From: an uncultured archaeon
GTDB lineage: Archaea; Asgardarchaeota; Lokiarchaeia; Sigyniarchaeales; SOKP01
NCBI GenBank assembly: GCA_964486045.1
Contig: CAZALK010000004.1
Coordinates: 128,001-192,000, forward strand
Length of the DNA: 64,000 nucleotides
Reading direction: 5' to 3'
Below are positions 1-64,000 of this stretch, piece by piece (positions within the stretch are counted from its first letter, which is position 1; each line of letters starts with the position of its first letter). The translations under genes were made by a program, and so were the position numbers. Under the pieces are notes generated by a model, which worked only from the letters and a program-made list of their open reading frames with translations, had not been told where the DNA came from and made no database searches.

Positions 1-461
1 GGTTTTGTTTTTTTGTTAATGATTTTTAAGATTTCAGAACAATTAATTTTCTTACTATTACCAATCGTAAAAAAGGGCTCATTTAATGCATCCAAATTGA
101 CAGAAAAATCAAAAGCTTGGTGATCGACTAAACCTGGACCTAAATATTTCGCTATAACGATAATAGTGCCATTATTTTGAGAAATGTCAATATGATTGTT
201 TGCTGAGGTGGTTGCTTGATATATGGAGAGATGGGTGAAATCTTTTATCTTATTAATTTCATTTATATCTTGTTTATTTTTTATAATCTGGTCATGTTTA
301 GACTTTTTTTTTCCATTAAATAAGGCATCGAGAGCGATTAATCGGTATTCCGCATCCTTTTTCAACGTATTTGAAATAATAAATTTAATAAATTTCTTTA
401 TTTGATTCCATTTTGATTTTTTAGTTATTCCAATAATCTCTCTGAGAGTTTCTTCGGACAT
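1..461 (-). CDS. Hypothetical protein, 3'-truncated by the window edge (not in ORF track)
   Basis: Manual translation from ATG at 461 (MSEETLREIIGITKKSKWNQIKKFIKF...) stays open to position 1; no recognisable motif. Confidence 0.6.
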   Translation of the reverse strand, partial: MSEETLREIIGITKKSKWNQIKKFIKFIISNTLKKDAEYRLIALDALFNGKKKSKHDQIIKNKQDINEINKIKDFTHLSIYQATTSANNHIDISQNNGTIIVIAKYLGPGLVDHQAFDFSVNLDALNEPFFTIGNSKKINCSEILKIINKKTK

Positions 462-633
462 AAAATATTCATCTTAATGGCAACTCTAAGTTACCTCAAC
501 ACTTCCAAAAAATAAATAGAAAATTGGCTTAATATGTTTTTATTTTTAAATAATGTTATATATTTAAAAATTATAATTCCAGGCCTGCTTATCGGAGACG
601 AATTTATACGGGATAATTAATCTAAATACGGAG

Positions 634-677
634 AATTGGGCTTAAATATTACTGTAAGCAAAAATATGAACCCAATT
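634..677 (-). terminator. Hairpin in the 3' region of the Rab-like GTPase gene
   Basis: Minus strand AAUUGGGUU...AGCCCAAUU 9-bp stem (one G-U) plus inner AUAUU/AAUAU, about 20 nt after the stop. Confidence 0.35.
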
Positions 678-699
678 GTTTATCTCTCTCTTTTTATCC

Positions 700-1227
700 T
701 TATTTCTTAACCATACGTCGTGTAAGGTCAAGAAAAGCTTTTTCAACATTTTCTCCAGTTTTTGCTGAGGTTTCGAAATAAGAGCATTTTTCATTATGAG
801 AATATTTTTCTATAGTACTCCGATCTATAATCTGACCTATTTGTTCCATTAAATCGCTTTTATTTCCTATAATTACTTTTGGTATTTCTTGTGCCATAAT
901 ACTACGCATCTCTGAAAGCCAAGATTTCATTCCTGAAAATGTATTTTGTCTTGAGAGATCAAATACAAGTAATGCGCCTGATGCACCTTCATAAAAGCCG
1001 CGATGTAGAAATTTAAATCTTTCTTGACCACCAATATCCCATATATGGAGTTTAATAAATTTAGACGGTTGAAATTCCAAATTTTTAGTTAAAAAATCAG
1101 CACCAATCGTCAATTTATATTTCAAAGCAAATTCCTTATGTACAAACCTGTTTAGTAGACTAGTTTTACCAACCGCACTTGGTCCGACAATTATGACTTT
1201 AAAAGACAAATCTACATTATCATTCAT
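700..1227 (-). CDS. Rab-like small GTPase (Ras superfamily, Asgard eukaryotic signature protein)
   Basis: G1 GPSAVGKT, G2 TIGADF, G3 WDIGGQE, G4 NKSD, G5 ETSAK; RabF-like ERFKFL and FYEGA; no C-terminal Cys prenylation motif. Confidence 0.95.
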   Translation of the reverse strand: MNDNVDLSFKVIIVGPSAVGKTSLLNRFVHKEFALKYKLTIGADFLTKNLEFQPSKFIKLHIWDIGGQERFKFLHRGFYEGASGALLVFDLSRQNTFSGMKSWLSEMRSIMAQEIPKVIIGNKSDLMEQIGQIIDRSTIEKYSHNEKCSYFETSAKTGENVEKAFLDLTRRMVKK

Positions 1228-1467
1228 TTTATCGTTAAATCTATAATCATTTATTATCTTATTAAATTTAATCTAGAGGTTAGTTCTTTATCTGATTAAT
1301 TTTATAAATCTTTATCAACTAATTCGTTTATAAGATTTTACAACCAATCCAAAACGATAAAAAAACTGTTTTTTAGTTTAACAAATATTATTAAACTTCT
1401 TTAACCATAATTATATCAAAATTATATCAAAAAAAAATAAACTCTATTCAAAAAAACAGTTTAAAAT

Positions 1468-2367
1468 TTGCCGAATCCTAATCCCGAGAAGGAGTCAATT
1501 CGCTATGCAACGCGTGATGGAGAGAACAAGTTAATTCCCCCATTTCCTGTTGATCCTTGGGAATTGACTAAGCAAACACGTAAGGTTGTTTGTAAAGAAG
1601 TCAATGGTATAGTTCACCGGAAATATACCGATTTTTACGCTGTGGGTGTTTATGGAGGAATTGCTACAGCATATTCTGTCGGATGCAACTTTAGGTGTAT
1701 ATTTTGCTGGGTGGATTGGAGTCGTGACTGGCCGGAGCTCTATGGAGACTTTTACTCACCTGATATGGTTTACTCAAAATTACGGCAGGTAATGTCAGGT
1801 AAAGGTTTGAGAAGAGCTAGGATAAGTGGTGCTGAACCTACTCTATGCCCGGATCATCTCTGTGGAGTCCTAGAACTAGTTCACCAAGAATCTGATGCCT
1901 TTGACCTTTTTGTGATTGAAACAAATGGCGTTGTTCTCGCGCATGATGAGAACTTAGCAACACGTCTTGCTAAATATGCTTCTCGAAATTCAGGCGATGG
2001 GACTGTTGGTCATGTGCGTTTGTCAATAAGGGGGGGATTACCTGAATCATTTGAAGAAAAAACAGGAAATGAAAAAGATTTCGTGGATCTCCCGTTTAAA
2101 GCTGCTAGGAGACTTTGGGATGCAGGTGTATCATTCCACGTTGCTGTGGTGGTCGATCCGCGATTTACATCTGAGGAAGATAAAGCAACAATCTATAGAA
2201 AGCTAAAAAATATTGATCCAATGTTGAAAAAAGAAGTGGAAGAAGAATTTTTATCTCCCTATCCTCATGCTCTTGTGAGACTTAGAGCTGTAGGTCGAAC
2301 AGACGTGACAGGGAAGGAAATGAAATTAAAGGAACGCGCAGCACTAGGCGGAAAACCTCCTAATTAA
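1468..2367 (+). CDS. Radical SAM Fe-S protein (uncharacterised archaeal family)
   Basis: CNFRCIFC (CxxxCxxC), SGAEP, IETNG; N-terminal YGGIATA..VGC; TTG start uncertain. Confidence 0.85.
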   Translation: MPNPNPEKESIRYATRDGENKLIPPFPVDPWELTKQTRKVVCKEVNGIVHRKYTDFYAVGVYGGIATAYSVGCNFRCIFCWVDWSRDWPELYGDFYSPDMVYSKLRQVMSGKGLRRARISGAEPTLCPDHLCGVLELVHQESDAFDLFVIETNGVVLAHDENLATRLAKYASRNSGDGTVGHVRLSIRGGLPESFEEKTGNEKDFVDLPFKAARRLWDAGVSFHVAVVVDPRFTSEEDKATIYRKLKNIDPMLKKEVEEEFLSPYPHALVRLRAVGRTDVTGKEMKLKERAALGGKPPN

Positions 2368-2508
2368 GAAAATTGGAATAGTTAACTAAAAGTTTTAGTG
2401 ATATCCCTATTTGACTCAATTAGTTAAAAAATCTTAAATATAAAGTAATTAAAATACGAGAAAAAAGTTTTCCTTATAAGACAAATATTTGATATTCCCT
2501 AAAATTTA

Positions 2509-2676
2509 TCATATAAGGTTTTTCTGCTTCTTTAAAAATTGAATTGTGCGAAATAAATGTAATTCAAAAAGCATTTCATCTTGAGGAAATTCATCCCGTA
2601 ATTCCTGAATTAAATCTTCTTTTTCTTTTTCTGTCAAATTTAATTCTTCTAAAAGATTTTCTATATCATATAACAT
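2509..2676 (-). CDS. Small helical protein, probable antitoxin partner of the upstream PIN gene
   Basis: 55 aa acidic helical protein (EFPQDEMLFELHL) starting 10 nt after the PIN-like gene's stop. Confidence 0.55.
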   Translation of the reverse strand: MLYDIENLLEELNLTEKEKEDLIQELRDEFPQDEMLFELHLFRTIQFLKKQKNLI

Positions 2677-2686
2677 ATTATATCCT

Positions 2687-3028
2687 CTATAATTCTGGTG
2701 GGGCAAGAATCTCTATGGCTTTATACCCTTCTTTTAAATTAATCAAATTGACTCCGATACGAGTTTTCCTTTTAACTAGATGTTTAAAATTCCAGCTAAT
2801 TAATATATCTAATGAATAAACTGAAGTTAGGGCGATTAATAATGCATCATTCTCATATTTTTCTGGAATTAAACTCTCATAGATATATCTCTTTGTTAAA
2901 TTACTAACTTCTTTACTTATTTCAATCTTCTGACCTTTCATTAATAGAGCCTTCAGTTTTTCTTTTAGCTTTTCATTAGATATAGCGTCAATTTCCTCGT
3001 TAAGCTTCAAATTTGAAAGTTCATATTT
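2687..3028 (-). pseudogene. PIN-domain (VapC-like) toxin, N-terminally truncated
   Basis: C-terminal PIN motifs NDALLIA and LISWNFKH present; the frame extends only to GKYELSNL, preceded by in-frame TGA, so the first catalytic Asp strand is missing. Confidence 0.65.
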
Positions 3029-3159
3029 TCCTCAATCTTCAAAAGATACTAAACAATTGAGACTTAAATATTTTAACTGAATTCAAACTAAAATAAGAAT
3101 ATAAGTTTTATTTAGCTTTTTCGGTTTAACGAGTTTATATCTATTTATGAATTACAGTT

Positions 3160-3180
3160 AAAAAAAAAAAAAAAAAAAAA
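3160..3180 (-). terminator. 21-nt U-tract, probable archaeal intrinsic terminator
   Basis: A21 on plus strand, 20 nt downstream of the minus-strand stop at 3200. Confidence 0.55.
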
Positions 3181-3199
3181 TCTTCTTAGTCATTAGATT

Positions 3200-3523
3200 T
3201 TATTCTGCTACCCGACGGAGCATCATTTCCAGCTTTCCATTTGATCTTTTCGTACCTATAACGAATTGCTTAGGTTTTCCTGTTTGGACAGGATAATTTA
3301 CATAAATATCGATGGGAAACTTATGCTTTTGAGCTTTTTGCAGATTATCTTCACTCGGAATTAAAGTTCTTTCCGTGAGTGTGATATAATATACACTTGT
3401 ACTGCTATTACACTTAGGGCACCCGGGAATAAATTTAGAACTTATAAAAATAACAGGATCCTCAAACTTTGGAAGATTTTTTTTGAGAAACTCGCGCATC
3501 TCTCCCATTGCAATTACTTCCAT
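3200..3523 (-). CDS. Hypothetical protein with a single CxxC (CPKC)
   Basis: 107-aa ORF co-oriented just downstream of the SagB-like gene and followed by a U-tract. Confidence 0.6.
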   Translation of the reverse strand: MEVIAMGEMREFLKKNLPKFEDPVIFISSKFIPGCPKCNSSTSVYYITLTERTLIPSEDNLQKAQKHKFPIDIYVNYPVQTGKPKQFVIGTKRSNGKLEMMLRRVAE

Positions 3524-3566
3524 ATTAGAAGATAAATTAAATTGTACTATTTAACTTGTTCATTTT

Positions 3567-4310
3567 TCATCTACTTTTACCAACTATACCCATGTATATG
3601 GTAAACTCTTCATTTTCATCTAAATCTAATAATTCGTTTATTTCATTATCATAATACCTTCCTATAACACACGCATTTAACCCTAAAGCCTCGGTAGCTA
3701 AATACATATTTTGGCCAATATGACCAGCATCTAAGTAAATATATCGATAGCTGCGCTCCCCATATGTAATCCTTGTCCGTTCAATCATCGCGGTCAAGAC
3801 TAAAATTACTGCTGATTTAGCTACCATTCTCTGGCCATAACTAGCATCAGTAAATGACTTTCCAAAGTCTCCTCCATGCAATAATTCCAGTTCGTGTTTT
3901 TTGATATCGTAATGATAAATTCCTTTCTCTACTTCATTAACCTTATTGATTATAGGGTAGATTTCTATAGGAAATTTTGCTCCTGCGGAAGGTACAGTCC
4001 GAAAAGCAAAATTAGGAAATTTCCTTGTAAGACCAGACATCCCGAATAAAAGCGAACTTAAATCCATCTTTGATATCGGTTTAATACTAAAAACCCTTGA
4101 AGTATGCCTCTTACTTACAATATCCCAAAACTGTGTATCTGGTGAAAATTCTGGTTTCGGAAGCTGGACTCTTGGCGAATCTTCCTCGTATCTTTTATAT
4201 AATTCTGGTGTTTGCTTACCTGTTGGATTTGAGGATCTATCTATACCCCGAATATTTTTTGACTTTTGCTGGAATATTTCTCCATTTAATCTTTTTTTCT
4301 CATTAATCAT
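3567..4310 (-). CDS. SagB/ThcOx-type nitroreductase-family FMN dehydrogenase
   Basis: KRHTSRVF, RTVPSAGAKFPIEIY, YGERSYRYIYLDAGHIGQN..L. Confidence 0.9.
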   Translation of the reverse strand: MINEKKRLNGEIFQQKSKNIRGIDRSSNPTGKQTPELYKRYEEDSPRVQLPKPEFSPDTQFWDIVSKRHTSRVFSIKPISKMDLSSLLFGMSGLTRKFPNFAFRTVPSAGAKFPIEIYPIINKVNEVEKGIYHYDIKKHELELLHGGDFGKSFTDASYGQRMVAKSAVILVLTAMIERTRITYGERSYRYIYLDAGHIGQNMYLATEALGLNACVIGRYYDNEINELLDLDENEEFTIYMGIVGKSR

Positions 4311-4480
4311 AGTTAAAACTTTACCCCTAAACTTTATAAAGTTAATTATAGATGTAATTCAGGAAATAAATATTTCTACTGGTAGTACTATGGATTTGAC
4401 TCGTAAAAATTGTCCAAATTGGTTTAAATATCACAGAAAGAGGTAATCTCTTATATCTATTTTATTGATAAAATTGATAA

Positions 4481-4813
4481 TTCGCATTTATTTATGAGAC
4501 AAAGGGTGTAGACATTAAATCAATAGAGACAGCTGATGAAGCTTTATACATCCTCAAAACCTTGACTCCTAGAGTAATATTACTTGATATTAACTTAAAG
4601 ACTAGCAGAATAAGTGGTGACAAATTATGCCAAATGCTAAAATCGAGCCCTCAATACAACTTAATTCCAATAATTCTAATATCTGCTATTTTTTCAGAAA
4701 AAGAAAAGGAGGAAATTTTGACAAGGACAGGAGCAGATGATATTATTTTTAAACCCATTGACGAATTGAAAGACTTAGATGTTCTATTTAAATATCTAAA
4801 GCAGCAATATTGA
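4481..4813 (+). pseudogene. Response regulator receiver domain lacking its N-terminal strand
   Basis: Frame KGVDIKSIETADEAL..PRVILLDINL..G..LC..IPIILISA..GADDIIFKP; in-frame TAA at 4478 and no beta1 acidic pair. Confidence 0.65.
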
Positions 4814-5012
4814 AAAGAGAAATCGATTTTTTTAATTCTTTAATTTTTTTTTTTTTAAAAATACTCAGTCCTTAACAATTTACCTAAATAACTTATATAT
4901 ATTCTAAAAATCAAAATAATAATAAATCTTGTTCTATTTAAAGTGAAATATAGTAGAAGTTACTCATTGGAAGTATTTTGAGCTTAGTTGGAGGATCTTA
5001 ACACGGGAATAA

Positions 5013-5348
5013 ATGAAGTTAAATATGTTAAAGTCTGTTGTAAATCAGGTATTGAGAGAGTCATCAGGTGATTCATAAGGATATATAATTGATCCATTTT
5101 ATCATTATACACCCGAAACCGAAATTATGATAGATCTAAAGTCGGGTACTTTTACTCCAGAATTGGAAGGAGATGATGTTGAAAGGTATTACAAATCTAT
5201 TATTGATTGGTTTCATAAAGTGCCCCCAAAAGAAGGGATTTCAATTGAGATAATTGATAAAGCTATTTTAAAGATAAGTCCTCAAGGTAAGGAATGTATT
5301 ATTGAAGCTCAAGGACGAAAATTTACTTCTTTTATAAAATTTAAATAA
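5013..5348 (+). pseudogene. Hypothetical protein gene interrupted by in-frame TAA
   Basis: ATG 5013 MKLNMLKSVVNQVLRESSGDS*GYIIDPFYHY... continues in frame into ORF 5127-5348; TAA at 5076-5078. Confidence 0.55.
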
Positions 5349-5376
5349 TTAAACAAAATTTGCATATTAATCTATT

Positions 5377-5577
5377 ATGATTGATGATGTAGCTTTATCA
5401 TTGAAAAAAGCTTACGAGAAAGGAGAAAATATAACTCAAAAAGAAGCTCAGAAAATGCTTGAGCAATTACATCTAGGAGTTTTCTATATTGTTGTAAGGA
5501 CCACCTGGTGCAATCAAAAAACCATTGAACTGCGAAATTGTATTTTCAGTAATATCTTGTGTAAATATCCAAAATGA
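5377..5577 (+). CDS. Short hypothetical ORF or gene fragment
   Basis: 66-aa ORF with no motif in a region of decayed genes. Confidence 0.3.
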   Translation: MIDDVALSLKKAYEKGENITQKEAQKMLEQLHLGVFYIVVRTTWCNQKTIELRNCIFSNILCKYPK

Positions 5578-5851
5578 ATCTAAATCACACTGAAGCAGAT
5601 CTTTTGAATGTAAATACCCTTATTCGTAGCCAGGTGTGTTTCAGATTTCGAATTCAAGTCACCGATATTGGCTAGTTTCATTGTCATAATTATATAGATA
5701 AATTATAACATCTATGCTTCATAGATAAATTTTTGAATATAAATTGCTATATTATGAACTCACGTTTCCATTTTTTAATCGATAGCTTAAAGAAAGCTAG
5801 TATATAATCAAAGGGATATTTTTTAAATTAAACACCATTTCTCTTAGTAGA

Positions 5852-7153
5852 ATGGATATCATCCTACCCGCAATAGTATTGATCTTGGTTTTATTTACTA
5901 TCTTGATGATATTTTTTTCACAAAATAAGATCGATTATTTCCCTGTTGCATTAATCATAGGGGCAATTGCAGTAGTCTTAATACCCATATTTGGTATTGA
6001 ACAGGAAAAAATTCCTGGTTTTATCAACTTTAGCACCTTAATTTTTATTTTTGCGATGCAAATTATCATCCATTTTGCATCATCTAACGGTGTTTTAGAT
6101 TATATCGCGATCAAATTGATTCATATGACGAAAGGGAATAACCGGTTATTTTTCTATATGATATGCTTGTTTACAGGTATATTGGTTGCATTTATTGAGG
6201 ATCTAACCCTTTCGTTAATAATAGTTCCGTTGATCTATAGAACATGCCGGGTTTTAAAGATTCGTGCTGGTACCTACATGATGGGTATGACAATTACTAT
6301 AAACATAGGGGCAATACTTACGCCTGTCTCGAGTTTAAAGAATTTGATAATTGGGGCAGAATTTGGGTGGGGTTTTGCTGAGTATCTCGCCAATATGGGT
6401 ATTTTATACTTAATCACGTTAATTTCCACCATTTTTCTTATGGATCGGTTTATTTTGAAAAAAGAAGAAACTCCAACTGAGGAGAACAAGAAGATCTTAC
6501 TATCAACACTCGACCCAGCTATTGTTATCAGAGATAGAACATACTTTTTCATGACAGTTGTCATTGTTCTAGCCACTTTTATATTCATGATCTTAGGATT
6601 CAGCCCTGCTCTTGTCGCAATTGTATCCGCAGCTATTCTTCTTCTTATTCACTCTAAGAAAACGAATTTTTCTGAAATTAAGAAAGATATCGAATGGAAG
6701 CTCCTCATAACATTTGCGGTTTTGTTCATTCTTACAAATTCTTTATCAGGATTTGGCTTTTCAGAGTTAATTTCCACAGGATTGGTGAACTTTATAAATA
6801 ATAACATTTATCTCGCTGTTTTGATAACATTATTCATTTCAACTCTTTTGTCCGCATTTCTTGCTGGCACACCCGTTACTCTCCTCCTTCTTCCGATCAT
6901 TTCGACAATTATCGTAAACGGGAGTTTCCTTCCTAACCCGATCATCATTGCTTTCATAGGCGGTGTTAATATGGCAGGTAATTTTTTACCACAAGGTTCT
7001 GCCTGTGACCTTCTTACTCTGTCATTGGCAAAAAAATATAATGTGGAGAATTTGGGGTACAAGCGGTTACTTAAAAATGGTTCACGTTTCGCTCTGTTTC
7101 ACTTCTTAATTATTTTGGGATATACAATGGTTTATACTTTAATTTTAGGTTAA
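5852..7153 (+). CDS. ArsB/NhaD/SLC13 (IT superfamily) permease
   Basis: About 11-12 TM segments; AFIEDLT, NIGAILTPVSSLKN and NMAGNFLPQGSACD repeats typical of IT-family transporters. Confidence 0.85.
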   Translation: MDIILPAIVLILVLFTILMIFFSQNKIDYFPVALIIGAIAVVLIPIFGIEQEKIPGFINFSTLIFIFAMQIIIHFASSNGVLDYIAIKLIHMTKGNNRLFFYMICLFTGILVAFIEDLTLSLIIVPLIYRTCRVLKIRAGTYMMGMTITINIGAILTPVSSLKNLIIGAEFGWGFAEYLANMGILYLITLISTIFLMDRFILKKEETPTEENKKILLSTLDPAIVIRDRTYFFMTVVIVLATFIFMILGFSPALVAIVSAAILLLIHSKKTNFSEIKKDIEWKLLITFAVLFILTNSLSGFGFSELISTGLVNFINNNIYLAVLITLFISTLLSAFLAGTPVTLLLLPIISTIIVNGSFLPNPIIIAFIGGVNMAGNFLPQGSACDLLTLSLAKKYNVENLGYKRLLKNGSRFALFHFLIILGYTMVYTLILG

Positions 7154-7321
7154 GAGAAAAGTACCATCAAAGAAGACACGATTATTATTCGGATTCTCGT
7201 ATTCACAGGATCTATTTAATCATTCATTTTGACATATATTGTTTGAGTTATCTAAAAGATTTGAATGCTCTTGATGAGATCTGGGGGCTGTTTAATTTTC
7301 TTATCGTTTTATAAAATGATC

Positions 7322-7609
7322 TTATAAAATTCTCTTGAAATCTTCCATAATTAAATTAGATGGGATACCCAGTTGAGACATTTTGAGAATAAGGTCGTGC
7401 AAAGAAACTCTCGCAATTTCCGCTGCTCGTTCAATGGAGATTTCTTTTCTCAAATATTTTTGGAGAGCAAAATTTAAACGTTCTTGATGTAAACCTTCAA
7501 TTAAAATTTTCCTTACTAATGCAGACCTATCCAGATTTTCTTGTTCTGCGAGCTCTTCAAATTCCTTAATTAAATTTTCATCTAGTCTTAAATTCATTTG
7601 TTTGGTCAT
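7322..7609 (-). CDS. UPF0175-family antitoxin (RHH + HTH)
   Basis: N-terminal RHH KQMNLRLD..DRSALVR; C-terminal ISIERAAEIARVS; 4-nt overlap with the PIN gene. Confidence 0.85.
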   Translation of the reverse strand: MTKQMNLRLDENLIKEFEELAEQENLDRSALVRKILIEGLHQERLNFALQKYLRKEISIERAAEIARVSLHDLILKMSQLGIPSNLIMEDFKRIL

Positions 7610-8133
7610 TTATTTTCCTCCATAGATTTATTATTTTTTGTTTTATTAATTTCTTCTGCTTTTTTATTAAAAAATATGATAATCTCTGGTTTTAATACTT
7701 TAATAACAGCAAGTTCTCCGAATAAGGTATTAAATTTTTCATAATCTATTATTGATCTTTTAAGAAGATCTAATAAAATTATTTCAGAAGTTTTAGGTTG
7801 CAAACCTACACTTATAGCTAGATTCAATGCTTGGTGATCATCGGTTACAAGTATCCATTCATTTTTAAGGCAAATTTCTATAGTGCTTTTTTCTCCTTTT
7901 CCTAAATTTTTAGTCGAAAAAAGATCCTGTATTCTATAATCGGTTTCTTTAATAATTTTCTTCGCAATATTTTTTTTCAATGCTTTTGCGTCTTTAAACC
8001 TCTCAATATCTTCTATTAATTCATTCTTAACCGTTGAACTTATGATTAGATCTCCTAATTTAGGGAGCATTTCCTTTATATTAATTTTAGTTAAATATAT
8101 TAGTGAACAAGCATCAAAAACATATTTTTTCAT
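7606..8133 (-). CDS. PIN-domain toxin (DUF3368-like)
   Basis: VFDACSLI, LGKGEKSTI, LVTDDHQA. Confidence 0.85.
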   Translation of the reverse strand: MKKYVFDACSLIYLTKINIKEMLPKLGDLIISSTVKNELIEDIERFKDAKALKKNIAKKIIKETDYRIQDLFSTKNLGKGEKSTIEICLKNEWILVTDDHQALNLAISVGLQPKTSEIILLDLLKRSIIDYEKFNTLFGELAVIKVLKPEIIIFFNKKAEEINKTKNNKSMEENK

Positions 8134-8144
8134 TTAATTAAATA

Positions 8145-8166
8145 TAGCAATGCTAGCATTTATATC
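8145..8166 (-). promoter_or_regulatory. Palindromic operator plus TATA box of TA operon 1
   Basis: Perfect palindrome AATGCTAGCATT (8149-8160) overlapping TAGCAATGCTA, abutting GATATAAA about 26-33 nt upstream of ATG 8133. Confidence 0.55.
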
Positions 8167-8345
8167 TTTTTGTTATCAATTCATAGCTTTACTATTATCT
8201 TTATTTTCTTTTTTTGCTCAATAAATACCCCAAATTAAAGGAGTGCACTTTTCGCTATGTACTGAGAAAAGATTTTTTAAGGAAATTAAAATAATAGACG
8301 AGGAGATGAAAAGAAATTATGTGGACAAAATCAAAAATAGGTAGA

Positions 8346-10814
8346 TTAAAGTTTTTCCATAAAATCAAACAGATCCACCGGTTTAGGATATTTTTTTAAT
8401 ACCTTTTCAGGTTTTTCTGGCTGATCATCATATTTTATTTGAGTTGTCCAGAAGGTTCGAATGCGTTTGATTAGATCTGGAGGCTGTTCAATTCTCCAAT
8501 CGGTCGGAAGAAGGTTTTGATAATAAGGAGTACTAAATCGGTGCCCAATTAACATCACAAATCCACGATCAGTTGATGTCCGGAAAATCCGCCCCCCGGC
8601 CTGAATCACTTTCAACATCCCGGGATTCCGATAGGCATATTCGAAACCTCTTTTCCACTTGAATTCAAAGTATTTTCGCATCAAATCTTGTTCCATTGAA
8701 TAGGCTGGTAATCCAGGTCCAATAATGAAGGCTCCAATTGCCATATCTCCCGTGTAATCCACACCCTCGCTGAAGATTCCTCCATGAACAGCCAATAAAA
8801 GATATTTTTTATTAGGATCCTTGAGTTTTTTTAATAGATTTTTGCGTTTATGCTCGCTCATTTTACGCTCTTGCACTAGGAGTTCAACTGACAGTGAATA
8901 AGTTTCAATCTCGCGCTGAACAGCTTTAAGATATCCAAATGAAGGAAAAAAAGCCAAATAATTTCCATTTTTAACATTTACAGCTTTACAAATTGTAGAG
9001 GCTATTTCATCATATGACTCCATACGGTTTTCATATTTAGTGGAAAGATTAGGTATGAGTAGATAAAGACGATTTTGTTGGGAAAAGGGAGAATTATATT
9101 GTATTTTCTGAGCTGAGGGTGGATAACCTAACATTTTTTGGAAATAATCCAGTGGAAATAAAGTTGCTGATTGCATGATGACTGAATGAAAACCTGCAAT
9201 TTGTTTTTCGAGTTTTAATGCTGCTGATTTGCATAATATTTTGATTTTTCCTTCCTTAATATACAACAATTCGCTATACTCGGGAGAATCACTTTCCTTC
9301 AAGATTGTTGAGAATTGACGCAAATTTAAAGCAAATTCTATGAGTTTATCCTTCCCTCCTGGTTGGATCTTTCGTTGGTAATTAATGGCTTGAATATATT
9401 CTAAAATAAATTGATCATAATCCTTCAGTATTTTTCGGAAAAATTTTTTATCAAATTTCTCTAAAACTGGTTTCTTTGTTACCACATCGGGAAATTGGTT
9501 GATTAAATCTGTAATATAACTGGTAACCTGTTTATAGATGGCAATACCTTTCTTCTCAATAGATTTTGGTATTGCTAGTGATTGCAAATGATCGATAACA
9601 TTAGTGAGAGACTGTAATGTTATTTCTGGAGAATAATAAGTCATCGCTCGGGCAGGTAGATTATGGGCTTCATCGACAATTAATATGATATCCTCATAAG
9701 GTTGGTCAAAAAACCTCTTCAACTTGATGTAGGGATGGAATACATAATTGTAGTCACCGACGATTACATCACAATAGATTGCGCAATCCAGAGAAATTTC
9801 AAAAGGGCAGATGTTATGATTTTTTGCTATTTTTCTGATATACCTAGCATCAATGACTTGTTTAGTGAGCATTTCAGAGACAATCTTGACTAAGGAGATC
9901 TTCCCATAATTTTCAATATAGGAACATAACGATTTCTCACAGACAAAGACACTATTAATGCACATTTTTTCTTTGGCAGTGAGAATAATCGAATTGAACT
10001 TAGCTTTCTTCTTAGTAAACAATCGTAACGTCTCCCGATAGATATGTTGCTGAGTAGTTTTTGAAGTAATAACGAATACACGCTTATTTTTCTTTAAAGT
10101 AAACTTTAACGCGGGAAATAGTGTCCCAATTGTCTTTCCTAAACCTGAGGGGGCTAGTAACATTAATCTACCCCGTTGTTGAAGACATTGATTAGTTTGT
10201 TGGATGATATCTTCTTGATTTGGGCGATATTCCTCAAAGGGAAAGATGAGTGTTTTAGCACGTTTTCTTTGCTCTTTTTTTAATTTTTGTGCCATCTCCC
10301 AAGATTTAAAGATAGTTTCACATTGGTTTTGAATGTATTCTGAAAGATCTTGAGTGGGAACATTGATAATCTTTGTTTTATCGGTGTAAATATCAATTAA
10401 TACAAGATGACACTGAATAGATTTGCCCAAAGTGAGAAAATAATGCCCATACAATAATAACTGTAAACGATATTCTTCTGCAATATTCGATTCTAAAGAA
10501 AAATCTTCAAGGTTTGAGACTGACTTTATTTCTTCAATAATCAAGACTCCTTCCTTTTCATAGACAATATCAGCACGTCCCGAGATGAAGAATTCCCACT
10601 CTTGAATATTTGTTTGAAGTTTTACCAGGACCTCGCGTTGGAAGGATTGTTGAGTTTTTTTTCGTTCCGCTTGGAACTTTTGGTGAGTTTCAGTTCCTTT
10701 TGAGGCTCGAAGACGTAAGGGAATCACTGAGGTAGAAAATCTTCGTTCGGATGAAGCAAAAATAACATCTTTTATTGAAATGCGGAATTCTTTTTGCTCC
10801 TTAATGACTTTCAT
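8346..10814 (-). CDS. XPD/Rad3/DinG-family Fe-S helicase with N-terminal PD-(D/E)xK (Cas4/RecB-like) nuclease domain
   Basis: N-term GTETH..SGRAD..IEEIKS..QLLLY; Q motif YRPNQ, Walker A APSGLGKT, Fe-S Cys (KMC..C..C..CPFE), DEAH, SATL, FSEGVD, QAGGRIFR. Confidence 0.92.
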   Translation of the reverse strand: MKVIKEQKEFRISIKDVIFASSERRFSTSVIPLRLRASKGTETHQKFQAERKKTQQSFQREVLVKLQTNIQEWEFFISGRADIVYEKEGVLIIEEIKSVSNLEDFSLESNIAEEYRLQLLLYGHYFLTLGKSIQCHLVLIDIYTDKTKIINVPTQDLSEYIQNQCETIFKSWEMAQKLKKEQRKRAKTLIFPFEEYRPNQEDIIQQTNQCLQQRGRLMLLAPSGLGKTIGTLFPALKFTLKKNKRVFVITSKTTQQHIYRETLRLFTKKKAKFNSIILTAKEKMCINSVFVCEKSLCSYIENYGKISLVKIVSEMLTKQVIDARYIRKIAKNHNICPFEISLDCAIYCDVIVGDYNYVFHPYIKLKRFFDQPYEDIILIVDEAHNLPARAMTYYSPEITLQSLTNVIDHLQSLAIPKSIEKKGIAIYKQVTSYITDLINQFPDVVTKKPVLEKFDKKFFRKILKDYDQFILEYIQAINYQRKIQPGGKDKLIEFALNLRQFSTILKESDSPEYSELLYIKEGKIKILCKSAALKLEKQIAGFHSVIMQSATLFPLDYFQKMLGYPPSAQKIQYNSPFSQQNRLYLLIPNLSTKYENRMESYDEIASTICKAVNVKNGNYLAFFPSFGYLKAVQREIETYSLSVELLVQERKMSEHKRKNLLKKLKDPNKKYLLLAVHGGIFSEGVDYTGDMAIGAFIIGPGLPAYSMEQDLMRKYFEFKWKRGFEYAYRNPGMLKVIQAGGRIFRTSTDRGFVMLIGHRFSTPYYQNLLPTDWRIEQPPDLIKRIRTFWTTQIKYDDQPEKPEKVLKKYPKPVDLFDFMEKL

Positions 10815-10968
10815 TTTTTAACTCTAGCTCTAAAAAGTCTATCCCTTGTAATATAAAACCTCCCCTCGATGATATTTTAAATTATTAATGAGAAACTAAG
10901 ATAATTTTTGGGTTAAGAATAACAAAACATCATTTTGAATTAACTTTAAAGGTATGTTACTATTTTTT

Positions 10969-11481
10969 TTATGATTGGGAAAGTTTTTTAAGCTTTTCTT
11001 CTACAAGACTATAAACATCTGATGATAAGTACATAATTGAGTTAAGTTTTTTTAAACATTGGTGTGCTTCCTCTAAATCTAAGAAGTTTTGCTCAAGTAA
11101 ATCAACAAGAATTCCTAAAGTTCCTTTAACTTTGATATCCAATTTTCTGGCGAACATTCTCGCTTCTTCATCATCTAGTAAGATAACGTCGACCTCTGAC
11201 TGAAGCGTAAGTAATATCGCATTAATTTCTCCTTGATGTAATTTTGACGATGTTATATTTCGGTTCTCTTTTTCTACTTTTTCCACTTTGATTTTTTCAT
11301 TAATAATAGCTTGTTCAAGAATAATAGCATCAGAATGTCCCTCTTCCTTACCTTTTACCACTATCTCATCATAAACAGATTGTGGAATAAGGATTATATC
11401 ATAAAGTTTGAAAACAAGATCAAGTAATCCAGCTAAGGTTAAATGGATTAAAGGTCCAGAATTACTTACCGCTACTTTCAT
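10969..11481 (-). CDS. DUF3368-family PIN-domain toxin
   Basis: VSNSGPLI, PQSVYDEI, LHQGEINAI, LLDDEEAR, GTLGIL. Confidence 0.9.
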   Translation of the reverse strand: MKVAVSNSGPLIHLTLAGLLDLVFKLYDIILIPQSVYDEIVVKGKEEGHSDAIILEQAIINEKIKVEKVEKENRNITSSKLHQGEINAILLTLQSEVDVILLDDEEARMFARKLDIKVKGTLGILVDLLEQNFLDLEEAHQCLKKLNSIMYLSSDVYSLVEEKLKKLSQS

Positions 11482-11764
11482 CGATTTCACGCTCTATCTC
11501 CTTAGCGGAAAGTGGAAAAGGTACGTTTTCTTCACGTAATAGATTTAGAAAAAAACGATACGATTCACCGCAATATTCGGCAGCTTTCCAAACAGTCCAA
11601 TCCCGCAGTCGAACCTTTTCTAATGCCTCTTTCTTTTTTAACTCTTTAATTCCTAGTTCAATGGCTCTGCGAGCAACGCTGGATTTATCTGTTTTCATCT
11701 TTTTTGCAATGGAATCGAGTTCTTCATCTTCCTTTTCATCAATTCGAACTGATAAAGTCTTCAT
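11462..11764 (-). CDS. UPF0175-family antitoxin (RHH + HTH)
   Basis: KTLSVRID..DKSSVARR; WTVWKAAEYCG; overlaps the toxin start. Confidence 0.88.
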   Translation of the reverse strand: MKTLSVRIDEKEDEELDSIAKKMKTDKSSVARRAIELGIKELKKKEALEKVRLRDWTVWKAAEYCGESYRFFLNLLREENVPFPLSAKEIEREIDESSGK

Positions 11765-11771
11765 CTCTATG

Positions 11772-11799
11772 TATACAATATCCTATATTGTATATAAAT
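11772..11799 (-). promoter_or_regulatory. Perfect 10-bp inverted repeat operator overlapping the TATA box of TA operon 2
   Basis: TATACAATAT-cct-ATATTGTATA (11772-11794); minus-strand TTTATATA about 27-34 nt upstream of ATG 11764. Confidence 0.7.
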
Positions 11800-11956
11800 C
11801 TCCCCTATGAAAATATACAAAAAAAAATCTTATTTTAAATTGCAATAGTAGTGATCAATGGCTTGATGTAGAGCAAATAATAGCTTGTACATAATCTAGG
11901 ATATGTCTTCTATACTTTTTTTTACATGACTTTTACGAAATCCTTTTCTCCTAGAT

Positions 11957-12742
11957 TTATGTCTCATCTTTTTGGCAATTACTACAAAAAAAGCCGTGTC
12001 TTCCTGCAAGCTCGAAGCGTGTAATCTCGGTATCACAAATTGGGCACCGTCCTTCTTTCTTGCGATTAGGAATTAAAAAATTGTCAGGATATGAACTGAA
12101 ATCACCTTGTTTCTCAATCCCCACTTTCAAAATATCTTTTATATTTTTGAATAGTTCTTTTATTTTGCTTTCGCCAAGTGAGTTAATTTTAGCCTTAGGA
12201 TGTATTTTTGAACTGAATAAAATTTCGTCAGAATAAATATTTCCCACACCAGCAATAAAACTTTGATTTAAAAAAGCATTTTTAATAATAGCAGTTCTTT
12301 TATGTACTGCTTCTTTAAATTCTTCAAAGCTCATTTTATATGCATCTAGTCCTAATTTCTTGTTTTTAATAAACTTCTCAATTGTGTCAGCAATATCAAC
12401 CTTTCCAAACATTCTAGTAGAGATATAGGCTAAATTAAAATCGTTATTAAATTGAAATATAACCTTGCTGAATTTTGGGTTATTATCTTTTTTATTAAAA
12501 TATTCTAAATCTCCGGTCATTCCAAAATGCATTACAAGATATTTCGGGTTAAGATATACAAACAGATACTTACCATGTCGAGTTGAGGATTCAAAAGTTT
12601 TACCTTCTAATGACTTTTTAAGATAAGACTTATCAATTTTCAAAATCCTATTATCAGTAACTATTATTTTCCTTATCAACTGTTTTAAGGATGTTTTATC
12701 TAAATATCGCTTGAAGGTTTCTACTTCTGGAAGTTCTGGCAT
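11957..12742 (-). CDS. mutM: Formamidopyrimidine-DNA glycosylase (Fpg/Nei family)
   Basis: N-terminal PELPEVE, RHGKYL, HFGMTG, H2TH GVGNIYSDEIL, C-terminal zinc finger CPIC..CSNCQ. Confidence 0.93.
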   Translation of the reverse strand: MPELPEVETFKRYLDKTSLKQLIRKIIVTDNRILKIDKSYLKKSLEGKTFESSTRHGKYLFVYLNPKYLVMHFGMTGDLEYFNKKDNNPKFSKVIFQFNNDFNLAYISTRMFGKVDIADTIEKFIKNKKLGLDAYKMSFEEFKEAVHKRTAIIKNAFLNQSFIAGVGNIYSDEILFSSKIHPKAKINSLGESKIKELFKNIKDILKVGIEKQGDFSSYPDNFLIPNRKKEGRCPICDTEITRFELAGRHGFFCSNCQKDET

Positions 12743-12919
12743 GATTACAATTATAAGTTTTATCTAACTATTAAAGAATTTTATAATTATTCGATAGATG
12801 CATTAGAGAAACACATTTTTAAACTTCTATCTTGAGTATTTCTGGATTTTAATCAAAAGAGTTTTAAATGAAAATCACCATTAATCTGTTAAATTCATCC
12901 ATAAATAGGTTATTGTTTT

Positions 12920-13891
12920 ATGAAAGTACAAATTGGAAAAATGATATTGTACGGGGTAATGAGTGCGGTTTTTTACATTGCTGTACCCATAATCTTGTTT
13001 GAGGTTCTCGGTGCACTTAACATTATGACGTTTAGCCAAGAGTTTAAACTCTTTATTATAATTTTTGGAATTATTGGTGTGGCTATCTCGATGCTTAGAC
13101 ACTTGTTTCCACCGGATACATCTGCAAATAGGTTAATAGCTTTTGGTGCTACGCTCTACTCTGGGATTTACCTGTTTTATATGTTTGGAGGCTTTACTCC
13201 TGGTGTATCTTATGGTACTTATGCTATCGCTCTCGGACCTATTTCAGCTCGTTTAGGTTTACAATTAATTGCTTGGACTCTACTAGCGTCATCGGGAATA
13301 AGAGCGTTACAGTATCTAGTTGAAGCTATAGAAATCAGCAAACAAAAGGAATACAGCGTGAATGTGAAAAGAAAATTTAAACTCAGTAAACTCTTTAAAG
13401 CGTTTGGAACTATATTGAGTTTAGTCATTGCAGGATACTTTGGGTCATTAATTTATAGCGGAACGCAACTTGGCTTTAAAATCAATCCAGGATTTGCTCC
13501 AGTTCATGATGACGGAGGAACTCCTCTCGATCCAAGCGATGATACTATCGGTATTACGATGGGCTTTAATGTGACCAATAATGGACTATATGCAATTTAT
13601 GATGTTTCTATTGATGTACGCTTCTATACAATTACTTCTGCAAACACTAGCGCGCTACCAGAAGATACTAAAATTGCTGAATCTTTAAGTAATAGTTTTG
13701 GCACATTCCACGCTTTTACAGCAACGCCAAATAATAATGTTACAGTTAATATCGACCCTACTTATGTTGTGGGATTAATAACTACCGATGCTACGTTAGA
13801 ATTCAAAATTTCTTTTTCAACATTATATGCCGGAATACTCGTAAATTTAAATGTATCAATTCTGAACTTAGGTTGGACAGCGCTAATATAA
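12920..13891 (+). CDS. Hypothetical membrane protein (about 5 TM plus beta-rich extracellular domain)
   Basis: Hydrophobic N-terminal half, basic linker, TM, then beta-strand-rich domain (FNVTNNGLYAIYDVSI) with N-x-S/T sequons. Confidence 0.75.
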   Translation: MKVQIGKMILYGVMSAVFYIAVPIILFEVLGALNIMTFSQEFKLFIIIFGIIGVAISMLRHLFPPDTSANRLIAFGATLYSGIYLFYMFGGFTPGVSYGTYAIALGPISARLGLQLIAWTLLASSGIRALQYLVEAIEISKQKEYSVNVKRKFKLSKLFKAFGTILSLVIAGYFGSLIYSGTQLGFKINPGFAPVHDDGGTPLDPSDDTIGITMGFNVTNNGLYAIYDVSIDVRFYTITSANTSALPEDTKIAESLSNSFGTFHAFTATPNNNVTVNIDPTYVVGLITTDATLEFKISFSTLYAGILVNLNVSILNLGWTALI

Positions 13892-14118
13892 ACCAAAAAC
13901 AGATTAAATTTTTTTATTCTTTTTTTTAGTTAATGAATTTTTCGAAATAAACGTTTTAATAAGATATATTTTAAAATATTGTAAAAGATATTAAAGGAAT
14001 TACAATTTATTGGCGAACTGGTGGCCAATTTAATAATTCAAAATGAGTAGATTTAAACTTCATATCTTTTCTTATTTACTTGAATTTAAACAAACTAATT
14101 TTATGTGAGTTGATTTTG

Positions 14119-14574
14119 ATGTATAAAAAAATATTAGTAGGTGTTGATAGGTCAGATCATGCTATGAAAGCAATTAACAAAGCTATAGAGTTACATAAAA
14201 GAGACAATAGTGAAGTTGTTGTATTTCATTCAGTGATCCATAAATTTTCCGATTTTTCACCAGTCATGACTCAAGATATCTATCCTGGCGCAAAAATTAT
14301 TTACGAATTACGCGAAAATCGAGAAAAAGAGGGTCAAGAGCTTTTAGACGAAGTAAAGAATATTTTTGAAAAAGTTAATGTACCTGTTGAAACACTATTG
14401 AAATATGATATCGGCCCTCAATATTATATCGAGAAGCAAGTAGAAAAGGAAGGGTTTGATTTAGTGTTGTTAGGATGTGCTGGTGAACATTCCAAATTTA
14501 GACGGACATTTTTGGGGACGGTACCCGAATATATACTAAATAATGTGAGTTGTAATGTTTTAATAGTTAAGTAA
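14119..14574 (+). CDS. Universal stress protein (UspA family)
   Basis: YKKILVGVDRS, DLVLLG, FLGTVPEYIL..CNVLIVK. Confidence 0.92.
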   Translation: MYKKILVGVDRSDHAMKAINKAIELHKRDNSEVVVFHSVIHKFSDFSPVMTQDIYPGAKIIYELRENREKEGQELLDEVKNIFEKVNVPVETLLKYDIGPQYYIEKQVEKEGFDLVLLGCAGEHSKFRRTFLGTVPEYILNNVSCNVLIVK

Positions 14575-14680
14575 AAATTAATTCTTTTTCTTATCTTTTT
14601 TATACTGTATCTTAGATTAAAAAGGAAGGAAAAATACTAATAAAATTACAATTAAGATTACTTAAATCGTTTTATGGGAA

Positions 14681-15502
14681 TTACTCATCTTTAAAAATAG
14701 GTTCTCTTTTTTCTTGGAGGGATTTAATTGACTCTCTAAAGTTATTCGAGGCAAATGCTTTGCGCATACCTTTATTTTCTAAATCTAAAGTAGAACTAAG
14801 GATATCTATGAAATAAGAATGCATAGTTTGTTTCATTGAATGTATTGCCGAGGTTGGACCTTTTGGTGGAATTAATCGAAGGGCCTGTTGCCTTACGAAT
14901 GGAATTAACTCATCATTAGGGAGAACTTTATTCACCAATCCAAGTTTTTCGGCTTCTTGAGCAGATATTTTATCCCCAAAATAACAGATCTCTTTTGCTT
15001 TCTGAAAACCAACCAAGAGTGGGAGAAGAAATGAGGAGGAAAACTCAGGAATGATTGCTCGTTGGCTGAAATATAATCCCAACCAAGCATCTTCTGCCAT
15101 GTATATTAAATCTGCTCCAACTAAAAGCATTGTATAAGCACCTCCGATAGCTAATCCATTGATGGCGGCAATTATAGGTTTGCTAAATTTGAATAAGCTT
15201 AATGTTGTTTCTTTTTGAGCAAGATCACTCATGTCAATCTCGGATCTTAGATCTTCACTAGCATTTTTTAACGTTTCAGAATCAAAAAAAGCCCCCGAAG
15301 AGAACGCTCGACCGCGTGGGTCTCCTGTAATTATCAATACCTTGGCACTTTTATCTTTTTCCATATCATCTAAAATTGTTCGAATTTCTAAGAACGAGAA
15401 AGCAGAAACAGCGTTACGTTTATCTGGTCTACTAATCATAGCGGTACAAATCCCATTATCTTCTTTCTCATAAATAATACTCTTGATATCGTCTACTTTC
15501 AT
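14681..15502 (-). CDS. Enoyl-CoA hydratase/isomerase (crotonase) family
   Basis: RPDKRNA, AFSSGA, KPIIAAINGLAIGGA, ISAQEAEKLGLVN. Confidence 0.92.
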   Translation of the reverse strand: MKVDDIKSIIYEKEDNGICTAMISRPDKRNAVSAFSFLEIRTILDDMEKDKSAKVLIITGDPRGRAFSSGAFFDSETLKNASEDLRSEIDMSDLAQKETTLSLFKFSKPIIAAINGLAIGGAYTMLLVGADLIYMAEDAWLGLYFSQRAIIPEFSSSFLLPLLVGFQKAKEICYFGDKISAQEAEKLGLVNKVLPNDELIPFVRQQALRLIPPKGPTSAIHSMKQTMHSYFIDILSSTLDLENKGMRKAFASNNFRESIKSLQEKREPIFKDE

Positions 15503-15768
15503 TTTAAATCAAATTTTCATATATTTTATAATAAATTCAATTACAGTTGTCTTCTCATTCTTAATAATTTTCTGGTTTTTTACTTATTAATAAGGACTTG
15601 AATAACAAATCTATTGTAAAACACAAATAAAGATATAATAATAAAAAACTTTCATAACCTAAAATTTAGTTATTATAACAAAAAAAGAAGAGTGCTTTCA
15701 CGCTGGCATTTGGTAGGTAAATGTCTCATACAGATAATAATAAAACTCAAAAATAAGATAAAAAGGAA

Positions 15769-16164
15769 GTGGTTGAACAATTATTCAATTATCTTTCAGG
15801 AACATCAGCCTCCCGTAAAACACTACGTGGTCTTTACACTGGTTTTTCTCTTAGTTCCTTGATCTTTATGATTTCAATCTCAAATAATTTAGCTGTTTAC
15901 CAATCTAATGGTATAGCATTATTATTAATCGTCGCGTTTTACCTATTCATATTCGCCTCAAGTGGCTTTTATAGAGTTGAAGAAAAGGCTCATCGAATTA
16001 TGATTGGTAACAAAAATTTAATCGAAATTTACCAACACCTTTCTGAATTAGATCGAAAAAGCAATAAAGCTGGTAAAATAATATCATTAGGGCAAATAAT
16101 TTTGTTATTTAGCGCTGTCTTTTTTGGATTAACATCTACGTTACCAAATATTTTAGTCATTTGA
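15769..16164 (+). CDS. Hypothetical small membrane protein (3 TM)
   Basis: GTG start after AAGGAA; three hydrophobic segments. Confidence 0.6.
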   Translation: MVEQLFNYLSGTSASRKTLRGLYTGFSLSSLIFMISISNNLAVYQSNGIALLLIVAFYLFIFASSGFYRVEEKAHRIMIGNKNLIEIYQHLSELDRKSNKAGKIISLGQIILLFSAVFFGLTSTLPNILVI

Positions 16165-16298
16165 AGGTTATTTAAAAAGTTAATTTAACAAAATTTGAAG
16201 TCTATCTTTTATCCCCATTTTTAATTAGTACCCAGATTTTTCTTTAATGATTTCTTGAATATTATAACAGATTGTATTAATATTATCGTAAAGATATT

Positions 16299-17144
16299 AT
16301 GAATGAATTTAAAGATAAAATTGCGGTAATCACTGGTGCAGCCAATGGAATTGGACGCGCTGTTGCTGAGAAATTTGCTCAAGAGGGCATGAAAGTTGTG
16401 ATATCTGATATTGAAAAAGAAACATTATCCCAGACAGGAGAAGAATTAAAAAAAATGGGATTTGATGTATTGGAAGTACCTGCAGATGTTTCAAAAATTG
16501 ATGATATCAAAATATTAGCCCAAAAAACACTTGATAATTATGGTGCTGTGCATATTTTGGTTAATAATGCAGGTGTTGGTTTTGCGGGAAAATCCTCAAC
16601 AACAATATGGGAAAGTCCTCTTACTGAATGGCAATGGATTTTAGGAGTAAATCTCTACGGAGTAATTCATGGAATTCATGTTTTTACCCCAATAATGCTT
16701 GAACAAAATTTTGAGTGTTTTATAATTAATACGTGTTCTGTTGCAGGATTAATCCCTCCTCAACCAGGGGCAAGTATCTATAGTATATCAAAACACGCTG
16801 TCGTAGCATTATCCGAGGCTTTACAATCTGATTTAACGCAATTAAAATCTAGAATAAAAGTGTTAGCTCTTTGTCCATGCTTTATATCAACAAAAATTAC
16901 TGAGAGTGAACGAAATCGTCCTAAAGAATTAGATGATGTTAATACCACTAATCCGGAATTAGAACAAACAATGAATCTTTACAAACAAGTAATTGCAAAT
17001 GGTATATCTCCAAATATCGTAGCTGAGGAATTATTCCAAGCCTTAAACGGTGAAAAATTCTATATTCCTACAGACTCTCATGTGTTTATACAAGGATTTG
17101 TAAAGAAAAGAATGGAATTAATCTTAGGGGATATTAAGAAATAA
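16299..17144 (+). CDS. Short-chain dehydrogenase/reductase
   Basis: TGAANGIG, NNAG, YSISK. Confidence 0.93.
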   Translation: MNEFKDKIAVITGAANGIGRAVAEKFAQEGMKVVISDIEKETLSQTGEELKKMGFDVLEVPADVSKIDDIKILAQKTLDNYGAVHILVNNAGVGFAGKSSTTIWESPLTEWQWILGVNLYGVIHGIHVFTPIMLEQNFECFIINTCSVAGLIPPQPGASIYSISKHAVVALSEALQSDLTQLKSRIKVLALCPCFISTKITESERNRPKELDDVNTTNPELEQTMNLYKQVIANGISPNIVAEELFQALNGEKFYIPTDSHVFIQGFVKKRMELILGDIKK

Positions 17145-17194
17145 TTACATTTGAATTGATTTATATTCATTTACATTAAAACCAAAGTTCGATT

Positions 17195-18604
17195 TCATTT
17201 ATTACTACTAATAATCCCAATTCTATCTATTTCTACCTGTTCTACCATATGAGGACTTAATTTGCGAATTGCAATCAAAAAAATCGGGATTAAACACAAT
17301 CCGGTGTATATCGAAATTATAAAGGGGAGGTTATAATCTAAAGTATCCCATAAAACTCCTCCTATTAATGGACCGATTACTCTTCCTAATCGATCAAACC
17401 ACATATTTAAACCAAATATTTTACCCCTATGTTTTATGGAAATTCGACTCATGATTGCTTGTATGAGGTACACGTTTGATTCTAATGCTATATATAAAAA
17501 AATTAGAATGATTGCGAAATCAATTGAGGAAAAAGCACTAATCAACAACCAAATCATTAACGCTTTGAAAATACCAATTATTAGAACGCTTTTAAGTGGA
17601 GAAATATGATCAAATAATTTTCCCAATCTTGATGCCACCAACTGAGAAAGTACCTGAGCAGGAAAATAAACAATCATTACAATTATTGGAACAATTCTCA
17701 CTGAGAAATCGGGTAAGAGAGATTCTATCAAATACGCTGAGATAAATGGTGAATATATTGTTCCAGTCATAGACGTGGCTAAAATTCCCAGAAGAAGAAT
17801 AAAGAAACCAATAAAAAATGCTGTTTGATCCTTTTTCCCGTCAGTTAGCTGTGATTCCATAATTTCATTCTTTTCATTTGCATTAATAGCATTTGCAAGT
17901 CCACTTCTATTGTTTAAATTTGAGCTAGAACCATTTAATGAAGCGATAAACCTCTCGTAAGTTAGATCTTCATCTACTCTCTTATAAAAACGGTACCCTG
18001 CTACTGTATTAATTGTCGCGAATATCAAAAGAGGACTATACATTAATGAAATATTATTAGGCATAAAAATACTAACAGATGCAAAGATGGGAATACTGAT
18101 AAAAGCCCCCATTAAGAATCCGTACCCAATCATCTTTCCCCTTCCTGTTGCTAATGCCTCAGTCCTATTACCTTTGAAAGATTTTTCGGAAATTAATGAA
18201 AAAAATGGAGGCCAGAAAAATCCCACGAGCAAACCTTGAACGAACGTACCTGCTCCAAATAAAACTAAATTTGGTAAAACTAGTGAAATCCAGTATAGAG
18301 AATAAGCTAAAGTTCTACCCATTGAACCAATTAGAACTAATTTCTTTTTTGATGTATGATCTGTTAGATACGCAATTAATGGCATTGAAAAGAGTCTTGC
18401 TAAAGGCTGCAAAGACATAATAATTCCCACATCAACTCCTGTACCTCCAAAGAAATAAATTACAACATAAGATTTTATAAACATGAAGAATATGAAACCC
18501 AATCCGTTCCAAAACGTAATCCGAATCATAGCATTAAAATCTGGAGTCGTTTTAATTGGTTCTGATGATTTTTTGTCTGTTGATTCAGATTTTGATTGAG
18601 ACAA
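17195..18604 (-). CDS. MFS transporter
   Basis: About 12 TM in two halves; motif A-like AYLTDHTSKK; GPLIGG. Confidence 0.85.
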   Translation of the reverse strand: MSQSKSESTDKKSSEPIKTTPDFNAMIRITFWNGLGFIFFMFIKSYVVIYFFGGTGVDVGIIMSLQPLARLFSMPLIAYLTDHTSKKKLVLIGSMGRTLAYSLYWISLVLPNLVLFGAGTFVQGLLVGFFWPPFFSLISEKSFKGNRTEALATGRGKMIGYGFLMGAFISIPIFASVSIFMPNNISLMYSPLLIFATINTVAGYRFYKRVDEDLTYERFIASLNGSSSNLNNRSGLANAINANEKNEIMESQLTDGKKDQTAFFIGFFILLLGILATSMTGTIYSPFISAYLIESLLPDFSVRIVPIIVMIVYFPAQVLSQLVASRLGKLFDHISPLKSVLIIGIFKALMIWLLISAFSSIDFAIILIFLYIALESNVYLIQAIMSRISIKHRGKIFGLNMWFDRLGRVIGPLIGGVLWDTLDYNLPFIISIYTGLCLIPIFLIAIRKLSPHMVEQVEIDRIGIISSNK

Positions 18605-18871
18605 AATTAAGACACAATAGTCAGATTATTTAAATTCCTTATTTAGCTGATAGATAAGAAAGAGATACACATCTTTTAAACTTCAATCTTTAATATTTCT
18701 CTTTTGTTTTGATCTGGAATCAAATCCAAACTTTACATATTATCACGACCTTTAGGTTAATTACAATTCCCTAAATTTTTTCTTCTTTTACTTTATTTCT
18801 TTTGGAACATGGCATTATTTAAGGTTCAGACCTAAAAACCTATAAAGCTACTTAAATTAAAACAATAATCT

Positions 18872-19807
18872 ATGACCAATATTAATAGAATAATACAGAA
18901 ATTTCGTAATGGGTTAAAACTTCATGGTATTGAGGGTAAAATTGTACATGCTAAACACATTCCCGACTTGAGGAATGACATAAGAAAGCGCCATGAACAG
19001 AATCTTATTTATCCGCAATTATACAAAGATTATAAAGCATATTTTGAGTTTGAGCCGAATGTGGATTTCCCCCAGATTAATTCGCTATTTATTCTTGCGA
19101 TCCCAGTACCACAGTTTAAAGCTATATTTCACTTGAATCAAAAGGAGTTTTCCTTCCTTATTCCTCCAACATATTTATACGAGCTAGATCTTTTTAATCA
19201 GATGAAAGATTTCTTATCTGATATATTAAGTCCTGAAGGATATAATATAGCTTACGCCCAGTTACCTCAAAAAACCCTAGCCGTGCGATGTGGATTAGCA
19301 GAATACGGGAGAAACAATATTACCTACGTTTCAGGAATGGGAAGTTTCCACCGTTTAGCAACATTTTATTCGGACTTTCCAGTTGAACAAGACAATTGGC
19401 AAGATCTTCGGATGATGGATCTATGCAAAGAATGTTCTGCTTGTATTCGTAAATGTCCTACAGGTGCAATTCCTACAGATCGATTTCTTCTTCGTGCTGG
19501 TAGATGCCTAACTTTTCATAATGAGCAACCAAGAGATATTCCCTTTCCAGAGTGGATAGACCTTACATGGCATAATTGTTTAGTCGGTTGCCTACATTGT
19601 CAAAAAATATGCCCTGCTAATAAAAAAGTTAAAGATTGGACTGAACTGGGGCCAGAGTTTACGGAAGAAGAGACTAAATTGCTTTTAAATAGGAAAAAGC
19701 TCGATCATTTACCCGAAGAATTAAAGAAAAAACTTGAAAAGTGTAATTTAGATTATTACCTAGAGGTTTTTCCACGAAATTTAGGTGTATTTTTAGGAAA
19801 AATTTAA
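18872..19807 (+). CDS. QueG/reductive-dehalogenase-like 2x[4Fe-4S] protein
   Basis: KTLAVRCGLAEYGRNN, CKECSACIRKCPTGAI, RCLT, GCLHCQKICP. Confidence 0.85.
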   Translation: MTNINRIIQKFRNGLKLHGIEGKIVHAKHIPDLRNDIRKRHEQNLIYPQLYKDYKAYFEFEPNVDFPQINSLFILAIPVPQFKAIFHLNQKEFSFLIPPTYLYELDLFNQMKDFLSDILSPEGYNIAYAQLPQKTLAVRCGLAEYGRNNITYVSGMGSFHRLATFYSDFPVEQDNWQDLRMMDLCKECSACIRKCPTGAIPTDRFLLRAGRCLTFHNEQPRDIPFPEWIDLTWHNCLVGCLHCQKICPANKKVKDWTELGPEFTEEETKLLLNRKKLDHLPEELKKKLEKCNLDYYLEVFPRNLGVFLGKI

Positions 19808-19908
19808 CAGTAATTATTTATGTAAAACTATTTAGGATTTACTATTTTCGTCTAATCTAATAATGTACGATCAAAAATTTTATTAGAATAACAACTTTCT
19901 TAATCTAA

Positions 19909-20544
19909 ATGAGTCTAAAAATCTTAGGAGTATCAGGCAGCCCTGTGCAAGATAGTAATACAGATCGAGCTGTTAAAGCCGTTCTTAAAGCTAGTGAACT
20001 TGAATCTGAATTTGTGAAACTGAGTGATATCACTGTCAGACCATGTCGAGCATGTAAATGCTGTGTAGAGGATAACATTTGTAAACAAGAGGATGATTTT
20101 CCTGTTCTTGCCAGTAAAGTTCTTGAAGCAAGTGCTCTTGTGATTGGTGCATATTGTCCTTATAGGTCGCTTGATGCCAGCACAAAAGCTTTTTTGGAAC
20201 GTTTATGGTCAATGCGACACCAAAGAAATCTCAATGAAGGTATGCAGGTTGTCATAGTGGTGACTGGTGTTATACCCCCGATTGCCAAAATAGTGAGTGA
20301 TACAATTGCACATGAGATGAGAATGGAAAACATGGAGGTTATCGAGACTATACTGATTAGAGGAAATGTCCCATGTTTAACTTGTGGAAGAGGAAGCGAG
20401 TGTAAAATGAGTGGAGTTCCGTTATTATTTGGTAAAGGTACTAAAGCTTCAAGCGACCTTTGCATTCGTGTTGAAGACCAAGATAAAGTTCAAAAACAAA
20501 TTATTCAAGTGGGAAAAATGCTCCAAGAGCGTCTTTCGGAATAA
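19909..20544 (+). CDS. Iron-sulfur flavoprotein / NADPH-dependent FMN reductase family
   Basis: GVSGSP..SNT, CRACKCC..C; extra C-terminal CLTCGRGSEC. Confidence 0.87.
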   Translation: MSLKILGVSGSPVQDSNTDRAVKAVLKASELESEFVKLSDITVRPCRACKCCVEDNICKQEDDFPVLASKVLEASALVIGAYCPYRSLDASTKAFLERLWSMRHQRNLNEGMQVVIVVTGVIPPIAKIVSDTIAHEMRMENMEVIETILIRGNVPCLTCGRGSECKMSGVPLLFGKGTKASSDLCIRVEDQDKVQKQIIQVGKMLQERLSE

Positions 20545-20623
20545 AATATCATAAGTTTTATTAATTTTAAATCTCTAATTTTCTAAGTTCGGAAATTTGT
20601 AAAAATCATTAAAAAAAAATAAT

Positions 20624-21772
20624 TTGGTGATAAAAATAGGCTTAAAGAATCTTTTTAGTCCGGAGTATATAGGTAACGTTAAAATAAGCAATAGAATTGT
20701 TCGGACGGCAACGTATATGGCAGGAGCTACAGAAAAAGGATATGTCACGGATGATTTAGTTAAAATTTATGATATATTAGCAGGTGGGGGGATAGGTTTA
20801 ATTATTTCTGGCTATATTGCTGTGCATCCAACTGGGTCGGCTACACATAGAATGGCATGTTTTTTTGATAAATCTTATAGTGCTGGACAAAAAAGATTAG
20901 TTGGTGCCGTTCATGAGCATTCAGAGGTTAAATTTTGTGCTCAGATAGCACACACAGGCAGTCAAGTATACAATCCTGTTCATGAACCTATAGGACCTTC
21001 ACAGATGATTAATCCAATTACTAAAAGAACGGTTCGAAAGTTGACCATAAAAGAGATTGAAGAGATAATCAAGAGCTTTATCTCCGCTGGGATTGGTTTG
21101 TTCGAGTGTGGTTATGACATGATTCAACTCCACGGAGGTCATGGATATTTGTTAAGCGATTTTATCTCACCTTTTACTAATCAGCGCACAGATAACTACG
21201 GTGGAAGTATCGACAATAGAATTAGAATCATTAAAGAAATCCTTAAAGGGCTTAAAGATGCTCTTGGAAAAACTTTCCCTATTCTCATAAAATTAAACAC
21301 CATGGATTTTCTTGGGAAAGAGAAGGGACTTCAATTTAGCGAAGGAAAACAAGTAACAAAAGAAATAGTTAATATGGGGTTCGATTCCGTTGAACCTACT
21401 TCTGGACGAACAAGTTTGAAATATAGTAATAATAAAACCTATCCTTCAGCGATGATAAAATCTCCGGATGAGGAGAATTTCTTTCTTCCTTATGTGAGGG
21501 AATTAAAACTGTTAATGGACAATTGTAAAATGATACTTATGGGAGGTATCCGGAATCCTTTAAGAGCTGAAGAATTCTTACAGGAGAAATTTACTGATTT
21601 TGTATCTCTTTGTAGACCACTGATATATGAACCAAATCTTCCAAATCGATGGAAAAATGGCGATCACTCACCTGCGTTATGTAATAGTTGTAATGCTTGC
21701 CTAGGGACAGGATCTCGAGGTTACTTTTACTGTCCAGTAAAGGAAAAAAAAGAAAAGAAAGCAAATTCGTAA
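20624..21772 (+). CDS. NADH:flavin oxidoreductase (Old Yellow Enzyme family)
   Basis: NRIV, QIAHTG, HGGHGYLLSDFISP..NQRTDNYGGS..NR, CNSCNAC. Confidence 0.92.
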   Translation: MVIKIGLKNLFSPEYIGNVKISNRIVRTATYMAGATEKGYVTDDLVKIYDILAGGGIGLIISGYIAVHPTGSATHRMACFFDKSYSAGQKRLVGAVHEHSEVKFCAQIAHTGSQVYNPVHEPIGPSQMINPITKRTVRKLTIKEIEEIIKSFISAGIGLFECGYDMIQLHGGHGYLLSDFISPFTNQRTDNYGGSIDNRIRIIKEILKGLKDALGKTFPILIKLNTMDFLGKEKGLQFSEGKQVTKEIVNMGFDSVEPTSGRTSLKYSNNKTYPSAMIKSPDEENFFLPYVRELKLLMDNCKMILMGGIRNPLRAEEFLQEKFTDFVSLCRPLIYEPNLPNRWKNGDHSPALCNSCNACLGTGSRGYFYCPVKEKKEKKANS

Positions 21773-21894
21773 AAGTGATCATTTCAGCCTTCTTAACATG
21801 TCACTAACTTTCTAAAATTCTTCTAAACGCACGCTTCATGACCATTTTCCAATTAAAAAAAAAGAAAAAATAATCTTTAATTTAGGAAAGAATC

Positions 21895-22554
21895 TTATTT
21901 AATTTTTGATTCTTCTTCGATATTAATAGCCTCAGCTTTGTCTTTTACACTTGTAATAGAGTCAAGTACTTTCTGATGATAAGAAGATTCTACATCAACA
22001 ATTGTATTGAGAATATTTTGCATCGTTTCTAGTTTAGCTTTATTGAATTCTTCGGTCGCCATTTTCACATCATTTTTTTCCTTCTTGGATATTTCGAGGG
22101 CTGCTTTCAATTTACTTTCTGCGTTTTCTAACTCATTTGGTTTTAGCTTTTCCACTTGTTTATTTTTTACTTTATTAAGTTGTTTTTCTGCTTTCTCTTC
22201 TAATTTTACCGCTTTTTTTGCTTCTCCTTGCTCCGTTTGAAGTTTTCGTAAGTTGATCACCAGTTCATCTAAGGGTGAGATAAATTCAACTCGAAGTTTA
22301 TTAACTTTATCTAATCTTTCTTTTTCGATAATTTCAAAAGTATTTGCCAATGAATTAATTGCTTTTCCCAGAGAAGGAGTTTCAGATTCGGCATAACTTT
22401 TAAGTGCATTAAAAGTTTCTTTGACTGATTTAGAGGTATTTTCTTCAGCGTTTATATAACGATTAGTTTCCCTGATAATTTCACTGATTTTATTGTTAGC
22501 GATTCCCAGGGTATTTGAAACATTATCTAAAAACTTTTTAAACATTTTTTCCAC
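21895..22554 (-). CDS. BAR-domain protein, FAM92/CIBAR-like (eukaryotic signature protein)
   Basis: All-helical coiled coil; YAESETPSL, FISPL, AESKL, FNKAKLETMQNIL..ESSYHQKVL match the pattern recalled for FAM92 BAR domains. Confidence 0.75.
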   Translation of the reverse strand: MEKMFKKFLDNVSNTLGIANNKISEIIRETNRYINAEENTSKSVKETFNALKSYAESETPSLGKAINSLANTFEIIEKERLDKVNKLRVEFISPLDELVINLRKLQTEQGEAKKAVKLEEKAEKQLNKVKNKQVEKLKPNELENAESKLKAALEISKKEKNDVKMATEEFNKAKLETMQNILNTIVDVESSYHQKVLDSITSVKDKAEAINIEEESKIK

Positions 22555-22755
22555 TTTGGTTTGAATTTCCTATATACTAGATAAACAAACCATAATTCTT
22601 TTGATATTTAAATCCTTGCTAGATATACCCTATTCTATCTCTTCGTGAGAAAATTAATAGGAGCCTTCTCATAGAAATTATATTGAGTAGCTATGTTCTC
22701 AAATATATGGTTTTAGAAATAAAAAATACCAATTCTAAGAAAACTAAATTGTGTG

Positions 22756-23670
22756 CTATTTACTCATTTCCCAGAAATAATCATTCCCTGCTTTTATTGA
22801 TCTAACGCTTTTCAACTTGTTCAAGTATTCATAAGTTGTGAATCTTTCTATATCCAGTAAAGTTGCCACTTCTTGAGTAGAGACCTTATCAAACTCCTTT
22901 ATGAACCTAAGAATGTCTACTTCTTTTAATTGGTATGTATCTTTTTTTAGTGAATCATTAGTCAGTTTTTTGAATAAAATTTCAAAATTTTGATATTGCT
23001 GCCATCCACGTAGGAACATTCCTTTTCCATCCCGATTTTTTACATAAAACGTTGGGAATCCATGGATTCCGAAACTCCTACTGAGTTTTATATCCTCAAG
23101 AAATTTTTTTTCGGCTTCCCCACTTTCAATATCATTAATAAATTTTTCCTTATCTAAGCCAATATTTTCTGCCAATTCCAGTTGGACGTCGATCTTATGA
23201 ATGAATCTTTTTTCTGCTGATGTAGCTTCTCTCAATCTCCTAAGATACTTATCAGCTAGGACCTCATTCTGCATTTGAGCTGCTTTATAGGCAATGCTTG
23301 CAGGATAAGTTGAGTGGAAATCTCCCTTTAGATCAAAAATGAGTTGATTATCTACGGGTTGACCATGTCTTCCAGATGCTTCCGCCCAATGAGCAGCACC
23401 TTGTTCGAACTTTTTAGGCCCACCTATGTTATTGTGTGAGTCGTAAAATGTATCAAAATTTTCAACTAAACCTCCCATTACGAATGAAATCTTGACCTGT
23501 TCACCATAGATAGCTTTAATTTTCCTCATAATCGGTTCGGATCCCCAACACCATGTACAATAAGGATCTGTATACTGAGTTATTTCAATTAACCAATTAT
23601 CACTCTTTTTACTAATATTCTCTTCCATATTTTCAATTTCTGTTGTTTTTTCCATTTCCAAATTTTTCAC
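22756..23670 (-). CDS. DsbA/FrnE-like thioredoxin-fold protein (YjbH/SpxH-like)
   Basis: YTDPYCTWCWG, STYPASIAYKAA, GIHGFPT. Confidence 0.88.
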   Translation of the reverse strand: MKNLEMEKTTEIENMEENISKKSDNWLIEITQYTDPYCTWCWGSEPIMRKIKAIYGEQVKISFVMGGLVENFDTFYDSHNNIGGPKKFEQGAAHWAEASGRHGQPVDNQLIFDLKGDFHSTYPASIAYKAAQMQNEVLADKYLRRLREATSAEKRFIHKIDVQLELAENIGLDKEKFINDIESGEAEKKFLEDIKLSRSFGIHGFPTFYVKNRDGKGMFLRGWQQYQNFEILFKKLTNDSLKKDTYQLKEVDILRFIKEFDKVSTQEVATLLDIERFTTYEYLNKLKSVRSIKAGNDYFWEMSK

Positions 23671-23774
23671 CTCAATAATAACCTTTTTATATTCTTAATG
23701 GTATATAATATATAGTAAGTAATAAAAGTATATAAATCAGTCAGTATCCCTTAGTATAGTAATAAAGTATATCT

Positions 23775-24143
23775 TTGTATAGTGATGAAAAAATGGAAAA
23801 AATCGATAATTCCCAATGTTATGTGGAGGATGTAATAACTTTTCTCAGTAAAAAATGGGCTTTATTAATATTACGTTATCTACTTGAAGGAGAAACACTT
23901 CGATTTAATGAATTATTAAAGAGTATTGGACAAATTAGTCCAAGATCCCTATCTCAACGATTAAAAGAATTGGTTGAGTTGAAGATAATAAAGAAGCAGC
24001 AATATAATGAGATTCCCCCAAGAGTAGAATATTCATTAACTAAGAGTGGTGAGGATTTGGCCAAATGCTTCGAGGCTTTGGAAGAATGGGGTATTAAATG
24101 GGGAAAAAGTACTTTTCCTAGAGTTTTAAAAATTTTAAAATAA
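23775..24143 (+). CDS. HxlR-family winged-helix transcriptional regulator
   Basis: N-terminal Cys (QCYVE), KKWALLIL, RFNEL, LSQRLKEL, PPRVEYSLT; divergent from the DsbA-like gene; start may be ATG 23793. Confidence 0.92.
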   Translation: MYSDEKMEKIDNSQCYVEDVITFLSKKWALLILRYLLEGETLRFNELLKSIGQISPRSLSQRLKELVELKIIKKQQYNEIPPRVEYSLTKSGEDLAKCFEALEEWGIKWGKSTFPRVLKILK

Positions 24144-24251
24144 TCATCAAAACGATTTTGATCTTTTATATTGAATTAACCACAATTATACTATTAGAAA
24201 TAACCTAAAAGGATCAAATCTTTTTTATATTCGGATGTTTTATGATACTTT

Positions 24252-25409
24252 ATGAGCCTAATAAACATTTTCATTGAAATCCATCTTAAACTTAAACAAT
24301 ACAAGTTGCAATTTATATTCTTCTTCTTATTTTGGTTTGGTGGTTTTTTATTTTTTCTGATTAGTGAACCCTTGGATAGTTTTAGTGAAATAGCCCTATA
24401 TTCCCTAACTATTCGTTCTCCGGCGGGCGCTGGAGATTTTGCTAATTTATATGCCTTAGTTTGGCCTATACTGTTGGAAGTTATTTTTTTCGGCTTTATT
24501 ATGGGGGAATTATTACAGAAGTATAATCCGGTTATTACCAGTAGAATACTCGCTCAACACCAAAGGAATCATACTGTAGTTATAGGGTATCACCATCTAT
24601 CTGAGAGAATTATTGAGTATTGCATCGAAAAAAAAGAACCCTTCTGCCTTTTAGAGGACGATCGAGAATTAGTAGAAGATTTAATCAATACAAACTCTCC
24701 GGTAGTAGTTGGGGACCCCACTGAAACATCAAGCCTCTTATTTGGGAATATTAAACGCGCTAAAGAAATTTTTATCACCATAGACGATGTTAGAATTGTA
24801 ATAATTTGTACAGAAAAAATTCGCAACCTTAATCCGGATTGCCCAATTTATGTTAGGGCATTTGAAGATCATGTACAAGAATATCTCAAACAAGCCCCGT
24901 TAAATGCATTCTCGTTCTCAACATCAAAATGGGCGATGGATGGTATTCGTAAGTGGGTTAAAGGAAAAGAAGGCAAAGCAATTGTGGTAGGTCGGGATAA
25001 CTTAACTCATCGAATTGCTTATCATATCTCTTTGCAACCAGAACGTGAGGTCTATCTTTTTGATGATGAACATGATGGTGTCGAATTTCCACAAAATTCA
25101 CGATTACATATCATAAATGAGTTCGCTTGCTTTTTAAGTGATTTTCAAATCCACGTGAACTTAGAAGAGGTTACACAATTATTTATTTGTTGGAAACGAG
25201 AGGCTGAGTTCGATGAATCTATTTACCTTACATCAAAAATTAATTTACTACATCCGCATATTAAGGTATATGTACGCATTTTTGATGAAGAACTCATCGA
25301 TATAGTTGAAAAAAATAACGCAAAAACTTTCTCATCCTCAAGTAAAGCATTTAAAATGCTCCAAAAAGAAGTAACTAGGGATTCTGCAATTGCCATTAGA
25401 GATAACTAA
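24252..25409 (+). CDS. Membrane protein with two TrkA-N/RCK domains (K+ channel-like)
   Basis: Two N-terminal TMs, NHTVVIGYHHL..VVGDPT and a second Rossmann AIVVGRD. Confidence 0.8.
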   Translation: MSLINIFIEIHLKLKQYKLQFIFFFLFWFGGFLFFLISEPLDSFSEIALYSLTIRSPAGAGDFANLYALVWPILLEVIFFGFIMGELLQKYNPVITSRILAQHQRNHTVVIGYHHLSERIIEYCIEKKEPFCLLEDDRELVEDLINTNSPVVVGDPTETSSLLFGNIKRAKEIFITIDDVRIVIICTEKIRNLNPDCPIYVRAFEDHVQEYLKQAPLNAFSFSTSKWAMDGIRKWVKGKEGKAIVVGRDNLTHRIAYHISLQPEREVYLFDDEHDGVEFPQNSRLHIINEFACFLSDFQIHVNLEEVTQLFICWKREAEFDESIYLTSKINLLHPHIKVYVRIFDEELIDIVEKNNAKTFSSSSKAFKMLQKEVTRDSAIAIRDN

Positions 25410-25484
25410 TTGATGTTCTAATACCGATTTAAGGTTTCTTAGTCATGAAATAAAAAAGGAAATAAAAAAAATTTTATAATTAGT

Positions 25485-26537
25485 CTAATTTAGGAAACCA
25501 GATATAGCTTTAATTCGTTTTTCTGCTTTTTTAACGATATTTTCTATAAGATCAGGTACACTTTCAAGGCTATTGATAATCCCAATACTTTGCCCTACAA
25601 GAACGGCTCCATCCTCTACATTACCATTGTAAGCGAGTTCATATTTTTTTGCTTGTTCTAGCGCTTGTACGGGAGATGTTTGTGATTCTTGAGCCATTTT
25701 TTCTTCTTTACTCGAAATAAGTTCTCGAGATAAAGAATATTTGTTTTTCCAGAGTCGAATTGGTCCAAATCCTCCGGTCACTAAAACGGTATCTTGAGCT
25801 TTAGCAGGTGGAATTATATTCTTTATTGCTTGATTGAATTCACTCTCTTTCGATGCGATAAACCTTGAACCCATAACCATCGCTCCAGCGCCCATAGCTA
25901 AAGCTGCTGCGAGTGCTTGACCTGTAGCATACCCTCCACATGCCGCAATAGGCATATCTGGGTATTTTTCAGTGACTTGTTGTAGCAAGACTAAAGAGCT
26001 AACTTTCTCATATGATTGGTGTCCTCCACCTTCATTACCAGTTACTACCAACCCATCGACATTTGAAGCAATACATTTATCTGCAAGCCATAATGCTGGC
26101 GCAACATGAAAATGTTTAATATTTGATCCACTTTCCCTCAATTTTTTGAAAGATTGAGTTTGGGGAAGCATTTTTGAAGATCCTGCGCTTGTTAGAGCAT
26201 ACACGCATTGTTCTTTTATTTTAGGATTCGACATAATAAATTCTGGGATTTCTTTACATAAAGGCAAAGCAGAAGGGGCTGTTCTTGATGCCAGGATGTT
26301 AAATCCAAACGGTTTATCGGTATGTTCTACAACAAATTCCATATTTTTTTTCATCGTATCAACAGGAGTTATTCCTGCCTGATATTCACTGATTAATCCC
26401 GTATTACTCAATACTCCAAGACCACCAGCTTCAGAGACGGCAACTGTTAAATCTTTAGTATAAAAGGGTCCCATGGGCGCAGAAAATATGGGATGCTTAA
26501 TACCAAACATCTCAGTAATATTTGTTTTAATTACCAT
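25485..26537 (-). CDS. Nitronate monooxygenase / FabK-like flavoprotein
   Basis: GIKHPIFSAPM, AVSEAGGLG, GNEGGGH, AACGG, MGSRF. Confidence 0.9.
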   Translation of the reverse strand: MVIKTNITEMFGIKHPIFSAPMGPFYTKDLTVAVSEAGGLGVLSNTGLISEYQAGITPVDTMKKNMEFVVEHTDKPFGFNILASRTAPSALPLCKEIPEFIMSNPKIKEQCVYALTSAGSSKMLPQTQSFKKLRESGSNIKHFHVAPALWLADKCIASNVDGLVVTGNEGGGHQSYEKVSSLVLLQQVTEKYPDMPIAACGGYATGQALAAALAMGAGAMVMGSRFIASKESEFNQAIKNIIPPAKAQDTVLVTGGFGPIRLWKNKYSLSRELISSKEEKMAQESQTSPVQALEQAKKYELAYNGNVEDGAVLVGQSIGIINSLESVPDLIENIVKKAEKRIKAISGFLN

Positions 26538-26628
26538 ATCATATCATTTTAGATTTTAATTTTTATTTAACCTTTAATTTTAATGACTTAATTAATTAAA
26601 ATAATAATTTTAAATTATTGTCTATTAG

Positions 26629-28212
26629 GTGCTGAAAATTAGCGAAAAATTGAATTTTTTATTTATATTTACAGACCAGCAGAGATCCGATCATTTAAGT
26701 TGTTACAATAACAACATGGTTTTAAAAACACCCAACATCGATAGTATAGCTAAAGAAGGAATTAAGTTTACAAACTTCTACTGTAACAACCCAATATGTA
26801 TGCCTAATAGAAGTACAATCTTTACTGGTCAATATCCGTCAGTTCATGGAGTCACCACCAATGGAAGGAACTTACCAAAACATGCGAAAACCTTTGTCAA
26901 TATACTCTTAGAATCAGGACTTTATCACACAGCAAGTTTTGGTAAGATTCATTTGAATTACTTTGGAGCACCCTCCGGAAAATATGAAACTCCGGTTGAA
27001 AGTCAAGAATATGCTCAATCAAAAGACTACCCTAAATTAAGTAATTATTCTCCCTATTTTGGATTAAAGGAAGTTAAACTTGTTTCAGGGCATGGAACTT
27101 TTTGTGGACATCCTGATTATATCAACTGGGTAAAATCAAAAATAAAAGAGAATCCTATATTAGCGAAGCCTCTTCGGATAAAACAAAGTAACACCGATGA
27201 AATAATACAAACTAAACTTGCTATAAGTTTTGATACGAGGGATCCTTTAGGTAAGATCCAAGTTCTTAAAAATAAAGTACCAGATGAACTCTATTCGACT
27301 ACTTTTGTGAAAGAACACACAATCAACTTCTTTAAAAGATTTGCGGATGGTCAATATTCAAAGCAAAATTTTTTCGTTTTCTGTTCTTTTCCTGATCCAC
27401 ACCATCCTTATACTCCCCCAGGGAAATATTTTGATATGTACAAACCCGAAGATGTAGTTTTACCTGAATCTTTTAACGATAATCATCAGAATAGTTCAGC
27501 ATTTAATAGAAAACACTTTAATGAGTTACTAAAAAGCGAAGGTACAGAAAAAAAGATCTTCCCGATTCCTAAAGATTTGACAGAAGAAGAAGCTAAACGT
27601 GTAATTGCAGCTTCATACGGAATGGAAAAAATGATAGATGATGCGATTGGTGAAATTCTAAATTGTTTAGAAGAATGTGGTTTAGCTGATAACACAGTTA
27701 TCATTTACACTTCTGATCACGGTGACTTAGGAGGTGATCATCGGTTCTTTTTTAAGGGTCCGTTTTTATATCAAGGATTAATTAGAATTCCCTTTCTAAT
27801 TAAAGTCCCAAACGGTATTAAGGGCCAAGTTAGTGATTCATTAGTAAGCTCGATTGATATTCCTGAAACAATTTTAGAATTAAGCGGATTTAGTATTCCA
27901 AGCACCATGCAAGGAAGGAGTATGCTTCCGATCTTAAATAATTCCGCAGAAAAAATTAATGAAGAGATCTTAATAGAGATGGACGATGATCATAACAATG
28001 AAAAAACTAGAACATTAATTACTGATCATTGGAGAATTACAGTTTTTCGTAATCACGGAGAATTATATAATTTAAAGGAAGATCCCGACGAGATGAATAA
28101 TTTATGGAATAATCACTCATTTAATGGAAAAAAGCATCATCTCCTTGTAAGACTCTTGAGAAGATGTATTAATACTCAAAATTTTTCAGTAAATAGAGAT
28201 TGTGGATATTAA
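26629..28212 (+). CDS. Sulfatase (formylglycine-dependent, Cys type)
   Basis: FTDQQR, CMPNRSTIFTG (CxPxR), GKIH, PDPHHP, SDHG, DPDEMNNL. Confidence 0.93.
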   Translation: MLKISEKLNFLFIFTDQQRSDHLSCYNNNMVLKTPNIDSIAKEGIKFTNFYCNNPICMPNRSTIFTGQYPSVHGVTTNGRNLPKHAKTFVNILLESGLYHTASFGKIHLNYFGAPSGKYETPVESQEYAQSKDYPKLSNYSPYFGLKEVKLVSGHGTFCGHPDYINWVKSKIKENPILAKPLRIKQSNTDEIIQTKLAISFDTRDPLGKIQVLKNKVPDELYSTTFVKEHTINFFKRFADGQYSKQNFFVFCSFPDPHHPYTPPGKYFDMYKPEDVVLPESFNDNHQNSSAFNRKHFNELLKSEGTEKKIFPIPKDLTEEEAKRVIAASYGMEKMIDDAIGEILNCLEECGLADNTVIIYTSDHGDLGGDHRFFFKGPFLYQGLIRIPFLIKVPNGIKGQVSDSLVSSIDIPETILELSGFSIPSTMQGRSMLPILNNSAEKINEEILIEMDDDHNNEKTRTLITDHWRITVFRNHGELYNLKEDPDEMNNLWNNHSFNGKKHHLLVRLLRRCINTQNFSVNRDCGY

Positions 28213-28251
28213 TAAAAAATTAATAAAAGTTGGAGAATTGATTTAAACACA

Positions 28252-29628
28252 TTAGTTAGCTTTGTTTGTTTCTTCAACTCTTGTTGGTTCTTCTTCAGTT
28301 ATTTCTGCTTTAGCTTCTAACTCTCCTTCTAATGGTTTTACTTCCTGAATTTTTATATTTCTAGAACCTAAGAAATTTTGAATATCAGACTCATCTACTT
28401 TATCAGAGTTTAAAGCGCCTCTAATTTCAAGAAATTCTTTAAAATCATTTATTAGAAGAGCTACATCTTCGGGATAAAGCTTTTTTTTCATAATAAAACC
28501 TTTTCTTTCCAAAGAGTGTTCCGCATACCACCAATAGAAGCTAACTGTAATTAAAATTATTAAGAAATTGTTAATAAGATTAATTTGATTCGCGTTTGCG
28601 AATACTCCTGTTAGAGATCCTGCTCCAGTAACCATGATAATCTGACCTGCAATATACAGAAGTGTGAACGCAAAAAGGAAGAATGGAAGATTATTTACTT
28701 TAATAATTATCGAATCATATATTTTATCACCTAAACTCTTTAAAACTAATAATGCAGTTATAATCATGAGTAATATATCTATAAGCCTCGATATTATATC
28801 CATATCAGGTGAACTTTGGATTACACCTTTTAAAGAATTCAAAAAACTGAAAGATCTGAACCATATAACAAGCCATATGAGAATGTAAAACGTTGAAGAA
28901 TAGGAATTAGAGGAACTTATTTTTTTACTCCGGTAAAACAATGTACCCAGACGCCACGAAGTGAAAATTATCACGAGTCCGATAATAAAATTGAATGCAA
29001 TAAATAAAGTTAAATCTTCTGATGTGTTATTAAAATCCTCTAAAAATCCAAAAAAAGTCCCTAACTGGAGTAAAATAGGAATAACCAATGCTAATATAAC
29101 CATTACCAAATCTACTAATTCTTTTGTTTTGCCCATTCCTAATTTATCAAGTATCTTCTCATCTGTAGTAACTGAAAGATTTTCAAAACCAATTTTTAAA
29201 TAAAAAATCTGAATCACATTCCATCCAAAATAGATGACTACGAAAATTACTGGGAGTACTACATCCCAACTTAAAAACTGTATTGCTGATTGAGTAGAAC
29301 TCCCTGCTAAAAAGTAAATTAGTATCAAAACAAAACTAATAAGGAAGTTGACTAAGAAGAATATTAACTTCCTTAGGTCAAATTTTTTTTCTGTTGAAAA
29401 GAGATACTTCTCTAATTGAGGAATTAAGCCTTCAAACATTAAAAATATAAATGTTAGAGAGAAATTGGCAACCAAAAATAAGATAACATTTCCCATAACT
29501 TGACCTGGAATAAAACTCAATAAGGCAATTAATAGGGATGATATTAAAAAAACTGTAGTGTAAAGGAAATGACTATTATTAAAGATTTTATGAAAATTTT
29601 TATCTAAAAATGCTTGAATTTTGCTCAA
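28252..29628 (-). CDS. Hypothetical polytopic membrane protein
   Basis: About 10 TM segments and an acidic cytoplasmic tail. Confidence 0.75.
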   Translation of the reverse strand: MSKIQAFLDKNFHKIFNNSHFLYTTVFLISSLLIALLSFIPGQVMGNVILFLVANFSLTFIFLMFEGLIPQLEKYLFSTEKKFDLRKLIFFLVNFLISFVLILIYFLAGSSTQSAIQFLSWDVVLPVIFVVIYFGWNVIQIFYLKIGFENLSVTTDEKILDKLGMGKTKELVDLVMVILALVIPILLQLGTFFGFLEDFNNTSEDLTLFIAFNFIIGLVIIFTSWRLGTLFYRSKKISSSNSYSSTFYILIWLVIWFRSFSFLNSLKGVIQSSPDMDIISRLIDILLMIITALLVLKSLGDKIYDSIIIKVNNLPFFLFAFTLLYIAGQIIMVTGAGSLTGVFANANQINLINNFLIILITVSFYWWYAEHSLERKGFIMKKKLYPEDVALLINDFKEFLEIRGALNSDKVDESDIQNFLGSRNIKIQEVKPLEGELEAKAEITEEEPTRVEETNKAN

Positions 29629-29992
29629 AATATTATTCGCTCTTTTTAATATAAACGTTAAATTGTGAGTTTTATATCTAAAAAGGTATATAAATCTTCT
29701 TATTGATGGGGAATCTTTAAAAAAAAAACGAGTTGTTAAAATAGGTTTTGAATTTTTTTATTCCTTTTGAGATGTAAAATAGCAAAAATAAAGGACTTTT
29801 ATAAACTCTATAAGTGTTTTCTCTCACTGAAAATATTAAATAATGCAATTTTGGGTTTAGATTTTCTACTTTTCAATGAAAACACTTATAGTTTTACAAA
29901 AAAAACTATTATAATTCATCATGCCTAAAAGTTTATATAGGAATATCCATAATTTCAATATGATATTCTTATTTTGAATGGAATGAAAGGGT

Positions 29993-30289
29993 ATGGTTAG
30001 TAAAGTTAAAAAAGATTTAAAATCTCTCCCCAACTCCAATGTCTTAAAAAAATGTCTAACAGAGTGTGAAAAAGGAGAAGAAGTAATCGTATTATCTGTG
30101 GATGCCGATCTTAAGCAGAAAAGACGTTTAGCTAATTTGGGTATAGTTCCCGGGGCAGAAATTAAAAAAAAAAAAGATGCACCATTTAAAGGACCTTTAG
30201 AAGTCATTGTAAAAGGATCTTCTTTAGTGATCGGGAGAGGACTGGCTTCAAAAATTAAGGTACAATGCGATAAGTCCTGCAACGATTAA
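29993..30289 (+). CDS. feoA: Ferrous iron transport protein A
   Basis: RRLANLGIVPG, APFKGP, LVIGRGLASKI; directly upstream of feoB. Confidence 0.92.
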   Translation: MVSKVKKDLKSLPNSNVLKKCLTECEKGEEVIVLSVDADLKQKRRLANLGIVPGAEIKKKKDAPFKGPLEVIVKGSSLVIGRGLASKIKVQCDKSCND

Positions 30290-30369
30290 ACCAATATGAA
30301 ACAACCTGCCTTTATTAATAAAATTTCAGTTAAGTTTTGAAAACTTTAATTAGTTTATTATTGAGTAAA

Positions 30370-32436
30370 ATGAGTTGTCACTTACCAGAAACGGATTCAA
30401 AGATAAAAAGAAAAAACCATACAGACACAATCAATATAGCATTAGCTGGTAACCCAAACGTAGGAAAATCAGTAATCTTTAATCAGTTGACAGGGCTTAG
30501 TCAAACAATTGGAAATTGGCCAGGTAAAACAGTTGAGAAAAAGGAGGGGTATCTTGACTTTTCAGGGTATCATTTTAACATAGTTGATTTACCAGGGATT
30601 TATTCTCTTTCAACTTATACAATAGAAGAAATTGTAAGTCGGGAATATATCGTTTCTGAAGATGTTGATATCATTATTAACGTAATTGATTCGACAAATT
30701 TAGAAAGGAATTTATTCTTCACTTTTCAATTATTAGATCTCCAAATTCCAATGATTATTGCGATGAATCAAATGGATATTTTAAGAAAACGCAATATTGA
30801 TCTTGATTTTGATTTACTACAAGATCTTTTTAAATTACCTGTTCTTCCTGTTGTTGCTGTTCATGGAACAGGAGTTCATCAACTATTAGAACTAGCTATT
30901 GAAATGGTAAAAACTTCTGAAAATAACACTTTAGCTGAAAATAGTAGAATTCAAACCCCGGAATTATTACAAATTACCACATTTGGAAAAGAGGTTGAAG
31001 AAAAAGTAAGATCATTGCTTCAGAGCATAATGGACAGTCCTACAAAAGATAAAAATAATTTTCATTATTCTCCCCGTTTCTTAGCAATAAAATTATTAGA
31101 GAATGATGAAGAAATTCTAAAGTTACTCAGTATAAATAACGAATTTAAGGAAACTATAATATTAGCTAACGAATATCGAACGCAATTAGAAGATTACCAT
31201 GGAGAGGATATACACACAATTTTATCCTCAGAAATTTATCAAAATATTAATACTATCATTGAAAGCGTAGTGAAAATCAAATCTCACAAGGAATTAAAGA
31301 AAGTTTCAATTGCTGACAAATTAGATCATTTAACCACGCATTCTGTTTTTGGATATGTTATATTAATTTTAGTGTTAATTGGAATTTACATGTTCACTTT
31401 CGCGATTGGAGACTTCCTCGGCAGACTAATTGATGGTTTATATAAAAATTGGAGTGAAGTGATACATTCCGTTTCCGGGGAGAGTAATTTTTTGATCAAT
31501 ATATTCTGGGACGGTGCCGTGGGAGGATTTTTTGGGGGTTTAGCTGGTGTTTTAGTTTATGTTATTCCTTTCTTTTTTGTGATTGAGATTTTACAAGATT
31601 CTGGTTATCTACCACGAGCAGCATTTCTTATGGATAGAATGATGCATGCGATAGGTGTACATGGAAAAACAGTTATTACTATGATTCTTGGGTTTGGGTG
31701 TAACGTTCCAGCGTGTATGGGGTGTCGAATTATGGAGACTGAAAGAGAGAAAAAAATCTCAATAGCTTTAACATCTCTCGTGCCATGTGCTGCAGCGATG
31801 ACTGTAGTTATGGGTTTAGTTGGACGTTATTTAGGTTTAAGTTGGGTTTTAATTCTATTTGTGATTAATTTTTCTGTTATTTTACTTGTTGGCAAGATTT
31901 TAAATAAAATAATGCCTGGAAAGTGTACTGAATTAATTATGGAAATGCATGAGTATAGAATGCCTAACTTCAACGTAATCTTTAAACAAACATGGATGAG
32001 AACAAAGGGATTCATCTTCAGGGCTTTACCGATAATTATTGGTCTAGGGATTTTATTGGAGCTGCTTTTAATTTTTAACATATTAGAACCAATAAATGGT
32101 ATATTATCTCCAATTACGGTGTTTTGGTTAGGGTTACCCGCAGTAACCGGCTTGTTTTTAATTTATGGGATCTTGAGAAAGGAGTTGACATTAGTTCTCT
32201 TATCCTTATTCGCAGCAAACGTTGGATTAACTATATTAGAACTACTCACACCAATTCAAATGATCGTATTTAGTTTGGTGACAATGTTATATGTTCCTTG
32301 TTTTGCGACAATCGTCATTATCGCGAAAAATTCAAGCTGGAAATATGCTTTACAAATCACATTTTTAGAAATTTCAATGGCTTTATTAATAGGTGGGATT
32401 GTCCATTTTGGTTTTATATTATTCTCAAGTGTCTAG
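30370..32436 (+). CDS. feoB: Ferrous iron transport protein B
   Basis: GNPNVGKS, GNWPGKTVE, DLPGIYSL, DSGYLPR, GFGCNVP, LYVPC. Confidence 0.96.
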   Translation: MSCHLPETDSKIKRKNHTDTINIALAGNPNVGKSVIFNQLTGLSQTIGNWPGKTVEKKEGYLDFSGYHFNIVDLPGIYSLSTYTIEEIVSREYIVSEDVDIIINVIDSTNLERNLFFTFQLLDLQIPMIIAMNQMDILRKRNIDLDFDLLQDLFKLPVLPVVAVHGTGVHQLLELAIEMVKTSENNTLAENSRIQTPELLQITTFGKEVEEKVRSLLQSIMDSPTKDKNNFHYSPRFLAIKLLENDEEILKLLSINNEFKETIILANEYRTQLEDYHGEDIHTILSSEIYQNINTIIESVVKIKSHKELKKVSIADKLDHLTTHSVFGYVILILVLIGIYMFTFAIGDFLGRLIDGLYKNWSEVIHSVSGESNFLINIFWDGAVGGFFGGLAGVLVYVIPFFFVIEILQDSGYLPRAAFLMDRMMHAIGVHGKTVITMILGFGCNVPACMGCRIMETEREKKISIALTSLVPCAAAMTVVMGLVGRYLGLSWVLILFVINFSVILLVGKILNKIMPGKCTELIMEMHEYRMPNFNVIFKQTWMRTKGFIFRALPIIIGLGILLELLLIFNILEPINGILSPITVFWLGLPAVTGLFLIYGILRKELTLVLLSLFAANVGLTILELLTPIQMIVFSLVTMLYVPCFATIVIIAKNSSWKYALQITFLEISMALLIGGIVHFGFILFSSV

Positions 32437-32517
32437 ATCCTGGAAGAAAAAATTAATTGAAACCAATGTTGGCAGTCTTAGAAATAAATTTTAGAAACAT
32501 AAGAAATAAGTAACTAT

Positions 32518-33264
32518 ATGAAAATTTGTTTTTTAGGAACAAATGGTTGGTATTCAACGGCTTTAGGGAATACTGTTTGTATTCTTATTGAAACGAAAAC
32601 TCACTATATAATTTTAGATGCGGGAGATGGATTTCATAAAATTGATCAATATATTGACAATAAAAAGCCAATTATTCTAATTCTTAGCCATCTCCATCTG
32701 GATCATATAATAGGGCTTCATTCATTGGCAAAGTTTCGTTTTAATCAGAAAATAGACCTATATGGATATAAAGGAACAAAGAAGGGAATAGGAAATATCA
32801 TCAAACATCCTTATTCCTCGCCTATAGCTGGTTTACCCTTAAATTTTCAGATTAATGAATTGAAAGAAGGAAATCATAATATTGGATTCCCAATAACATG
32901 CAAGCTTTTGGTCCATGCTGATCCCTGTTTAGGTTATAGAATGCAGATCGAAAATAAAATAATTACTTATTGTACAGATACAGGATTGTGTGATAACATG
33001 TATGAACTTGCAAAAGGTGCGGATTTACTGATAACAGAATGTTCTTATAAACCAGGTCAAGAAGAATGGGGATGGCCACATCTTAAACCAGTAGATGCTG
33101 CTGATGTTGCTGTGAAATCAAGCGCAAAAAAGTTAATCCTCACTCATTTTGATGCCAGCACTTATTTAACAATACAAGAACGGAAAGAAGCCGAGGAAAT
33201 TGCTAGAAAGATATTTAAAAATACATTTGCGGCATCAGATGGCTTAGAAATAATGATTCAATAA
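32518..33264 (+). CDS. Metallo-beta-lactamase fold hydrolase, RNase Z-like
   Basis: FLGT, DAGDG, SHLHLDH, TDTG, LTHF. Confidence 0.88.
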   Translation: MKICFLGTNGWYSTALGNTVCILIETKTHYIILDAGDGFHKIDQYIDNKKPIILILSHLHLDHIIGLHSLAKFRFNQKIDLYGYKGTKKGIGNIIKHPYSSPIAGLPLNFQINELKEGNHNIGFPITCKLLVHADPCLGYRMQIENKIITYCTDTGLCDNMYELAKGADLLITECSYKPGQEEWGWPHLKPVDAADVAVKSSAKKLILTHFDASTYLTIQERKEAEEIARKIFKNTFAASDGLEIMIQ

Positions 33265-33418
33265 ATTTTTTTAAATCTTCAAGTGTTAAAAAAAAAGAAA
33301 AAAGATGTAATGATAAAATAGTGTTAAACTTTCAAAAGGCCATCATAGGCTTTTCTTTTTTTATTAGTTACACTATTAAATTTTCATTTTTTTATAATTT
33401 ATACAAATTAGTGGAAGT

Positions 33419-33778
33419 TTATTCTTTATTTTGAATTATAACGTGTAAATTTTTTTCGATTTCATCAATTTCTTTTGAACCTGGCTCTAAAATATACACT
33501 GTCTCTTTATTTTTTTCTTGAAGTATAATCATACCCGATCCCTTCACTCTGTCATTAATATAAATGTCCCTATTTTTTATGGCTTCTCTTAAGGTCGAGG
33601 TTATTTTATCATATTGTTGTTCGGAGATTTCTTTCTTGATATAATCTCCCCCGTCATAAATTCCGCTTGAACTTTGTAAAGGTTTTACGGGGTTATATTC
33701 TATCGTGATTTTAGCTTCATTATTGATAATGTATTCATTCCCACTTCCATCAAGATACCTACAAATATTTAAGTCCAT
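33419..33778 (-). CDS. Hypothetical protein
   Basis: 119-aa ORF (YLDGSGNEY..SSGIYDGG) downstream of the hydrolase cluster. Confidence 0.65.
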   Translation of the reverse strand: MDLNICRYLDGSGNEYIINNEAKITIEYNPVKPLQSSSGIYDGGDYIKKEISEQQYDKITSTLREAIKNRDIYINDRVKGSGMIILQEKNKETVYILEPGSKEIDEIEKNLHVIIQNKE

Positions 33779-33850
33779 TTATCGTTCACACCATGCTTGA
33801 AAAAATTAAAAAAAGGGTTACTAATGATTAGAATAAAGAAGTTTTTAAGG

Positions 33851-34732
33851 TTAAGCTTTTGCGGCGTTTACACTAATCGCGTCACTTATTTGAGTCCATG
33901 TTTCAGGAGGTAAACTATGCCCCATTCCATCTATAACTATTAATTCGGATCCAGGTATTGCTTCATGTGTATCCTTACCACCTTCAAGAGGTACAAGGGG
34001 GTCATCACCGCCATGAATTACAAGTGTTGGGACTGTTACTGATGATAATTTTGGTTTTCTATTTCCATTTGCCATGATTGCGAGTAGTTGTCGACCAAAT
34101 CCCGGTGGATAGTAACACCTATCATAAGCTTTACCCGTAAGTTCACGTGCTCTTTCTTCATTATATGGGAACCCAGAACCATAGAGTAACTTTCCCGTTT
34201 TTACAGCATTTTCAATATAAGCCTCACGTTCTGGAGGAACTGGCGTTGTAAGTAATTGTAATATTTCTGGCTTTGCTGGTGGAAGATCAGGATTCCCAGT
34301 TGAACTCATAATTGAACATAGGCTTATAACACGGGTTGGGTGCCGGAACGCTATAACTTGTACAATCATACCACCCATTGATGCCCCACAAATATGAGCC
34401 TTTTCAATATTTAATGCATCTAAAAGTCCAACAGCATCATCTGCCATATCTTCCAGCGAATACGGCGCTTCTATTGTTCCTCCAGCTTGAGCGGCCATAA
34501 AGGCTTGTATTAAATTTGGTTCACCTGCTTCCTCACACTTTGTTGATAAACCAACATCCCTATTATCAAATCTTATTACATAAAAACCACGATCTACTAA
34601 ATGTTGGATAAATCTTTCATCCCAGCCAATCATCTGAGTACCTAAACCCATTACTAAGAGTAATGGTTTATCTGAAGTGTTTCCAAAAATTTCATATTCA
34701 ATTTCAATATCATTTGCTTTTGTTTTTGGCAT
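33851..34732 (-). CDS. Alpha/beta hydrolase (esterase), paralog 1
   Basis: FDNRDVGLS, GASMGG, HGGDDPL, GMGH; start MPKTKAND set by alignment with paralogs. Confidence 0.92.
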   Translation of the reverse strand: MPKTKANDIEIEYEIFGNTSDKPLLLVMGLGTQMIGWDERFIQHLVDRGFYVIRFDNRDVGLSTKCEEAGEPNLIQAFMAAQAGGTIEAPYSLEDMADDAVGLLDALNIEKAHICGASMGGMIVQVIAFRHPTRVISLCSIMSSTGNPDLPPAKPEILQLLTTPVPPEREAYIENAVKTGKLLYGSGFPYNEERARELTGKAYDRCYYPPGFGRQLLAIMANGNRKPKLSSVTVPTLVIHGGDDPLVPLEGGKDTHEAIPGSELIVIDGMGHSLPPETWTQISDAISVNAAKA

Positions 34733-34852
34733 ATTTATCAATTTAAAATACAATTTTAATGTACTTTCTAAATATTCAAAAATTTTTAAATTTTCACAAA
34801 TAAGAGTAAATCGCAATCCGATGTTTTCGTACAAATCACTTAATAATAAATA

Positions 34853-35743
34853 TTATTTTTGGATTTCAGCTTTCGTTGCAATCTTAGCTATTGCATCAGA
34901 TATTTGAACCCATGCCTCAATAGGTATACTATGCCCCATTCCCTCTACAATAATTAATTCTGATCCAGAAATAGCATCGTGAGTGTCTTGACCACCTTCA
35001 ACAGGTATAACAGGGTCATCAGCACCATGGATTACAAGTGTAGGAATTCTAATGGAAGACAATTTTGATTTCCTATTTCCATTTACCATTATTGCTAGTG
35101 ATTGTCGTCCAATCCCGGGAGGATAAAAAGATCTATCAAAAAATCTTCCCGCAATTTCACGATTTTTAGCTTCATCATAGGGGAATGAACCATAAAGTAA
35201 GCGTCTGAGTTTTACATAATATTTAATATATCCCTCCCGCTCTGAAGGTGCAGGAGTCATCATGACTTTGCCTACTTCCGGATCCCCTCGTGGAATATCT
35301 GGGTTCCCTGTTGTACTCATAATTGATGTAAGGCTTAATACGTGGGTAGGGTGCTTTAAACCTAATAATTGTACAATCATCCCACCCATTGAAACTCCAC
35401 AAATATGTGCCTTTTCAATATTTAGAGCATCTAGAAGTCCAACAGCATCATTAGCCATATCTTCTAGCGTGTACGGAGGTTCAAATGGTTCTCCTGCTTG
35501 AATAGCTAGGTATGCCTGCATCATATCTGGTTCACCTGCTTCTTCACACTTTGTTGATAAACCAACATCCCTATTATCAAATCGAACTACAAAAAAACCA
35601 CGGTCTACTAAACATTGGATAAACCCTTCATCCCAATTAATCATTTGACTTCCTAAACCATTTATTAAAAGTAATGGATTATCTGAAGCGTTTCCAAAGG
35701 TTTCATATTCAATTTCAATATTATTTGTTTGTGCTTTCGGCAT
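34853..35743 (-). CDS. Alpha/beta hydrolase (esterase), paralog 2
   Basis: FDNRDVGLS, GVSMGG, HGADDP, GMGH. Confidence 0.92.
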   Translation of the reverse strand: MPKAQTNNIEIEYETFGNASDNPLLLINGLGSQMINWDEGFIQCLVDRGFFVVRFDNRDVGLSTKCEEAGEPDMMQAYLAIQAGEPFEPPYTLEDMANDAVGLLDALNIEKAHICGVSMGGMIVQLLGLKHPTHVLSLTSIMSTTGNPDIPRGDPEVGKVMMTPAPSEREGYIKYYVKLRRLLYGSFPYDEAKNREIAGRFFDRSFYPPGIGRQSLAIMVNGNRKSKLSSIRIPTLVIHGADDPVIPVEGGQDTHDAISGSELIIVEGMGHSIPIEAWVQISDAIAKIATKAEIQK

Positions 35744-35773
35744 TATTATTCCTCATATATTTTGATATTAAAT

Positions 35774-36655
35774 TTAGGCTTTCACTGCGTTCTTAGCAAT
35801 TGCATCAGATATACGATCCCAAGTTTCAGGAGGTAAACTGTGACCCATTCCCTCGATAATTAATAACTCAGATCCTTGTATTGTTTCAGCTATTTCTTTT
35901 CCACATTCAACGGGGTAAAGCAAATCTTCTCTCCCATGTATTACCAAAGTGGGTACTTTTATTACAGAAATCTTTTCCTTCAAATTTCCCTGTACCATAA
36001 TCGCCATCATCTGTCGCTGAATCCCTTGGGGGTAAAAACTTCTGTCAAAAGATTTCGCTACAATAGTACGTCTTCTTTCCTCATCAAAAGGAAATCCTGA
36101 TCCATATACAAATTTACCGACCTTTATTTGATTTTCAATTTGAGCATCACGCTCAGGAGGTACCGGACTCATAAAAACTACTGCTGTTTCTTGAGTCATT
36201 TGAGGGAGGTCGGGATTATTAGTGGTACTCATAATACAAGTGAGGCTTAATACTCTGGAGGGATGTCTATAAGCTATAGATTGAGCAATCATTCCCCCCA
36301 CGGAAACTCCGCAAATATGAGCTTGTTTAAATCCTAATACATCCAGGAGTCCTACAGAATCATCTGCCATGTCATCAATTGAGTATGGTGCTTTAATTGG
36401 TTCCCCTTGCTGAAAAGCCATCATAGCTCCCATTAAATCTGGCTCACCAGCTTCATCACATTTAGTTGATAATCCAACATCCCTGTTATCAAATATAATT
36501 ACACAAAATCTTCGATCTGTAAAACTTTTTATAAAACCTTCATCCCAAGAACTCAATTGGTCACCTAATCCCATAATTAGTAGTAACGGCTTATCTGAAG
36601 GATCCCCGAAGGTTTCATATTCAATTTCAATATTATTAGCTTTTGCTTTCGGCAT
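35774..36655 (-). CDS. Alpha/beta hydrolase (esterase), paralog 3
   Basis: FDNRDVGLS, GVSVGG, HGRED, GMGH. Confidence 0.92.
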   Translation of the reverse strand: MPKAKANNIEIEYETFGDPSDKPLLLIMGLGDQLSSWDEGFIKSFTDRRFCVIIFDNRDVGLSTKCDEAGEPDLMGAMMAFQQGEPIKAPYSIDDMADDSVGLLDVLGFKQAHICGVSVGGMIAQSIAYRHPSRVLSLTCIMSTTNNPDLPQMTQETAVVFMSPVPPERDAQIENQIKVGKFVYGSGFPFDEERRRTIVAKSFDRSFYPQGIQRQMMAIMVQGNLKEKISVIKVPTLVIHGREDLLYPVECGKEIAETIQGSELLIIEGMGHSLPPETWDRISDAIAKNAVKA

Positions 36656-36748
36656 TTTTTTTGCCTTAAAAAACATTATGATTTAAGTTTTAAATCATTA
36701 ACAACTTTTATTTTTAATTAATAAATAGGTATAAAGAGTAGAAATGTT

Positions 36749-37588
36749 GTGAGTATAGAAGACAAAATTTGTATCATCACCGGAGCTAATTCTGGGATAG
36801 GTAAAGCTACTACTCTTGGTTTAGCTAAAATGAATGCTGTGGTCGTAATGCTATGTCGTAGTAAAGAGGCTGGGGAAGAAGCCCAAAAAGAAATTATCGG
36901 TGAATCTGGGAATAATAGAGTAGATTTGTTTTTATGTGACTTGTCATCTCAAGAGCAAATTCGTAGGGTTGTAGATGAGTTTAACCAGAAATACAAAACC
37001 TTACATGTTTTAATAAACAATGCGGGAGTTATGGCTGCTAAGCGAAAATTATCTGTTGATGGGTTTGAAATGAATTTTGCTGTGAATCACCTTGCACCTT
37101 TTTTATTAACGAATTTATTACTCGACGTATTAAAAAAGAGCGTTCCGAGTAGAATTATAAACGTTAGTTCAGGTGCGCATAAAATGGCAAAAATAGATTT
37201 TGACGATCTTCAGAGTGAAAATAAGAAACATCGCTTATTTAAAGTGTATGGTATTTCTAAACTGGCACTTATGCTAACTTCTTATGAATTAAGCAGGAGA
37301 TTGGACGGAACTGGAGTTACTGTTAATATAGTTCACCCAGGGGTTGTGAAAACTAATTTAGGCAGAGATATGTCAAAAATCGGAAGAGGATTTGGCAAAC
37401 TCTTTTTTAAAAATCCTGAAAAAGGAGCTGAAACTTCTATTTATTTAGCAACTTCACCAGAAGTGGAGGGAATAACCGGAAAATATTATGTAAAAAAACA
37501 ACAACGAAATTCTTCTGAAGAATCTTATAATGAAGAATATGCTAAAAGGTTATGGGACATCAGTACAGAATTAACAAAGTTAAAATAA
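36749..37588 (+). CDS. SDR oxidoreductase (retinol dehydrogenase-like)
   Basis: TGANSGIG, DLSS, NNAG, VNHLAPFLLT, YGISK, HPGVV. Confidence 0.93.
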   Translation: MSIEDKICIITGANSGIGKATTLGLAKMNAVVVMLCRSKEAGEEAQKEIIGESGNNRVDLFLCDLSSQEQIRRVVDEFNQKYKTLHVLINNAGVMAAKRKLSVDGFEMNFAVNHLAPFLLTNLLLDVLKKSVPSRIINVSSGAHKMAKIDFDDLQSENKKHRLFKVYGISKLALMLTSYELSRRLDGTGVTVNIVHPGVVKTNLGRDMSKIGRGFGKLFFKNPEKGAETSIYLATSPEVEGITGKYYVKKQQRNSSEESYNEEYAKRLWDISTELTKLK

Positions 37589-37686
37589 CATATAGAAAAC
37601 TTGAGAAATTAACTTGCAAATGAAATTTTATATGTTTTCTTTTATTTTCTATTCCATATTTTCTAAAAAATGTCAAGGAAATTATC

Positions 37687-39042
37687 ATGCAATCCGAAGA
37701 TTATCCTAGTGAAGAAGAACATGAAGAACAACTGAAGCAATATCAAATAAACCCTAACCGTGCTATGTTTACCCTTATTCTCAGTATTCTTGTTGATGTA
37801 TTTGGCTTTAGCATGGTTCTCCCATTATTACCCAGTCTAGCGATATCGTTTGGTGCAGATAACCTTATGTATGGTATTATTCTTTCCTCTAATGCTATTG
37901 CTGCATTAATTTTTGGCCCCTTATGGGGTAAGTTAAGTGATAGATACGGTCATAAACCGATCTTGATGATTTCTCAAGCTGGTACAGGGCTTGCATTTCT
38001 ATTATTAGCCTTTTCTAATTCTCTTTATATAATTTTTGCGGGTCGTATTTTAGATGGAATTTTCAGTGGGCAATTTCCAATTATACGAGCATATATCTCT
38101 GATGTGTCAACCCCACAAACACGAGCTTCACAAATGAGTAAGATCATGGTGGGATATACCTCTGGAATGATTATAGGACCTCTATTAGGTGGATTTTTAG
38201 GTACTTTTGGATGGTCGTATCCAATGATATTCGCAAGTTTCCTCTCAATTATTTCGATTATTTTAACTTCAACAGTTTTAATCGAAAGCATGCCACGGGA
38301 AAGAATAAAAGATTTGAAAGCCGAACGGCAATTAAAAATAGATTCTCCTGACGGTAAACAAAGTATTTGGAGTGGAGAAGTTGGCATTCGTTTAGTTCAG
38401 GTTTTCTTACAATCTTTAATTTCCATCATCTTTAGCTCCAGTTTATCCTTAATCCTTTTTAGGAGATTTAATGCGAGCCCATCGATAATTGGAACAATAA
38501 TGTCAATAACTGGTGTTATCCTATTGACTTATGGGTTATTTTTAATGAGACGAGTTCTTCAGAAAATAGGGGAAAAACGAATTTTATTTTCCTGCATTAT
38601 TGGTTATGTTGTATTATTCATTATTTATCCTTATTTAAATGAACTTTGGATGGTTTATGTATTTATGGTGCCATATGCATTTTGTATGGCCTCTGTTTAC
38701 CCACTTATTTCTAGTAATATAACTAAAGCAGTAGGCCCGGATAAACAAGGAACTATTAGTGGATGGACTACAAATGTTCAATCGATCTCTCAAACTGTTA
38801 GTCCGCTAATATCAACCGGTTTTTTACAGATTGGTGGATTGACATTTGGCTTAATATTTATAAACGCCTATCAATTAATTGGTTTTACAATCGTGATTTT
38901 AGCTGTGATACTATTAACAATTGCCTTTATTGATGTAAAGAAACATCCTAGACTTTATGCGTATGAGAAAATAAGACGAAAAAGAAAAGAAGTAACGAAA
39001 AGAAATTTAGAAAAGAAGAGAGAGGAGCAAACCAAAATCTAA
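37687..39042 (+). CDS. MFS transporter (TetA/DHA1-like)
   Basis: GKLSDRYGHKP, GRILDG, GPLLGG; 12 TM. Confidence 0.92.
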   Translation: MQSEDYPSEEEHEEQLKQYQINPNRAMFTLILSILVDVFGFSMVLPLLPSLAISFGADNLMYGIILSSNAIAALIFGPLWGKLSDRYGHKPILMISQAGTGLAFLLLAFSNSLYIIFAGRILDGIFSGQFPIIRAYISDVSTPQTRASQMSKIMVGYTSGMIIGPLLGGFLGTFGWSYPMIFASFLSIISIILTSTVLIESMPRERIKDLKAERQLKIDSPDGKQSIWSGEVGIRLVQVFLQSLISIIFSSSLSLILFRRFNASPSIIGTIMSITGVILLTYGLFLMRRVLQKIGEKRILFSCIIGYVVLFIIYPYLNELWMVYVFMVPYAFCMASVYPLISSNITKAVGPDKQGTISGWTTNVQSISQTVSPLISTGFLQIGGLTFGLIFINAYQLIGFTIVILAVILLTIAFIDVKKHPRLYAYEKIRRKRKEVTKRNLEKKREEQTKI

Positions 39043-39111
39043 AGATAAAGTAAATCTTTATCTAGTTCAATGTTGAAACTCATATTTATTCTGTGTAATT
39101 CTAAGATTCGA

Positions 39112-39972
39112 TTAAATTATTTTCTCATAATCAACATATGGCCGAAATTTACCTTGATTTTCTGCTTCCTTTAAAGCTCTTACATATTTTTTTAGGTTTC
39201 CCCTTACCGATTTTCTCATCATTTCCCAATCTGTATCAATAGCTCCTTCAGGGCATGATTTTTCACAATAGCAGCAATAAATGCATCCTTCATTTTGGAT
39301 TTCTGGAGGATCGCTTTCTACATTTATCGCATCAACGGGGCAATTTTCTTGACAAGTTAAACACTTAGTACATTTATCAACATTAATACTGAGCCTTGGA
39401 TGGATCTTTCTTAAAAGGGCGAGTGTTAAAAATTTTGAATCTCTTGCCCACCAAGTATCTTCGATCTCTTCAAATTTGGGGATCAAACTCGATTCTCCGT
39501 TTTGGATCCTCAAACTAATATCACATATAGTTTCACCAAATTTAATCGCCTCCTCAACCTCGATTTCATCTGGATGATTAGAAGTATGCATAATTTTTGG
39601 ATAATACTGAAGGGAGGATTCGGAGTATGAATCAAATGAACCTATAACCGTATATCCTTTTTTCGATAATTCTTCACTCATGTAATAAAGAGTATTTCCA
39701 ATAATACTCCCATGAGTACAAAAAAGGAAAGAGTGATTCCCTTTTGCCATTTCCATAGCTTGAATGAATTTAAGAACGTTAACCGGTTCTCTAAAATAAA
39801 AAGTTGGTGCTCCAATCCCAATTAAATCGTAATTATTTAAGTTTTTCGAATTTGCTCGTTTTATCCCTATAATATCGCAATCATCACCACTTCTTTCAAC
39901 CCCTTCCTTTATTTTCTCAGCAATTTTTTCAGTCCCACCTGTTTGAGAAAAATAAATAATCAACACTCTCAT
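39112..39972 (-). CDS. Flavodoxin-ferredoxin fusion (EFR1-like)
   Basis: YFSQTGGT; CTKCLTCQENCP and CIYCCYCEKSCP. Confidence 0.88.
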   Translation of the reverse strand: MRVLIIYFSQTGGTEKIAEKIKEGVERSGDDCDIIGIKRANSKNLNNYDLIGIGAPTFYFREPVNVLKFIQAMEMAKGNHSFLFCTHGSIIGNTLYYMSEELSKKGYTVIGSFDSYSESSLQYYPKIMHTSNHPDEIEVEEAIKFGETICDISLRIQNGESSLIPKFEEIEDTWWARDSKFLTLALLRKIHPRLSINVDKCTKCLTCQENCPVDAINVESDPPEIQNEGCIYCCYCEKSCPEGAIDTDWEMMRKSVRGNLKKYVRALKEAENQGKFRPYVDYEKII

Positions 39973-40083
39973 TATTCAATCATCCTTCTTAGATTCAAAT
40001 TTGTATTATTTTCTAATTAGTAATACCTTATAACATAAAAATTCTTATGGTTGATAGCATTTTATTAAATTGACTCATTACTT

Positions 40084-40677
40084 ATGATTGAATGGATTAA
40101 TTTTTTTTCTTTATTTCTCAGCACCCTTATTTTTAGCTATTTTTATACATTAAGCATCCAACCTGTTAAGAGGGAGGAAAAAAGAGGGGAACGTGCCTGG
40201 AAGGAATGTATGATGTTGCGTTCCTTATCAATAGGGCTTGAATTTATAAAAACAATCAACCTTGTGCTTTGGCCCTCATTTCCCATCCCAATTTTAAACT
40301 GGAAAATATTTTCTAATAATTTACTCGGAATTGCTATAGGAAGTATAATTAGTATTCCGTTTGCTTTTATTCTTCTCAAGGGTGTGAAAGATACAGGTTC
40401 TGAGACTATTCAACCTTCTAAGGAGTCTCTCATGAATCGTGGCATCTATAAATATATTCGTCATCCTCAATCAGCTGGAGAATTTCCATTATTTGTAGCT
40501 TTGGCTTTTGCGTTAAATTCTTGGTTTCTTGTGATAGTTATGGCTGCCCACATGATAATATATTTACCGATAATGATTTTTTTTGAAGAAAAAGATTTAA
40601 TTAGACGGTTTGGAGATAATTATCAAGATTACCAGAAAAGAACAGGCGCTATATTTCCCAAAATCAGAAAAAATTGA
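40084..40677 (+). CDS. Isoprenylcysteine carboxyl methyltransferase (ICMT/Ste14)-like membrane protein
   Basis: GIYKYIRHP, EEKDL..RFG..YQDY..RT. Confidence 0.85.
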   Translation: MIEWINFFSLFLSTLIFSYFYTLSIQPVKREEKRGERAWKECMMLRSLSIGLEFIKTINLVLWPSFPIPILNWKIFSNNLLGIAIGSIISIPFAFILLKGVKDTGSETIQPSKESLMNRGIYKYIRHPQSAGEFPLFVALAFALNSWFLVIVMAAHMIIYLPIMIFFEEKDLIRRFGDNYQDYQKRTGAIFPKIRKN

Positions 40678-40849
40678 ATATGTGAAGCTTAAATTGAGGT
40701 TTAATAAGCTAACCTTATTACAATTCTGTAGATTTTTATCTATTTGTTTACATATTTGAGAAAGATCATATTAAATGAAATTTATATGGATCCCTTTATT
40801 TTCAAATCCATACATTACACGGTTTTCAATAAATACAAAGGATAAAATA

Positions 40850-41041
40850 ATGGAGACTCAAGAATTTCAAGATGAAAAAGAACATAAAGAATCTTTAGCG
40901 AAGTATCAGATAAATCCCAAGCGTGCGATGTTTACAATCATCCTAAGCATATTTGTTGACTCACTTGGGTTTATTATGGTTCTCCCTTTATTGCCAGGAA
41001 TTTTTTTTACATTTTTCTACTTTTTCTTAGAAGATCAATAA
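40850..41041 (+). pseudogene. Truncated copy of the MFS gene at 37687 (first about 50 codons only)
   Basis: EH..L..YQINPKRAMFTIILSIFVD.LGF.MVLPLLP matches YQINPNRAMFTLILSILVDVFGFSMVLPLLP, then T-rich junk and stop. Confidence 0.85.
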
Positions 41042-41122
41042 AATTTTCGATAAACCTAATATATGAAGATTTCTTATTTAATTAGTTAATTTTCTCTTGA
41101 AATAATACACTAGTGAGGTTTC

Positions 41123-42055
41123 ATGACTCAGAACAAAACTCCCGCAAATAAAAAGATCAAATGCCCAATTTGTAATTTTGAATTCATACCAGAATCATTT
41201 CATTTTGAGAAAAGCCACTTCGACCTTGTTGAATCTAAGGGAGAACTTATGGAGTTTCATAAGGAAAAACACCAGATAGCCGTTAAACCATTTTCTTCAA
41301 TCAGAGGATCATGGGTAACATACTGCCCTGAATGTGGGTTTATGTTCAAATTTGCAGCAGAAGTAGGCAAAAAAGAAATCGTTGAGGAATCATCTCGTAT
41401 TAAAAAATTGAGTTCGTTTAAAGAATTTGGTAAGCATTATAAATACACATTCGTCCCTCAGAATAAGCCTTATATGGATTATTTGGATTATTTTATTGAA
41501 AAAGTTGATGTTATAAGGAACACTATTAAAAATGCCTTAGATGAGGTTAATTTATTCCAGTGGGGAGATCCCTATCGAGAATGGAAACATGACAAAAATG
41601 TTGATTCCTTTAAGTTTTTGGTAAGATTCTTTACCAATTTAGAGGAATATACTAAAACCCAAGTTGAAGAGTATAACAATAAAGATATGGAAGAAAAGAT
41701 TAAAGAATTAGATTTGCCAGAAGATCTTGAAATTTTAATGCATTCAATAAGAAAATTAAGAAACAAAATTGTTCATGAAGCTTATGAAATAACTGAAGAA
41801 GAGGATAACACAATTGAAAGAGCTTTTATAAAGTTTGTATCTCATTTAGTAGTGAAACAATTGAAACCATTAAATTTAGATAAAATAGAGATTGAACCTG
41901 GATATGAATTTATTGATATAAATAAGATTAATTATGAAATTCAAAATTTCTTACAGCTTTACCTCTATAGCACATTACGGATTAAAGAATTTCAAAAACT
42001 GTTTTTAAATCCGTTATTAGAAGACCTAGGAATTCTTATGCAAAATTTGTTATGA
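41123..42055 (+). CDS. Zn-ribbon plus HEPN-like domain protein
   Basis: CPIC...CPECG; helical C-terminal domain with RKLRNKIVH (RxxxxH); GAGGT RBS. Confidence 0.6.
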   Translation: MTQNKTPANKKIKCPICNFEFIPESFHFEKSHFDLVESKGELMEFHKEKHQIAVKPFSSIRGSWVTYCPECGFMFKFAAEVGKKEIVEESSRIKKLSSFKEFGKHYKYTFVPQNKPYMDYLDYFIEKVDVIRNTIKNALDEVNLFQWGDPYREWKHDKNVDSFKFLVRFFTNLEEYTKTQVEEYNNKDMEEKIKELDLPEDLEILMHSIRKLRNKIVHEAYEITEEEDNTIERAFIKFVSHLVVKQLKPLNLDKIEIEPGYEFIDINKINYEIQNFLQLYLYSTLRIKEFQKLFLNPLLEDLGILMQNLL

Positions 42056-42194
42056 TTTTCTCTTATCCTTAATCAGTGTTATCAGCGATATTTCGCTTTA
42101 ATTACTGAATAAAGGTCTCTATTTTACATTAAAATCGGAAAATGATAAATAGTTAATCAACATCCTATCTTTACAAAAAGAAGATAGAGAAAAA

Positions 42195-43160
42195 TTGACA
42201 ATAACAATCAAAATTTTTAACGGGGATGATTTTGAATTTGAAGAGTTGTTACAAATAACATATGAAATATGAAAGCAGGTATTGTTAGACAAAGGAATCA
42301 CATTTGAAGATTTAGGCACAGTTTTTAAAGAGAACTCTTTAAATGGCTCAATTAATTATGTTATAGCTTATGAAGATGAAACAATTGTTGGATGGCTTTT
42401 ACTCTATCCAACATATCATGAAACTCTTGAGATAAATTTTGGTCAGGCTCTAGGTGGTAATCCATTAGTTGCTTCAACTTACAATTGGACTGAGATTTCA
42501 TCAAATCTTCTTGCTACAACAAAAATTTTAGCAAAAAAACAAGGATATAGGAGTATTGAGATAACTCTTCCCTTAAATGGGGCAGGAGAAATTGCATCTT
42601 TCCCAAATCCAGTTACTTTATTCCGAACCCTAGGTTTTACCACTAAATTAAAATATGTTGAAATGGTGTATGATATCAATTCGAGAGAAATTCCTGAACT
42701 TATTATACCCAAGGAAATATCTATGAAATTATTGAATCACGTAGAAGAAATTGCTATATATCTGTGCTATATTGCTTCATTTGAATCGGGAGATGCTAAA
42801 TTCTTCTCTTATCAAACTAATAATGAGAGATTAGAATACTTTCAAACACTTTACGAACCAGGTATATTAAATAAAGAAGCTTCTATTGCTTTAATGAAGG
42901 ATAATATGTTAATTGGGTTTTCATATGTTTTAGAATTTGAAGATAACAGTAGACATATTAGTTGTATGTGTATCCATCCTGATTTTCAGAATACAGGATT
43001 AGGAAAACTCTTATTATTCAAGATTATCAATGTAGCCTCTAAGCAAGGAGCAAAATATATCACATTAGGAACTGAAACGGAAATGCGAGCATTTCATCTC
43101 TATAGAAATAATGGTTTTACTGTATCTGAAGGTTCTATGATTCTTCGCTGGGAATTATAA
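42195..43160 (+). pseudogene. Tandem GNAT acetyltransferase with in-frame TGA near the N-terminus
   Basis: TTG 42195 MTITIKIFNGDDFEFEELLQITYEI*KQVLLDKG.. (TGA 42270-42272) in frame with ORF 42282; C-terminal IHPDFQNTGLG and AFHLYRNNGF. Confidence 0.7.
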
Positions 43161-43328
43161 AAATTTAAACTCTTTTTCAAATTTACTAGTTTAATTTAAT
43201 TATAAGAGATTGATTTCTAGGACCATAAAAAATAGCTAAAATCCTTAATAATTGAGTTAAGAAGTTTACAATGAATAAATTCAAATGTTAGAGTTAATTT
43301 TTTAAATAAAATCATTGGATATATTGAA

Positions 43329-44045
43329 ATGAATGTAGAAAAAATCTGGAAACAGGAAGAATGGGTTGTTCATGCACGGAATATTATTGAAAACTTGGAT
43401 AAGTTTCCACTTGACTCAAGACTAATCCTAATTTTAAGACATTCTCACAGAAATGATCCAAAACCCTTAGAAAATGTTAATAAGTTAAGATTAACACCTA
43501 AAGGTCATGCTATAGCAAAGAGATTTGGTGAAAACTTACCTGAAAACAGACCTATAAGACTTTTTCATAGTATAATTTGGCGATGTGAGGAAACAGCAGA
43601 AAATATCCACGCTGGTTTTCAAAATATTGGGGGGAGCAGCGAAATAAAAGGTGTGCTTGGGCCACTCTTTGATATTGGACTGCAAGAAAAGACTTTGACG
43701 GAGAAATTCAAAAATGATCATTTTCGTAAAGTTTTGTTTCGTTGGTCTGCGGGATTTTATTCTGAAAAAGATTGGACTCCATTTACGATATATTGCCAAC
43801 AAGCAGCCCAACTCATTTGGAATCAAGAAAAAAGCGCCCCCAATAACGGAATAGATATTTATGTGACACATGACTGGCATGTAATGTCTTTTCGATTTGG
43901 TTGGTTTGGCCTTCCCCCAGACGAAAATTGGGTTAAATATCTTGGGGGATTTGCATTTACATTTGAAAACGATCATATTCTATTGTATGATCATCAGGGT
44001 TTATCGTCTTTAGAATTTCCTCACTGGTGGAAACCTAAAAATTAA
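43329..44045 (+). CDS. Histidine phosphatase superfamily protein, paralog 1
   Basis: LILRHS, LTPKG, RCEETA, VTHD. Confidence 0.88.
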   Translation: MNVEKIWKQEEWVVHARNIIENLDKFPLDSRLILILRHSHRNDPKPLENVNKLRLTPKGHAIAKRFGENLPENRPIRLFHSIIWRCEETAENIHAGFQNIGGSSEIKGVLGPLFDIGLQEKTLTEKFKNDHFRKVLFRWSAGFYSEKDWTPFTIYCQQAAQLIWNQEKSAPNNGIDIYVTHDWHVMSFRFGWFGLPPDENWVKYLGGFAFTFENDHILLYDHQGLSSLEFPHWWKPKN

Positions 44046-44064
44046 ATGTATACCAAGTGAACTA

Positions 44065-44793
44065 ATGCAAAATAATGTTGAAGTAGAAGAAGTTTGGAGC
44101 AAGGGAGTTTGGACAGAACAAGCTCGAAATCTTATCAAAAACCTTAAAGATTCTTCCTTTAATTCAAAAACTATTCTTATAATTAGACATTCACAAAGAT
44201 ATGAACCAAAACTCACAGATGAAAATCAGTATATGGAGCTTACACCACAAGGAAAAAAAATTGCTAGACTGTTTGGTACGAAATTACCTAAAAAAAGGAC
44301 AATTCGAATTTTTCATAGTCCTGTAAATCGATGTAAAGAAACCGCTGAAATAATCCGCACAGGATATAGTGAAATTGGGGGAGAAGCTATTTTTAAAGGA
44401 GAATGTAAGGCAGTATGGGGGATTGGTATAAAAAAACAATTTTTTATGTCCGAATTACAAAAATATCAATATAGAACAGTTTTTTTTAAATGGGCATCAG
44501 GTTTTTACACCACAGAGGAGTTTCCTTCTCTAATTCGATATTGTCAGAGAGGTGCAGATGTCATTTTGAATCAACTCAAATTAGCTCCTAAAAATGGAAT
44601 AGATATATATATTTCTCATGACTGGCACACAACTGCTTTTCGTTTTGGTTGGTTCGGACTACCGCCACATGATAAGTGGGTAGATTATCTCGGAGGATTT
44701 GCATTTACATTTGAGAATAACCAAATTACTTTATCTGATTATGGTGAAGTAAAGTCAATAAAAGCCCCGTATTGGTGGAAAAAGAATAAATAA
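44065..44793 (+). CDS. Histidine phosphatase superfamily protein, paralog 2
   Basis: IIRHS, LTPQG, SPVNRCKETA, ISHD; shares FRFGWFGLPP..WV.YLGGFAF with paralog 1. Confidence 0.88.
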   Translation: MQNNVEVEEVWSKGVWTEQARNLIKNLKDSSFNSKTILIIRHSQRYEPKLTDENQYMELTPQGKKIARLFGTKLPKKRTIRIFHSPVNRCKETAEIIRTGYSEIGGEAIFKGECKAVWGIGIKKQFFMSELQKYQYRTVFFKWASGFYTTEEFPSLIRYCQRGADVILNQLKLAPKNGIDIYISHDWHTTAFRFGWFGLPPHDKWVDYLGGFAFTFENNQITLSDYGEVKSIKAPYWWKKNK

Positions 44794-44831
44794 GAAAAAA
44801 AAAAAAATTAAAATAATCTTGTTAACTATCT

Positions 44832-45716
44832 TTAGCTGTTTACCTTGTTAATATTGGTAACAAGTGCTTCTAGAATTTGAGGTGCAACTTCTGGAGGGAA
44901 ACTATGTCCCATACCATCTAAAATAAGTAGTTTTGCTCCTTGTATTGCCTCGGCAGTGTCGATTCCTCCCTCAAAAGGAATGAGAGGATCTTCTCTTCCA
45001 TGCACTACCAGAGTGGGGACGGTTATTGACGCAAGGTTAGGCTTTCGATTTCCATTAGCAGAAATCGCTGCTGCTTGACGCATAATACCTACTGGATAAA
45101 AACAGCGATCATATGCTTTAGTCCTCAATATACGTGCTTGTTCTTCATTATATGGGAATGTTCCATATGTAAGGTGACCACGTTTAACTCCTTCTTCAAT
45201 ATTCGCCTTACGTTCCATCGGAAGAGGTGCAAATAACTCCTGCATTAATTCTTGGGTTGGTTGCCTTAAATCAGGGTTCCCAGTGGTGCTCATTATTGAA
45301 GTTAGACTTAACACTCTAGATTGATGTCTATATGCTATGACCTGTGCTATCATCCCTCCCATAGAAGCCCCACAGATGTGTGCTTTCTCAATATTTAGAT
45401 CATCCAAAACCCCAATTGCATCATCTGCCATATCCTCTAATGTGTAAGGTACTTCAGGTTTCTCCCCACGTGCTACAGCTGCACCTATTTCCAACAAGTT
45501 TGGTAAACCAGCGTCATCAAATTTTGTCGACAATCCAACATCTCGGTTATCGAATCTAATAACAAACAATCCTTGATTTGCTAGACCTTCACACATTTCA
45601 TCCACCCAAGCGATCATTTGACCACCAAGTCCCATAACTAATAATAAGGGTTTTGATGAGGAGTCACCAAACGTATCATATTCAATTTCTATATTATTGA
45701 CCTTTGTTTTTGGCAT
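44832..45716 (-). CDS. Alpha/beta hydrolase (esterase), paralog 4
   Basis: FDNRDVGLS, GASMGG, HGREDPL, GMGH. Confidence 0.92.
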   Translation of the reverse strand: MPKTKVNNIEIEYDTFGDSSSKPLLLVMGLGGQMIAWVDEMCEGLANQGLFVIRFDNRDVGLSTKFDDAGLPNLLEIGAAVARGEKPEVPYTLEDMADDAIGVLDDLNIEKAHICGASMGGMIAQVIAYRHQSRVLSLTSIMSTTGNPDLRQPTQELMQELFAPLPMERKANIEEGVKRGHLTYGTFPYNEEQARILRTKAYDRCFYPVGIMRQAAAISANGNRKPNLASITVPTLVVHGREDPLIPFEGGIDTAEAIQGAKLLILDGMGHSFPPEVAPQILEALVTNINKVNS

Positions 45717-45894
45717 ATTTCTTACCTTTTTAATTATTTTAAATCAAAGGTATTTTTATTTCAATTAAAATCATACTATTTTAATTTAGCTCAATATTCA
45801 ACTTATAGTCTTTAACCACAATAATTTTATAAAGTATTAGTCATATTACAATAAATCAATATCTCTATTCATAAAAATAACTGTAATCTTTAAG

Positions 45895-46830
45895 ATGTCA
45901 AACCTTAAAGCTAGAAACCGGTATAGAAATTTAGTAATACTATTTACTCTCTATTGTGTATTTTGGATTATTTTAGTAGTAATTTTGCGTGATGTGTTAA
46001 AACCTCAAACTCGGTTTGCTTTGACGCGCTTTCTTCCATTGAATGATGCACTAATAGAACTAGCTATTATTTTTAGCGTAATCTTGCCAATATCAAGCGT
46101 CATCGGTGTAATTATTGGAGGATATTTAATTACTCCTGCAGTTTTGTCTTTCCATAAGAAGATTTATGGTTCGAAAATGTACTATGGAATTCAGTATGAA
46201 AAACCTTCTATGGATGTAAGGCTATTTTCTCGATCTTTTTTCCCAGTTTTGATGGCGATTAATTTATCATCACTTTTTTTAACTCCTACTGTTATTCAGT
46301 TTATTATTGATACAGATCTGTTCGCAGAAATTGATGGAGTTTCGAAGGCGCCTGTACTAACGCGATTTTTAGCAGAAGCAATTTTATTGATGATAACTTA
46401 CGGTGTATCTACTATGTTATTCTCATCTGTTTGGTTTTTAAAAGATTCAGGAATAATATATTCAAATAAGGAGAGATTAGAGAATTCTAATGAATCCTTT
46501 ACCCTAAAATCTATTGGAGATTGGCTACAAACAATGTTTCGAGGTTACGCGGGGATTGGGTCCATCATTACCTACATAATAATCATATATGATTTTCTTA
46601 CGAATTTTATAAATCACTTAGGTTTTCCAGGAAATATTCTTAATATTCCTGGGATAATTTTGTGGATAGGATTACCATTTTATTTAGCAATTTCTCTAAT
46701 ACCAGCTTTAATTTTTAATGATTTAATCAAAAAAAGCAGAACATCATATGTAAGAAAATTTGGGAACAAAATTGGGATTAAAGACTCAGTAGTGATTTCA
46801 TTTGAACTCAAGAAAAGAGAGCGAGTGTAA
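45895..46830 (+). CDS. Hypothetical membrane protein, paralog A
   Basis: About 6 TM; HKK..G..M.YGI, DSGIIY.NK and W....GYAGI shared with 49913-50773. Confidence 0.78.
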   Translation: MSNLKARNRYRNLVILFTLYCVFWIILVVILRDVLKPQTRFALTRFLPLNDALIELAIIFSVILPISSVIGVIIGGYLITPAVLSFHKKIYGSKMYYGIQYEKPSMDVRLFSRSFFPVLMAINLSSLFLTPTVIQFIIDTDLFAEIDGVSKAPVLTRFLAEAILLMITYGVSTMLFSSVWFLKDSGIIYSNKERLENSNESFTLKSIGDWLQTMFRGYAGIGSIITYIIIIYDFLTNFINHLGFPGNILNIPGIILWIGLPFYLAISLIPALIFNDLIKKSRTSYVRKFGNKIGIKDSVVISFELKKRERV

Positions 46831-46991
46831 TTAGCAAATTTTTTTTGTACTTTTATTTTTTAATCATTACATAGACAAACTTACCTACAAAGGATTTCAA
46901 AATTTGTATCTTAAGAAATTATCTATTTATAAAATAGTGAATTTAAATACTAAATAATTAAAAGTATAATCAAAATTTTGAAGTGAAGTTC

Positions 46992-48659
46992 ATGAAAATT
47001 GTGGAAGGTTTCTTTACTGATACAAAAGAGAATTATCAATTAAATATGATAAATGTTATGAAACATGCTATTAGAAATTTCTCTCGACAGGAAATTGTTA
47101 GCAGGAAAATGGACGGAACTCTATTTCGATACACATATCTTGATTCTTATAAAAGGATGCAACAATTAGCTAATGCTTTAATTTCTATCGGGGTTAAAGT
47201 TGGTGATAGAGTAGGAGTGTTAGCTTGGAATCATTATCAACATTTCGAAATATACTATGGGTTACCTGGTACTGGAGCGGTAATGGTTTCTTTTAATCTC
47301 CGTCTTTCTATACAAGATTTATCATATGTAGTGAATCATTCCGGCGCTTCATTTATTATTGTCGATGAGGATTTAATTCCAATCGCAGAATCAATAATGG
47401 ATTCTTGTAAGAATGTGAAAGGATATATAATAATAACTGAAAAAGAGCTTAATGAGATAGAAACCAAACTAAAACCATGTTACAGTTATGAACAGCTCTT
47501 GAGTAACGCCTCTCCTTACTATAAATGGCCATATTTGGATGAAAATTCTGCTTATGCAGCATGCTATACAACAGGGACTACAGGAAAACCCAAAGGGGTC
47601 TATTATTCCCACCGTAATGCCTATATTCAGACAATTGTGTTCGCTGCACAATTTTCAATGACTGTGGATGATGTAGTTTTTCAACTAGTTCCAATGTTTC
47701 ATGTTCTTGGTTGGTCTAAACCACTCGCAGGAGCTTATGCAGGTTCTAAAATTATTTTTGCCGGGAAATGGAGTTTGGATGATCTTGAAGAGTTAACTAA
47801 TATAATGGTTCTGGAAGGAGTCACAGTTTCTGGAGCAGTACCCGCTGTTTTCATGGCTATGCTTGAATTTATAAGGAAAATGGACCAAAAACCAGATCTT
47901 TCTAAAGCCCGTTTGATTTGTGGGGGTTCAGAGCCCCCAATAGCCTTAATGCGTGGTTTTTGGGATGAAACTGGAGGTGAAATAATTCATTCATATGGTT
48001 CGACAGAAGCAATGGCTATTACTACTTTGAATTTTTTTAAACCTTGGTTGAGAAAAGAATTGTCAGAGCAAGAGTTATGGAATCTAAAGAAAAAACAGGG
48101 AACAATCGCTCCTGGACTGGACGTTAAAATAATTGATGAAGCGGGTATAGAACTCCCTTTTGATGGAAAATCTTCCGGCGAAATACTTCTTCGTGGGCCT
48201 TGGATCTCTAAAAGTTATTACAATGCCCCAACTGCTAAGGATAGTTTTACCGAGGACGGATATTACCGTAGTGGTGATGCGGGGTACCTTGACTCTGAAG
48301 GGTATCTGAAAATTACAGACAGAATAAAGGATGTTATTAAAAGCGGTGGGGAGTGGATTAGTTCCATAGATATGGAAAATACTCTAGTATCGCATTCCGC
48401 TGTTCTTGAAGCTGCGGTGATAGGAATACCTCATCAAAAATGGGTCGAAAGACCTTTAGCTCTAATAGTTTTACGCAACGAGTTTAAATCCGTGACTAAA
48501 GATGAAATTAAAAATCACCTTATCAAAACCTTTGCAAAGTGGCAGATTCCTGACGAGATTTTATTTGTCGATTCGATTCCTAGAACTAGTGTTGGGAAAC
48601 TTGATAAAAAAGTAATGCGGAACGAATATAAAGATCTTTATGTTGAAAATGAAAGTTAA
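46992..48659 (+). CDS. Medium/long-chain fatty acid-CoA ligase (AlkK/DmdB-like)
   Basis: YTTGTTGKPKG, VPMFHV, YGSTE, DRIKDVIKSGGEWISS, SVGK. Confidence 0.94.
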   Translation: MKIVEGFFTDTKENYQLNMINVMKHAIRNFSRQEIVSRKMDGTLFRYTYLDSYKRMQQLANALISIGVKVGDRVGVLAWNHYQHFEIYYGLPGTGAVMVSFNLRLSIQDLSYVVNHSGASFIIVDEDLIPIAESIMDSCKNVKGYIIITEKELNEIETKLKPCYSYEQLLSNASPYYKWPYLDENSAYAACYTTGTTGKPKGVYYSHRNAYIQTIVFAAQFSMTVDDVVFQLVPMFHVLGWSKPLAGAYAGSKIIFAGKWSLDDLEELTNIMVLEGVTVSGAVPAVFMAMLEFIRKMDQKPDLSKARLICGGSEPPIALMRGFWDETGGEIIHSYGSTEAMAITTLNFFKPWLRKELSEQELWNLKKKQGTIAPGLDVKIIDEAGIELPFDGKSSGEILLRGPWISKSYYNAPTAKDSFTEDGYYRSGDAGYLDSEGYLKITDRIKDVIKSGGEWISSIDMENTLVSHSAVLEAAVIGIPHQKWVERPLALIVLRNEFKSVTKDEIKNHLIKTFAKWQIPDEILFVDSIPRTSVGKLDKKVMRNEYKDLYVENES

Positions 48660-48676
48660 AAAGGAAATGAGATTGT

Positions 48677-49729
48677 ATGACGATTTTAGATAGAGCAAAA
48701 ATAACAAGACCAGAGATAATTAAAATCCTTGAAATACAAGATAAGCAACTTGCTCAGGCAGCATCTATATTTTTTAACATAGAAGAAAATAAAAAAATAG
48801 ATTTTGATTCTCTGTGGGCTAAGGTAATGGACGGCAATACTCGTTGGTTCAGTGGTGAAGAGGTACGAAACTTATTAACTATGAAAGAAATGCGTTTTCT
48901 TGCAAAAATGCATAGGAATGCTGTAGAAATTCGATCAAATCTTATGCAAAAGCAAGCATCCTTTATGGCTGATGTAGAAATAAACTCTGTAGATTTAGAT
49001 GGGGTTCCCGCTGAATGGCAAATTGCAGCTGGGGCAATGAAAGATAAGGTAATTTTATATTTTCATGGTGGGGGATATATTATGGGCTCACCAAATTCTA
49101 CTAGAATGATTTCGATAAAGCTTGGAATTGCCACAAAAGCGCGAATTTTAAGCATTGATTATCGGCTTGCTCCTGAAAATCCATATCCTCAAGGTATAGA
49201 AGATTGCATTTCTTCATATAAATGGCTTTTGTCAAGAGGATTCGACCCTAAAAATATAATAATCTCAGGTGATTCTGCAGGGGGATATTTTACATTAATA
49301 ACACTAATAAAACTGCGAGATGAAGGCATTCCTTTACCAGCTGGTGCTATTCTCTTCTCACCTGCTACTGATTTGGCCTTAACTGGAGAGTCTGTTATTA
49401 CAAATGGACCAACTGATCCGATTCTCGCTGACCTAGGAGTATTTTGGTGGAATGAGTGTTATCTAGCGGGGGCGGATCCTCTTAGTCCTGAAGTCTCACC
49501 TTTTTATGCTAATCCTATAAACTTACCACCTATATTAACTCAAGTGAGTACGAGTGAAATGTTATACGATGACGCCAGATTATTTGTTGAAAAAGCAAAA
49601 ATCGCAGGCGTAGATGCGATATTGCAAACCTGGGATGATACACTGCATGAATTTCAGATATATGACTTACCAGAATCTACAGAAGCATTTGAAAAAGTAA
49701 GAAAATTTGCTTATTCAATATTTAAGTAA
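48677..49729 (+). CDS. HSL-family (GDSAG) esterase/lipase
   Basis: HGGG, DYRLAPENPYP, GDSAGG, C-terminal His (LHEF). Confidence 0.93.
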   Translation: MTILDRAKITRPEIIKILEIQDKQLAQAASIFFNIEENKKIDFDSLWAKVMDGNTRWFSGEEVRNLLTMKEMRFLAKMHRNAVEIRSNLMQKQASFMADVEINSVDLDGVPAEWQIAAGAMKDKVILYFHGGGYIMGSPNSTRMISIKLGIATKARILSIDYRLAPENPYPQGIEDCISSYKWLLSRGFDPKNIIISGDSAGGYFTLITLIKLRDEGIPLPAGAILFSPATDLALTGESVITNGPTDPILADLGVFWWNECYLAGADPLSPEVSPFYANPINLPPILTQVSTSEMLYDDARLFVEKAKIAGVDAILQTWDDTLHEFQIYDLPESTEAFEKVRKFAYSIFK

Positions 49730-49912
49730 GACATTTATTACAAAAAGAATAATTAGAATAATTAGACTAAAGTACAAGTTGTAACCGAATACCTTAGCTC
49801 TTCAATTATTTTATTCTTAGTCTTTTACGGATAATTAGTAGTATGCCAAATGATTGAGTTTTTTTTAAGGACCTTATCTTCAAGAACAAAAAAAGTAAAT
49901 TGAGAGAATGAA

Positions 49913-50773
49913 TTATTTGATCTCGATTTCCATTGGTTGCTCAATTTGAAACTTCTTTACTTTTTTTAATAAGTAAGTTCTTCTTTTTTCACGAGTCTTA
50001 TCTAAAACAATTATAGTAGGAATTATCAATGTAGTGATTAAAATTGGATATGTTGCTAAAGTAAAAATTGAAGCTATCCCACTAGTAAGATCTGGACTAC
50101 TAGCCATTAGTTCGATCATATTATAAAAGAAACTAAAATAATTATAAAAAACAGCGATTCCAGCATATCCCTTTAGAAGCGTGTTATACCAACTTCCAAT
50201 ATTTCTAACTTCAGTTGAATCATACATATCTCGTGTTTTATCTTTATTATGATAGATTATCCCTGAATCTATTAAATGCAAAACTGGAGAAAACACAATC
50301 AATGAAGCAGCTGTCGTGATTGGAAGTATTGCGATAAATGTCGCCCATGGTGCCAGAGGGGATTCAAGATCAGGAGTAGGAACTGAAGTTATTAAGTCAG
50401 TTACTTTTGGATAACTAGCAAGAATTAAAGCAATATTTATTGAAAATAAAGCTGGCCAAAGAGCTTTGATGAAATAACCTTTAAATTTCTTGGTTAAAGG
50501 CTTTTCTTCTATTCCATATACCATATTCCTCCCTACAGTTTTTTTATGGATAAAAATAAAAAGAGGTCCTAAAATATATCCAAAAAAATATCCAAAAATA
50601 ATAGCACTAAATACAGTTAATAGATTTATTATCAGTGAATCCACCGACATACTAGTGGAAAGTAGTATTATGAACCCTGGTGCGGTCCCTAAAAGTAGAA
50701 AATTAATGATAAAAACAATAACTATAGAAAAAATAAATATAATCAGCGATTTTAAATATTTCGAGAAAGTCAT
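49913..50773 (-). CDS. Hypothetical membrane protein, paralog B
   Basis: Same motif blocks as 45895-46830. Confidence 0.78.
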   Translation of the reverse strand: MTFSKYLKSLIIFIFSIVIVFIINFLLLGTAPGFIILLSTSMSVDSLIINLLTVFSAIIFGYFFGYILGPLFIFIHKKTVGRNMVYGIEEKPLTKKFKGYFIKALWPALFSINIALILASYPKVTDLITSVPTPDLESPLAPWATFIAILPITTAASLIVFSPVLHLIDSGIIYHNKDKTRDMYDSTEVRNIGSWYNTLLKGYAGIAVFYNYFSFFYNMIELMASSPDLTSGIASIFTLATYPILITTLIIPTIIVLDKTREKRRTYLLKKVKKFQIEQPMEIEIK

Positions 50774-51008
50774 AAATCTAACCTTGCCTTATCTTAATTA
50801 GTGGATTAATACATTATAATTAGTTCGGTAAATATAAACATTTTATGAATCAAATTCTATTTAAATATATGTGAAAGGCAAAACTTACGCTTTTCCTCTT
50901 TATAGAAAGAATTAAAATAGTATCAATTACCTTTTTTAAATATTTTTAATATCTCTACTAAAATTTTTAACTGAATATTTTTTTGTCTAAAAATAATTTA
51001 AAGCGTGC

Positions 51009-51425
51009 TTAAGAATTAGCAAAACGACCATTTACTTGCTTAATGGGAAAAATTGAAAAAGTTCCAAATGCCTTAGCAACAAGATTTTCATTGTTCATTA
51101 TTTCAGATTCTAACACACTAATACTCCGTCCTTTATGAATAACCTTAGTGTTGCAAATAAGTTCTCCCTTCAATACCGGTTTTAAATAGTTTATTTTCAC
51201 TTCTATTGTAGCACAACTTTCATTTTCTTCTAATAGAGAATATAGTGCAGCTCCCATACCCGTATCTGCCATTGAATACATAACACCCCCATGCATAACA
51301 CCGTGGGGATTCATCAATTTTTTTTCCACCTTTAAAGTGCATTGAGAATATCCTTTTTCACGTTCAACGAATGTTAATCCAATTAGCTCAGCGAAAGGAT
51401 GAAAAACCTCAAATTCTTTCGTCAT
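51009..51425 (-). CDS. PaaI-family hotdog thioesterase
   Basis: NPHGVMHGG..YSMADT, TIEVKINYLKP. Confidence 0.92.
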   Translation of the reverse strand: MTKEFEVFHPFAELIGLTFVEREKGYSQCTLKVEKKLMNPHGVMHGGVMYSMADTGMGAALYSLLEENESCATIEVKINYLKPVLKGELICNTKVIHKGRSISVLESEIMNNENLVAKAFGTFSIFPIKQVNGRFANS

Positions 51426-51746
51426 ATGTAAATTCAATAACTCTTTAAATAAAAGACCTTCTAAGTTCACTACCTAATGCACAATTATTATTAAAAGATG
51501 GGTTTGTTTTATCATTCTGCCACCAATGTAACCATAAAAATAATAAATTAGAACACCATAATACTATTCTTCTTCCTTAATAAAACTCATAAAATATGAG
51601 ATTATAAGAAGAATTCTCTCTTTCGAGGAAGATGTAAATTAAACGAATGAGAGATTCCATGAAAAGTTAAATTAAATTACTACTGATTAATATATAAATT
51701 TTAAGAGTGAGAAAAAAAACTCTATCAATCTTCCCAACAATAAAAA

Positions 51747-52592
51747 ATGATTATTTGGATATTGGAAAGTGATTCTGGAATTAAATTGTTATATAAGTCT
51801 TTTTTAAAAACAGATGCTGATGAGGATATAGTTTCTGGGTTTTTAACAGCCTTCAATCATTTTTCTGTAATGGAGTTTAAACAATCAATAGATTCAATAG
51901 AAATGGGTGGCTTACGATGGATATATATATCAGAACCTAAATATAACCTGCTCTTTGTAGCAGCAGGTACTAAAGAAATGAAAACTGAGATCCTTAAGAG
52001 CAGATTAGTGGTGATAAAAAACGCGTTTATAAAGGAATTTGATAAAGTTTGGGAAAAAAAAGGACATAATTGGGATGGAGATCTTAACATCTTTAACCCC
52101 TTTCTTCAATTGATAACGGATTATTATCATCAATGGAAAGAAGTTGAAAATTTAACTCAAACAGCAGATTTCTTCGATATTTTAGGAATATTCCAAAACC
52201 TTTTTATAATGCTGAGAAATATCGTTGAAAATAAAATGTATAAGAAGTCAAAAAATGAAATACTGGATATTATCAATTCTCATTTTACATCTTATATCAC
52301 CCAAAAAGACTTTAAAGCTGAACCAGAGTTGAAGAATATATCCTTTACAAAAGACGAATGGTTTAACATTATCGATATTAATTTAATTAAATGTGATAAA
52401 GAGCTTGTAATTAATAATCTAAAGCATTTACTTACGCATGTAGTAAAAACATTAAAAGAAGTTAAAGGAAATAATTTGTGTCTGAAATATTTTAGAGAAG
52501 AAAAGATATACGGTTATATTATTAATAATATGACTTTATTAAATGATCTAAGTTTAGATATGTATTTATTGGAACTCTTTTTGCAGCTGTAA
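51747..52592 (+). CDS. Longin-domain protein with helical C-terminal extension (eukaryotic signature protein)
   Basis: WIL..SG..L, DIVSGFLTAFNHF, IDSIEM, LLFV, L..IKNAF, WDGDLNIF..F: the beta-beta-alpha-beta3-alpha2 pattern of Asgard longins. Confidence 0.75.
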   Translation: MIIWILESDSGIKLLYKSFLKTDADEDIVSGFLTAFNHFSVMEFKQSIDSIEMGGLRWIYISEPKYNLLFVAAGTKEMKTEILKSRLVVIKNAFIKEFDKVWEKKGHNWDGDLNIFNPFLQLITDYYHQWKEVENLTQTADFFDILGIFQNLFIMLRNIVENKMYKKSKNEILDIINSHFTSYITQKDFKAEPELKNISFTKDEWFNIIDINLIKCDKELVINNLKHLLTHVVKTLKEVKGNNLCLKYFREEKIYGYIINNMTLLNDLSLDMYLLELFLQL

Positions 52593-52697
52593 TATTTGAT
52601 AAATTTAAACTTATTCTGAAGCAATTAAAGTTCAGCCAATATTAGATTGGGATGAAAATTGATGGATAATATATAAAAAGTAATTTATTTTTTTTTA

Positions 52698-52913
52698 AAC
52701 GATTTTCCTTTAAAACTACCACTTCAAAACGAAACTCAAGGCAATTTCGATGGATTTTTAACTATTTTTCAACAAGGAAATGAAAAATTCGGTCTGCAAA
52801 CAGTACTATCAATACCTGGATATTCAATTTTAACTTTTTTATTCATATTTGGGATAGTAATTATCATTTCTGTTGCATCTAAATATAATTTGAATGGCAA
52901 AACCAGAATTTGA
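52698..52913 (+). pseudogene. C-terminal remnant of an SBBP beta-propeller-like surface protein with IPGY-TM (Loki-CTERM-like) signal
   Basis: Open frame without a start: NDFPL..Q...GNFDGFLT...SIPGYSILTFLFIFGIVIIISVASK..KTRI*. Confidence 0.6.
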
Positions 52914-52958
52914 TGCACTAATTCTATGAAAGATTTTTACTTTTAATTATGAAAAGGT

Positions 52959-53107
52959 GGTTCCTGCCAAGGACCTCAATATGAGGTCAAATCCAATAAA
53001 AGAAAAAGTTAAATTTTTAAGTGTGGCTCAAGAGCTACACTACCAAAAGACAAAATTCTGACGAAATCGAGATTTTCGAAATCGGATCCAGGGGATTGAC
53101 AGGAACC
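52959..53107. other. 149-nt structured element (ncRNA or MITE-like)
   Basis: Terminal inverted repeat GGTTCCTGCCAA / TTGACAGGAACC (11/12); internal hairpins at 52972-52988 and 53020-53041; GC-richer than flanks. Confidence 0.5.
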
Positions 53108-53312
53108 TTGTTTTAAGGACATAATTTTTAGATTTAACATCTCTTATTTTTCATTAAATTCAAGAAAAATTTGTCTTACTTACTTAATCTAATTATTTTC
53201 ATGAATATAAATATTTAGTGTATAATTTATTCTTTATATAGGAATATCTTGAATTTATACATTAATATCACCATAAAAATAATAAATTATAATACAATAT
53301 TCTTATTAGGAT

Positions 53313-53345
53313 ATAAATAATTTCAACCCTAAATATTTTGAAGTG
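53313..53345 (+). promoter_or_regulatory. Putative MarR operator copy 1 (between TATA box and marR start)
   Basis: ataaataatttcaaccctaaatattttgaagtg; 24/33 identical to 53871-53903. Confidence 0.55.
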
Positions 53346-53350
53346 AAAAA

Positions 53351-53830
53351 ATGTCTGAAAAAGATTCTACTTGTGAAGATGATACCTGCGAGGTGCTCGA
53401 TTTCTCTAAAATTTTTCAATTAATCAATATTTTAAATAAAAAGTATGATAAGTTGCAACGTAAAATTGTGAAGAATGATAATCTCACCCCACCTCAACAT
53501 TCAATATTAATGCAGTTATGGGATTCTGATGGAAAACGATTTAAAGAATTAGCGTCGGCGTGCTGTTGCTCCCCTTCAACAATAACGGGAATAGTAGATA
53601 CTATGGAAAAACATGATTTAGTTTATAGGAAAAATAATCCAGAAGATAGACGAAGTCTTCTTGTAAACCTTACCGAAAAGGGAAGAGAAATTCAAAAGAA
53701 TACTCAACCAATCAAAATTATTTTAGAGAACTGTTGTGAAGGTTTTTCAGCTGAAGATGTTGATCAACTTACTCATTTATTAAATAAATTGTCTGATTCA
53801 TTTGAAATTAGTGGATTGGATAACTGTTAA
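53351..53830 (+). CDS. Cys-rich MarR-family transcriptional regulator
   Basis: LTPPQ..IL, ELA, STITGIVD.MEK..LV.R..DRRS..V.LTEKG; 8 Cys including CCC in the HTH. Confidence 0.92.
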   Translation: MSEKDSTCEDDTCEVLDFSKIFQLINILNKKYDKLQRKIVKNDNLTPPQHSILMQLWDSDGKRFKELASACCCSPSTITGIVDTMEKHDLVYRKNNPEDRRSLLVNLTEKGREIQKNTQPIKIILENCCEGFSAEDVDQLTHLLNKLSDSFEISGLDNC

Positions 53831-53870
53831 TCATTACTTCCATTTGTGGATTAGAATTTTTAATAAATCA

Positions 53871-53910
53871 ATAAATACTTCGGACCCGAAATATTCGGAA
53901 CTCTTATATA
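53871..53910 (+). promoter_or_regulatory. Putative MarR operator copy 2 plus TATA box of the peptide-methyltransferase-arsM operon
   Basis: ATAcTTCGG-ac-CCGAAaTAT palindrome immediately upstream of TTATATA (53904-53910). Confidence 0.6.
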
Positions 53911-53983
53911 TTAGTATTGATTATTAATAATTAAAATAAATTTTTTCTTAAAACTCAAAAAAATAAATAATCTTGAAAGAAAT

Positions 53984-54127
53984 ATGACAGATCAAAAAAC
54001 AGCAGAATTAATTAAAGTGTACGAGTCGAAAAAAGCGAAGAAAGCACTTTATTCTCAATGTAATACTCACCAATGTTACATTCCTCAGTATAATTTGACT
54101 TATCAAGGATCTTCCTGTCGATGTTAA
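53984..54127 (+). CDS. Unannotated 47-aa Cys-rich peptide
   Basis: MTDQKTAELIKVYESKKAKKALYSQCNTHQCYIPQYNLTYQGSSCRC*; first ORF after the promoter, 30 nt before the methyltransferase. Confidence 0.6.
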   Translation: MTDQKTAELIKVYESKKAKKALYSQCNTHQCYIPQYNLTYQGSSCRC

Positions 54128-54157
54128 GATTGTGGGAAAATAATTAAATAGGATTAA

Positions 54158-54973
54158 ATGATAAGACTTATGAAAAGGCAAGGGATTTATAAACCAACAA
54201 TAGAGGATATTATTGAAATAAGTGGTATTGAGACTCTCCACCCTGGAGGTATGGTTTTAACACTCCGAGCAGCTGAATTTGCTGGATTAAAGCCAGGAAT
54301 GAAGGTTTTGGATGTATCGAGTGGTAGAGGTACTCAATCTATTTTGTATGCTAGAGAATTTGGAGTTCATGTTACTGGTGTTGATATTTCGGAAGATATG
54401 GTTAAATCTGCTACGGAGAATGCAAAAAAGGAACAAATGGATGAATTAACTACTTTCAAAATAGGTGATTCTCAAAAATTACCATTTGAAGATAATTATT
54501 TTGATGTAGTTATTAATGAATGTGCTGTCGGAATTCCAGATGATTCTCAAAAGGTTTTGGATGAGATGGTCCGAGTTGCTAAAAATGGAGCATCAATAGT
54601 GATTCACGAATCGACATGGCGTAAAACTATAACCGAAGAAGAAAAGAATGAGATTTCTGAGAGGTATGGTACTACACCATTAGAATATGATGAGTGGATT
54701 TCTATGTTAGAAAAAGCTGGTGTAAGGGAAATTACTACCGAGTTTGATGAATGGTCAAAACCTGAGATGTTTTGGAAAATTCGACAAGATCGTGATGTGG
54801 AAGATTTTTCGAAAATATACACACGTTCTGAATTATCAACATTAATTGGAAGAGTTTCTCAAAAACACGGACAAGAAGGAGTAATGATAGCACTTGAAAA
54901 TCAGAAAAAATTTACACAAGTAGTCCTTGATGGTAAATTGGGCTATGGTTTATTTAAAGGAATCAAAAAATAA
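54158..54973 (+). CDS. Class I SAM-dependent methyltransferase (type 11, HPGG subgroup)
   Basis: LHPGG..LT, VLDVSSGRG, GVDISEDMV, GDSQKLPFEDNYFD, EMVRVAKNG. Confidence 0.9.
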   Translation: MIRLMKRQGIYKPTIEDIIEISGIETLHPGGMVLTLRAAEFAGLKPGMKVLDVSSGRGTQSILYAREFGVHVTGVDISEDMVKSATENAKKEQMDELTTFKIGDSQKLPFEDNYFDVVINECAVGIPDDSQKVLDEMVRVAKNGASIVIHESTWRKTITEEEKNEISERYGTTPLEYDEWISMLEKAGVREITTEFDEWSKPEMFWKIRQDRDVEDFSKIYTRSELSTLIGRVSQKHGQEGVMIALENQKKFTQVVLDGKLGYGLFKGIKK

Positions 54974-55002
54974 CAAAAAGAAAAAAACAAGATGGAACAA
55001 AA

Positions 55003-55971
55003 ATGGTTGAAGAAAATTCTTTAGAAGATGAGAAAATTAGGCAGATAGTAAGAGAACAATATGGAAGGGTAGCCGAAGGGCGATCAGAGAGTTCAAGTTG
55101 TTGTGGTCCTACTGCAAATACAGAAGTCCCCACTAATAGTTGTTGCGGTCCGGCTGCACCTACTGTGAACTTAGAGTTAAACTCCAGCAGTGAAAATGCC
55201 AGCAGTCCTATAAAGATCCCAGCTGATAAATTAGGTAAATTCATGAAAAGTTATAGTTCTCAATTAGGGTACACTGAAGAGGATCTTAGAACTATTCCTG
55301 ATGGTGCTAATCTGGGGCTAGGGTGTGGCAATCCAACCGCACACGCATCTATTCAGGAAGGAGAAACAGTTCTGGATCTTGGAGCGGGTGGTGGTTTAGA
55401 TTGTTTCATAGCAGCAGATAAAGTAGGAAAAACAGGGAAAGTTATTGGAGTAGATATGACTCCTCAGATGATTGATCGAGCTCGAAATAATGCAAGAAAG
55501 GGCAATTATGAGAATATTGAATTTCGGCTAGGGGAAATCGAGAACCTCCCTGTTGCTAATGATTCTGTGGATCTAATTATGTCAAATTGTGTTATTAATC
55601 TTTCTCCTAATAAAGATAGGGTATTTAATGAAGCTTTCAGAGTGCTCAAGCCAGGTGGAAGGATGCTGATTTCAGATATTGTTCTACTAAAAGAATTACC
55701 CGATGTCATCAAAGATAACAAAGAAGCATATTGTGGGTGCATATCAGGAGCAATCTTGAAAAAGCGGTATATAGAATTAATAGAAGAAGCGGGATTTCAA
55801 GATGTTGAAATTATGGAAGAGAGCGATTACTCTACAGTTGATTTTTTACTTGATGATCCAATCGCTGGAGCAGCTTTAAAAGAACAAGGAAGAGATCTTG
55901 AGGAATTGAAAAATCTAGAAGAATACATCACAAATTCAAGTATAAAAGTTAAAGCAATAAAACCAAATTAA
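55003..55971 (+). CDS. arsM: Arsenite S-adenosylmethionine methyltransferase
   Basis: VREQYG, SCCG (twice), [47 protein letters not shown]. Confidence 0.93.
55096..55158 (+). repeat. Internal 21-nt duplication encoding two SCCGP motifs in ArsM
   Basis: agttgttgtggtcctactgca (55096) vs agttgttgcggtccggctgca (55138). Confidence 0.75.
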
Positions 55972-56018
55972 TACTTTTTTTATTTATTTTTTAAACTAAA
56001 ACCTTAGTTCCAACAATT

Positions 56019-57047
56019 CTAATTCTTATTACCACAATAAGGACATATTTCGACTTTTAGATCAATCAGGTTTTTACAAAATGAACACTCTAATTGATTG
56101 TCTTTAACATTATCTAAATCCTTACTTTCTAGTGACTCAAGGTGATTAAGGAAATCAGAAATAGTTTGCTTATTAATAATCATATAATCACCATCAATTG
56201 TGAATTCAAACTTCTTAGCCCACTCAAAAATTTTGTCATTAAAACTATGTTTTTCTAATTCTAATGTGGTACGTATCATCTTAAGTTTTAAACGATTCGA
56301 AACTTTTAACATCGTTTTTAATTTTTTAAATTTTTCTTTCTCACTTTTTTTAAATTCTAGGCGTTCGGATTCCTTATACATTTTAGTTTGATTTAATACA
56401 TCATATAGTTTTTCAGTTTTCAACTTATCTTTTCTTAGTTTTCTCCGTTGCATTTTTAAAGGAAATATTGAATAAGTTTTTCCATTTTTTGTTTCAATTT
56501 TTACATACGTGGTTGAACCTTCGATTTCCATTGTTATCTCTCTAAAATCTAAGACATCAATCTTATACATTCCTTCTGAATGGAAAGATTTGAATAAAAT
56601 ATAGTTTTCCGTTAAAAAAAGCTGTCCATGAATCGTAATATCTTTTAAATCATAATTGAGGAGAGAACCAATGTGAAAACTTACTACGGCATCAAATAAA
56701 ATTATTTGATCTCTATTAAAAATTAATCTAGTTAATTGTCTAAACAACTCCATCGTCATTTCTTTGGAAGGACTATAGATATTATTCTTTTGTCTCATGG
56801 GATATAGAGTATAAAATGTATGATGTGGTGTCTCGAGTTCTATTAGTGTAATCTTAAATCTAATTTTCCTTGATATATCTTGAATCTCAGATAGTTTAAC
56901 TTGAAATAGGATTTTATCTACTAATGATTCAAATGAAAGGAAGGTTTCCGTTAGGAAAATAGTTCCTTTGGATTTTTTAGAAACTAAGTGCCTAAACGAA
57001 GGTATTCCTGTGCTGAAACTCCCGTATGATTCAAATAAAGTTGCCAT
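56019..57047 (-). CDS. Tandem PH/GRAM-like domains + winged-helix + C-terminal Zn ribbon protein
   Basis: Internal repeat KGTIFLTETFLSFES / HGQLFLTENYILFKS; IFEWAKKFEFTIDGDY; CSFC..CPYCG. Confidence 0.6.
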   Translation of the reverse strand: MATLFESYGSFSTGIPSFRHLVSKKSKGTIFLTETFLSFESLVDKILFQVKLSEIQDISRKIRFKITLIELETPHHTFYTLYPMRQKNNIYSPSKEMTMELFRQLTRLIFNRDQIILFDAVVSFHIGSLLNYDLKDITIHGQLFLTENYILFKSFHSEGMYKIDVLDFREITMEIEGSTTYVKIETKNGKTYSIFPLKMQRRKLRKDKLKTEKLYDVLNQTKMYKESERLEFKKSEKEKFKKLKTMLKVSNRLKLKMIRTTLELEKHSFNDKIFEWAKKFEFTIDGDYMIINKQTISDFLNHLESLESKDLDNVKDNQLECSFCKNLIDLKVEICPYCGNKN

Positions 57048-57233
57048 ACTTAGTCCTCAATAGCAATTATCGGTAAAATGTGTGTTATTATTTTAATATT
57101 GATTTTTATGAAGATAAATTTATAGTACCGATTTTTCTTTATAATCAAATTGTACTTACTAAAAGATTAAATTATAAAAACTCTAAAAATTTTCCCTAAT
57201 TAATAATTTGTAATTAACGAGAAATTACGAGAA

Positions 57234-57602
57234 ATGGTATCTTTTACATTTGTTGTCTGCGCCGAACCTTATAAGTATGAAGCAATAGATACTGTAATTA
57301 ATTTAGGTGAAGCTATAATAAAAAAGGGGCATGAGATTTTAGGAGTTTTTCTCTATGGAAGCGGTGTATACAATATTAAAAGCAGAGAAATTTCAAGTGA
57401 TTCCCTAAGAGATTTACCAAAGCGTCTGAGGAACTTCTGTAAAATAAATAAAACCATATTAACATCTTGCAGCACATGGATTAGTTTTACTGGCATCCAA
57501 TCACCAGAAATTATTGAAGGGGCATCCCAAGAAGGATTAGGGGCATTATCAGATTTTATTGCAAGATCTGATCGAGTTCTCTTTTTTGGTCCAGGAGGGT
57601 AA
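57234..57602 (+). CDS. dsrE: DsrE/TusD-like sulfur relay subunit
   Basis: EPYKYE, GHEILGVFLYGSGVYN, conserved Cys (TSCS), GLGAL...DRVLFF. Confidence 0.85.
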   Translation: MVSFTFVVCAEPYKYEAIDTVINLGEAIIKKGHEILGVFLYGSGVYNIKSREISSDSLRDLPKRLRNFCKINKTILTSCSTWISFTGIQSPEIIEGASQEGLGALSDFIARSDRVLFFGPGG

Positions 57603-57608
57603 TAGTTA

Positions 57609-57977
57609 ATGGCAAATTCAATAATTATAATTTGTGAAGACTCTCCATTTGGAAAAGATTCTCCTGTGGAAACTATTCGTATGGCTACGGGGATATTAGC
57701 AATTGGGGATATAGAGAATTGTAAAGTGGTGTTCATGAAAGATGCTTTATACTTTCTTAATAAGAAATTGAATCCTGACGCTTTACAAGTTGATCATTTT
57801 GATAATATAATGAGGTTAATTAAGCTTTCTGGGTTAGAGATTTATGTCCATGATACTGCAATGGAAGTAGCTGGGCTGCTTAGATCAGATCTACTGCCAA
57901 TCGATAATATAAAAATAGTAGGTATAGAGGAAATTAGCCAATTAATATTAGACGCAGATATGAGTTTTAAATATTAG
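57609..57977 (+). CDS. dsrF: DsrF/TusC-like subunit
   Basis: SPFG...ETIR, VFMKDAL; middle gene of the E-F-H triad. Confidence 0.82.
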   Translation: MANSIIIICEDSPFGKDSPVETIRMATGILAIGDIENCKVVFMKDALYFLNKKLNPDALQVDHFDNIMRLIKLSGLEIYVHDTAMEVAGLLRSDLLPIDNIKIVGIEEISQLILDADMSFKY

Positions 57978-57994
57978 AAAAGTGGTGAAAACTA

Positions 57995-58336
57995 ATGGCG
58001 GACAATAATTCCATTGTATATTTATATGGATTTAGCACGGTGTTGGAGTCAAAACTAATAAATTTAATAAAAATTATCGAAAAACAAATTGAGCAAAACA
58101 GTAAAATCAGTGTTGTTTTTATCCATGATGGGGTAATTGGAACTTCTAGTGTAAATAAAGCATCACCATCTATGACAAAGCTATTAAATTTACCCATTAC
58201 GACTTATTCCCTTCTTCCTGATCTTAATGCTCGTGGGATTGATGCAACACAACTTAAAACTAAAATTGTTGGAATTGCTTATGAAGATTTGGTTGACATA
58301 CTAGTTACAAACCCAAAAATAGTATCGTGGATGTAG
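57995..58336 (+). CDS. dsrH: DsrH/TusB-like subunit
   Basis: FIHDGV, DLNARGI, YEDLVD, terminal SW. Confidence 0.85.
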   Translation: MADNNSIVYLYGFSTVLESKLINLIKIIEKQIEQNSKISVVFIHDGVIGTSSVNKASPSMTKLLNLPITTYSLLPDLNARGIDATQLKTKIVGIAYEDLVDILVTNPKIVSWM

Positions 58337-58382
58337 ATTGAGTTATTTCTTCAAAAAAAAAATAAGTAAAAAATATAAAAGT

Positions 58383-60368
58383 TTATTCTAAATTTCTGGC
58401 AAAAGTTTGAGCTTCCTTTATAGCTACTTCAATATCTCTAGGTTTTTTTCCATCACCAATGAGAACTATTTCGGGAGCTACACCTTCAAATTCTTCGTTT
58501 AATTTTTTGCCATGAGTAATGCGTGGACCACAGTAAACCAGAGTTTCAGCTTCAATTGATTGTTCTTCTCCGTTTTCATCAAGGAATTTCACTTCCTTTT
58601 CAGTAACATCTACTAACTTTGCATTCTTATATATGGGTATATCTTTTTTCTTTAAATAGTTGAGTAGCCAATGTCTTCTTCCCATATGGGTCTTAAGAAG
58701 CCCCGCGACAGTTTTTTCAGGACCAACAATAGCCTTCACATTATATCCTTCTTCTATAAGCGAGATTGCTGATTCTACTCCACCTCTCCAATACACTTCA
58801 AGTCCCCAAACTACAATATCCTTCCCCATAGGTTTAGTTTTTAATATCGACTCATCTTGAGTGACTACATTTGGTTTACCTTGTAAATTAACAGGAAGTG
58901 TTGCTTCTGAACCTGTAGCAAGCACTAAGATGTCAGGTTTTAATGCTGCGATTTCATCCTTGGTTAATTCCTTGTTTAAATGGATTGGAACACCAAGTTT
59001 TTTCAGTTGTGATTCGGTGTAGGTAACTGAATTCATAAAATCAGCTTTTCCAAACTCTGCAGCAACTAACGGGATTAATCCACCAACTTTATCAGACTTT
59101 TCATATATCTCAACCTCATGACCTCGGAGTTTTGAAACCCTTGCAGCTTCTAATCCGGCAATCCCTGCTCCTAATATAGTTATTTTCTTAGGGTTAGTTG
59201 AAGAAGTAAGTTCTTTGTAGTTTTGGGCACCAAATGCATCTTGTACACAATTCCGACCACAATTTTGCAAACATCCCATACAATGTCTAATCTCATCAGA
59301 ACGTCCGTCAAAATATTTATTTGGCGTTTCTGGATCACATATTAACTGCCGTCCCATATAAATTATATCTGCTTTTCCTTCTTGAATGAACTGATCTGCC
59401 ATTGCAGGGTCTATAATTCTTCCAACCCCGATAACGGGAATGTTAACCTCTTTCTTAATAGCTGCGGGGTTGTCCATAAAACATCCGTGTTTACAATAAG
59501 AAGGTATCTCGATACCAAACGGGGTTCGATATATAATACCTTGGGTTATATCTAGAACATCAGCACCTCCTTTTTCTAATGCCTTTGCTATTTCTATACC
59601 ATCTTCAATCCTGTTTCCCTCAGATATAAGTTCATCAGCAGAAAATCGTATAAAAATTGGATGTTCCGGACCTATTTTTTCTCTAATTTTTTGTATAGTT
59701 TCAGTATGAAAACGACACCTATTTTCTACAGATCCTCCGTATTCATCAGTTCTTTTATTAAGCCATGGGGATAAAAATGTAGCATGTGTCGTACCATGAC
59801 CAGAGTGAATGTCTACATAATCGAATCCCGCTTCAATAGCTCGGCGTGCTCCTTCTGCGAATTGATCTTCTATTGCGATAATTTGTTCTTTGGTAAAAGC
59901 TTGCATTTCAAAATTTCCACTTTTAATCTGATCAGGCCATGTTGGATCGGCTAACGTTACTGCAGCAGTAGCTTTTGCAATATCAACTTGAGATGGTCCA
60001 AAAGGGTTCCAAGTAGGATTAAAATTAAATAAATACTTCATAAAAACAAATCCGATTAAACTCGAGTTTGCAAGTTGCATTCCGATTTTTGCACCATAGC
60101 CATGTACCATATCAGTTAGCTTTTTATATGCTGGAATTTTGTCATCGTTCCCCATATTCGCACCTCCGGGACCTGCTTGGGGTTCAAGCCCGGTAGCTTC
60201 AAATGTTATTAATCCTGCTCCTCCTTGAGCTTTTAGCCTATGAATATTAAAGGTTCTAGGTGAAGGAGTACCTTTCCCGTCAGCTGAGAATGAAAGCATG
60301 GGTGGATATCCTAACCTGTTCTTTGCGGTCATTCCTCTAATTGTGATTGGATCACTTAATTTTGGCAT
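58383..60368 (-). CDS. OYE-FMN/4Fe-4S/FAD oxidoreductase (2,4-dienoyl-CoA reductase/BaiH-like), paralog 1
   Basis: NKRTDEYGGS..NR, CMGCLQNCGRNC, GAGIAGLEAA, LATGS, IGD. Confidence 0.9.
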   Translation of the reverse strand: MPKLSDPITIRGMTAKNRLGYPPMLSFSADGKGTPSPRTFNIHRLKAQGGAGLITFEATGLEPQAGPGGANMGNDDKIPAYKKLTDMVHGYGAKIGMQLANSSLIGFVFMKYLFNFNPTWNPFGPSQVDIAKATAAVTLADPTWPDQIKSGNFEMQAFTKEQIIAIEDQFAEGARRAIEAGFDYVDIHSGHGTTHATFLSPWLNKRTDEYGGSVENRCRFHTETIQKIREKIGPEHPIFIRFSADELISEGNRIEDGIEIAKALEKGGADVLDITQGIIYRTPFGIEIPSYCKHGCFMDNPAAIKKEVNIPVIGVGRIIDPAMADQFIQEGKADIIYMGRQLICDPETPNKYFDGRSDEIRHCMGCLQNCGRNCVQDAFGAQNYKELTSSTNPKKITILGAGIAGLEAARVSKLRGHEVEIYEKSDKVGGLIPLVAAEFGKADFMNSVTYTESQLKKLGVPIHLNKELTKDEIAALKPDILVLATGSEATLPVNLQGKPNVVTQDESILKTKPMGKDIVVWGLEVYWRGGVESAISLIEEGYNVKAIVGPEKTVAGLLKTHMGRRHWLLNYLKKKDIPIYKNAKLVDVTEKEVKFLDENGEEQSIEAETLVYCGPRITHGKKLNEEFEGVAPEIVLIGDGKKPRDIEVAIKEAQTFARNLE

Positions 60369-60532
60369 TTCTATACTTTTCTCCTTTTATTCACTTTTAT
60401 AATTTTATTTTTATAAATTGTCAAATACAAGTTCTTTTGTAAACTTTATTCAAAACATTAGAAAAAAGCGATATTTATTCTCAAAATAGTACAAAATAAA
60501 TTTGTAAATTTAAACTTAAAAAAAAGAAAAGT

Positions 60533-62506
60533 TTATTCTAATTCTCTCGCAAAATTTTGAGCATCTTTAAGAGCTTCTTGAATATTTCGAGGGCTCTTAC
60601 AATCTCCAATAAGAACAATCTGAGGTGCGGCACCTTCAAATCTTTCTTTTAGTTTCTTCCCGTTCGAAATACGGGCTCCACTATAGATAAGAGTGTCAGC
60701 TTCAATGAATTGTTCTTCTCCACTCTTATCAAGAAATTTTATGCCATTTTCAGTGAAGTCTATTAGTTTTGCTTTTGGATAAATTGGAATACTTTTTTCT
60801 TTTAAATATCTAATTATCCAAAACCTCCTTGCCCCTGGAAGAACTTGCCCAACTACCGATTCTGGCCCAATAAAGGCTTTCACATTATATCCTTCTTCAA
60901 TAAAAGATAGAATCGTTTCAGCCCCCCCATGCCAATATCCGTTTAATCCCCAAAGGACTACATTCTTACCAATTGGTTTACTTTTTAAAATCGCTTCATC
61001 TTGCGTTAGCACATTTTGTTTTCCTTTCAAATTCACTGGAATTGTCGCTTCTGAGCCTGCAGCTAATACTAATATGTCAGGATTTAGGGTAACTATTTCC
61101 TCTTTCGTCAATTCTTTATTAAGATGGATAGGTACTCCTGCTTTTTCTAATTGAGCCTCTAAGTAATCGGAAGCTTTTTTAAAATCCTCTTTTTTGTATT
61201 CTAATGCAAGAAGGGGCATTAAACCTCCTTTTTTATCTGATTTTTCATAAATCTCCACTTCATGCCCTCTAAGATTCGCTATTCTTGCAGCTTCCATCCC
61301 AGCAATTCCCGCCCCTAATACAACTATCTTTTTGGTATCTGTTGAGGCTGTAAGTTCTGTAAAATTTTGACCACTAAAAGCATCTTGCGCACAAACACTT
61401 CCACATCCCACTAAACACCCGATACAGCATCTTATATCGTCATATTTACCTTCAAAAAATTTATTTGGTGTATCAGGATCACATATCAATTGACGGGCAA
61501 GGTAAATTATGTCTGCCTTCCCTTGTTGGATAAAGGCATCAGCCATTTTTGGATTGTTAATTCTCCCGACGCCTATTACAGGTATATTAACATTTTTCTT
61601 TATCGCTTCAGCATAGTGAATGAAACCACCATGATCGATGTATGTAGGAATTGTTATACCAAACGGTGTCCGATAAATAACTCCTTGCGTAACATCAATA
61701 CAATCTACTCCTCCTTTTTCCAAAATTTTGGCTATTTCAACCGTATCTTCAATTCGATTTCCATTATCAACAAGCTCATCGGCAGAAATCCTTACAAAAA
61801 TGGGATATTTATCACCGATTTTCTTCCTTACCTTACCAACAGTCTCAAGCAGGAAACGACAACGATTTTCATAAGACCCTCCGTATTGATCAGTCCTTTT
61901 GTTTAAATAGGGAGATAAAAATGTATGATACAATGAACCATGACATGAATGAATTTCTACATAATCAAATCCCGCCTCAACACCATTTTTGGCACCAGCT
62001 GCAAACATATCTCCTATTCTATCCATATCTTCGACACTCAACACCTTGACTTCAGGATTATCTTTTGCTACTTTTTCCTTCCACTCCGGAATTAATAACT
62101 GAGCTGCTGAAATTGTTTCATACAAATCAACTTTTGATGGACCTATAGGTTGCATGTAAAATCCTGCCGCTTTGTAAAAATAATAAGTTATTAATCCCCC
62201 GTCAACTATCTGTACTCCCGTTTTTACACCGTATTTGTGGATCACATCGGTCATTTTTCGGTAATCTGGAATATTGTCGACTATCCCAATATTCGAACCA
62301 GTCCCACCAATACCTTTAGGATCAACCCCCGTTCCTTCATAAGTAATTAATCCTACTCCTCCACGAGCGATTCCTTCATAATGATTAAAAGTCTTCTGAG
62401 TTGGGCGTCCTTGTTTATCAGATGAACCTGTTAGACATGGAGCAAACCCCAATCGGTTTTTGATTTCCATCCCTCTTATGGTAATGGGATCAGTAATTCT
62501 AGGCAT
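60533..62506 (-). CDS. OYE-FMN/4Fe-4S/FAD oxidoreductase, paralog 2
   Basis: NKRTDQYGGS..NR, CIGCLVGCGSVC, GAGIAGMEAA, IGDC. Confidence 0.9.
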   Translation of the reverse strand: MPRITDPITIRGMEIKNRLGFAPCLTGSSDKQGRPTQKTFNHYEGIARGGVGLITYEGTGVDPKGIGGTGSNIGIVDNIPDYRKMTDVIHKYGVKTGVQIVDGGLITYYFYKAAGFYMQPIGPSKVDLYETISAAQLLIPEWKEKVAKDNPEVKVLSVEDMDRIGDMFAAGAKNGVEAGFDYVEIHSCHGSLYHTFLSPYLNKRTDQYGGSYENRCRFLLETVGKVRKKIGDKYPIFVRISADELVDNGNRIEDTVEIAKILEKGGVDCIDVTQGVIYRTPFGITIPTYIDHGGFIHYAEAIKKNVNIPVIGVGRINNPKMADAFIQQGKADIIYLARQLICDPDTPNKFFEGKYDDIRCCIGCLVGCGSVCAQDAFSGQNFTELTASTDTKKIVVLGAGIAGMEAARIANLRGHEVEIYEKSDKKGGLMPLLALEYKKEDFKKASDYLEAQLEKAGVPIHLNKELTKEEIVTLNPDILVLAAGSEATIPVNLKGKQNVLTQDEAILKSKPIGKNVVLWGLNGYWHGGAETILSFIEEGYNVKAFIGPESVVGQVLPGARRFWIIRYLKEKSIPIYPKAKLIDFTENGIKFLDKSGEEQFIEADTLIYSGARISNGKKLKERFEGAAPQIVLIGDCKSPRNIQEALKDAQNFARELE

Positions 62507-62575
62507 ATTTTTAATATCACCTTCTTTTGATTTTTGTAATTCGTAAAAATTAATAAAAAAATTGTAAAAAAAAAT

Positions 62576-63781
62576 TTAGCTTAAAGCTTGGTTTACTAAT
62601 TCTGTTAAATCTACCATTTTGATGGTTGAACCAAGAGCTGATATCGCGTCAGATAGGTTCCTATAGCAGAAAGGGCAAATACTCACTAAATAATCAGCGC
62701 CAGTTTCTTCAGCTTCCTGTACTCTACTCTTTGCAATCTCCAAAGCTAGTTCAGGAAAACCTTTCTTAACTCCTCCACCAGCACCACAACATTTGGCACT
62801 CTGTTTAATCGTTTTCATCTCTGTTAGATTCGCAATTTTCTTTAAGATCTCTCTTGGTTCTTCATAAACACCAATGTGTCGACCAGCATGGCACGGATCA
62901 TGGTATGTGACATTATAGCCTAAGTTCTTCAACTGTACATTCTTTTCTTTGATTAATTGATTTAAAAACTGAGCAGTATGTAGAACCTCAACTCCTAATT
63001 CTTCAAAACGATCAGCATAGTCTTTCTTTAAAGTTCTAAAACAACCTGAACAGCTTGTAACAATCTTTTTTACTCCACCCTTTTTAATGAGCTCATAATT
63101 TTTATTAGCAATCTCATTAAAGGCTTTTAGATCTCCTGTCCTCATTCCTACGCTTCCACAGCACACCTCATGCTCACCAAACACTGAAAAATCCACATCC
63201 AACTTTTTAAGAATTTGAGCAGTGTTAATAGCAACATTTTCTATATCTGGAGTTAATGCCGCAGTACATCCTACGAAAAATAGGTATTCTGCTTGCTCAT
63301 TATTAGCATCCTTGACTTTAAAATCAAGTTTTTCAATCCATTTACTTTTGAGTTTGTTATCTCTTTCATAAGGATTTAAAAGTTCAACCATTGCTTTATT
63401 CATAGGAACATGCGCTTCTAAACCACAACCCGCATCTACTAATTCCGCTCTTAATGCTTCAAACAACTCAACATTATCCATATCATAGGCACATGCTTCT
63501 GAGCAGGCGTTGCACGTTGGGCATTGGAAAATAACCTCACCCATTTCTTTGCTTAACTCCAGTTTGCCTTGCCATAAGGATCGAATTATCTGCATTTTTC
63601 CCCTTCCAAAATAAGGCTCAAATCCAGAAGTATGATCTCTGGAAACACATACACCCCATTTTGGTGGGTTAGCTGAAAAATCGGTTTGTTCTCTACAATC
63701 GCCACACGCAATACATTGCAAAACATTTGGACCAATTTCTGCCAAATGTTTAAATTTTACTTTTGGTTCAAATTCTGTCAT
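62576..63781 (-). CDS. Fe-S oxidoreductase with two CCG domains (HdrD/GlcF/GlpC-like)
   Basis: CIACGDC, CPTCNACSEAC, FVGC, EVCCG, YHDPCH, KCCGAGGG, CPFC. Confidence 0.92.
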   Translation of the reverse strand: MTEFEPKVKFKHLAEIGPNVLQCIACGDCREQTDFSANPPKWGVCVSRDHTSGFEPYFGRGKMQIIRSLWQGKLELSKEMGEVIFQCPTCNACSEACAYDMDNVELFEALRAELVDAGCGLEAHVPMNKAMVELLNPYERDNKLKSKWIEKLDFKVKDANNEQAEYLFFVGCTAALTPDIENVAINTAQILKKLDVDFSVFGEHEVCCGSVGMRTGDLKAFNEIANKNYELIKKGGVKKIVTSCSGCFRTLKKDYADRFEELGVEVLHTAQFLNQLIKEKNVQLKNLGYNVTYHDPCHAGRHIGVYEEPREILKKIANLTEMKTIKQSAKCCGAGGGVKKGFPELALEIAKSRVQEAEETGADYLVSICPFCYRNLSDAISALGSTIKMVDLTELVNQALS

Positions 63782-63791
63782 ATTTTCTCAT

Positions 63792-64000
63792 TCACTCCTC
63801 ATCTTTTACTATATATTTTGAAATATCATCATCATAACTATGTAGGTGAAATTTATTAGGACTTAATAAAAAGTCTGGATCTACGGTCTTTTTCATGTCT
63901 TTAAAAAATTGACTAAATTCAGGGGTATACGCACCCGCTTCAACAACAGATTGCGAGATCGATTCTCCAAGCCAATAATGAGCTGCACCATATTTTACTT
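63792..64000 (-). CDS. C-terminal part of a FAD-linked oxidase (GlcD-like), truncated by the window edge
   Basis: Manual translation ...FFKDMKKTVDPDFLLSPNKF...EE* fits the K..DP..LNPGK terminal motif; 10 nt upstream of the CCG protein. Confidence 0.7.
   Translation of the reverse strand, partial: VKYGAAHYWLGESISQSVVEAGAYTPEFSQFFKDMKKTVDPDFLLSPNKFHLHSYDDDISKYIVKDEE

Follow-up and report, generated by a model that had tools for sequence, protein, structure and literature searches.

Four genes lie on the forward strand of the window (the whole 64-kb stretch of DNA that was analysed): a Cys-rich MarR-family regulator of 159 aa (53351–53830, assigned through PF01047), a Cys-rich micropeptide of 47 aa (53984–54127, a conserved ORF), a class I SAM methyltransferase of 271 aa, here termed MT2 (54158–54973, PF13847), and an As(III) S-adenosylmethionine methyltransferase, ArsM, of 322 aa (55003–55971, NF008823). 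The co-orientation and tight spacing described in the initial annotation were thereby confirmed, with 30 nt separating the peptide ORF from MT2 and 29 nt separating MT2 from ArsM in the ORFs as called. Oligo-T tracts located right behind the arsM stop codon (55972–55992, + strand) likely represent an archaeal terminator, as judged from their sequence, and no RNA element was detected between 51000 and 58000, where Rfam returned no match at E ≤ 0.1. The absence of an adjacent ArsR, Acr3 or ArsC, also remarked upon earlier, holds for the entire 64-kb window. An arsR(CxC)-acr3 pair is present on another contig of the source genome, in which no profile match above the cut-off was obtained for ArsC or full-length ArsA. 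Near-identical homologues come from sources named Promethearchaeota, Lokiarchaeota and the like, which supports an Asgard origin of the DNA.

The regulator matches PF01047 with 67.4 bits (cut-off 24.6) and its profile matches in the PDB are MarR proteins only, PF01022 (HTH_5, ArsR/SmtB) not being among its Pfam matches; it may be ArsR-like in function without being a member of the ArsR/SmtB family. It contains exactly eight cysteines, as first claimed, at positions 8, 13, 71, 72, 73, 128, 129 and 159. Among the best 120 of 233 homologues, 113 possess CCC at the turn of the helix-turn-helix (HTH) and the others CxC or RCC. The alignment shows no variation at C73, C128 and C129 and conservation of 90% or more at C71, C72 and C159. 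At these positions, generic MarR proteins in the PDB carry residues other than Cys. The N-terminal CxxxxC pair is missing from some orthologues. In the AF2 model, which represents a monomer of moderate confidence (pLDDT 73) and in which the C128/C129 segment is poorly modelled, helices 64–70 and 75–87 (the recognition helix) and strands 91–95 and 103–107 make up the helix3-turn-helix4 and beta-wing. In this model the CCC motif lies in the loop joining helix 64–70 to the recognition helix, and residues 116–133 are unstructured; the CC motif is assigned to helix 5.

Inspection of the intergenic regions identified two candidate operator sites. The promoter of marR (53310–53342, + strand, recognised by sequence and pattern match) comprises a TATA-like GATATAAATA at 53310–53319 followed by a degenerate operator copy at approximately 53321–53342, the core of which, CCTAAATATTTTGAA (53328–53342), lies 9 nt ahead of the marR ATG; a AAGGATATAAATAATTTCGATCCTAAATATTT block upstream of marR is kept in 7 genomes. 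The main operator, TTCGGACCCGAAATATTCGGAAC (53879–53901, + strand), runs into the BRE position and contains three TTCGGA/TCCGAA half-sites that form two overlapping palindromes. Behind it, 53903–53925 (+ strand) is the putative promoter of the peptide-MT2-arsM unit, regarded as such on account of archaeal promoter architecture, with the TATA box CTTATATAT at 53903–53911 and a downstream conserved TTGATTATT at 53917–53925; CCTTTATATA plus TTGATTATT are conserved across orthologous loci. The main operator is single in the 5.18-Mb genome, with up to 2 mismatches allowed, and CCKAAATATTYKGAA occurs in the window at 53328–53342 and 53886–53900 only (2 matches versus 0.27 expected). As both copies are, moreover, conserved at orthologous loci, the two operator copies suspected at the outset are real. 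Furthermore, the consensus TTCGGAnCCnAAATnTyCGGAACC abuts TTTATATA in 19/19 MarR-to-arsM intergenic regions, representing three genera. The arrangement of a TCCGAAATATTCGGA-containing operator at the BRE/TATA and a second copy at the marR promoter corresponds, at the level of sequence, to a MarR-type palindromic operator.

To establish which parts of the locus are conserved, the synteny search for marR-peptide-MTase-arsM proposed in the initial annotation was run. A MarR protein with at least 55% identity is located directly upstream of arsM in 19 of 20 loci, which belong to the genera g1, g18 and g28 of one Asgard family, and two further, divergent MarR-arsM pairs are present in genomes G264 and G268. 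The four-gene order itself is not conserved: the peptide ORF is found at 6 of the 19 MarR-arsM loci, while MT2 is found at approximately 11 arsM loci, either before or after arsM, and has decayed to pseudogene remnants in four genomes (G008, G011, G222 and G217). The conserved unit is composed of MarR, the operator/TATA and arsM, and the peptide and MT2 are dispensable add-ons, such that the four-gene architecture could not be upheld as a unit. A DsrE-DsrE-DsrH trio, which adjoins arsM throughout genus g1 and is absent in g18 and g28, was rejected as a part of the system since this linkage reflects conserved genome backbone in genus g1 only. Similarly, the consecutive PDB codes 8XT7 (ArsM) and 8XT8 (MarR) were dismissed as a known pair, as the 8XT8 MarR is devoid of the CCC/CC signature and no paper was found. 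No description of a MarR-arsM or AbrB/HgcC-arsM pairing was encountered in the literature searched (open-access papers and bioRxiv).

Each of the 24 g1 genomes with arsM carries either MarR (11 genomes) or a Cys-rich AbrB protein of the HgcC family (13 genomes) directly upstream of this gene, and none carries both. The arsM genes downstream of the two g1 regulators are orthologous, and the HgcC-linked copies are nested within the MarR-linked copies in the ArsM tree. Phylum-wide, the HgcC-like-arsM arrangement was observed at 28 of 30 loci. The HgcC-like regulator at L023:3199–3504 scores 98.7 bits against NF040962 (cut-off 70) and also matches the AbrB domain (TIGR01439, PF04014), and the HgcC-like protein carries CxC, CC and CC motifs; the window's own genome yielded no match above the cut-off to HgcC (NF040962). 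Additionally, a paralogous Cys-rich MarR (CC, CNC, CC) heads a second operon of the metal-methylation type, the products of which are a micropeptide with CC...CC, a fusion of a methyltransferase with an HgcA-like protein, and an HgcB-like protein, an arrangement that holds at 6 of 10 loci, and the palindrome of this operon, TTAGGAnCCTAA, is related to the arsM operator. The AbrB/PrlF-type gene that precedes archaeal hgcA has been suggested to code for a regulator, and arsenic is reported to regulate hgcAB in an ArsR-like manner (PMC10349881).

ArsM scores 336.5 bits against NF008823 (cut-off 263) and, at 324.9 bits, was the sole match above the cut-off when the whole genome was scanned with this profile; its best PDB matches are the arsenite methyltransferases 5EVJ, 4KW7 and 4FR0. 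The canonical cysteine motifs previously ascribed to it are indeed all present: nine cysteines cover the four canonical positions, and alignment to 5EVJ and 4FR0 places the catalytic/binding residues at C33/34 (and C47/48), C108 in GCGNP, C196 in SNCVINL and C246 in C-x-SGA, the CCGP motif being duplicated at the N-terminus. We take the four conserved ArsM cysteines to be those known as C44, C72, C174 and C224 in CmArsM. On its profile score and cysteine positions, the gene would therefore be classed as a bona fide arsM.

MT2 matches PF13847 with 82.6 bits and falls below the cut-offs of both NF045667 (DVU_1556 family; 102.7 versus 155 bits) and the ArsM profile NF008823 (91.6 versus 263 bits). 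The folds nearest to its AF2 model (pLDDT 92) are those of TleD, AtmM, RebM and PMT, not ArsM, and ArsM is absent from its 35 PDB sequence matches (E ≤ 1e-5) and from the Foldseek matches listed, while an ESM Atlas look-up returned nothing functional. Judged by profile and model, MT2 is not an ArsM-type enzyme. It possesses a single cysteine, C122, which is invariant across the family alignment. As its aligned orthologues start at the equivalent of M5, the conserved start is probably at 54170, which would give a protein of approximately 267 aa and perhaps widen the first gap to 42 nt. Assignment as a PMT-type (phosphoethanolamine) N-methyltransferase was rejected because the catalytic His is replaced by Gly: in the alignment with PMT-2, eCAVGIPD pairs with rdCIQHIPD, and what MT2 shares with PMT is limited to the fold and the N-terminal xHPGG motif. 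The catalytic residue is here presumed to be His132 of PfPMT, within ...D-x-I-x-H-I.... Bacterial orthologues of MT2 are 54–65% identical, and MT2 is encountered without arsM at approximately 20 bacterial loci and, alone, in another Asgard genome. One bacterial copy adjoins arsA-arsR, and in two cases an ArsR/SmtB regulator with vicinal cysteines immediately precedes MT2, the regulators ahead of bacterial MT2 genes carrying CxC or CC motifs; these settings make a metalloid-related role for MT2 plausible.

The 47-aa peptide consists of a Lys-rich helical N-terminal half, followed by C-x4-C-[W/Y/F] and a C-terminal CRC, its four cysteines being residues 26, 31, 45 and 47. A profile of the peptide identified 8 cluster representatives of 40–54 aa among 1.84 billion proteins, and some family members carry just two cysteines. 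The peptide belongs to no Pfam family (SR1P reached 16.8 bits against a cut-off of 26), gave no ArsD or NCBIfam match and has no usable look-alike in the ESM Atlas; a role as As(III) carrier or buffer is possible. The notion that the peptide and MT2 together constitute a split ArsM paralogue was discarded, since the peptide occurs without MT2 in G026, G033 and G257 and neither the fold nor the profile of MT2 is ArsM-like.

Taken together, we consider it reasonably probable that the locus responds to metalloids as a self-contained unit, with a lineage-specific Cys-rich MarR serving as an ArsR-analogous, thiol-based repressor of arsM. The proposal of a MarR-governed As(III) operon stands in so far as MarR takes the place of ArsR: comparative genomics, in the form of gene adjacency, the operator, the near-invariant cysteines and the replacement of one regulator by another, strongly back regulation of arsM by a dedicated Cys-rich MarR through two operator copies. 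From gene linkage and cysteine chemistry, we infer that the effector is As(III). In the proposed mechanism, a MarR dimer would bind the 23-bp operator TTCGGAnCCGAAATATTCGGAAC running into the BRE/TATA of the peptide-MT2-arsM promoter, and also the weaker copy just downstream of the marR TATA box. Bound MarR would block TBP/TFB/RNA polymerase, and both promoters would thus be repressed. Repression is the presumed mode of action; in archaea, activators too can use operators that overlap the BRE or lie just ahead of it. The C71-C72-C73 thiolates in the HTH turn, probably joined by C128/C129 and/or C159, would then bind a thiophilic metalloid, for which As(III) or a methylated form of it is the likeliest candidate, and this would distort the DNA-reading head and release MarR, whereupon ArsM would methylate As(III). 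The peptide, as possible carrier or buffer, and MT2, as small-molecule methyltransferase, would be optional cargo of the arsM promoter. We liken the CCC motif to C32-x-C34, the As(III) site within the DNA-binding part of R773-type ArsR, a CxC motif that the source genome's own ArsR carries as MCICEL. The presence of this canonical arsR(CxC)-acr3 pair counts against As(III) sensing by MarR, as a second As(III) sensor is therefore not strictly needed; MarR could sense a different species.

The same cysteines could be read differently. We consider it unlikely that MarR is a thiol-based sensor of redox state, sulfane sulfur or electrophiles, akin to OhrR, MgrA and SarZ, in which case sediment redox or sulfide conditions, and not arsenic, would control arsM and the hgcA-like operon of the paralogue. 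OhrR and MgrA are among the closest PDB sequence matches of MarR, and C128/C129 coincide in the alignment with the resolving Cys127 of Xanthomonas OhrR, which would suit a redox switch just as well; OhrR's reactive N-terminal Cys, however, has no Cys counterpart in MarR, where Phe is aligned to it. Vicinal thiols react with persulfides and electrophiles too, and an ArsR is already available in the genome, yet the linkage of MarR is tight and exclusive to metal(loid)-methylation genes and the protein that replaces it belongs to the HgcC family, the known association of which is with hgcAB only. The DsrE-DsrE-DsrH trio beside arsM would favour this reading, but the confinement of the linkage to genus g1 speaks against it. 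It appears very unlikely that the cysteines form a structural Zn site or an Fe-S cluster, with an unrelated small organic ligand as effector, as in most MarR proteins, and a regulatory link to arsM that involves no direct metalloid sensing. Eight cysteines in 159 residues could build such a site, as is found in many archaeal regulators, and disorder of residues 116–133 in the AF2 model would be expected if a cofactor were missing. Conversely, the pattern in MarR (CCC/CxC, CC and a lone C-terminal Cys) is vicinal, unlike the CxxC typical of Zn or Fe-S sites, and vicinal CC and CxC motifs recur in the interchangeable HgcC-like partner as well as in the regulators before bacterial MT2 genes.

Equally improbable is a strong form of the view in the initial annotation, namely that all four genes are obligatory parts of a single pathway, with the peptide and MT2 pushing ArsM chemistry to trimethyl or arsenobetaine-type products. 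In its favour, the genes in the window are co-oriented, tightly spaced and served by one promoter, MT2 and arsM are linked in both gene orders in Asgard genomes, the bacterial MT2 genes have the arsenic-related neighbours described above, and the single invariant Cys of MT2 would presumably match a ligand that takes up one thiol, such as DMAs(III). Nevertheless, the peptide is missing from 13 of the 19 MarR-arsM loci, and most arsM loci lack MT2, which has decayed in some genomes and persists without arsM in others; the profile scores of MT2 and its fold, nearest to natural-product and PMT-type methyltransferases, place it outside ArsM, and nothing points to arsenobetaine-type products. A wider scheme, which we put forward as speculative and hold to be rather doubtful, is that in Asgard archaea two interchangeable, unrelated vicinal-Cys regulator families (CCC/CxC MarR and AbrB-type HgcC) sense soft metal(loid)s directly for arsM and HgcA-like/HgcB-like modules, that the first-ORF Cys micropeptides hand As(III)/Hg(II) to methyltransferases, and that MT2 is an unrecognised metalloid methyltransferase acting, for example, at a later methylation step or on Sb, Se or Te.

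The characterised repressors of ars and arsM genes that respond to arsenic are, to our knowledge, members of the ArsR/SmtB family. If the repressor model is correct, MarR-type (and sister AbrB/HgcC-type) regulators dedicated to arsM would represent new sensor scaffolds and would account for the control of arsenic methylation by Asgard archaea in anoxic sediments; published surveys name these archaea as carriers of arsM and acr3 without treating regulation. It would also tie the regulation of arsenic-methylation and mercury-methylation-like genes together via two shared regulator families, with MT2 and the micropeptides as candidates for unknown metalloid-handling steps. The small size of the proteins and the short, unique and conserved operator make the idea directly testable in vitro, and new arsenical biosensor parts could result.

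Among known systems, CmArsM and CrArsM (4FR0, 5EVJ) have the SAM fold and the four catalytic/binding cysteines in common with the window ArsM, while the long C-terminal domain of these algal enzymes is absent from it and the CCGP duplication is its own. Like the metallochaperone ArsD, the 47-aa peptide is a small Cys-bearing product co-expressed with arsenic genes, for which a carrier or buffer role would fit; however, ArsD is approximately 120 aa long and unrelated in sequence, and the peptide has no ArsA partner and only two cysteines in some family members. HgcC (NF040962), Cys-rich and a presumed regulator of metal methylation, occupies the same position as MarR ahead of orthologous arsM, both in sister genomes and throughout the phylum, but its swapped-hairpin AbrB/MazE fold is unrelated to MarR, it is absent from the window, and in the literature it is tied to hgcAB, not to arsM. 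OhrR, MgrA and SarZ share family and fold with the window MarR, are its nearest solved sequences, are likewise regulated through cysteine chemistry and, in OhrR, offer Cys127 as the counterpart of one Cys pair. In contrast to these proteins, the window MarR lacks the sensing Cys of helix 1, has CCC/CxC in the HTH turn where they have none, and is linked to metal(loid) methyltransferases as targets instead of peroxidases or efflux pumps. Finally, the ArsR/SmtB repressors (R773) are small, homodimeric, autoregulated winged-helix proteins that are encoded beside an arsenic gene and carry a CxC-type cluster in the DNA-binding HTH, all of which is either seen in or proposed for the window MarR; also proposed for it is the ArsR logic of derepression through As(III) thiolate binding. 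MarR differs from them in its family (PF01047, not PF01022), in its eight cysteines in four clusters and in acting at an archaeal BRE/TATA promoter, with a separate ArsR being kept for acr3.

The core proposal of the initial annotation, i.e. a non-ArsR regulon for arsM built on a cysteine-rich MarR and two operators, was borne out by gene linkage and by promoter conservation. Among 400 genomes of the phylum scanned for the MarR subfamily, members were detected in 55 of the 134 genomes of the window's family; the only further genome with a member belongs to a neighbouring family. For MarRs sharing 55% identity or more with that of the window (53351-53830; PF01047, 67.4 bits vs 24.6), arsM lies directly downstream in 19 of 20 loci, distributed over three genera of this family (g1, g18 and g28), while the more distant MarRs of two genomes (G264 and G268) are divergently adjacent to arsM. 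All 19 MarR-to-arsM intergenic regions share a block (53879-53925) consisting of TTCGGAnCCnAAATnTyCGGAACC fused to TTTATATA and followed by TTGATTATT. The 23-bp operator within it (53879-53901) occurs once in the 5.18-Mb genome when up to two mismatches are allowed, and a degenerate copy (53321-53342), kept upstream of marR in seven genomes, is located after a TATA-like box and 9 nt before the marR start codon. The operator comprises three TTCGGA/TCCGAA half-sites that form two overlapping palindromes, with the 3' half-site at the BRE position. Given what is established about archaeal promoters, an operator so placed would fit a repressor: bound MarR would keep TBP/TFB off the arsM promoter and RNA polymerase off that of marR. 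The MarR may instead act as an activator at the operator, the placement described pointing rather to repression. The MarR is very probably the dedicated local regulator of the peptide-MT2-arsM promoter, and an arsenical as its effector is proposed with moderate confidence; because of the latter, the overall reading of a dedicated MarR regulator with an arsenical effector is rated as reasonably probable.

The MarR indeed possesses exactly eight cysteines, at positions 8, 13, 71-73, 128-129 and 159. An alignment of 61 family members shows C73, C128 and C129 without variation and C71, C72 and C159 conserved to 90% or more; the CCC motif is found in 113 of the 120 best homologues, the others having CxC and, in one case, RCC. 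Ordinary residues occupy these positions in solved MarRs. In an AF2 model (pLDDT 73) the CCC is placed in a four-residue loop between helix 64-70 and the recognition helix 75-87, i.e. in the turn of the predicted helix-turn-helix, and C128/C129 are located in a stretch after helix 5 that is poorly modelled.

A second clade of the subfamily, approximately 50% identical, carries an N-terminal CC, a CNC in the helix-turn-helix turn and a CC after helix 5. At six of 10 loci (e.g. L197 1681-4503, G009:C96) this CNC-type MarR is directly upstream of genes for an acidic micropeptide of 27-29 aa with two CC pairs, a class I SAM methyltransferase-HgcA-like fusion of 552-553 aa (NF040863, 168-176 bits, under the 275 cut-off; cap-helix-like GINVWCAARG) and a 101-aa HgcB-like two-cluster ferredoxin with a CC at its C-terminal end. 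The promoter of this operon contains the palindrome TTAGGAnCCTAA, which differs from the arsM operator by one base per half-site. In the window's genome, the fusion and HgcB-like gene are present on contig 16 (L198 1011-3033) with no MarR in front. The two systems follow one layout: the gene for a Cys-rich MarR, a TATA box with an operator placed at it, and then a Cys-rich micropeptide ahead of an enzyme of the metal(loid)-methylation type. No other indirect evidence speaks as strongly for a probable role of the subfamily in sensing thiophilic metal(loid)s and for the micropeptides being functional components.

ArsM was detected over the cut-off in 48 of the 135 genomes of the family, of which 21 are MarR-type, 18 HgcC-type and nine assigned to neither. 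In sister genomes without the MarR, a 102-aa Cys-rich protein (CxC, CC, CC) with an AbrB/MazE domain, matching the NCBIfam model 'HgcAB-associated protein HgcC' (98.7 bits vs 70), is encoded directly before MT2-arsM or arsM. All 24 arsM-bearing genomes of genus g1 have exactly one upstream regulator (MarR in 11, HgcC-like in 13), and in the ArsM tree, which has a midpoint root only, the HgcC-linked enzymes group nested among the MarR-linked ones, for which at least two switches are needed. Phylum-wide, 56 of 400 genomes, belonging to 15 genera, have the HgcC-like gene; of 30 loci fetched from many Asgard families, 28 show it directly upstream of an ArsM gene (L164-L193; e.g. L179 1489-2506 and L183 500-1767). 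On these counts, pairing of arsM with the HgcC-like gene is the rule in Asgard archaea, and MarR-arsM is a replacement specific to the family; judged by gene neighbourhood, the HgcC-like protein looks like a phylum-wide regulator partner of arsM. For the AbrB/PrlF-type gene that precedes archaeal hgcA, a role in regulating mercury methylation has been proposed, and arsenic-responsive, ArsR-like control of hgcAB has been reported (PMC10349881). No link of either the MarR or the HgcC family to arsM was found in the searchable literature.

ORF calling in the window confirmed four genes in one orientation, the MarR being followed by the 47-aa peptide (53984-54127), the 271-aa methyltransferase MT2 (54158-54973, start codon ambiguous) and ArsM (55003-55971; curated NCBIfam model, 336.5 bits against a cut-off of 263). 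The canonical cysteines ascribed to ArsM are present, since Cys 33/34 (and 47/48), 108, 196 and 246 match the catalytic cysteines in alignments with arsenite methyltransferases of known structure. The regular 30-nt spacing claimed for the last three genes holds with the annotated starts (30 nt for peptide-MT2, 29 nt for MT2-ArsM); in alignment A2, however, MT2 orthologues begin where the window's protein has M5, so that the true start may be 54170, which would extend the first gap to 42 nt. The window is devoid of arsR, acr3 and arsC, in line with the initial remark that none of them is adjacent. On contig 25 of the same genome, Acr3 (279 bits, slightly below cut-off) is divergently paired with a canonical ArsR containing MCICEL, and a profile search of this genome returned no pI258-type ArsC or full-length ArsA over cut-off. 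The presence of arsM and acr3 without arsC agrees with a survey of Asgard archaea (PMC10060404). Near-identical homologues come from sources named Promethearchaeota, Lokiarchaeota and similar, which supports an Asgard origin.

The view of the four genes as a fixed unit could not be sustained, as the peptide ORF, though kept in both g1 and g28, is conserved at only six of the 19 MarR-arsM loci, and MT2 varies in order or has decayed. The peptide displays a basic helix, C-x4-C-[W/Y/F] and usually a C-terminal CRC or CC; it matched no known family in Pfam, NCBIfam or the ESM Atlas, and a profile search of 1.84 billion proteins yielded eight cluster representatives of 40-54 aa. From these counts the peptide gene is real, but rare and dispensable; its product may carry or buffer As(III). 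MT2 precedes arsM in four MarR-type loci (G000, G028, G002 and G226) and six HgcC-type loci, follows it in G259, stands alone at L085 and is reduced to remnants in G008, G011, G222 and G217. In the last of these genomes (L047, G217:C37:117909-121373) the remnant is located between two tandem ArsM copies, approximately 50% and 55% identical to that of the window, all downstream of one MarR.

The MT2 family is unnamed, of approximately 267 aa and tightly conserved (mean column identity 69%), with C122 and many aromatic and acidic residues invariant (A2). The MT2 model is a confident one (pLDDT 92), and the structures closest to it are TleD, AtmM, RebM, PMT and SDMT-type small-molecule methyltransferases; assignment as PMT was rejected, the catalytic His being absent. 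MT2 also scored under the cut-offs of both the ArsM and DVU_1556 families, and nothing supports the arsenobetaine-type chemistry suggested for it. Bacterial orthologues (54-65% identical) occur in Chlorobiaceae, Bacteroidota, Desulfobacterales, Bacillota, Oligoflexia and Chitinispirillaceae, and arsM was not found beside them. A metalloid-related or thiol-related substrate is plausible, if less likely than not, because 12 of approximately 22 bacterial loci are behind or near small regulators with vicinal or CxC cysteines: nine Bacteroidota loci have, directly upstream, Crp/Fnr proteins whose effector domain carries (T/S)CFC without exception (L097-L110, e.g. L098 3346-3942), two have ArsR/SmtB proteins with CC-containing motifs, and in one, from a Bacillota MAG (L088 6-4810), an arsA (746 bits)-arsR(CVC) pair adjoins the orthologue, together with a Cys-rich SelW-like/DF-family protein with CCGP motifs. 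On contig 3 of the window's genome, an MT2 paralogue (39% identical, N-terminal SCC motif) is immediately 3' of a TrsS/Tes-like radical SAM protein (L014 41-2163; ~310 bits, below cut-off), a pairing that recalls the radical SAM-ArsM pairs of the arsenosugar and arsinothricin pathways.

Downstream of arsM, a DsrE-DsrE-DsrH-like trio (57234-58336) is kept next to it throughout g1 and was not found beside arsM in g18 and g28. In only some genomes, the gene for a 342-aa protein (56019-57047, minus strand), which combines two GRAM-domain stretches with a zinc ribbon at its C-terminal end, intervenes; where it is absent, the trio lies only ~100 nt downstream of arsM.

The micropeptides and MT2 represent testable extras of the MarR-arsM system. 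ArsR proteins of the R773 type are recognised by a CxC cluster in their DNA-binding region, a feature that the MarR CCC in the predicted helix-turn-helix turn recalls; as the MarR, unlike the ArsR family, has no HTH_5 match, this likeness is functional, an analogy rather than membership. The logic of a metalloid-responsive repressor coupled to a detoxification or methylation gene is a familiar one, while the novelty lies in the different regulator scaffolds.

Follow-up and report, generated by a model that had tools for sequence, protein, structure and literature searches.

Within the 64,000-nt stretch of archaeal DNA analysed here (hereafter the window), a gene for a Cys-rich regulator of the MarR family is followed, after a spacer of 327 nt, by genes for a class-I methyltransferase (MT1) and an arsenite methyltransferase (ArsM). 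The spacer, with a G+C content of 26%, carries a palindrome, a TATA-box-like element and then a small ATG-to-TAA frame of 47 codons, giving the gene order MarR, small ORF, MT1, ArsM (Table 1). The question raised by this locus is whether so short a frame is a gene and, if so, what its product would do at the head of an operon ending in ArsM. The preliminary description of this DNA had reported a 47-aa ORF with a Lys-rich N-terminal half and a Cys-rich tail, lying first after an operator-like site and a TATA box; translation of the plus strand confirmed the composition, and the coordinates confirmed that it is the first ATG frame after these two elements. The N-terminal half of the product is rich in Lys and Glu, and its four Cys residues (Cys26, Cys31, Cys45 and Cys47) form a C-x4-C pair followed by C-R-C directly before the stop codon.

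Table 1. Features of the arsM operon and its control region, in positions of the window.
Feature	Position	Strand	Evidence
Cys-rich MarR-family regulator, 159 aa, 8 Cys	53351..53830	+	Pfam MarR PF01047, E 1e-18
Operator-like palindrome, TTCGG-N2-CCGAA plus a third half-site, abutting the TATA box	53879..53901		Near-invariant in a five-locus DNA alignment
Archaeal TATA-box-like element	53904..53911	+	Conserved TTTATATA block; start of the small ORF ~73 nt downstream; transcription start putative
Gene for the 47-aa small protein, stop included	53984..54127	+	22 homologues; dN/dS 0.15-0.34; sole frame open throughout the copies; AlphaFold2 helix 2-24
MT1, class-I SAM methyltransferase, second cistron	54158..54973	+	Pfam Methyltransf_31, E 3e-23
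ArsM, arsenite S-adenosylmethionine methyltransferase, last cistron	55003..55971	+	NCBIfam NF008823, 336.5 bits (cut-off 263)

The ArsM encoded here is the sole match to an arsenite methyltransferase above cut-off in this genome. MT1 stays under the NCBIfam cut-offs, its best-scoring models being those of DVU_1556-type methyltransferases (102.7 of 155 bits) and of ArsM (91.6 of 263 bits); it has a single Cys and, within the genus, occurs only beside ArsM. The palindrome and TATA block are near-invariant in five related loci (the window, L010, L011, L012 and L023), which is not so for the flanking spacer, and MarR presumably occupies the palindrome. The block is kept in MarR-ArsM loci with and without the small ORF, and in genome G002 this promoter stands directly ahead of MT1. 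No terminator-like site was found between the small ORF and MT1, and the operon, consisting of MarR, the small ORF, MT1 and ArsM, contains no protease, cyclase or exporter gene. ArsD was not found in this genome; an ACR3-like arsenite efflux gene (G000:C25:37229-38185; 279.3 bits against a cut-off of 282.8) lies on a contig other than that of the arsM operon. In these Asgard archaea the metalloid sensor is likely a Cys-rich MarR and not an ArsR. In the literature searched, neither a peptide of this type nor an archaeal arsM under MarR control was described.

Length by itself is weak evidence for a gene at this position, being only marginally above chance: in simulated spacers (Markov-1), an ATG frame of at least 47 codons arose in 3-4% of cases on the plus strand and in 5-8% on either strand. 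The exact 47-aa sequence was not found in a collection of 15 billion proteins, which fits a gene that has gone uncalled in this genome. Both the length-only p of ~0.03-0.08 and the missing gene call would also suit a chance open frame in an AT-rich spacer, a reading that is refuted by comparison with relatives and to which we give next to no credence: there are 22 homologues with a conserved frame, dN/dS is well under 1, and the difference in length is an in-frame block of three residues.

Homologues were first recovered by anchoring on the neighbouring genes and then by profile searches. The latter yielded 6 clusters when run on 1.84 billion representative proteins and 20 (at 90% identity) when run on 5.8 billion proteins, together with a fourth genomic copy (G059) and four metagenome loci (L066-L069). 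In total, 22 distinct homologous sequences of 47-54 aa were obtained, several of which carry the annotation 'hypothetical protein' in Asgard MAGs whose NCBI names are Promethearchaeota or 'Thorarchaeota'. The small ORFs of G062 and G052 lie in the same place and have the same C-x4-C ... C-R-C-stop arrangement, but at 28-38% identity. A whole-genome regex scan found no paralogue of the peptide in this genome. Two sets of candidates were discarded: a search of 40 relatives with the single peptide sequence gave only matches of E 0.014-0.8 in unrelated contexts (L002, beside a subtilase-like gene, and L003), which were rejected as chance, and phylum-wide profile matches with E of 8e-4 or worse, mostly containing stops or sitting in long unrelated ORFs, were rejected as well.

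Six DNA copies were compared, and the frame of the small ORF (+0) is stop-free in all of them, each other frame holding at least one stop per copy. Copies differ in length by the three-residue block, and their nucleotide differences fall mostly at third codon positions. Pairs that could be aligned gave Nei-Gojobori dN/dS values of 0.15-0.34, and Fisher tests comparing synonymous with non-synonymous differences gave p = 3e-5 to 5e-3. The small-ORF region had no match in Rfam, and its predicted RNA fold was no better than that of shuffled sequences (z-score -0.74). Given the conserved open frame, the in-frame length differences, the synonymous excess, the lack of an Rfam match and the unremarkable RNA fold, we conclude from these sequence comparisons that the 47-codon frame is a conserved protein-coding gene under purifying selection, with every appearance of being translated. 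Two checks proposed in the preliminary description, dN/dS and conservation of the ORF and its Cys upstream of orthologous methyltransferases, thus came out in favour of a gene, both ORF and Cys being conserved in a subset of the orthologous loci. An antisense ORF of 77 aa (54008..54241, minus strand) was also considered and is not conserved. The copy in G059 (L023:1483-1647) has a TTG start, a stop three codons upstream and no ATG available, and it ends in N-C-C and not in C-R-C; two database relatives of the same subtype (P0008 and P0019) have an ATG start. In G059, TTG may serve as the start codon, or the start may have been damaged.

The same data bear on the reading that the small ORF is a regulatory upstream ORF or leader peptide, in which the act of translation and not the product controls the downstream methyltransferase genes. 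Its position would suit this, since the transcript has no earlier short ORF and the next start follows 24-61 nt later, and a clean deletion leaves an operon that looks functional. However, purifying selection acts on the peptide sequence, over its whole length; no stand-out alternative RNA structure and no terminator after the ORF was seen, and the ORF does not overlap the start of the next cistron. We regard a leader peptide as quite improbable.

AlphaFold2 models built from 12 and from 22 sequences gave a confident basic helix at residues 2-24 (block pLDDT 79-86), in keeping with the helical N-terminal half supposed in the preliminary description, a short helical turn between C26 and C31, and, at residues 32-47, a tail that is unstructured and modelled with low confidence; the Cys-bearing tail is predicted to be flexible (pLDDT 52-67). 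Columns conserved in at least 90% of members are K8, Y23, S24, C26, P34 and C47, with L9, K4, C31 and R46 next. Among the 22 members, C26 is kept in 91%, C31 in 82%, C45 in 73% and C47 in 95%: thirteen members have all four Cys, eight have three and one has two, so that at least three are present in 21 of 22. None of the four is invariant; where a Cys is lost, Tyr or Phe mostly takes its place, either of which requires only one base to change. Longer or fused forms of the peptide were searched for and none was found, and Pfam, NCBIfam, PDB sequence profiles and the ESM Atlas yielded no relative. The sole Pfam model with any signal was SR1P (PF13790), a 39-aa Cys-rich Bacillus peptide; it matched 4 of 12 members (best E 0.0028), and the peptide of the window scored 16.8 bits (E 0.008). 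Membership was rejected, as 16.8 bits compares with a gathering threshold of 26 and the match spans 25 residues and involves unrelated organisms and contexts, and the signal was taken as compositional. By these searches the family is new and restricted to a few Asgard archaea, although accessory proteins that are small and bear Cys are familiar from metal(loid) operons.

A structural zinc-binding micro-protein (a mini zinc finger), housekeeping or regulatory and merely resident in the operon, is suggested by four Cys in two pairs on ~50 aa, the usual look of archaeal zinc-finger micro-proteins, and by the 13 of 22 members that keep all four. The archaeal CPxCG micro-proteins in particular resemble the peptide in size (~50-60 aa), in their four paired Cys, in being lineage-restricted and in often going unannotated. 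The peptide differs in motif spacing, its C-x4-C and C-x-C being neither CPxCG nor CxxC knuckles, and its Cys are not invariant: nine of the 22 members lack one or two of them, mostly with Tyr or Phe in place, which a Zn(Cys)4 fold rarely tolerates. Four invariant Cys in two knuckles were thus not found, AlphaFold2 builds no knuckle, and the position in the operon is fixed in all contexts seen. A zinc finger is, on balance, improbable.

Convincing matches to the peptide were found in 4 of 400 Asgard genomes, all of one genus. Its surroundings were readable in eight contexts (G000, the genome of the window, with G062, G052, G059, L066, L067, L068 and L069); those of database-only members were covered where they coincide with G062, G052 or L066-L069. 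In 8 of 8 contexts an orthologous Cys-rich MarR (68-80% identity) and the operator/TATA block lie immediately upstream, and ArsM lies downstream wherever the contig extends far enough, L066-L068 ending before it. The peptide accompanies four of the ten nearest MarR orthologues (68-100% identity) and is missing beside the other six. The gene is therefore accessory, six of ten close MarR-ArsM loci (G203, G202, G063, G004, G065 and G002) doing without it.

Several related loci show traces or variants of the arrangement. G002 has MarR, MT1 and ArsM with a short spacer and no small ORF, and in G063 a long spacer follows MarR, which may hold a decayed remnant of the small ORF. Small ORFs in G056 and G257 have a helix-only likeness to the family (19.8 and 14.1 bits) and two Cys each, and are possible distant or decaying relatives. 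G041 (L046) and G257 (L055) have an identical leader up to the ATG; in G257 a 40-aa small ORF and then ArsM follow, and in G041 the small ORF is cleanly absent, its start context being fused to the ArsM start. In G265 (L052, oriented 2124-2273), the only ORF downstream of the MarR orthologue is one of 49 aa that corresponds to the Cys-rich N-terminal segment of ArsM with two CC pairs. The 1.5-kb flank showed no methyltransferase domain, and the ORF is a decayed arsM or else a CC...CC peptide in its own right. Taken together, the loci compared indicate that the small-protein family is narrow, accessory and repeatedly lost.

MT1 and the peptide occur independently of each other. MT1 directly follows the peptide in G000, G062, G052 and L066, and in G059 and L069 ArsM directly follows it, with no MT1. 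Nine MT1 orthologues (71-81% identity) were found in the same GTDB genus; three of these also have MarR upstream, two of the three (G062 and G052) with the small ORF. MT1 without the peptide occurs in 7 of the 10 genomes of the genus, namely G002 and six genomes in which MT1 and ArsM follow a Cys-rich AbrB/SpoVT-like protein of ~102 aa, with neither MarR nor peptide. This ~102-aa protein (L013-L018, oriented ~1190-1498) carries the motifs CACGP, QCC and PCC, and its stop abuts the MT1 start; its family was assigned by eye, and it is likely an alternative thiol-based regulator.

The preliminary description had suggested that the peptide might be a RiPP-like substrate of the methyltransferase encoded from 54158, that is a precursor with a leader helix and a Cys core modified by MT1. 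The bipartite look of the peptide and the methyltransferase gene directly after it in four loci would be in line with this. Nevertheless, the peptide occurs without MT1 and MT1 without the peptide in the genomes just listed, and the reading is thereby left unsupported. Neither obligate co-occurrence nor a conserved leader with a variable core and accompanying protease or export genes was found: both halves are conserved and under purifying selection, with no hypervariable core, the operon is without processing or export genes, and the families nearest to MT1 are ArsM-like small-molecule methyltransferases. A RiPP precursor is scarcely credible.

The reading that we consider best, with a probability of about 0.4, is that the peptide is an inducible As(III)-thiolate-binding micro-protein acting as a carrier or buffer for ArsM. 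It is favoured because of the fixed place of the gene in a MarR-headed ArsM operon and because 21 of 22 members have at least three Cys, as many as an As(III)-S3 site requires. Redundancy among Cys is tolerated by a three-coordinate As(III) site but usually not by structural Zn(Cys)4; the three-of-four redundancy of the family fits a trigonal As(III)-S3 site and fits structural Zn(Cys)4 poorly. The predicted flexibility of the tail has its parallel in the loops with which ArsR and ArsD bind As(III). In the mechanism proposed, the Cys-rich MarR would sit on the palindrome overlapping the TATA/BRE region and repress until a thiol-reactive metalloid releases it. Arsenite would thereby induce the operon, and the small protein, MT1 and ArsM would be made together from the TATA box. 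The tail of the peptide would wrap As(III) with three of its four thiolates, and the peptide would then buffer the metalloid or present a thiol-bound substrate to ArsM, a role that As(GS)3 or ArsD-type chaperones have in organisms possessing glutathione or ArsD. The preliminary description had likewise proposed an As(III) chaperone or sink feeding ArsM. Of this proposal the place in an ArsM operon and the Cys complement were borne out, and binding and hand-over have the probability just given, as judged from sequence. As a bulk sink the peptide is a poor prospect, with one As site per 47 residues.

Some observations run counter to As(III) binding. The non-Cys residues K8, Y23, S24 and P34 are conserved as strongly as the Cys, which points to a specific fold or partner and not merely to a thiol cluster. 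One member has two Cys, as do the possible distant relatives in G056 and G257, and the gene is dispensable at six of the ten closest MarR-ArsM loci. As the peptide is missing from the AbrB-type ArsM loci, its link could be to MarR and not to ArsM.

The main rival to an As(III) carrier takes up this last point. In it, the peptide would be a partner or modulator of MarR, a co-sensor or anti-repressor whose helix docks on MarR and whose tail shares or competes for the metalloid with the Cys clusters of MarR, so that induction is tuned by a feedback loop whose gene is the first cistron to be induced. The peptide is found only beside this MarR (8 of 8 contexts) and in none of the six MT1-ArsM loci with the AbrB-like gene, conservation is strong in the helix and at non-Cys positions, and in at least 10 genomes another very small Cys-rich ORF follows a Cys-rich MarR paralogue, which suggests a recurring pairing. 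Yet 4 of 10 against 0 of 6 is statistically indistinguishable from chance, with kin that are non-independent, and most MarR orthologues work without the peptide. A modulator of MarR is unlikely, in our estimate.

The paralogous MarR, ~50% identical to that of the window, was observed in at least 10 related genomes (L056-L065), followed by a conserved acidic ORF of 27-29 aa with the pattern M-x-DK-[DE]-x2-CC-[ST]-E ... CC, the second CC being near the C-terminus (for example L060, ~140 nt past the MarR paralogue, oriented ~2098-2184). The genes downstream of this ORF vary and include a 189-aa ORF, methyltransferase-like genes and a 289-aa ORF. A whole-genome regex scan of G000 found no copy of the acidic CC...CC peptide.

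The As(III)-carrier reading can be extended to a broader proposal, which we put forward as somewhat doubtful. In Asgard archaea lacking glutathione, ArsM might under physiological conditions receive As(III) or MAs(III) from this dedicated 47-aa thiol micro-protein, which would take the place of As(GS)3. The micro-protein would then be a second invention of an arsenic metallochaperone, unrelated to ArsD, and part of a lineage habit of pairing Cys-rich MarR sensors with tiny Cys-rich peptides encoded by the first cistron. Studies of ArsM enzymology have used glutathione or thioredoxin as the thiol partner. A small, synthesisable peptide heading an ArsM operon under a thiol-rich sensor makes the feeding of ArsM in glutathione-free archaea directly testable. 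The peptide also adds a member verified by comparative evidence to the poorly charted archaeal micro-proteins that annotation misses; were it merely a dispensable, lineage-specific accessory, it would still be a clean case of a real gene of fewer than 50 aa recovered by comparison.

Three known systems invite comparison. Metallothioneins (SmtA/BmtA, MymT) are, like the peptide, small, Cys-bearing, metal-inducible and encoded beside a metal-sensing repressor. They have many more Cys, forming multi-metal clusters, whereas the peptide has four in 47 residues (8.5%), enough for one site; no metallothionein family was among its Pfam or NCBIfam matches, and neither Cys density nor profile places it with them. 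The Cys triads by which ArsR/SmtB repressors sense As(III) are exemplified by C-x-C-x2-C in R773 ArsR and by the C-terminal CC-x5-C of A. ferrooxidans ArsR, and the loss of one Cys is tolerated there. The peptide shares with these the closely spaced Cys on flexible segments, the C-x-C motif and a site at the extreme C-terminus. In contrast, the triads lie within DNA-binding proteins, and the peptide is free-standing and without an HTH, the regulator at its locus being a MarR.

ArsD is regarded as a carrier that accepts As(III) with three thiolates and delivers it to the main enzyme of the operon. ArsD proteins have ~120 aa and a thioredoxin-like fold and serve the ArsA ATPase and not ArsM, whereas the peptide has 47 aa and consists of one helix and a tail. 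With E values up to 1 allowed, the ArsD profile (PF06953) matched neither the peptide nor 12 members of its family; in sequence, size and fold the peptide is not an ArsD. The likeness is one of setting and spacing: both are small accessory proteins of arsenic-resistance operons, both are patchy among operons, and the C-x4-C of the peptide matches the Cys13-x4-Cys18 spacing of the site in R773 ArsD. By this analogy, ArsD would be the nearest functional counterpart of the peptide.
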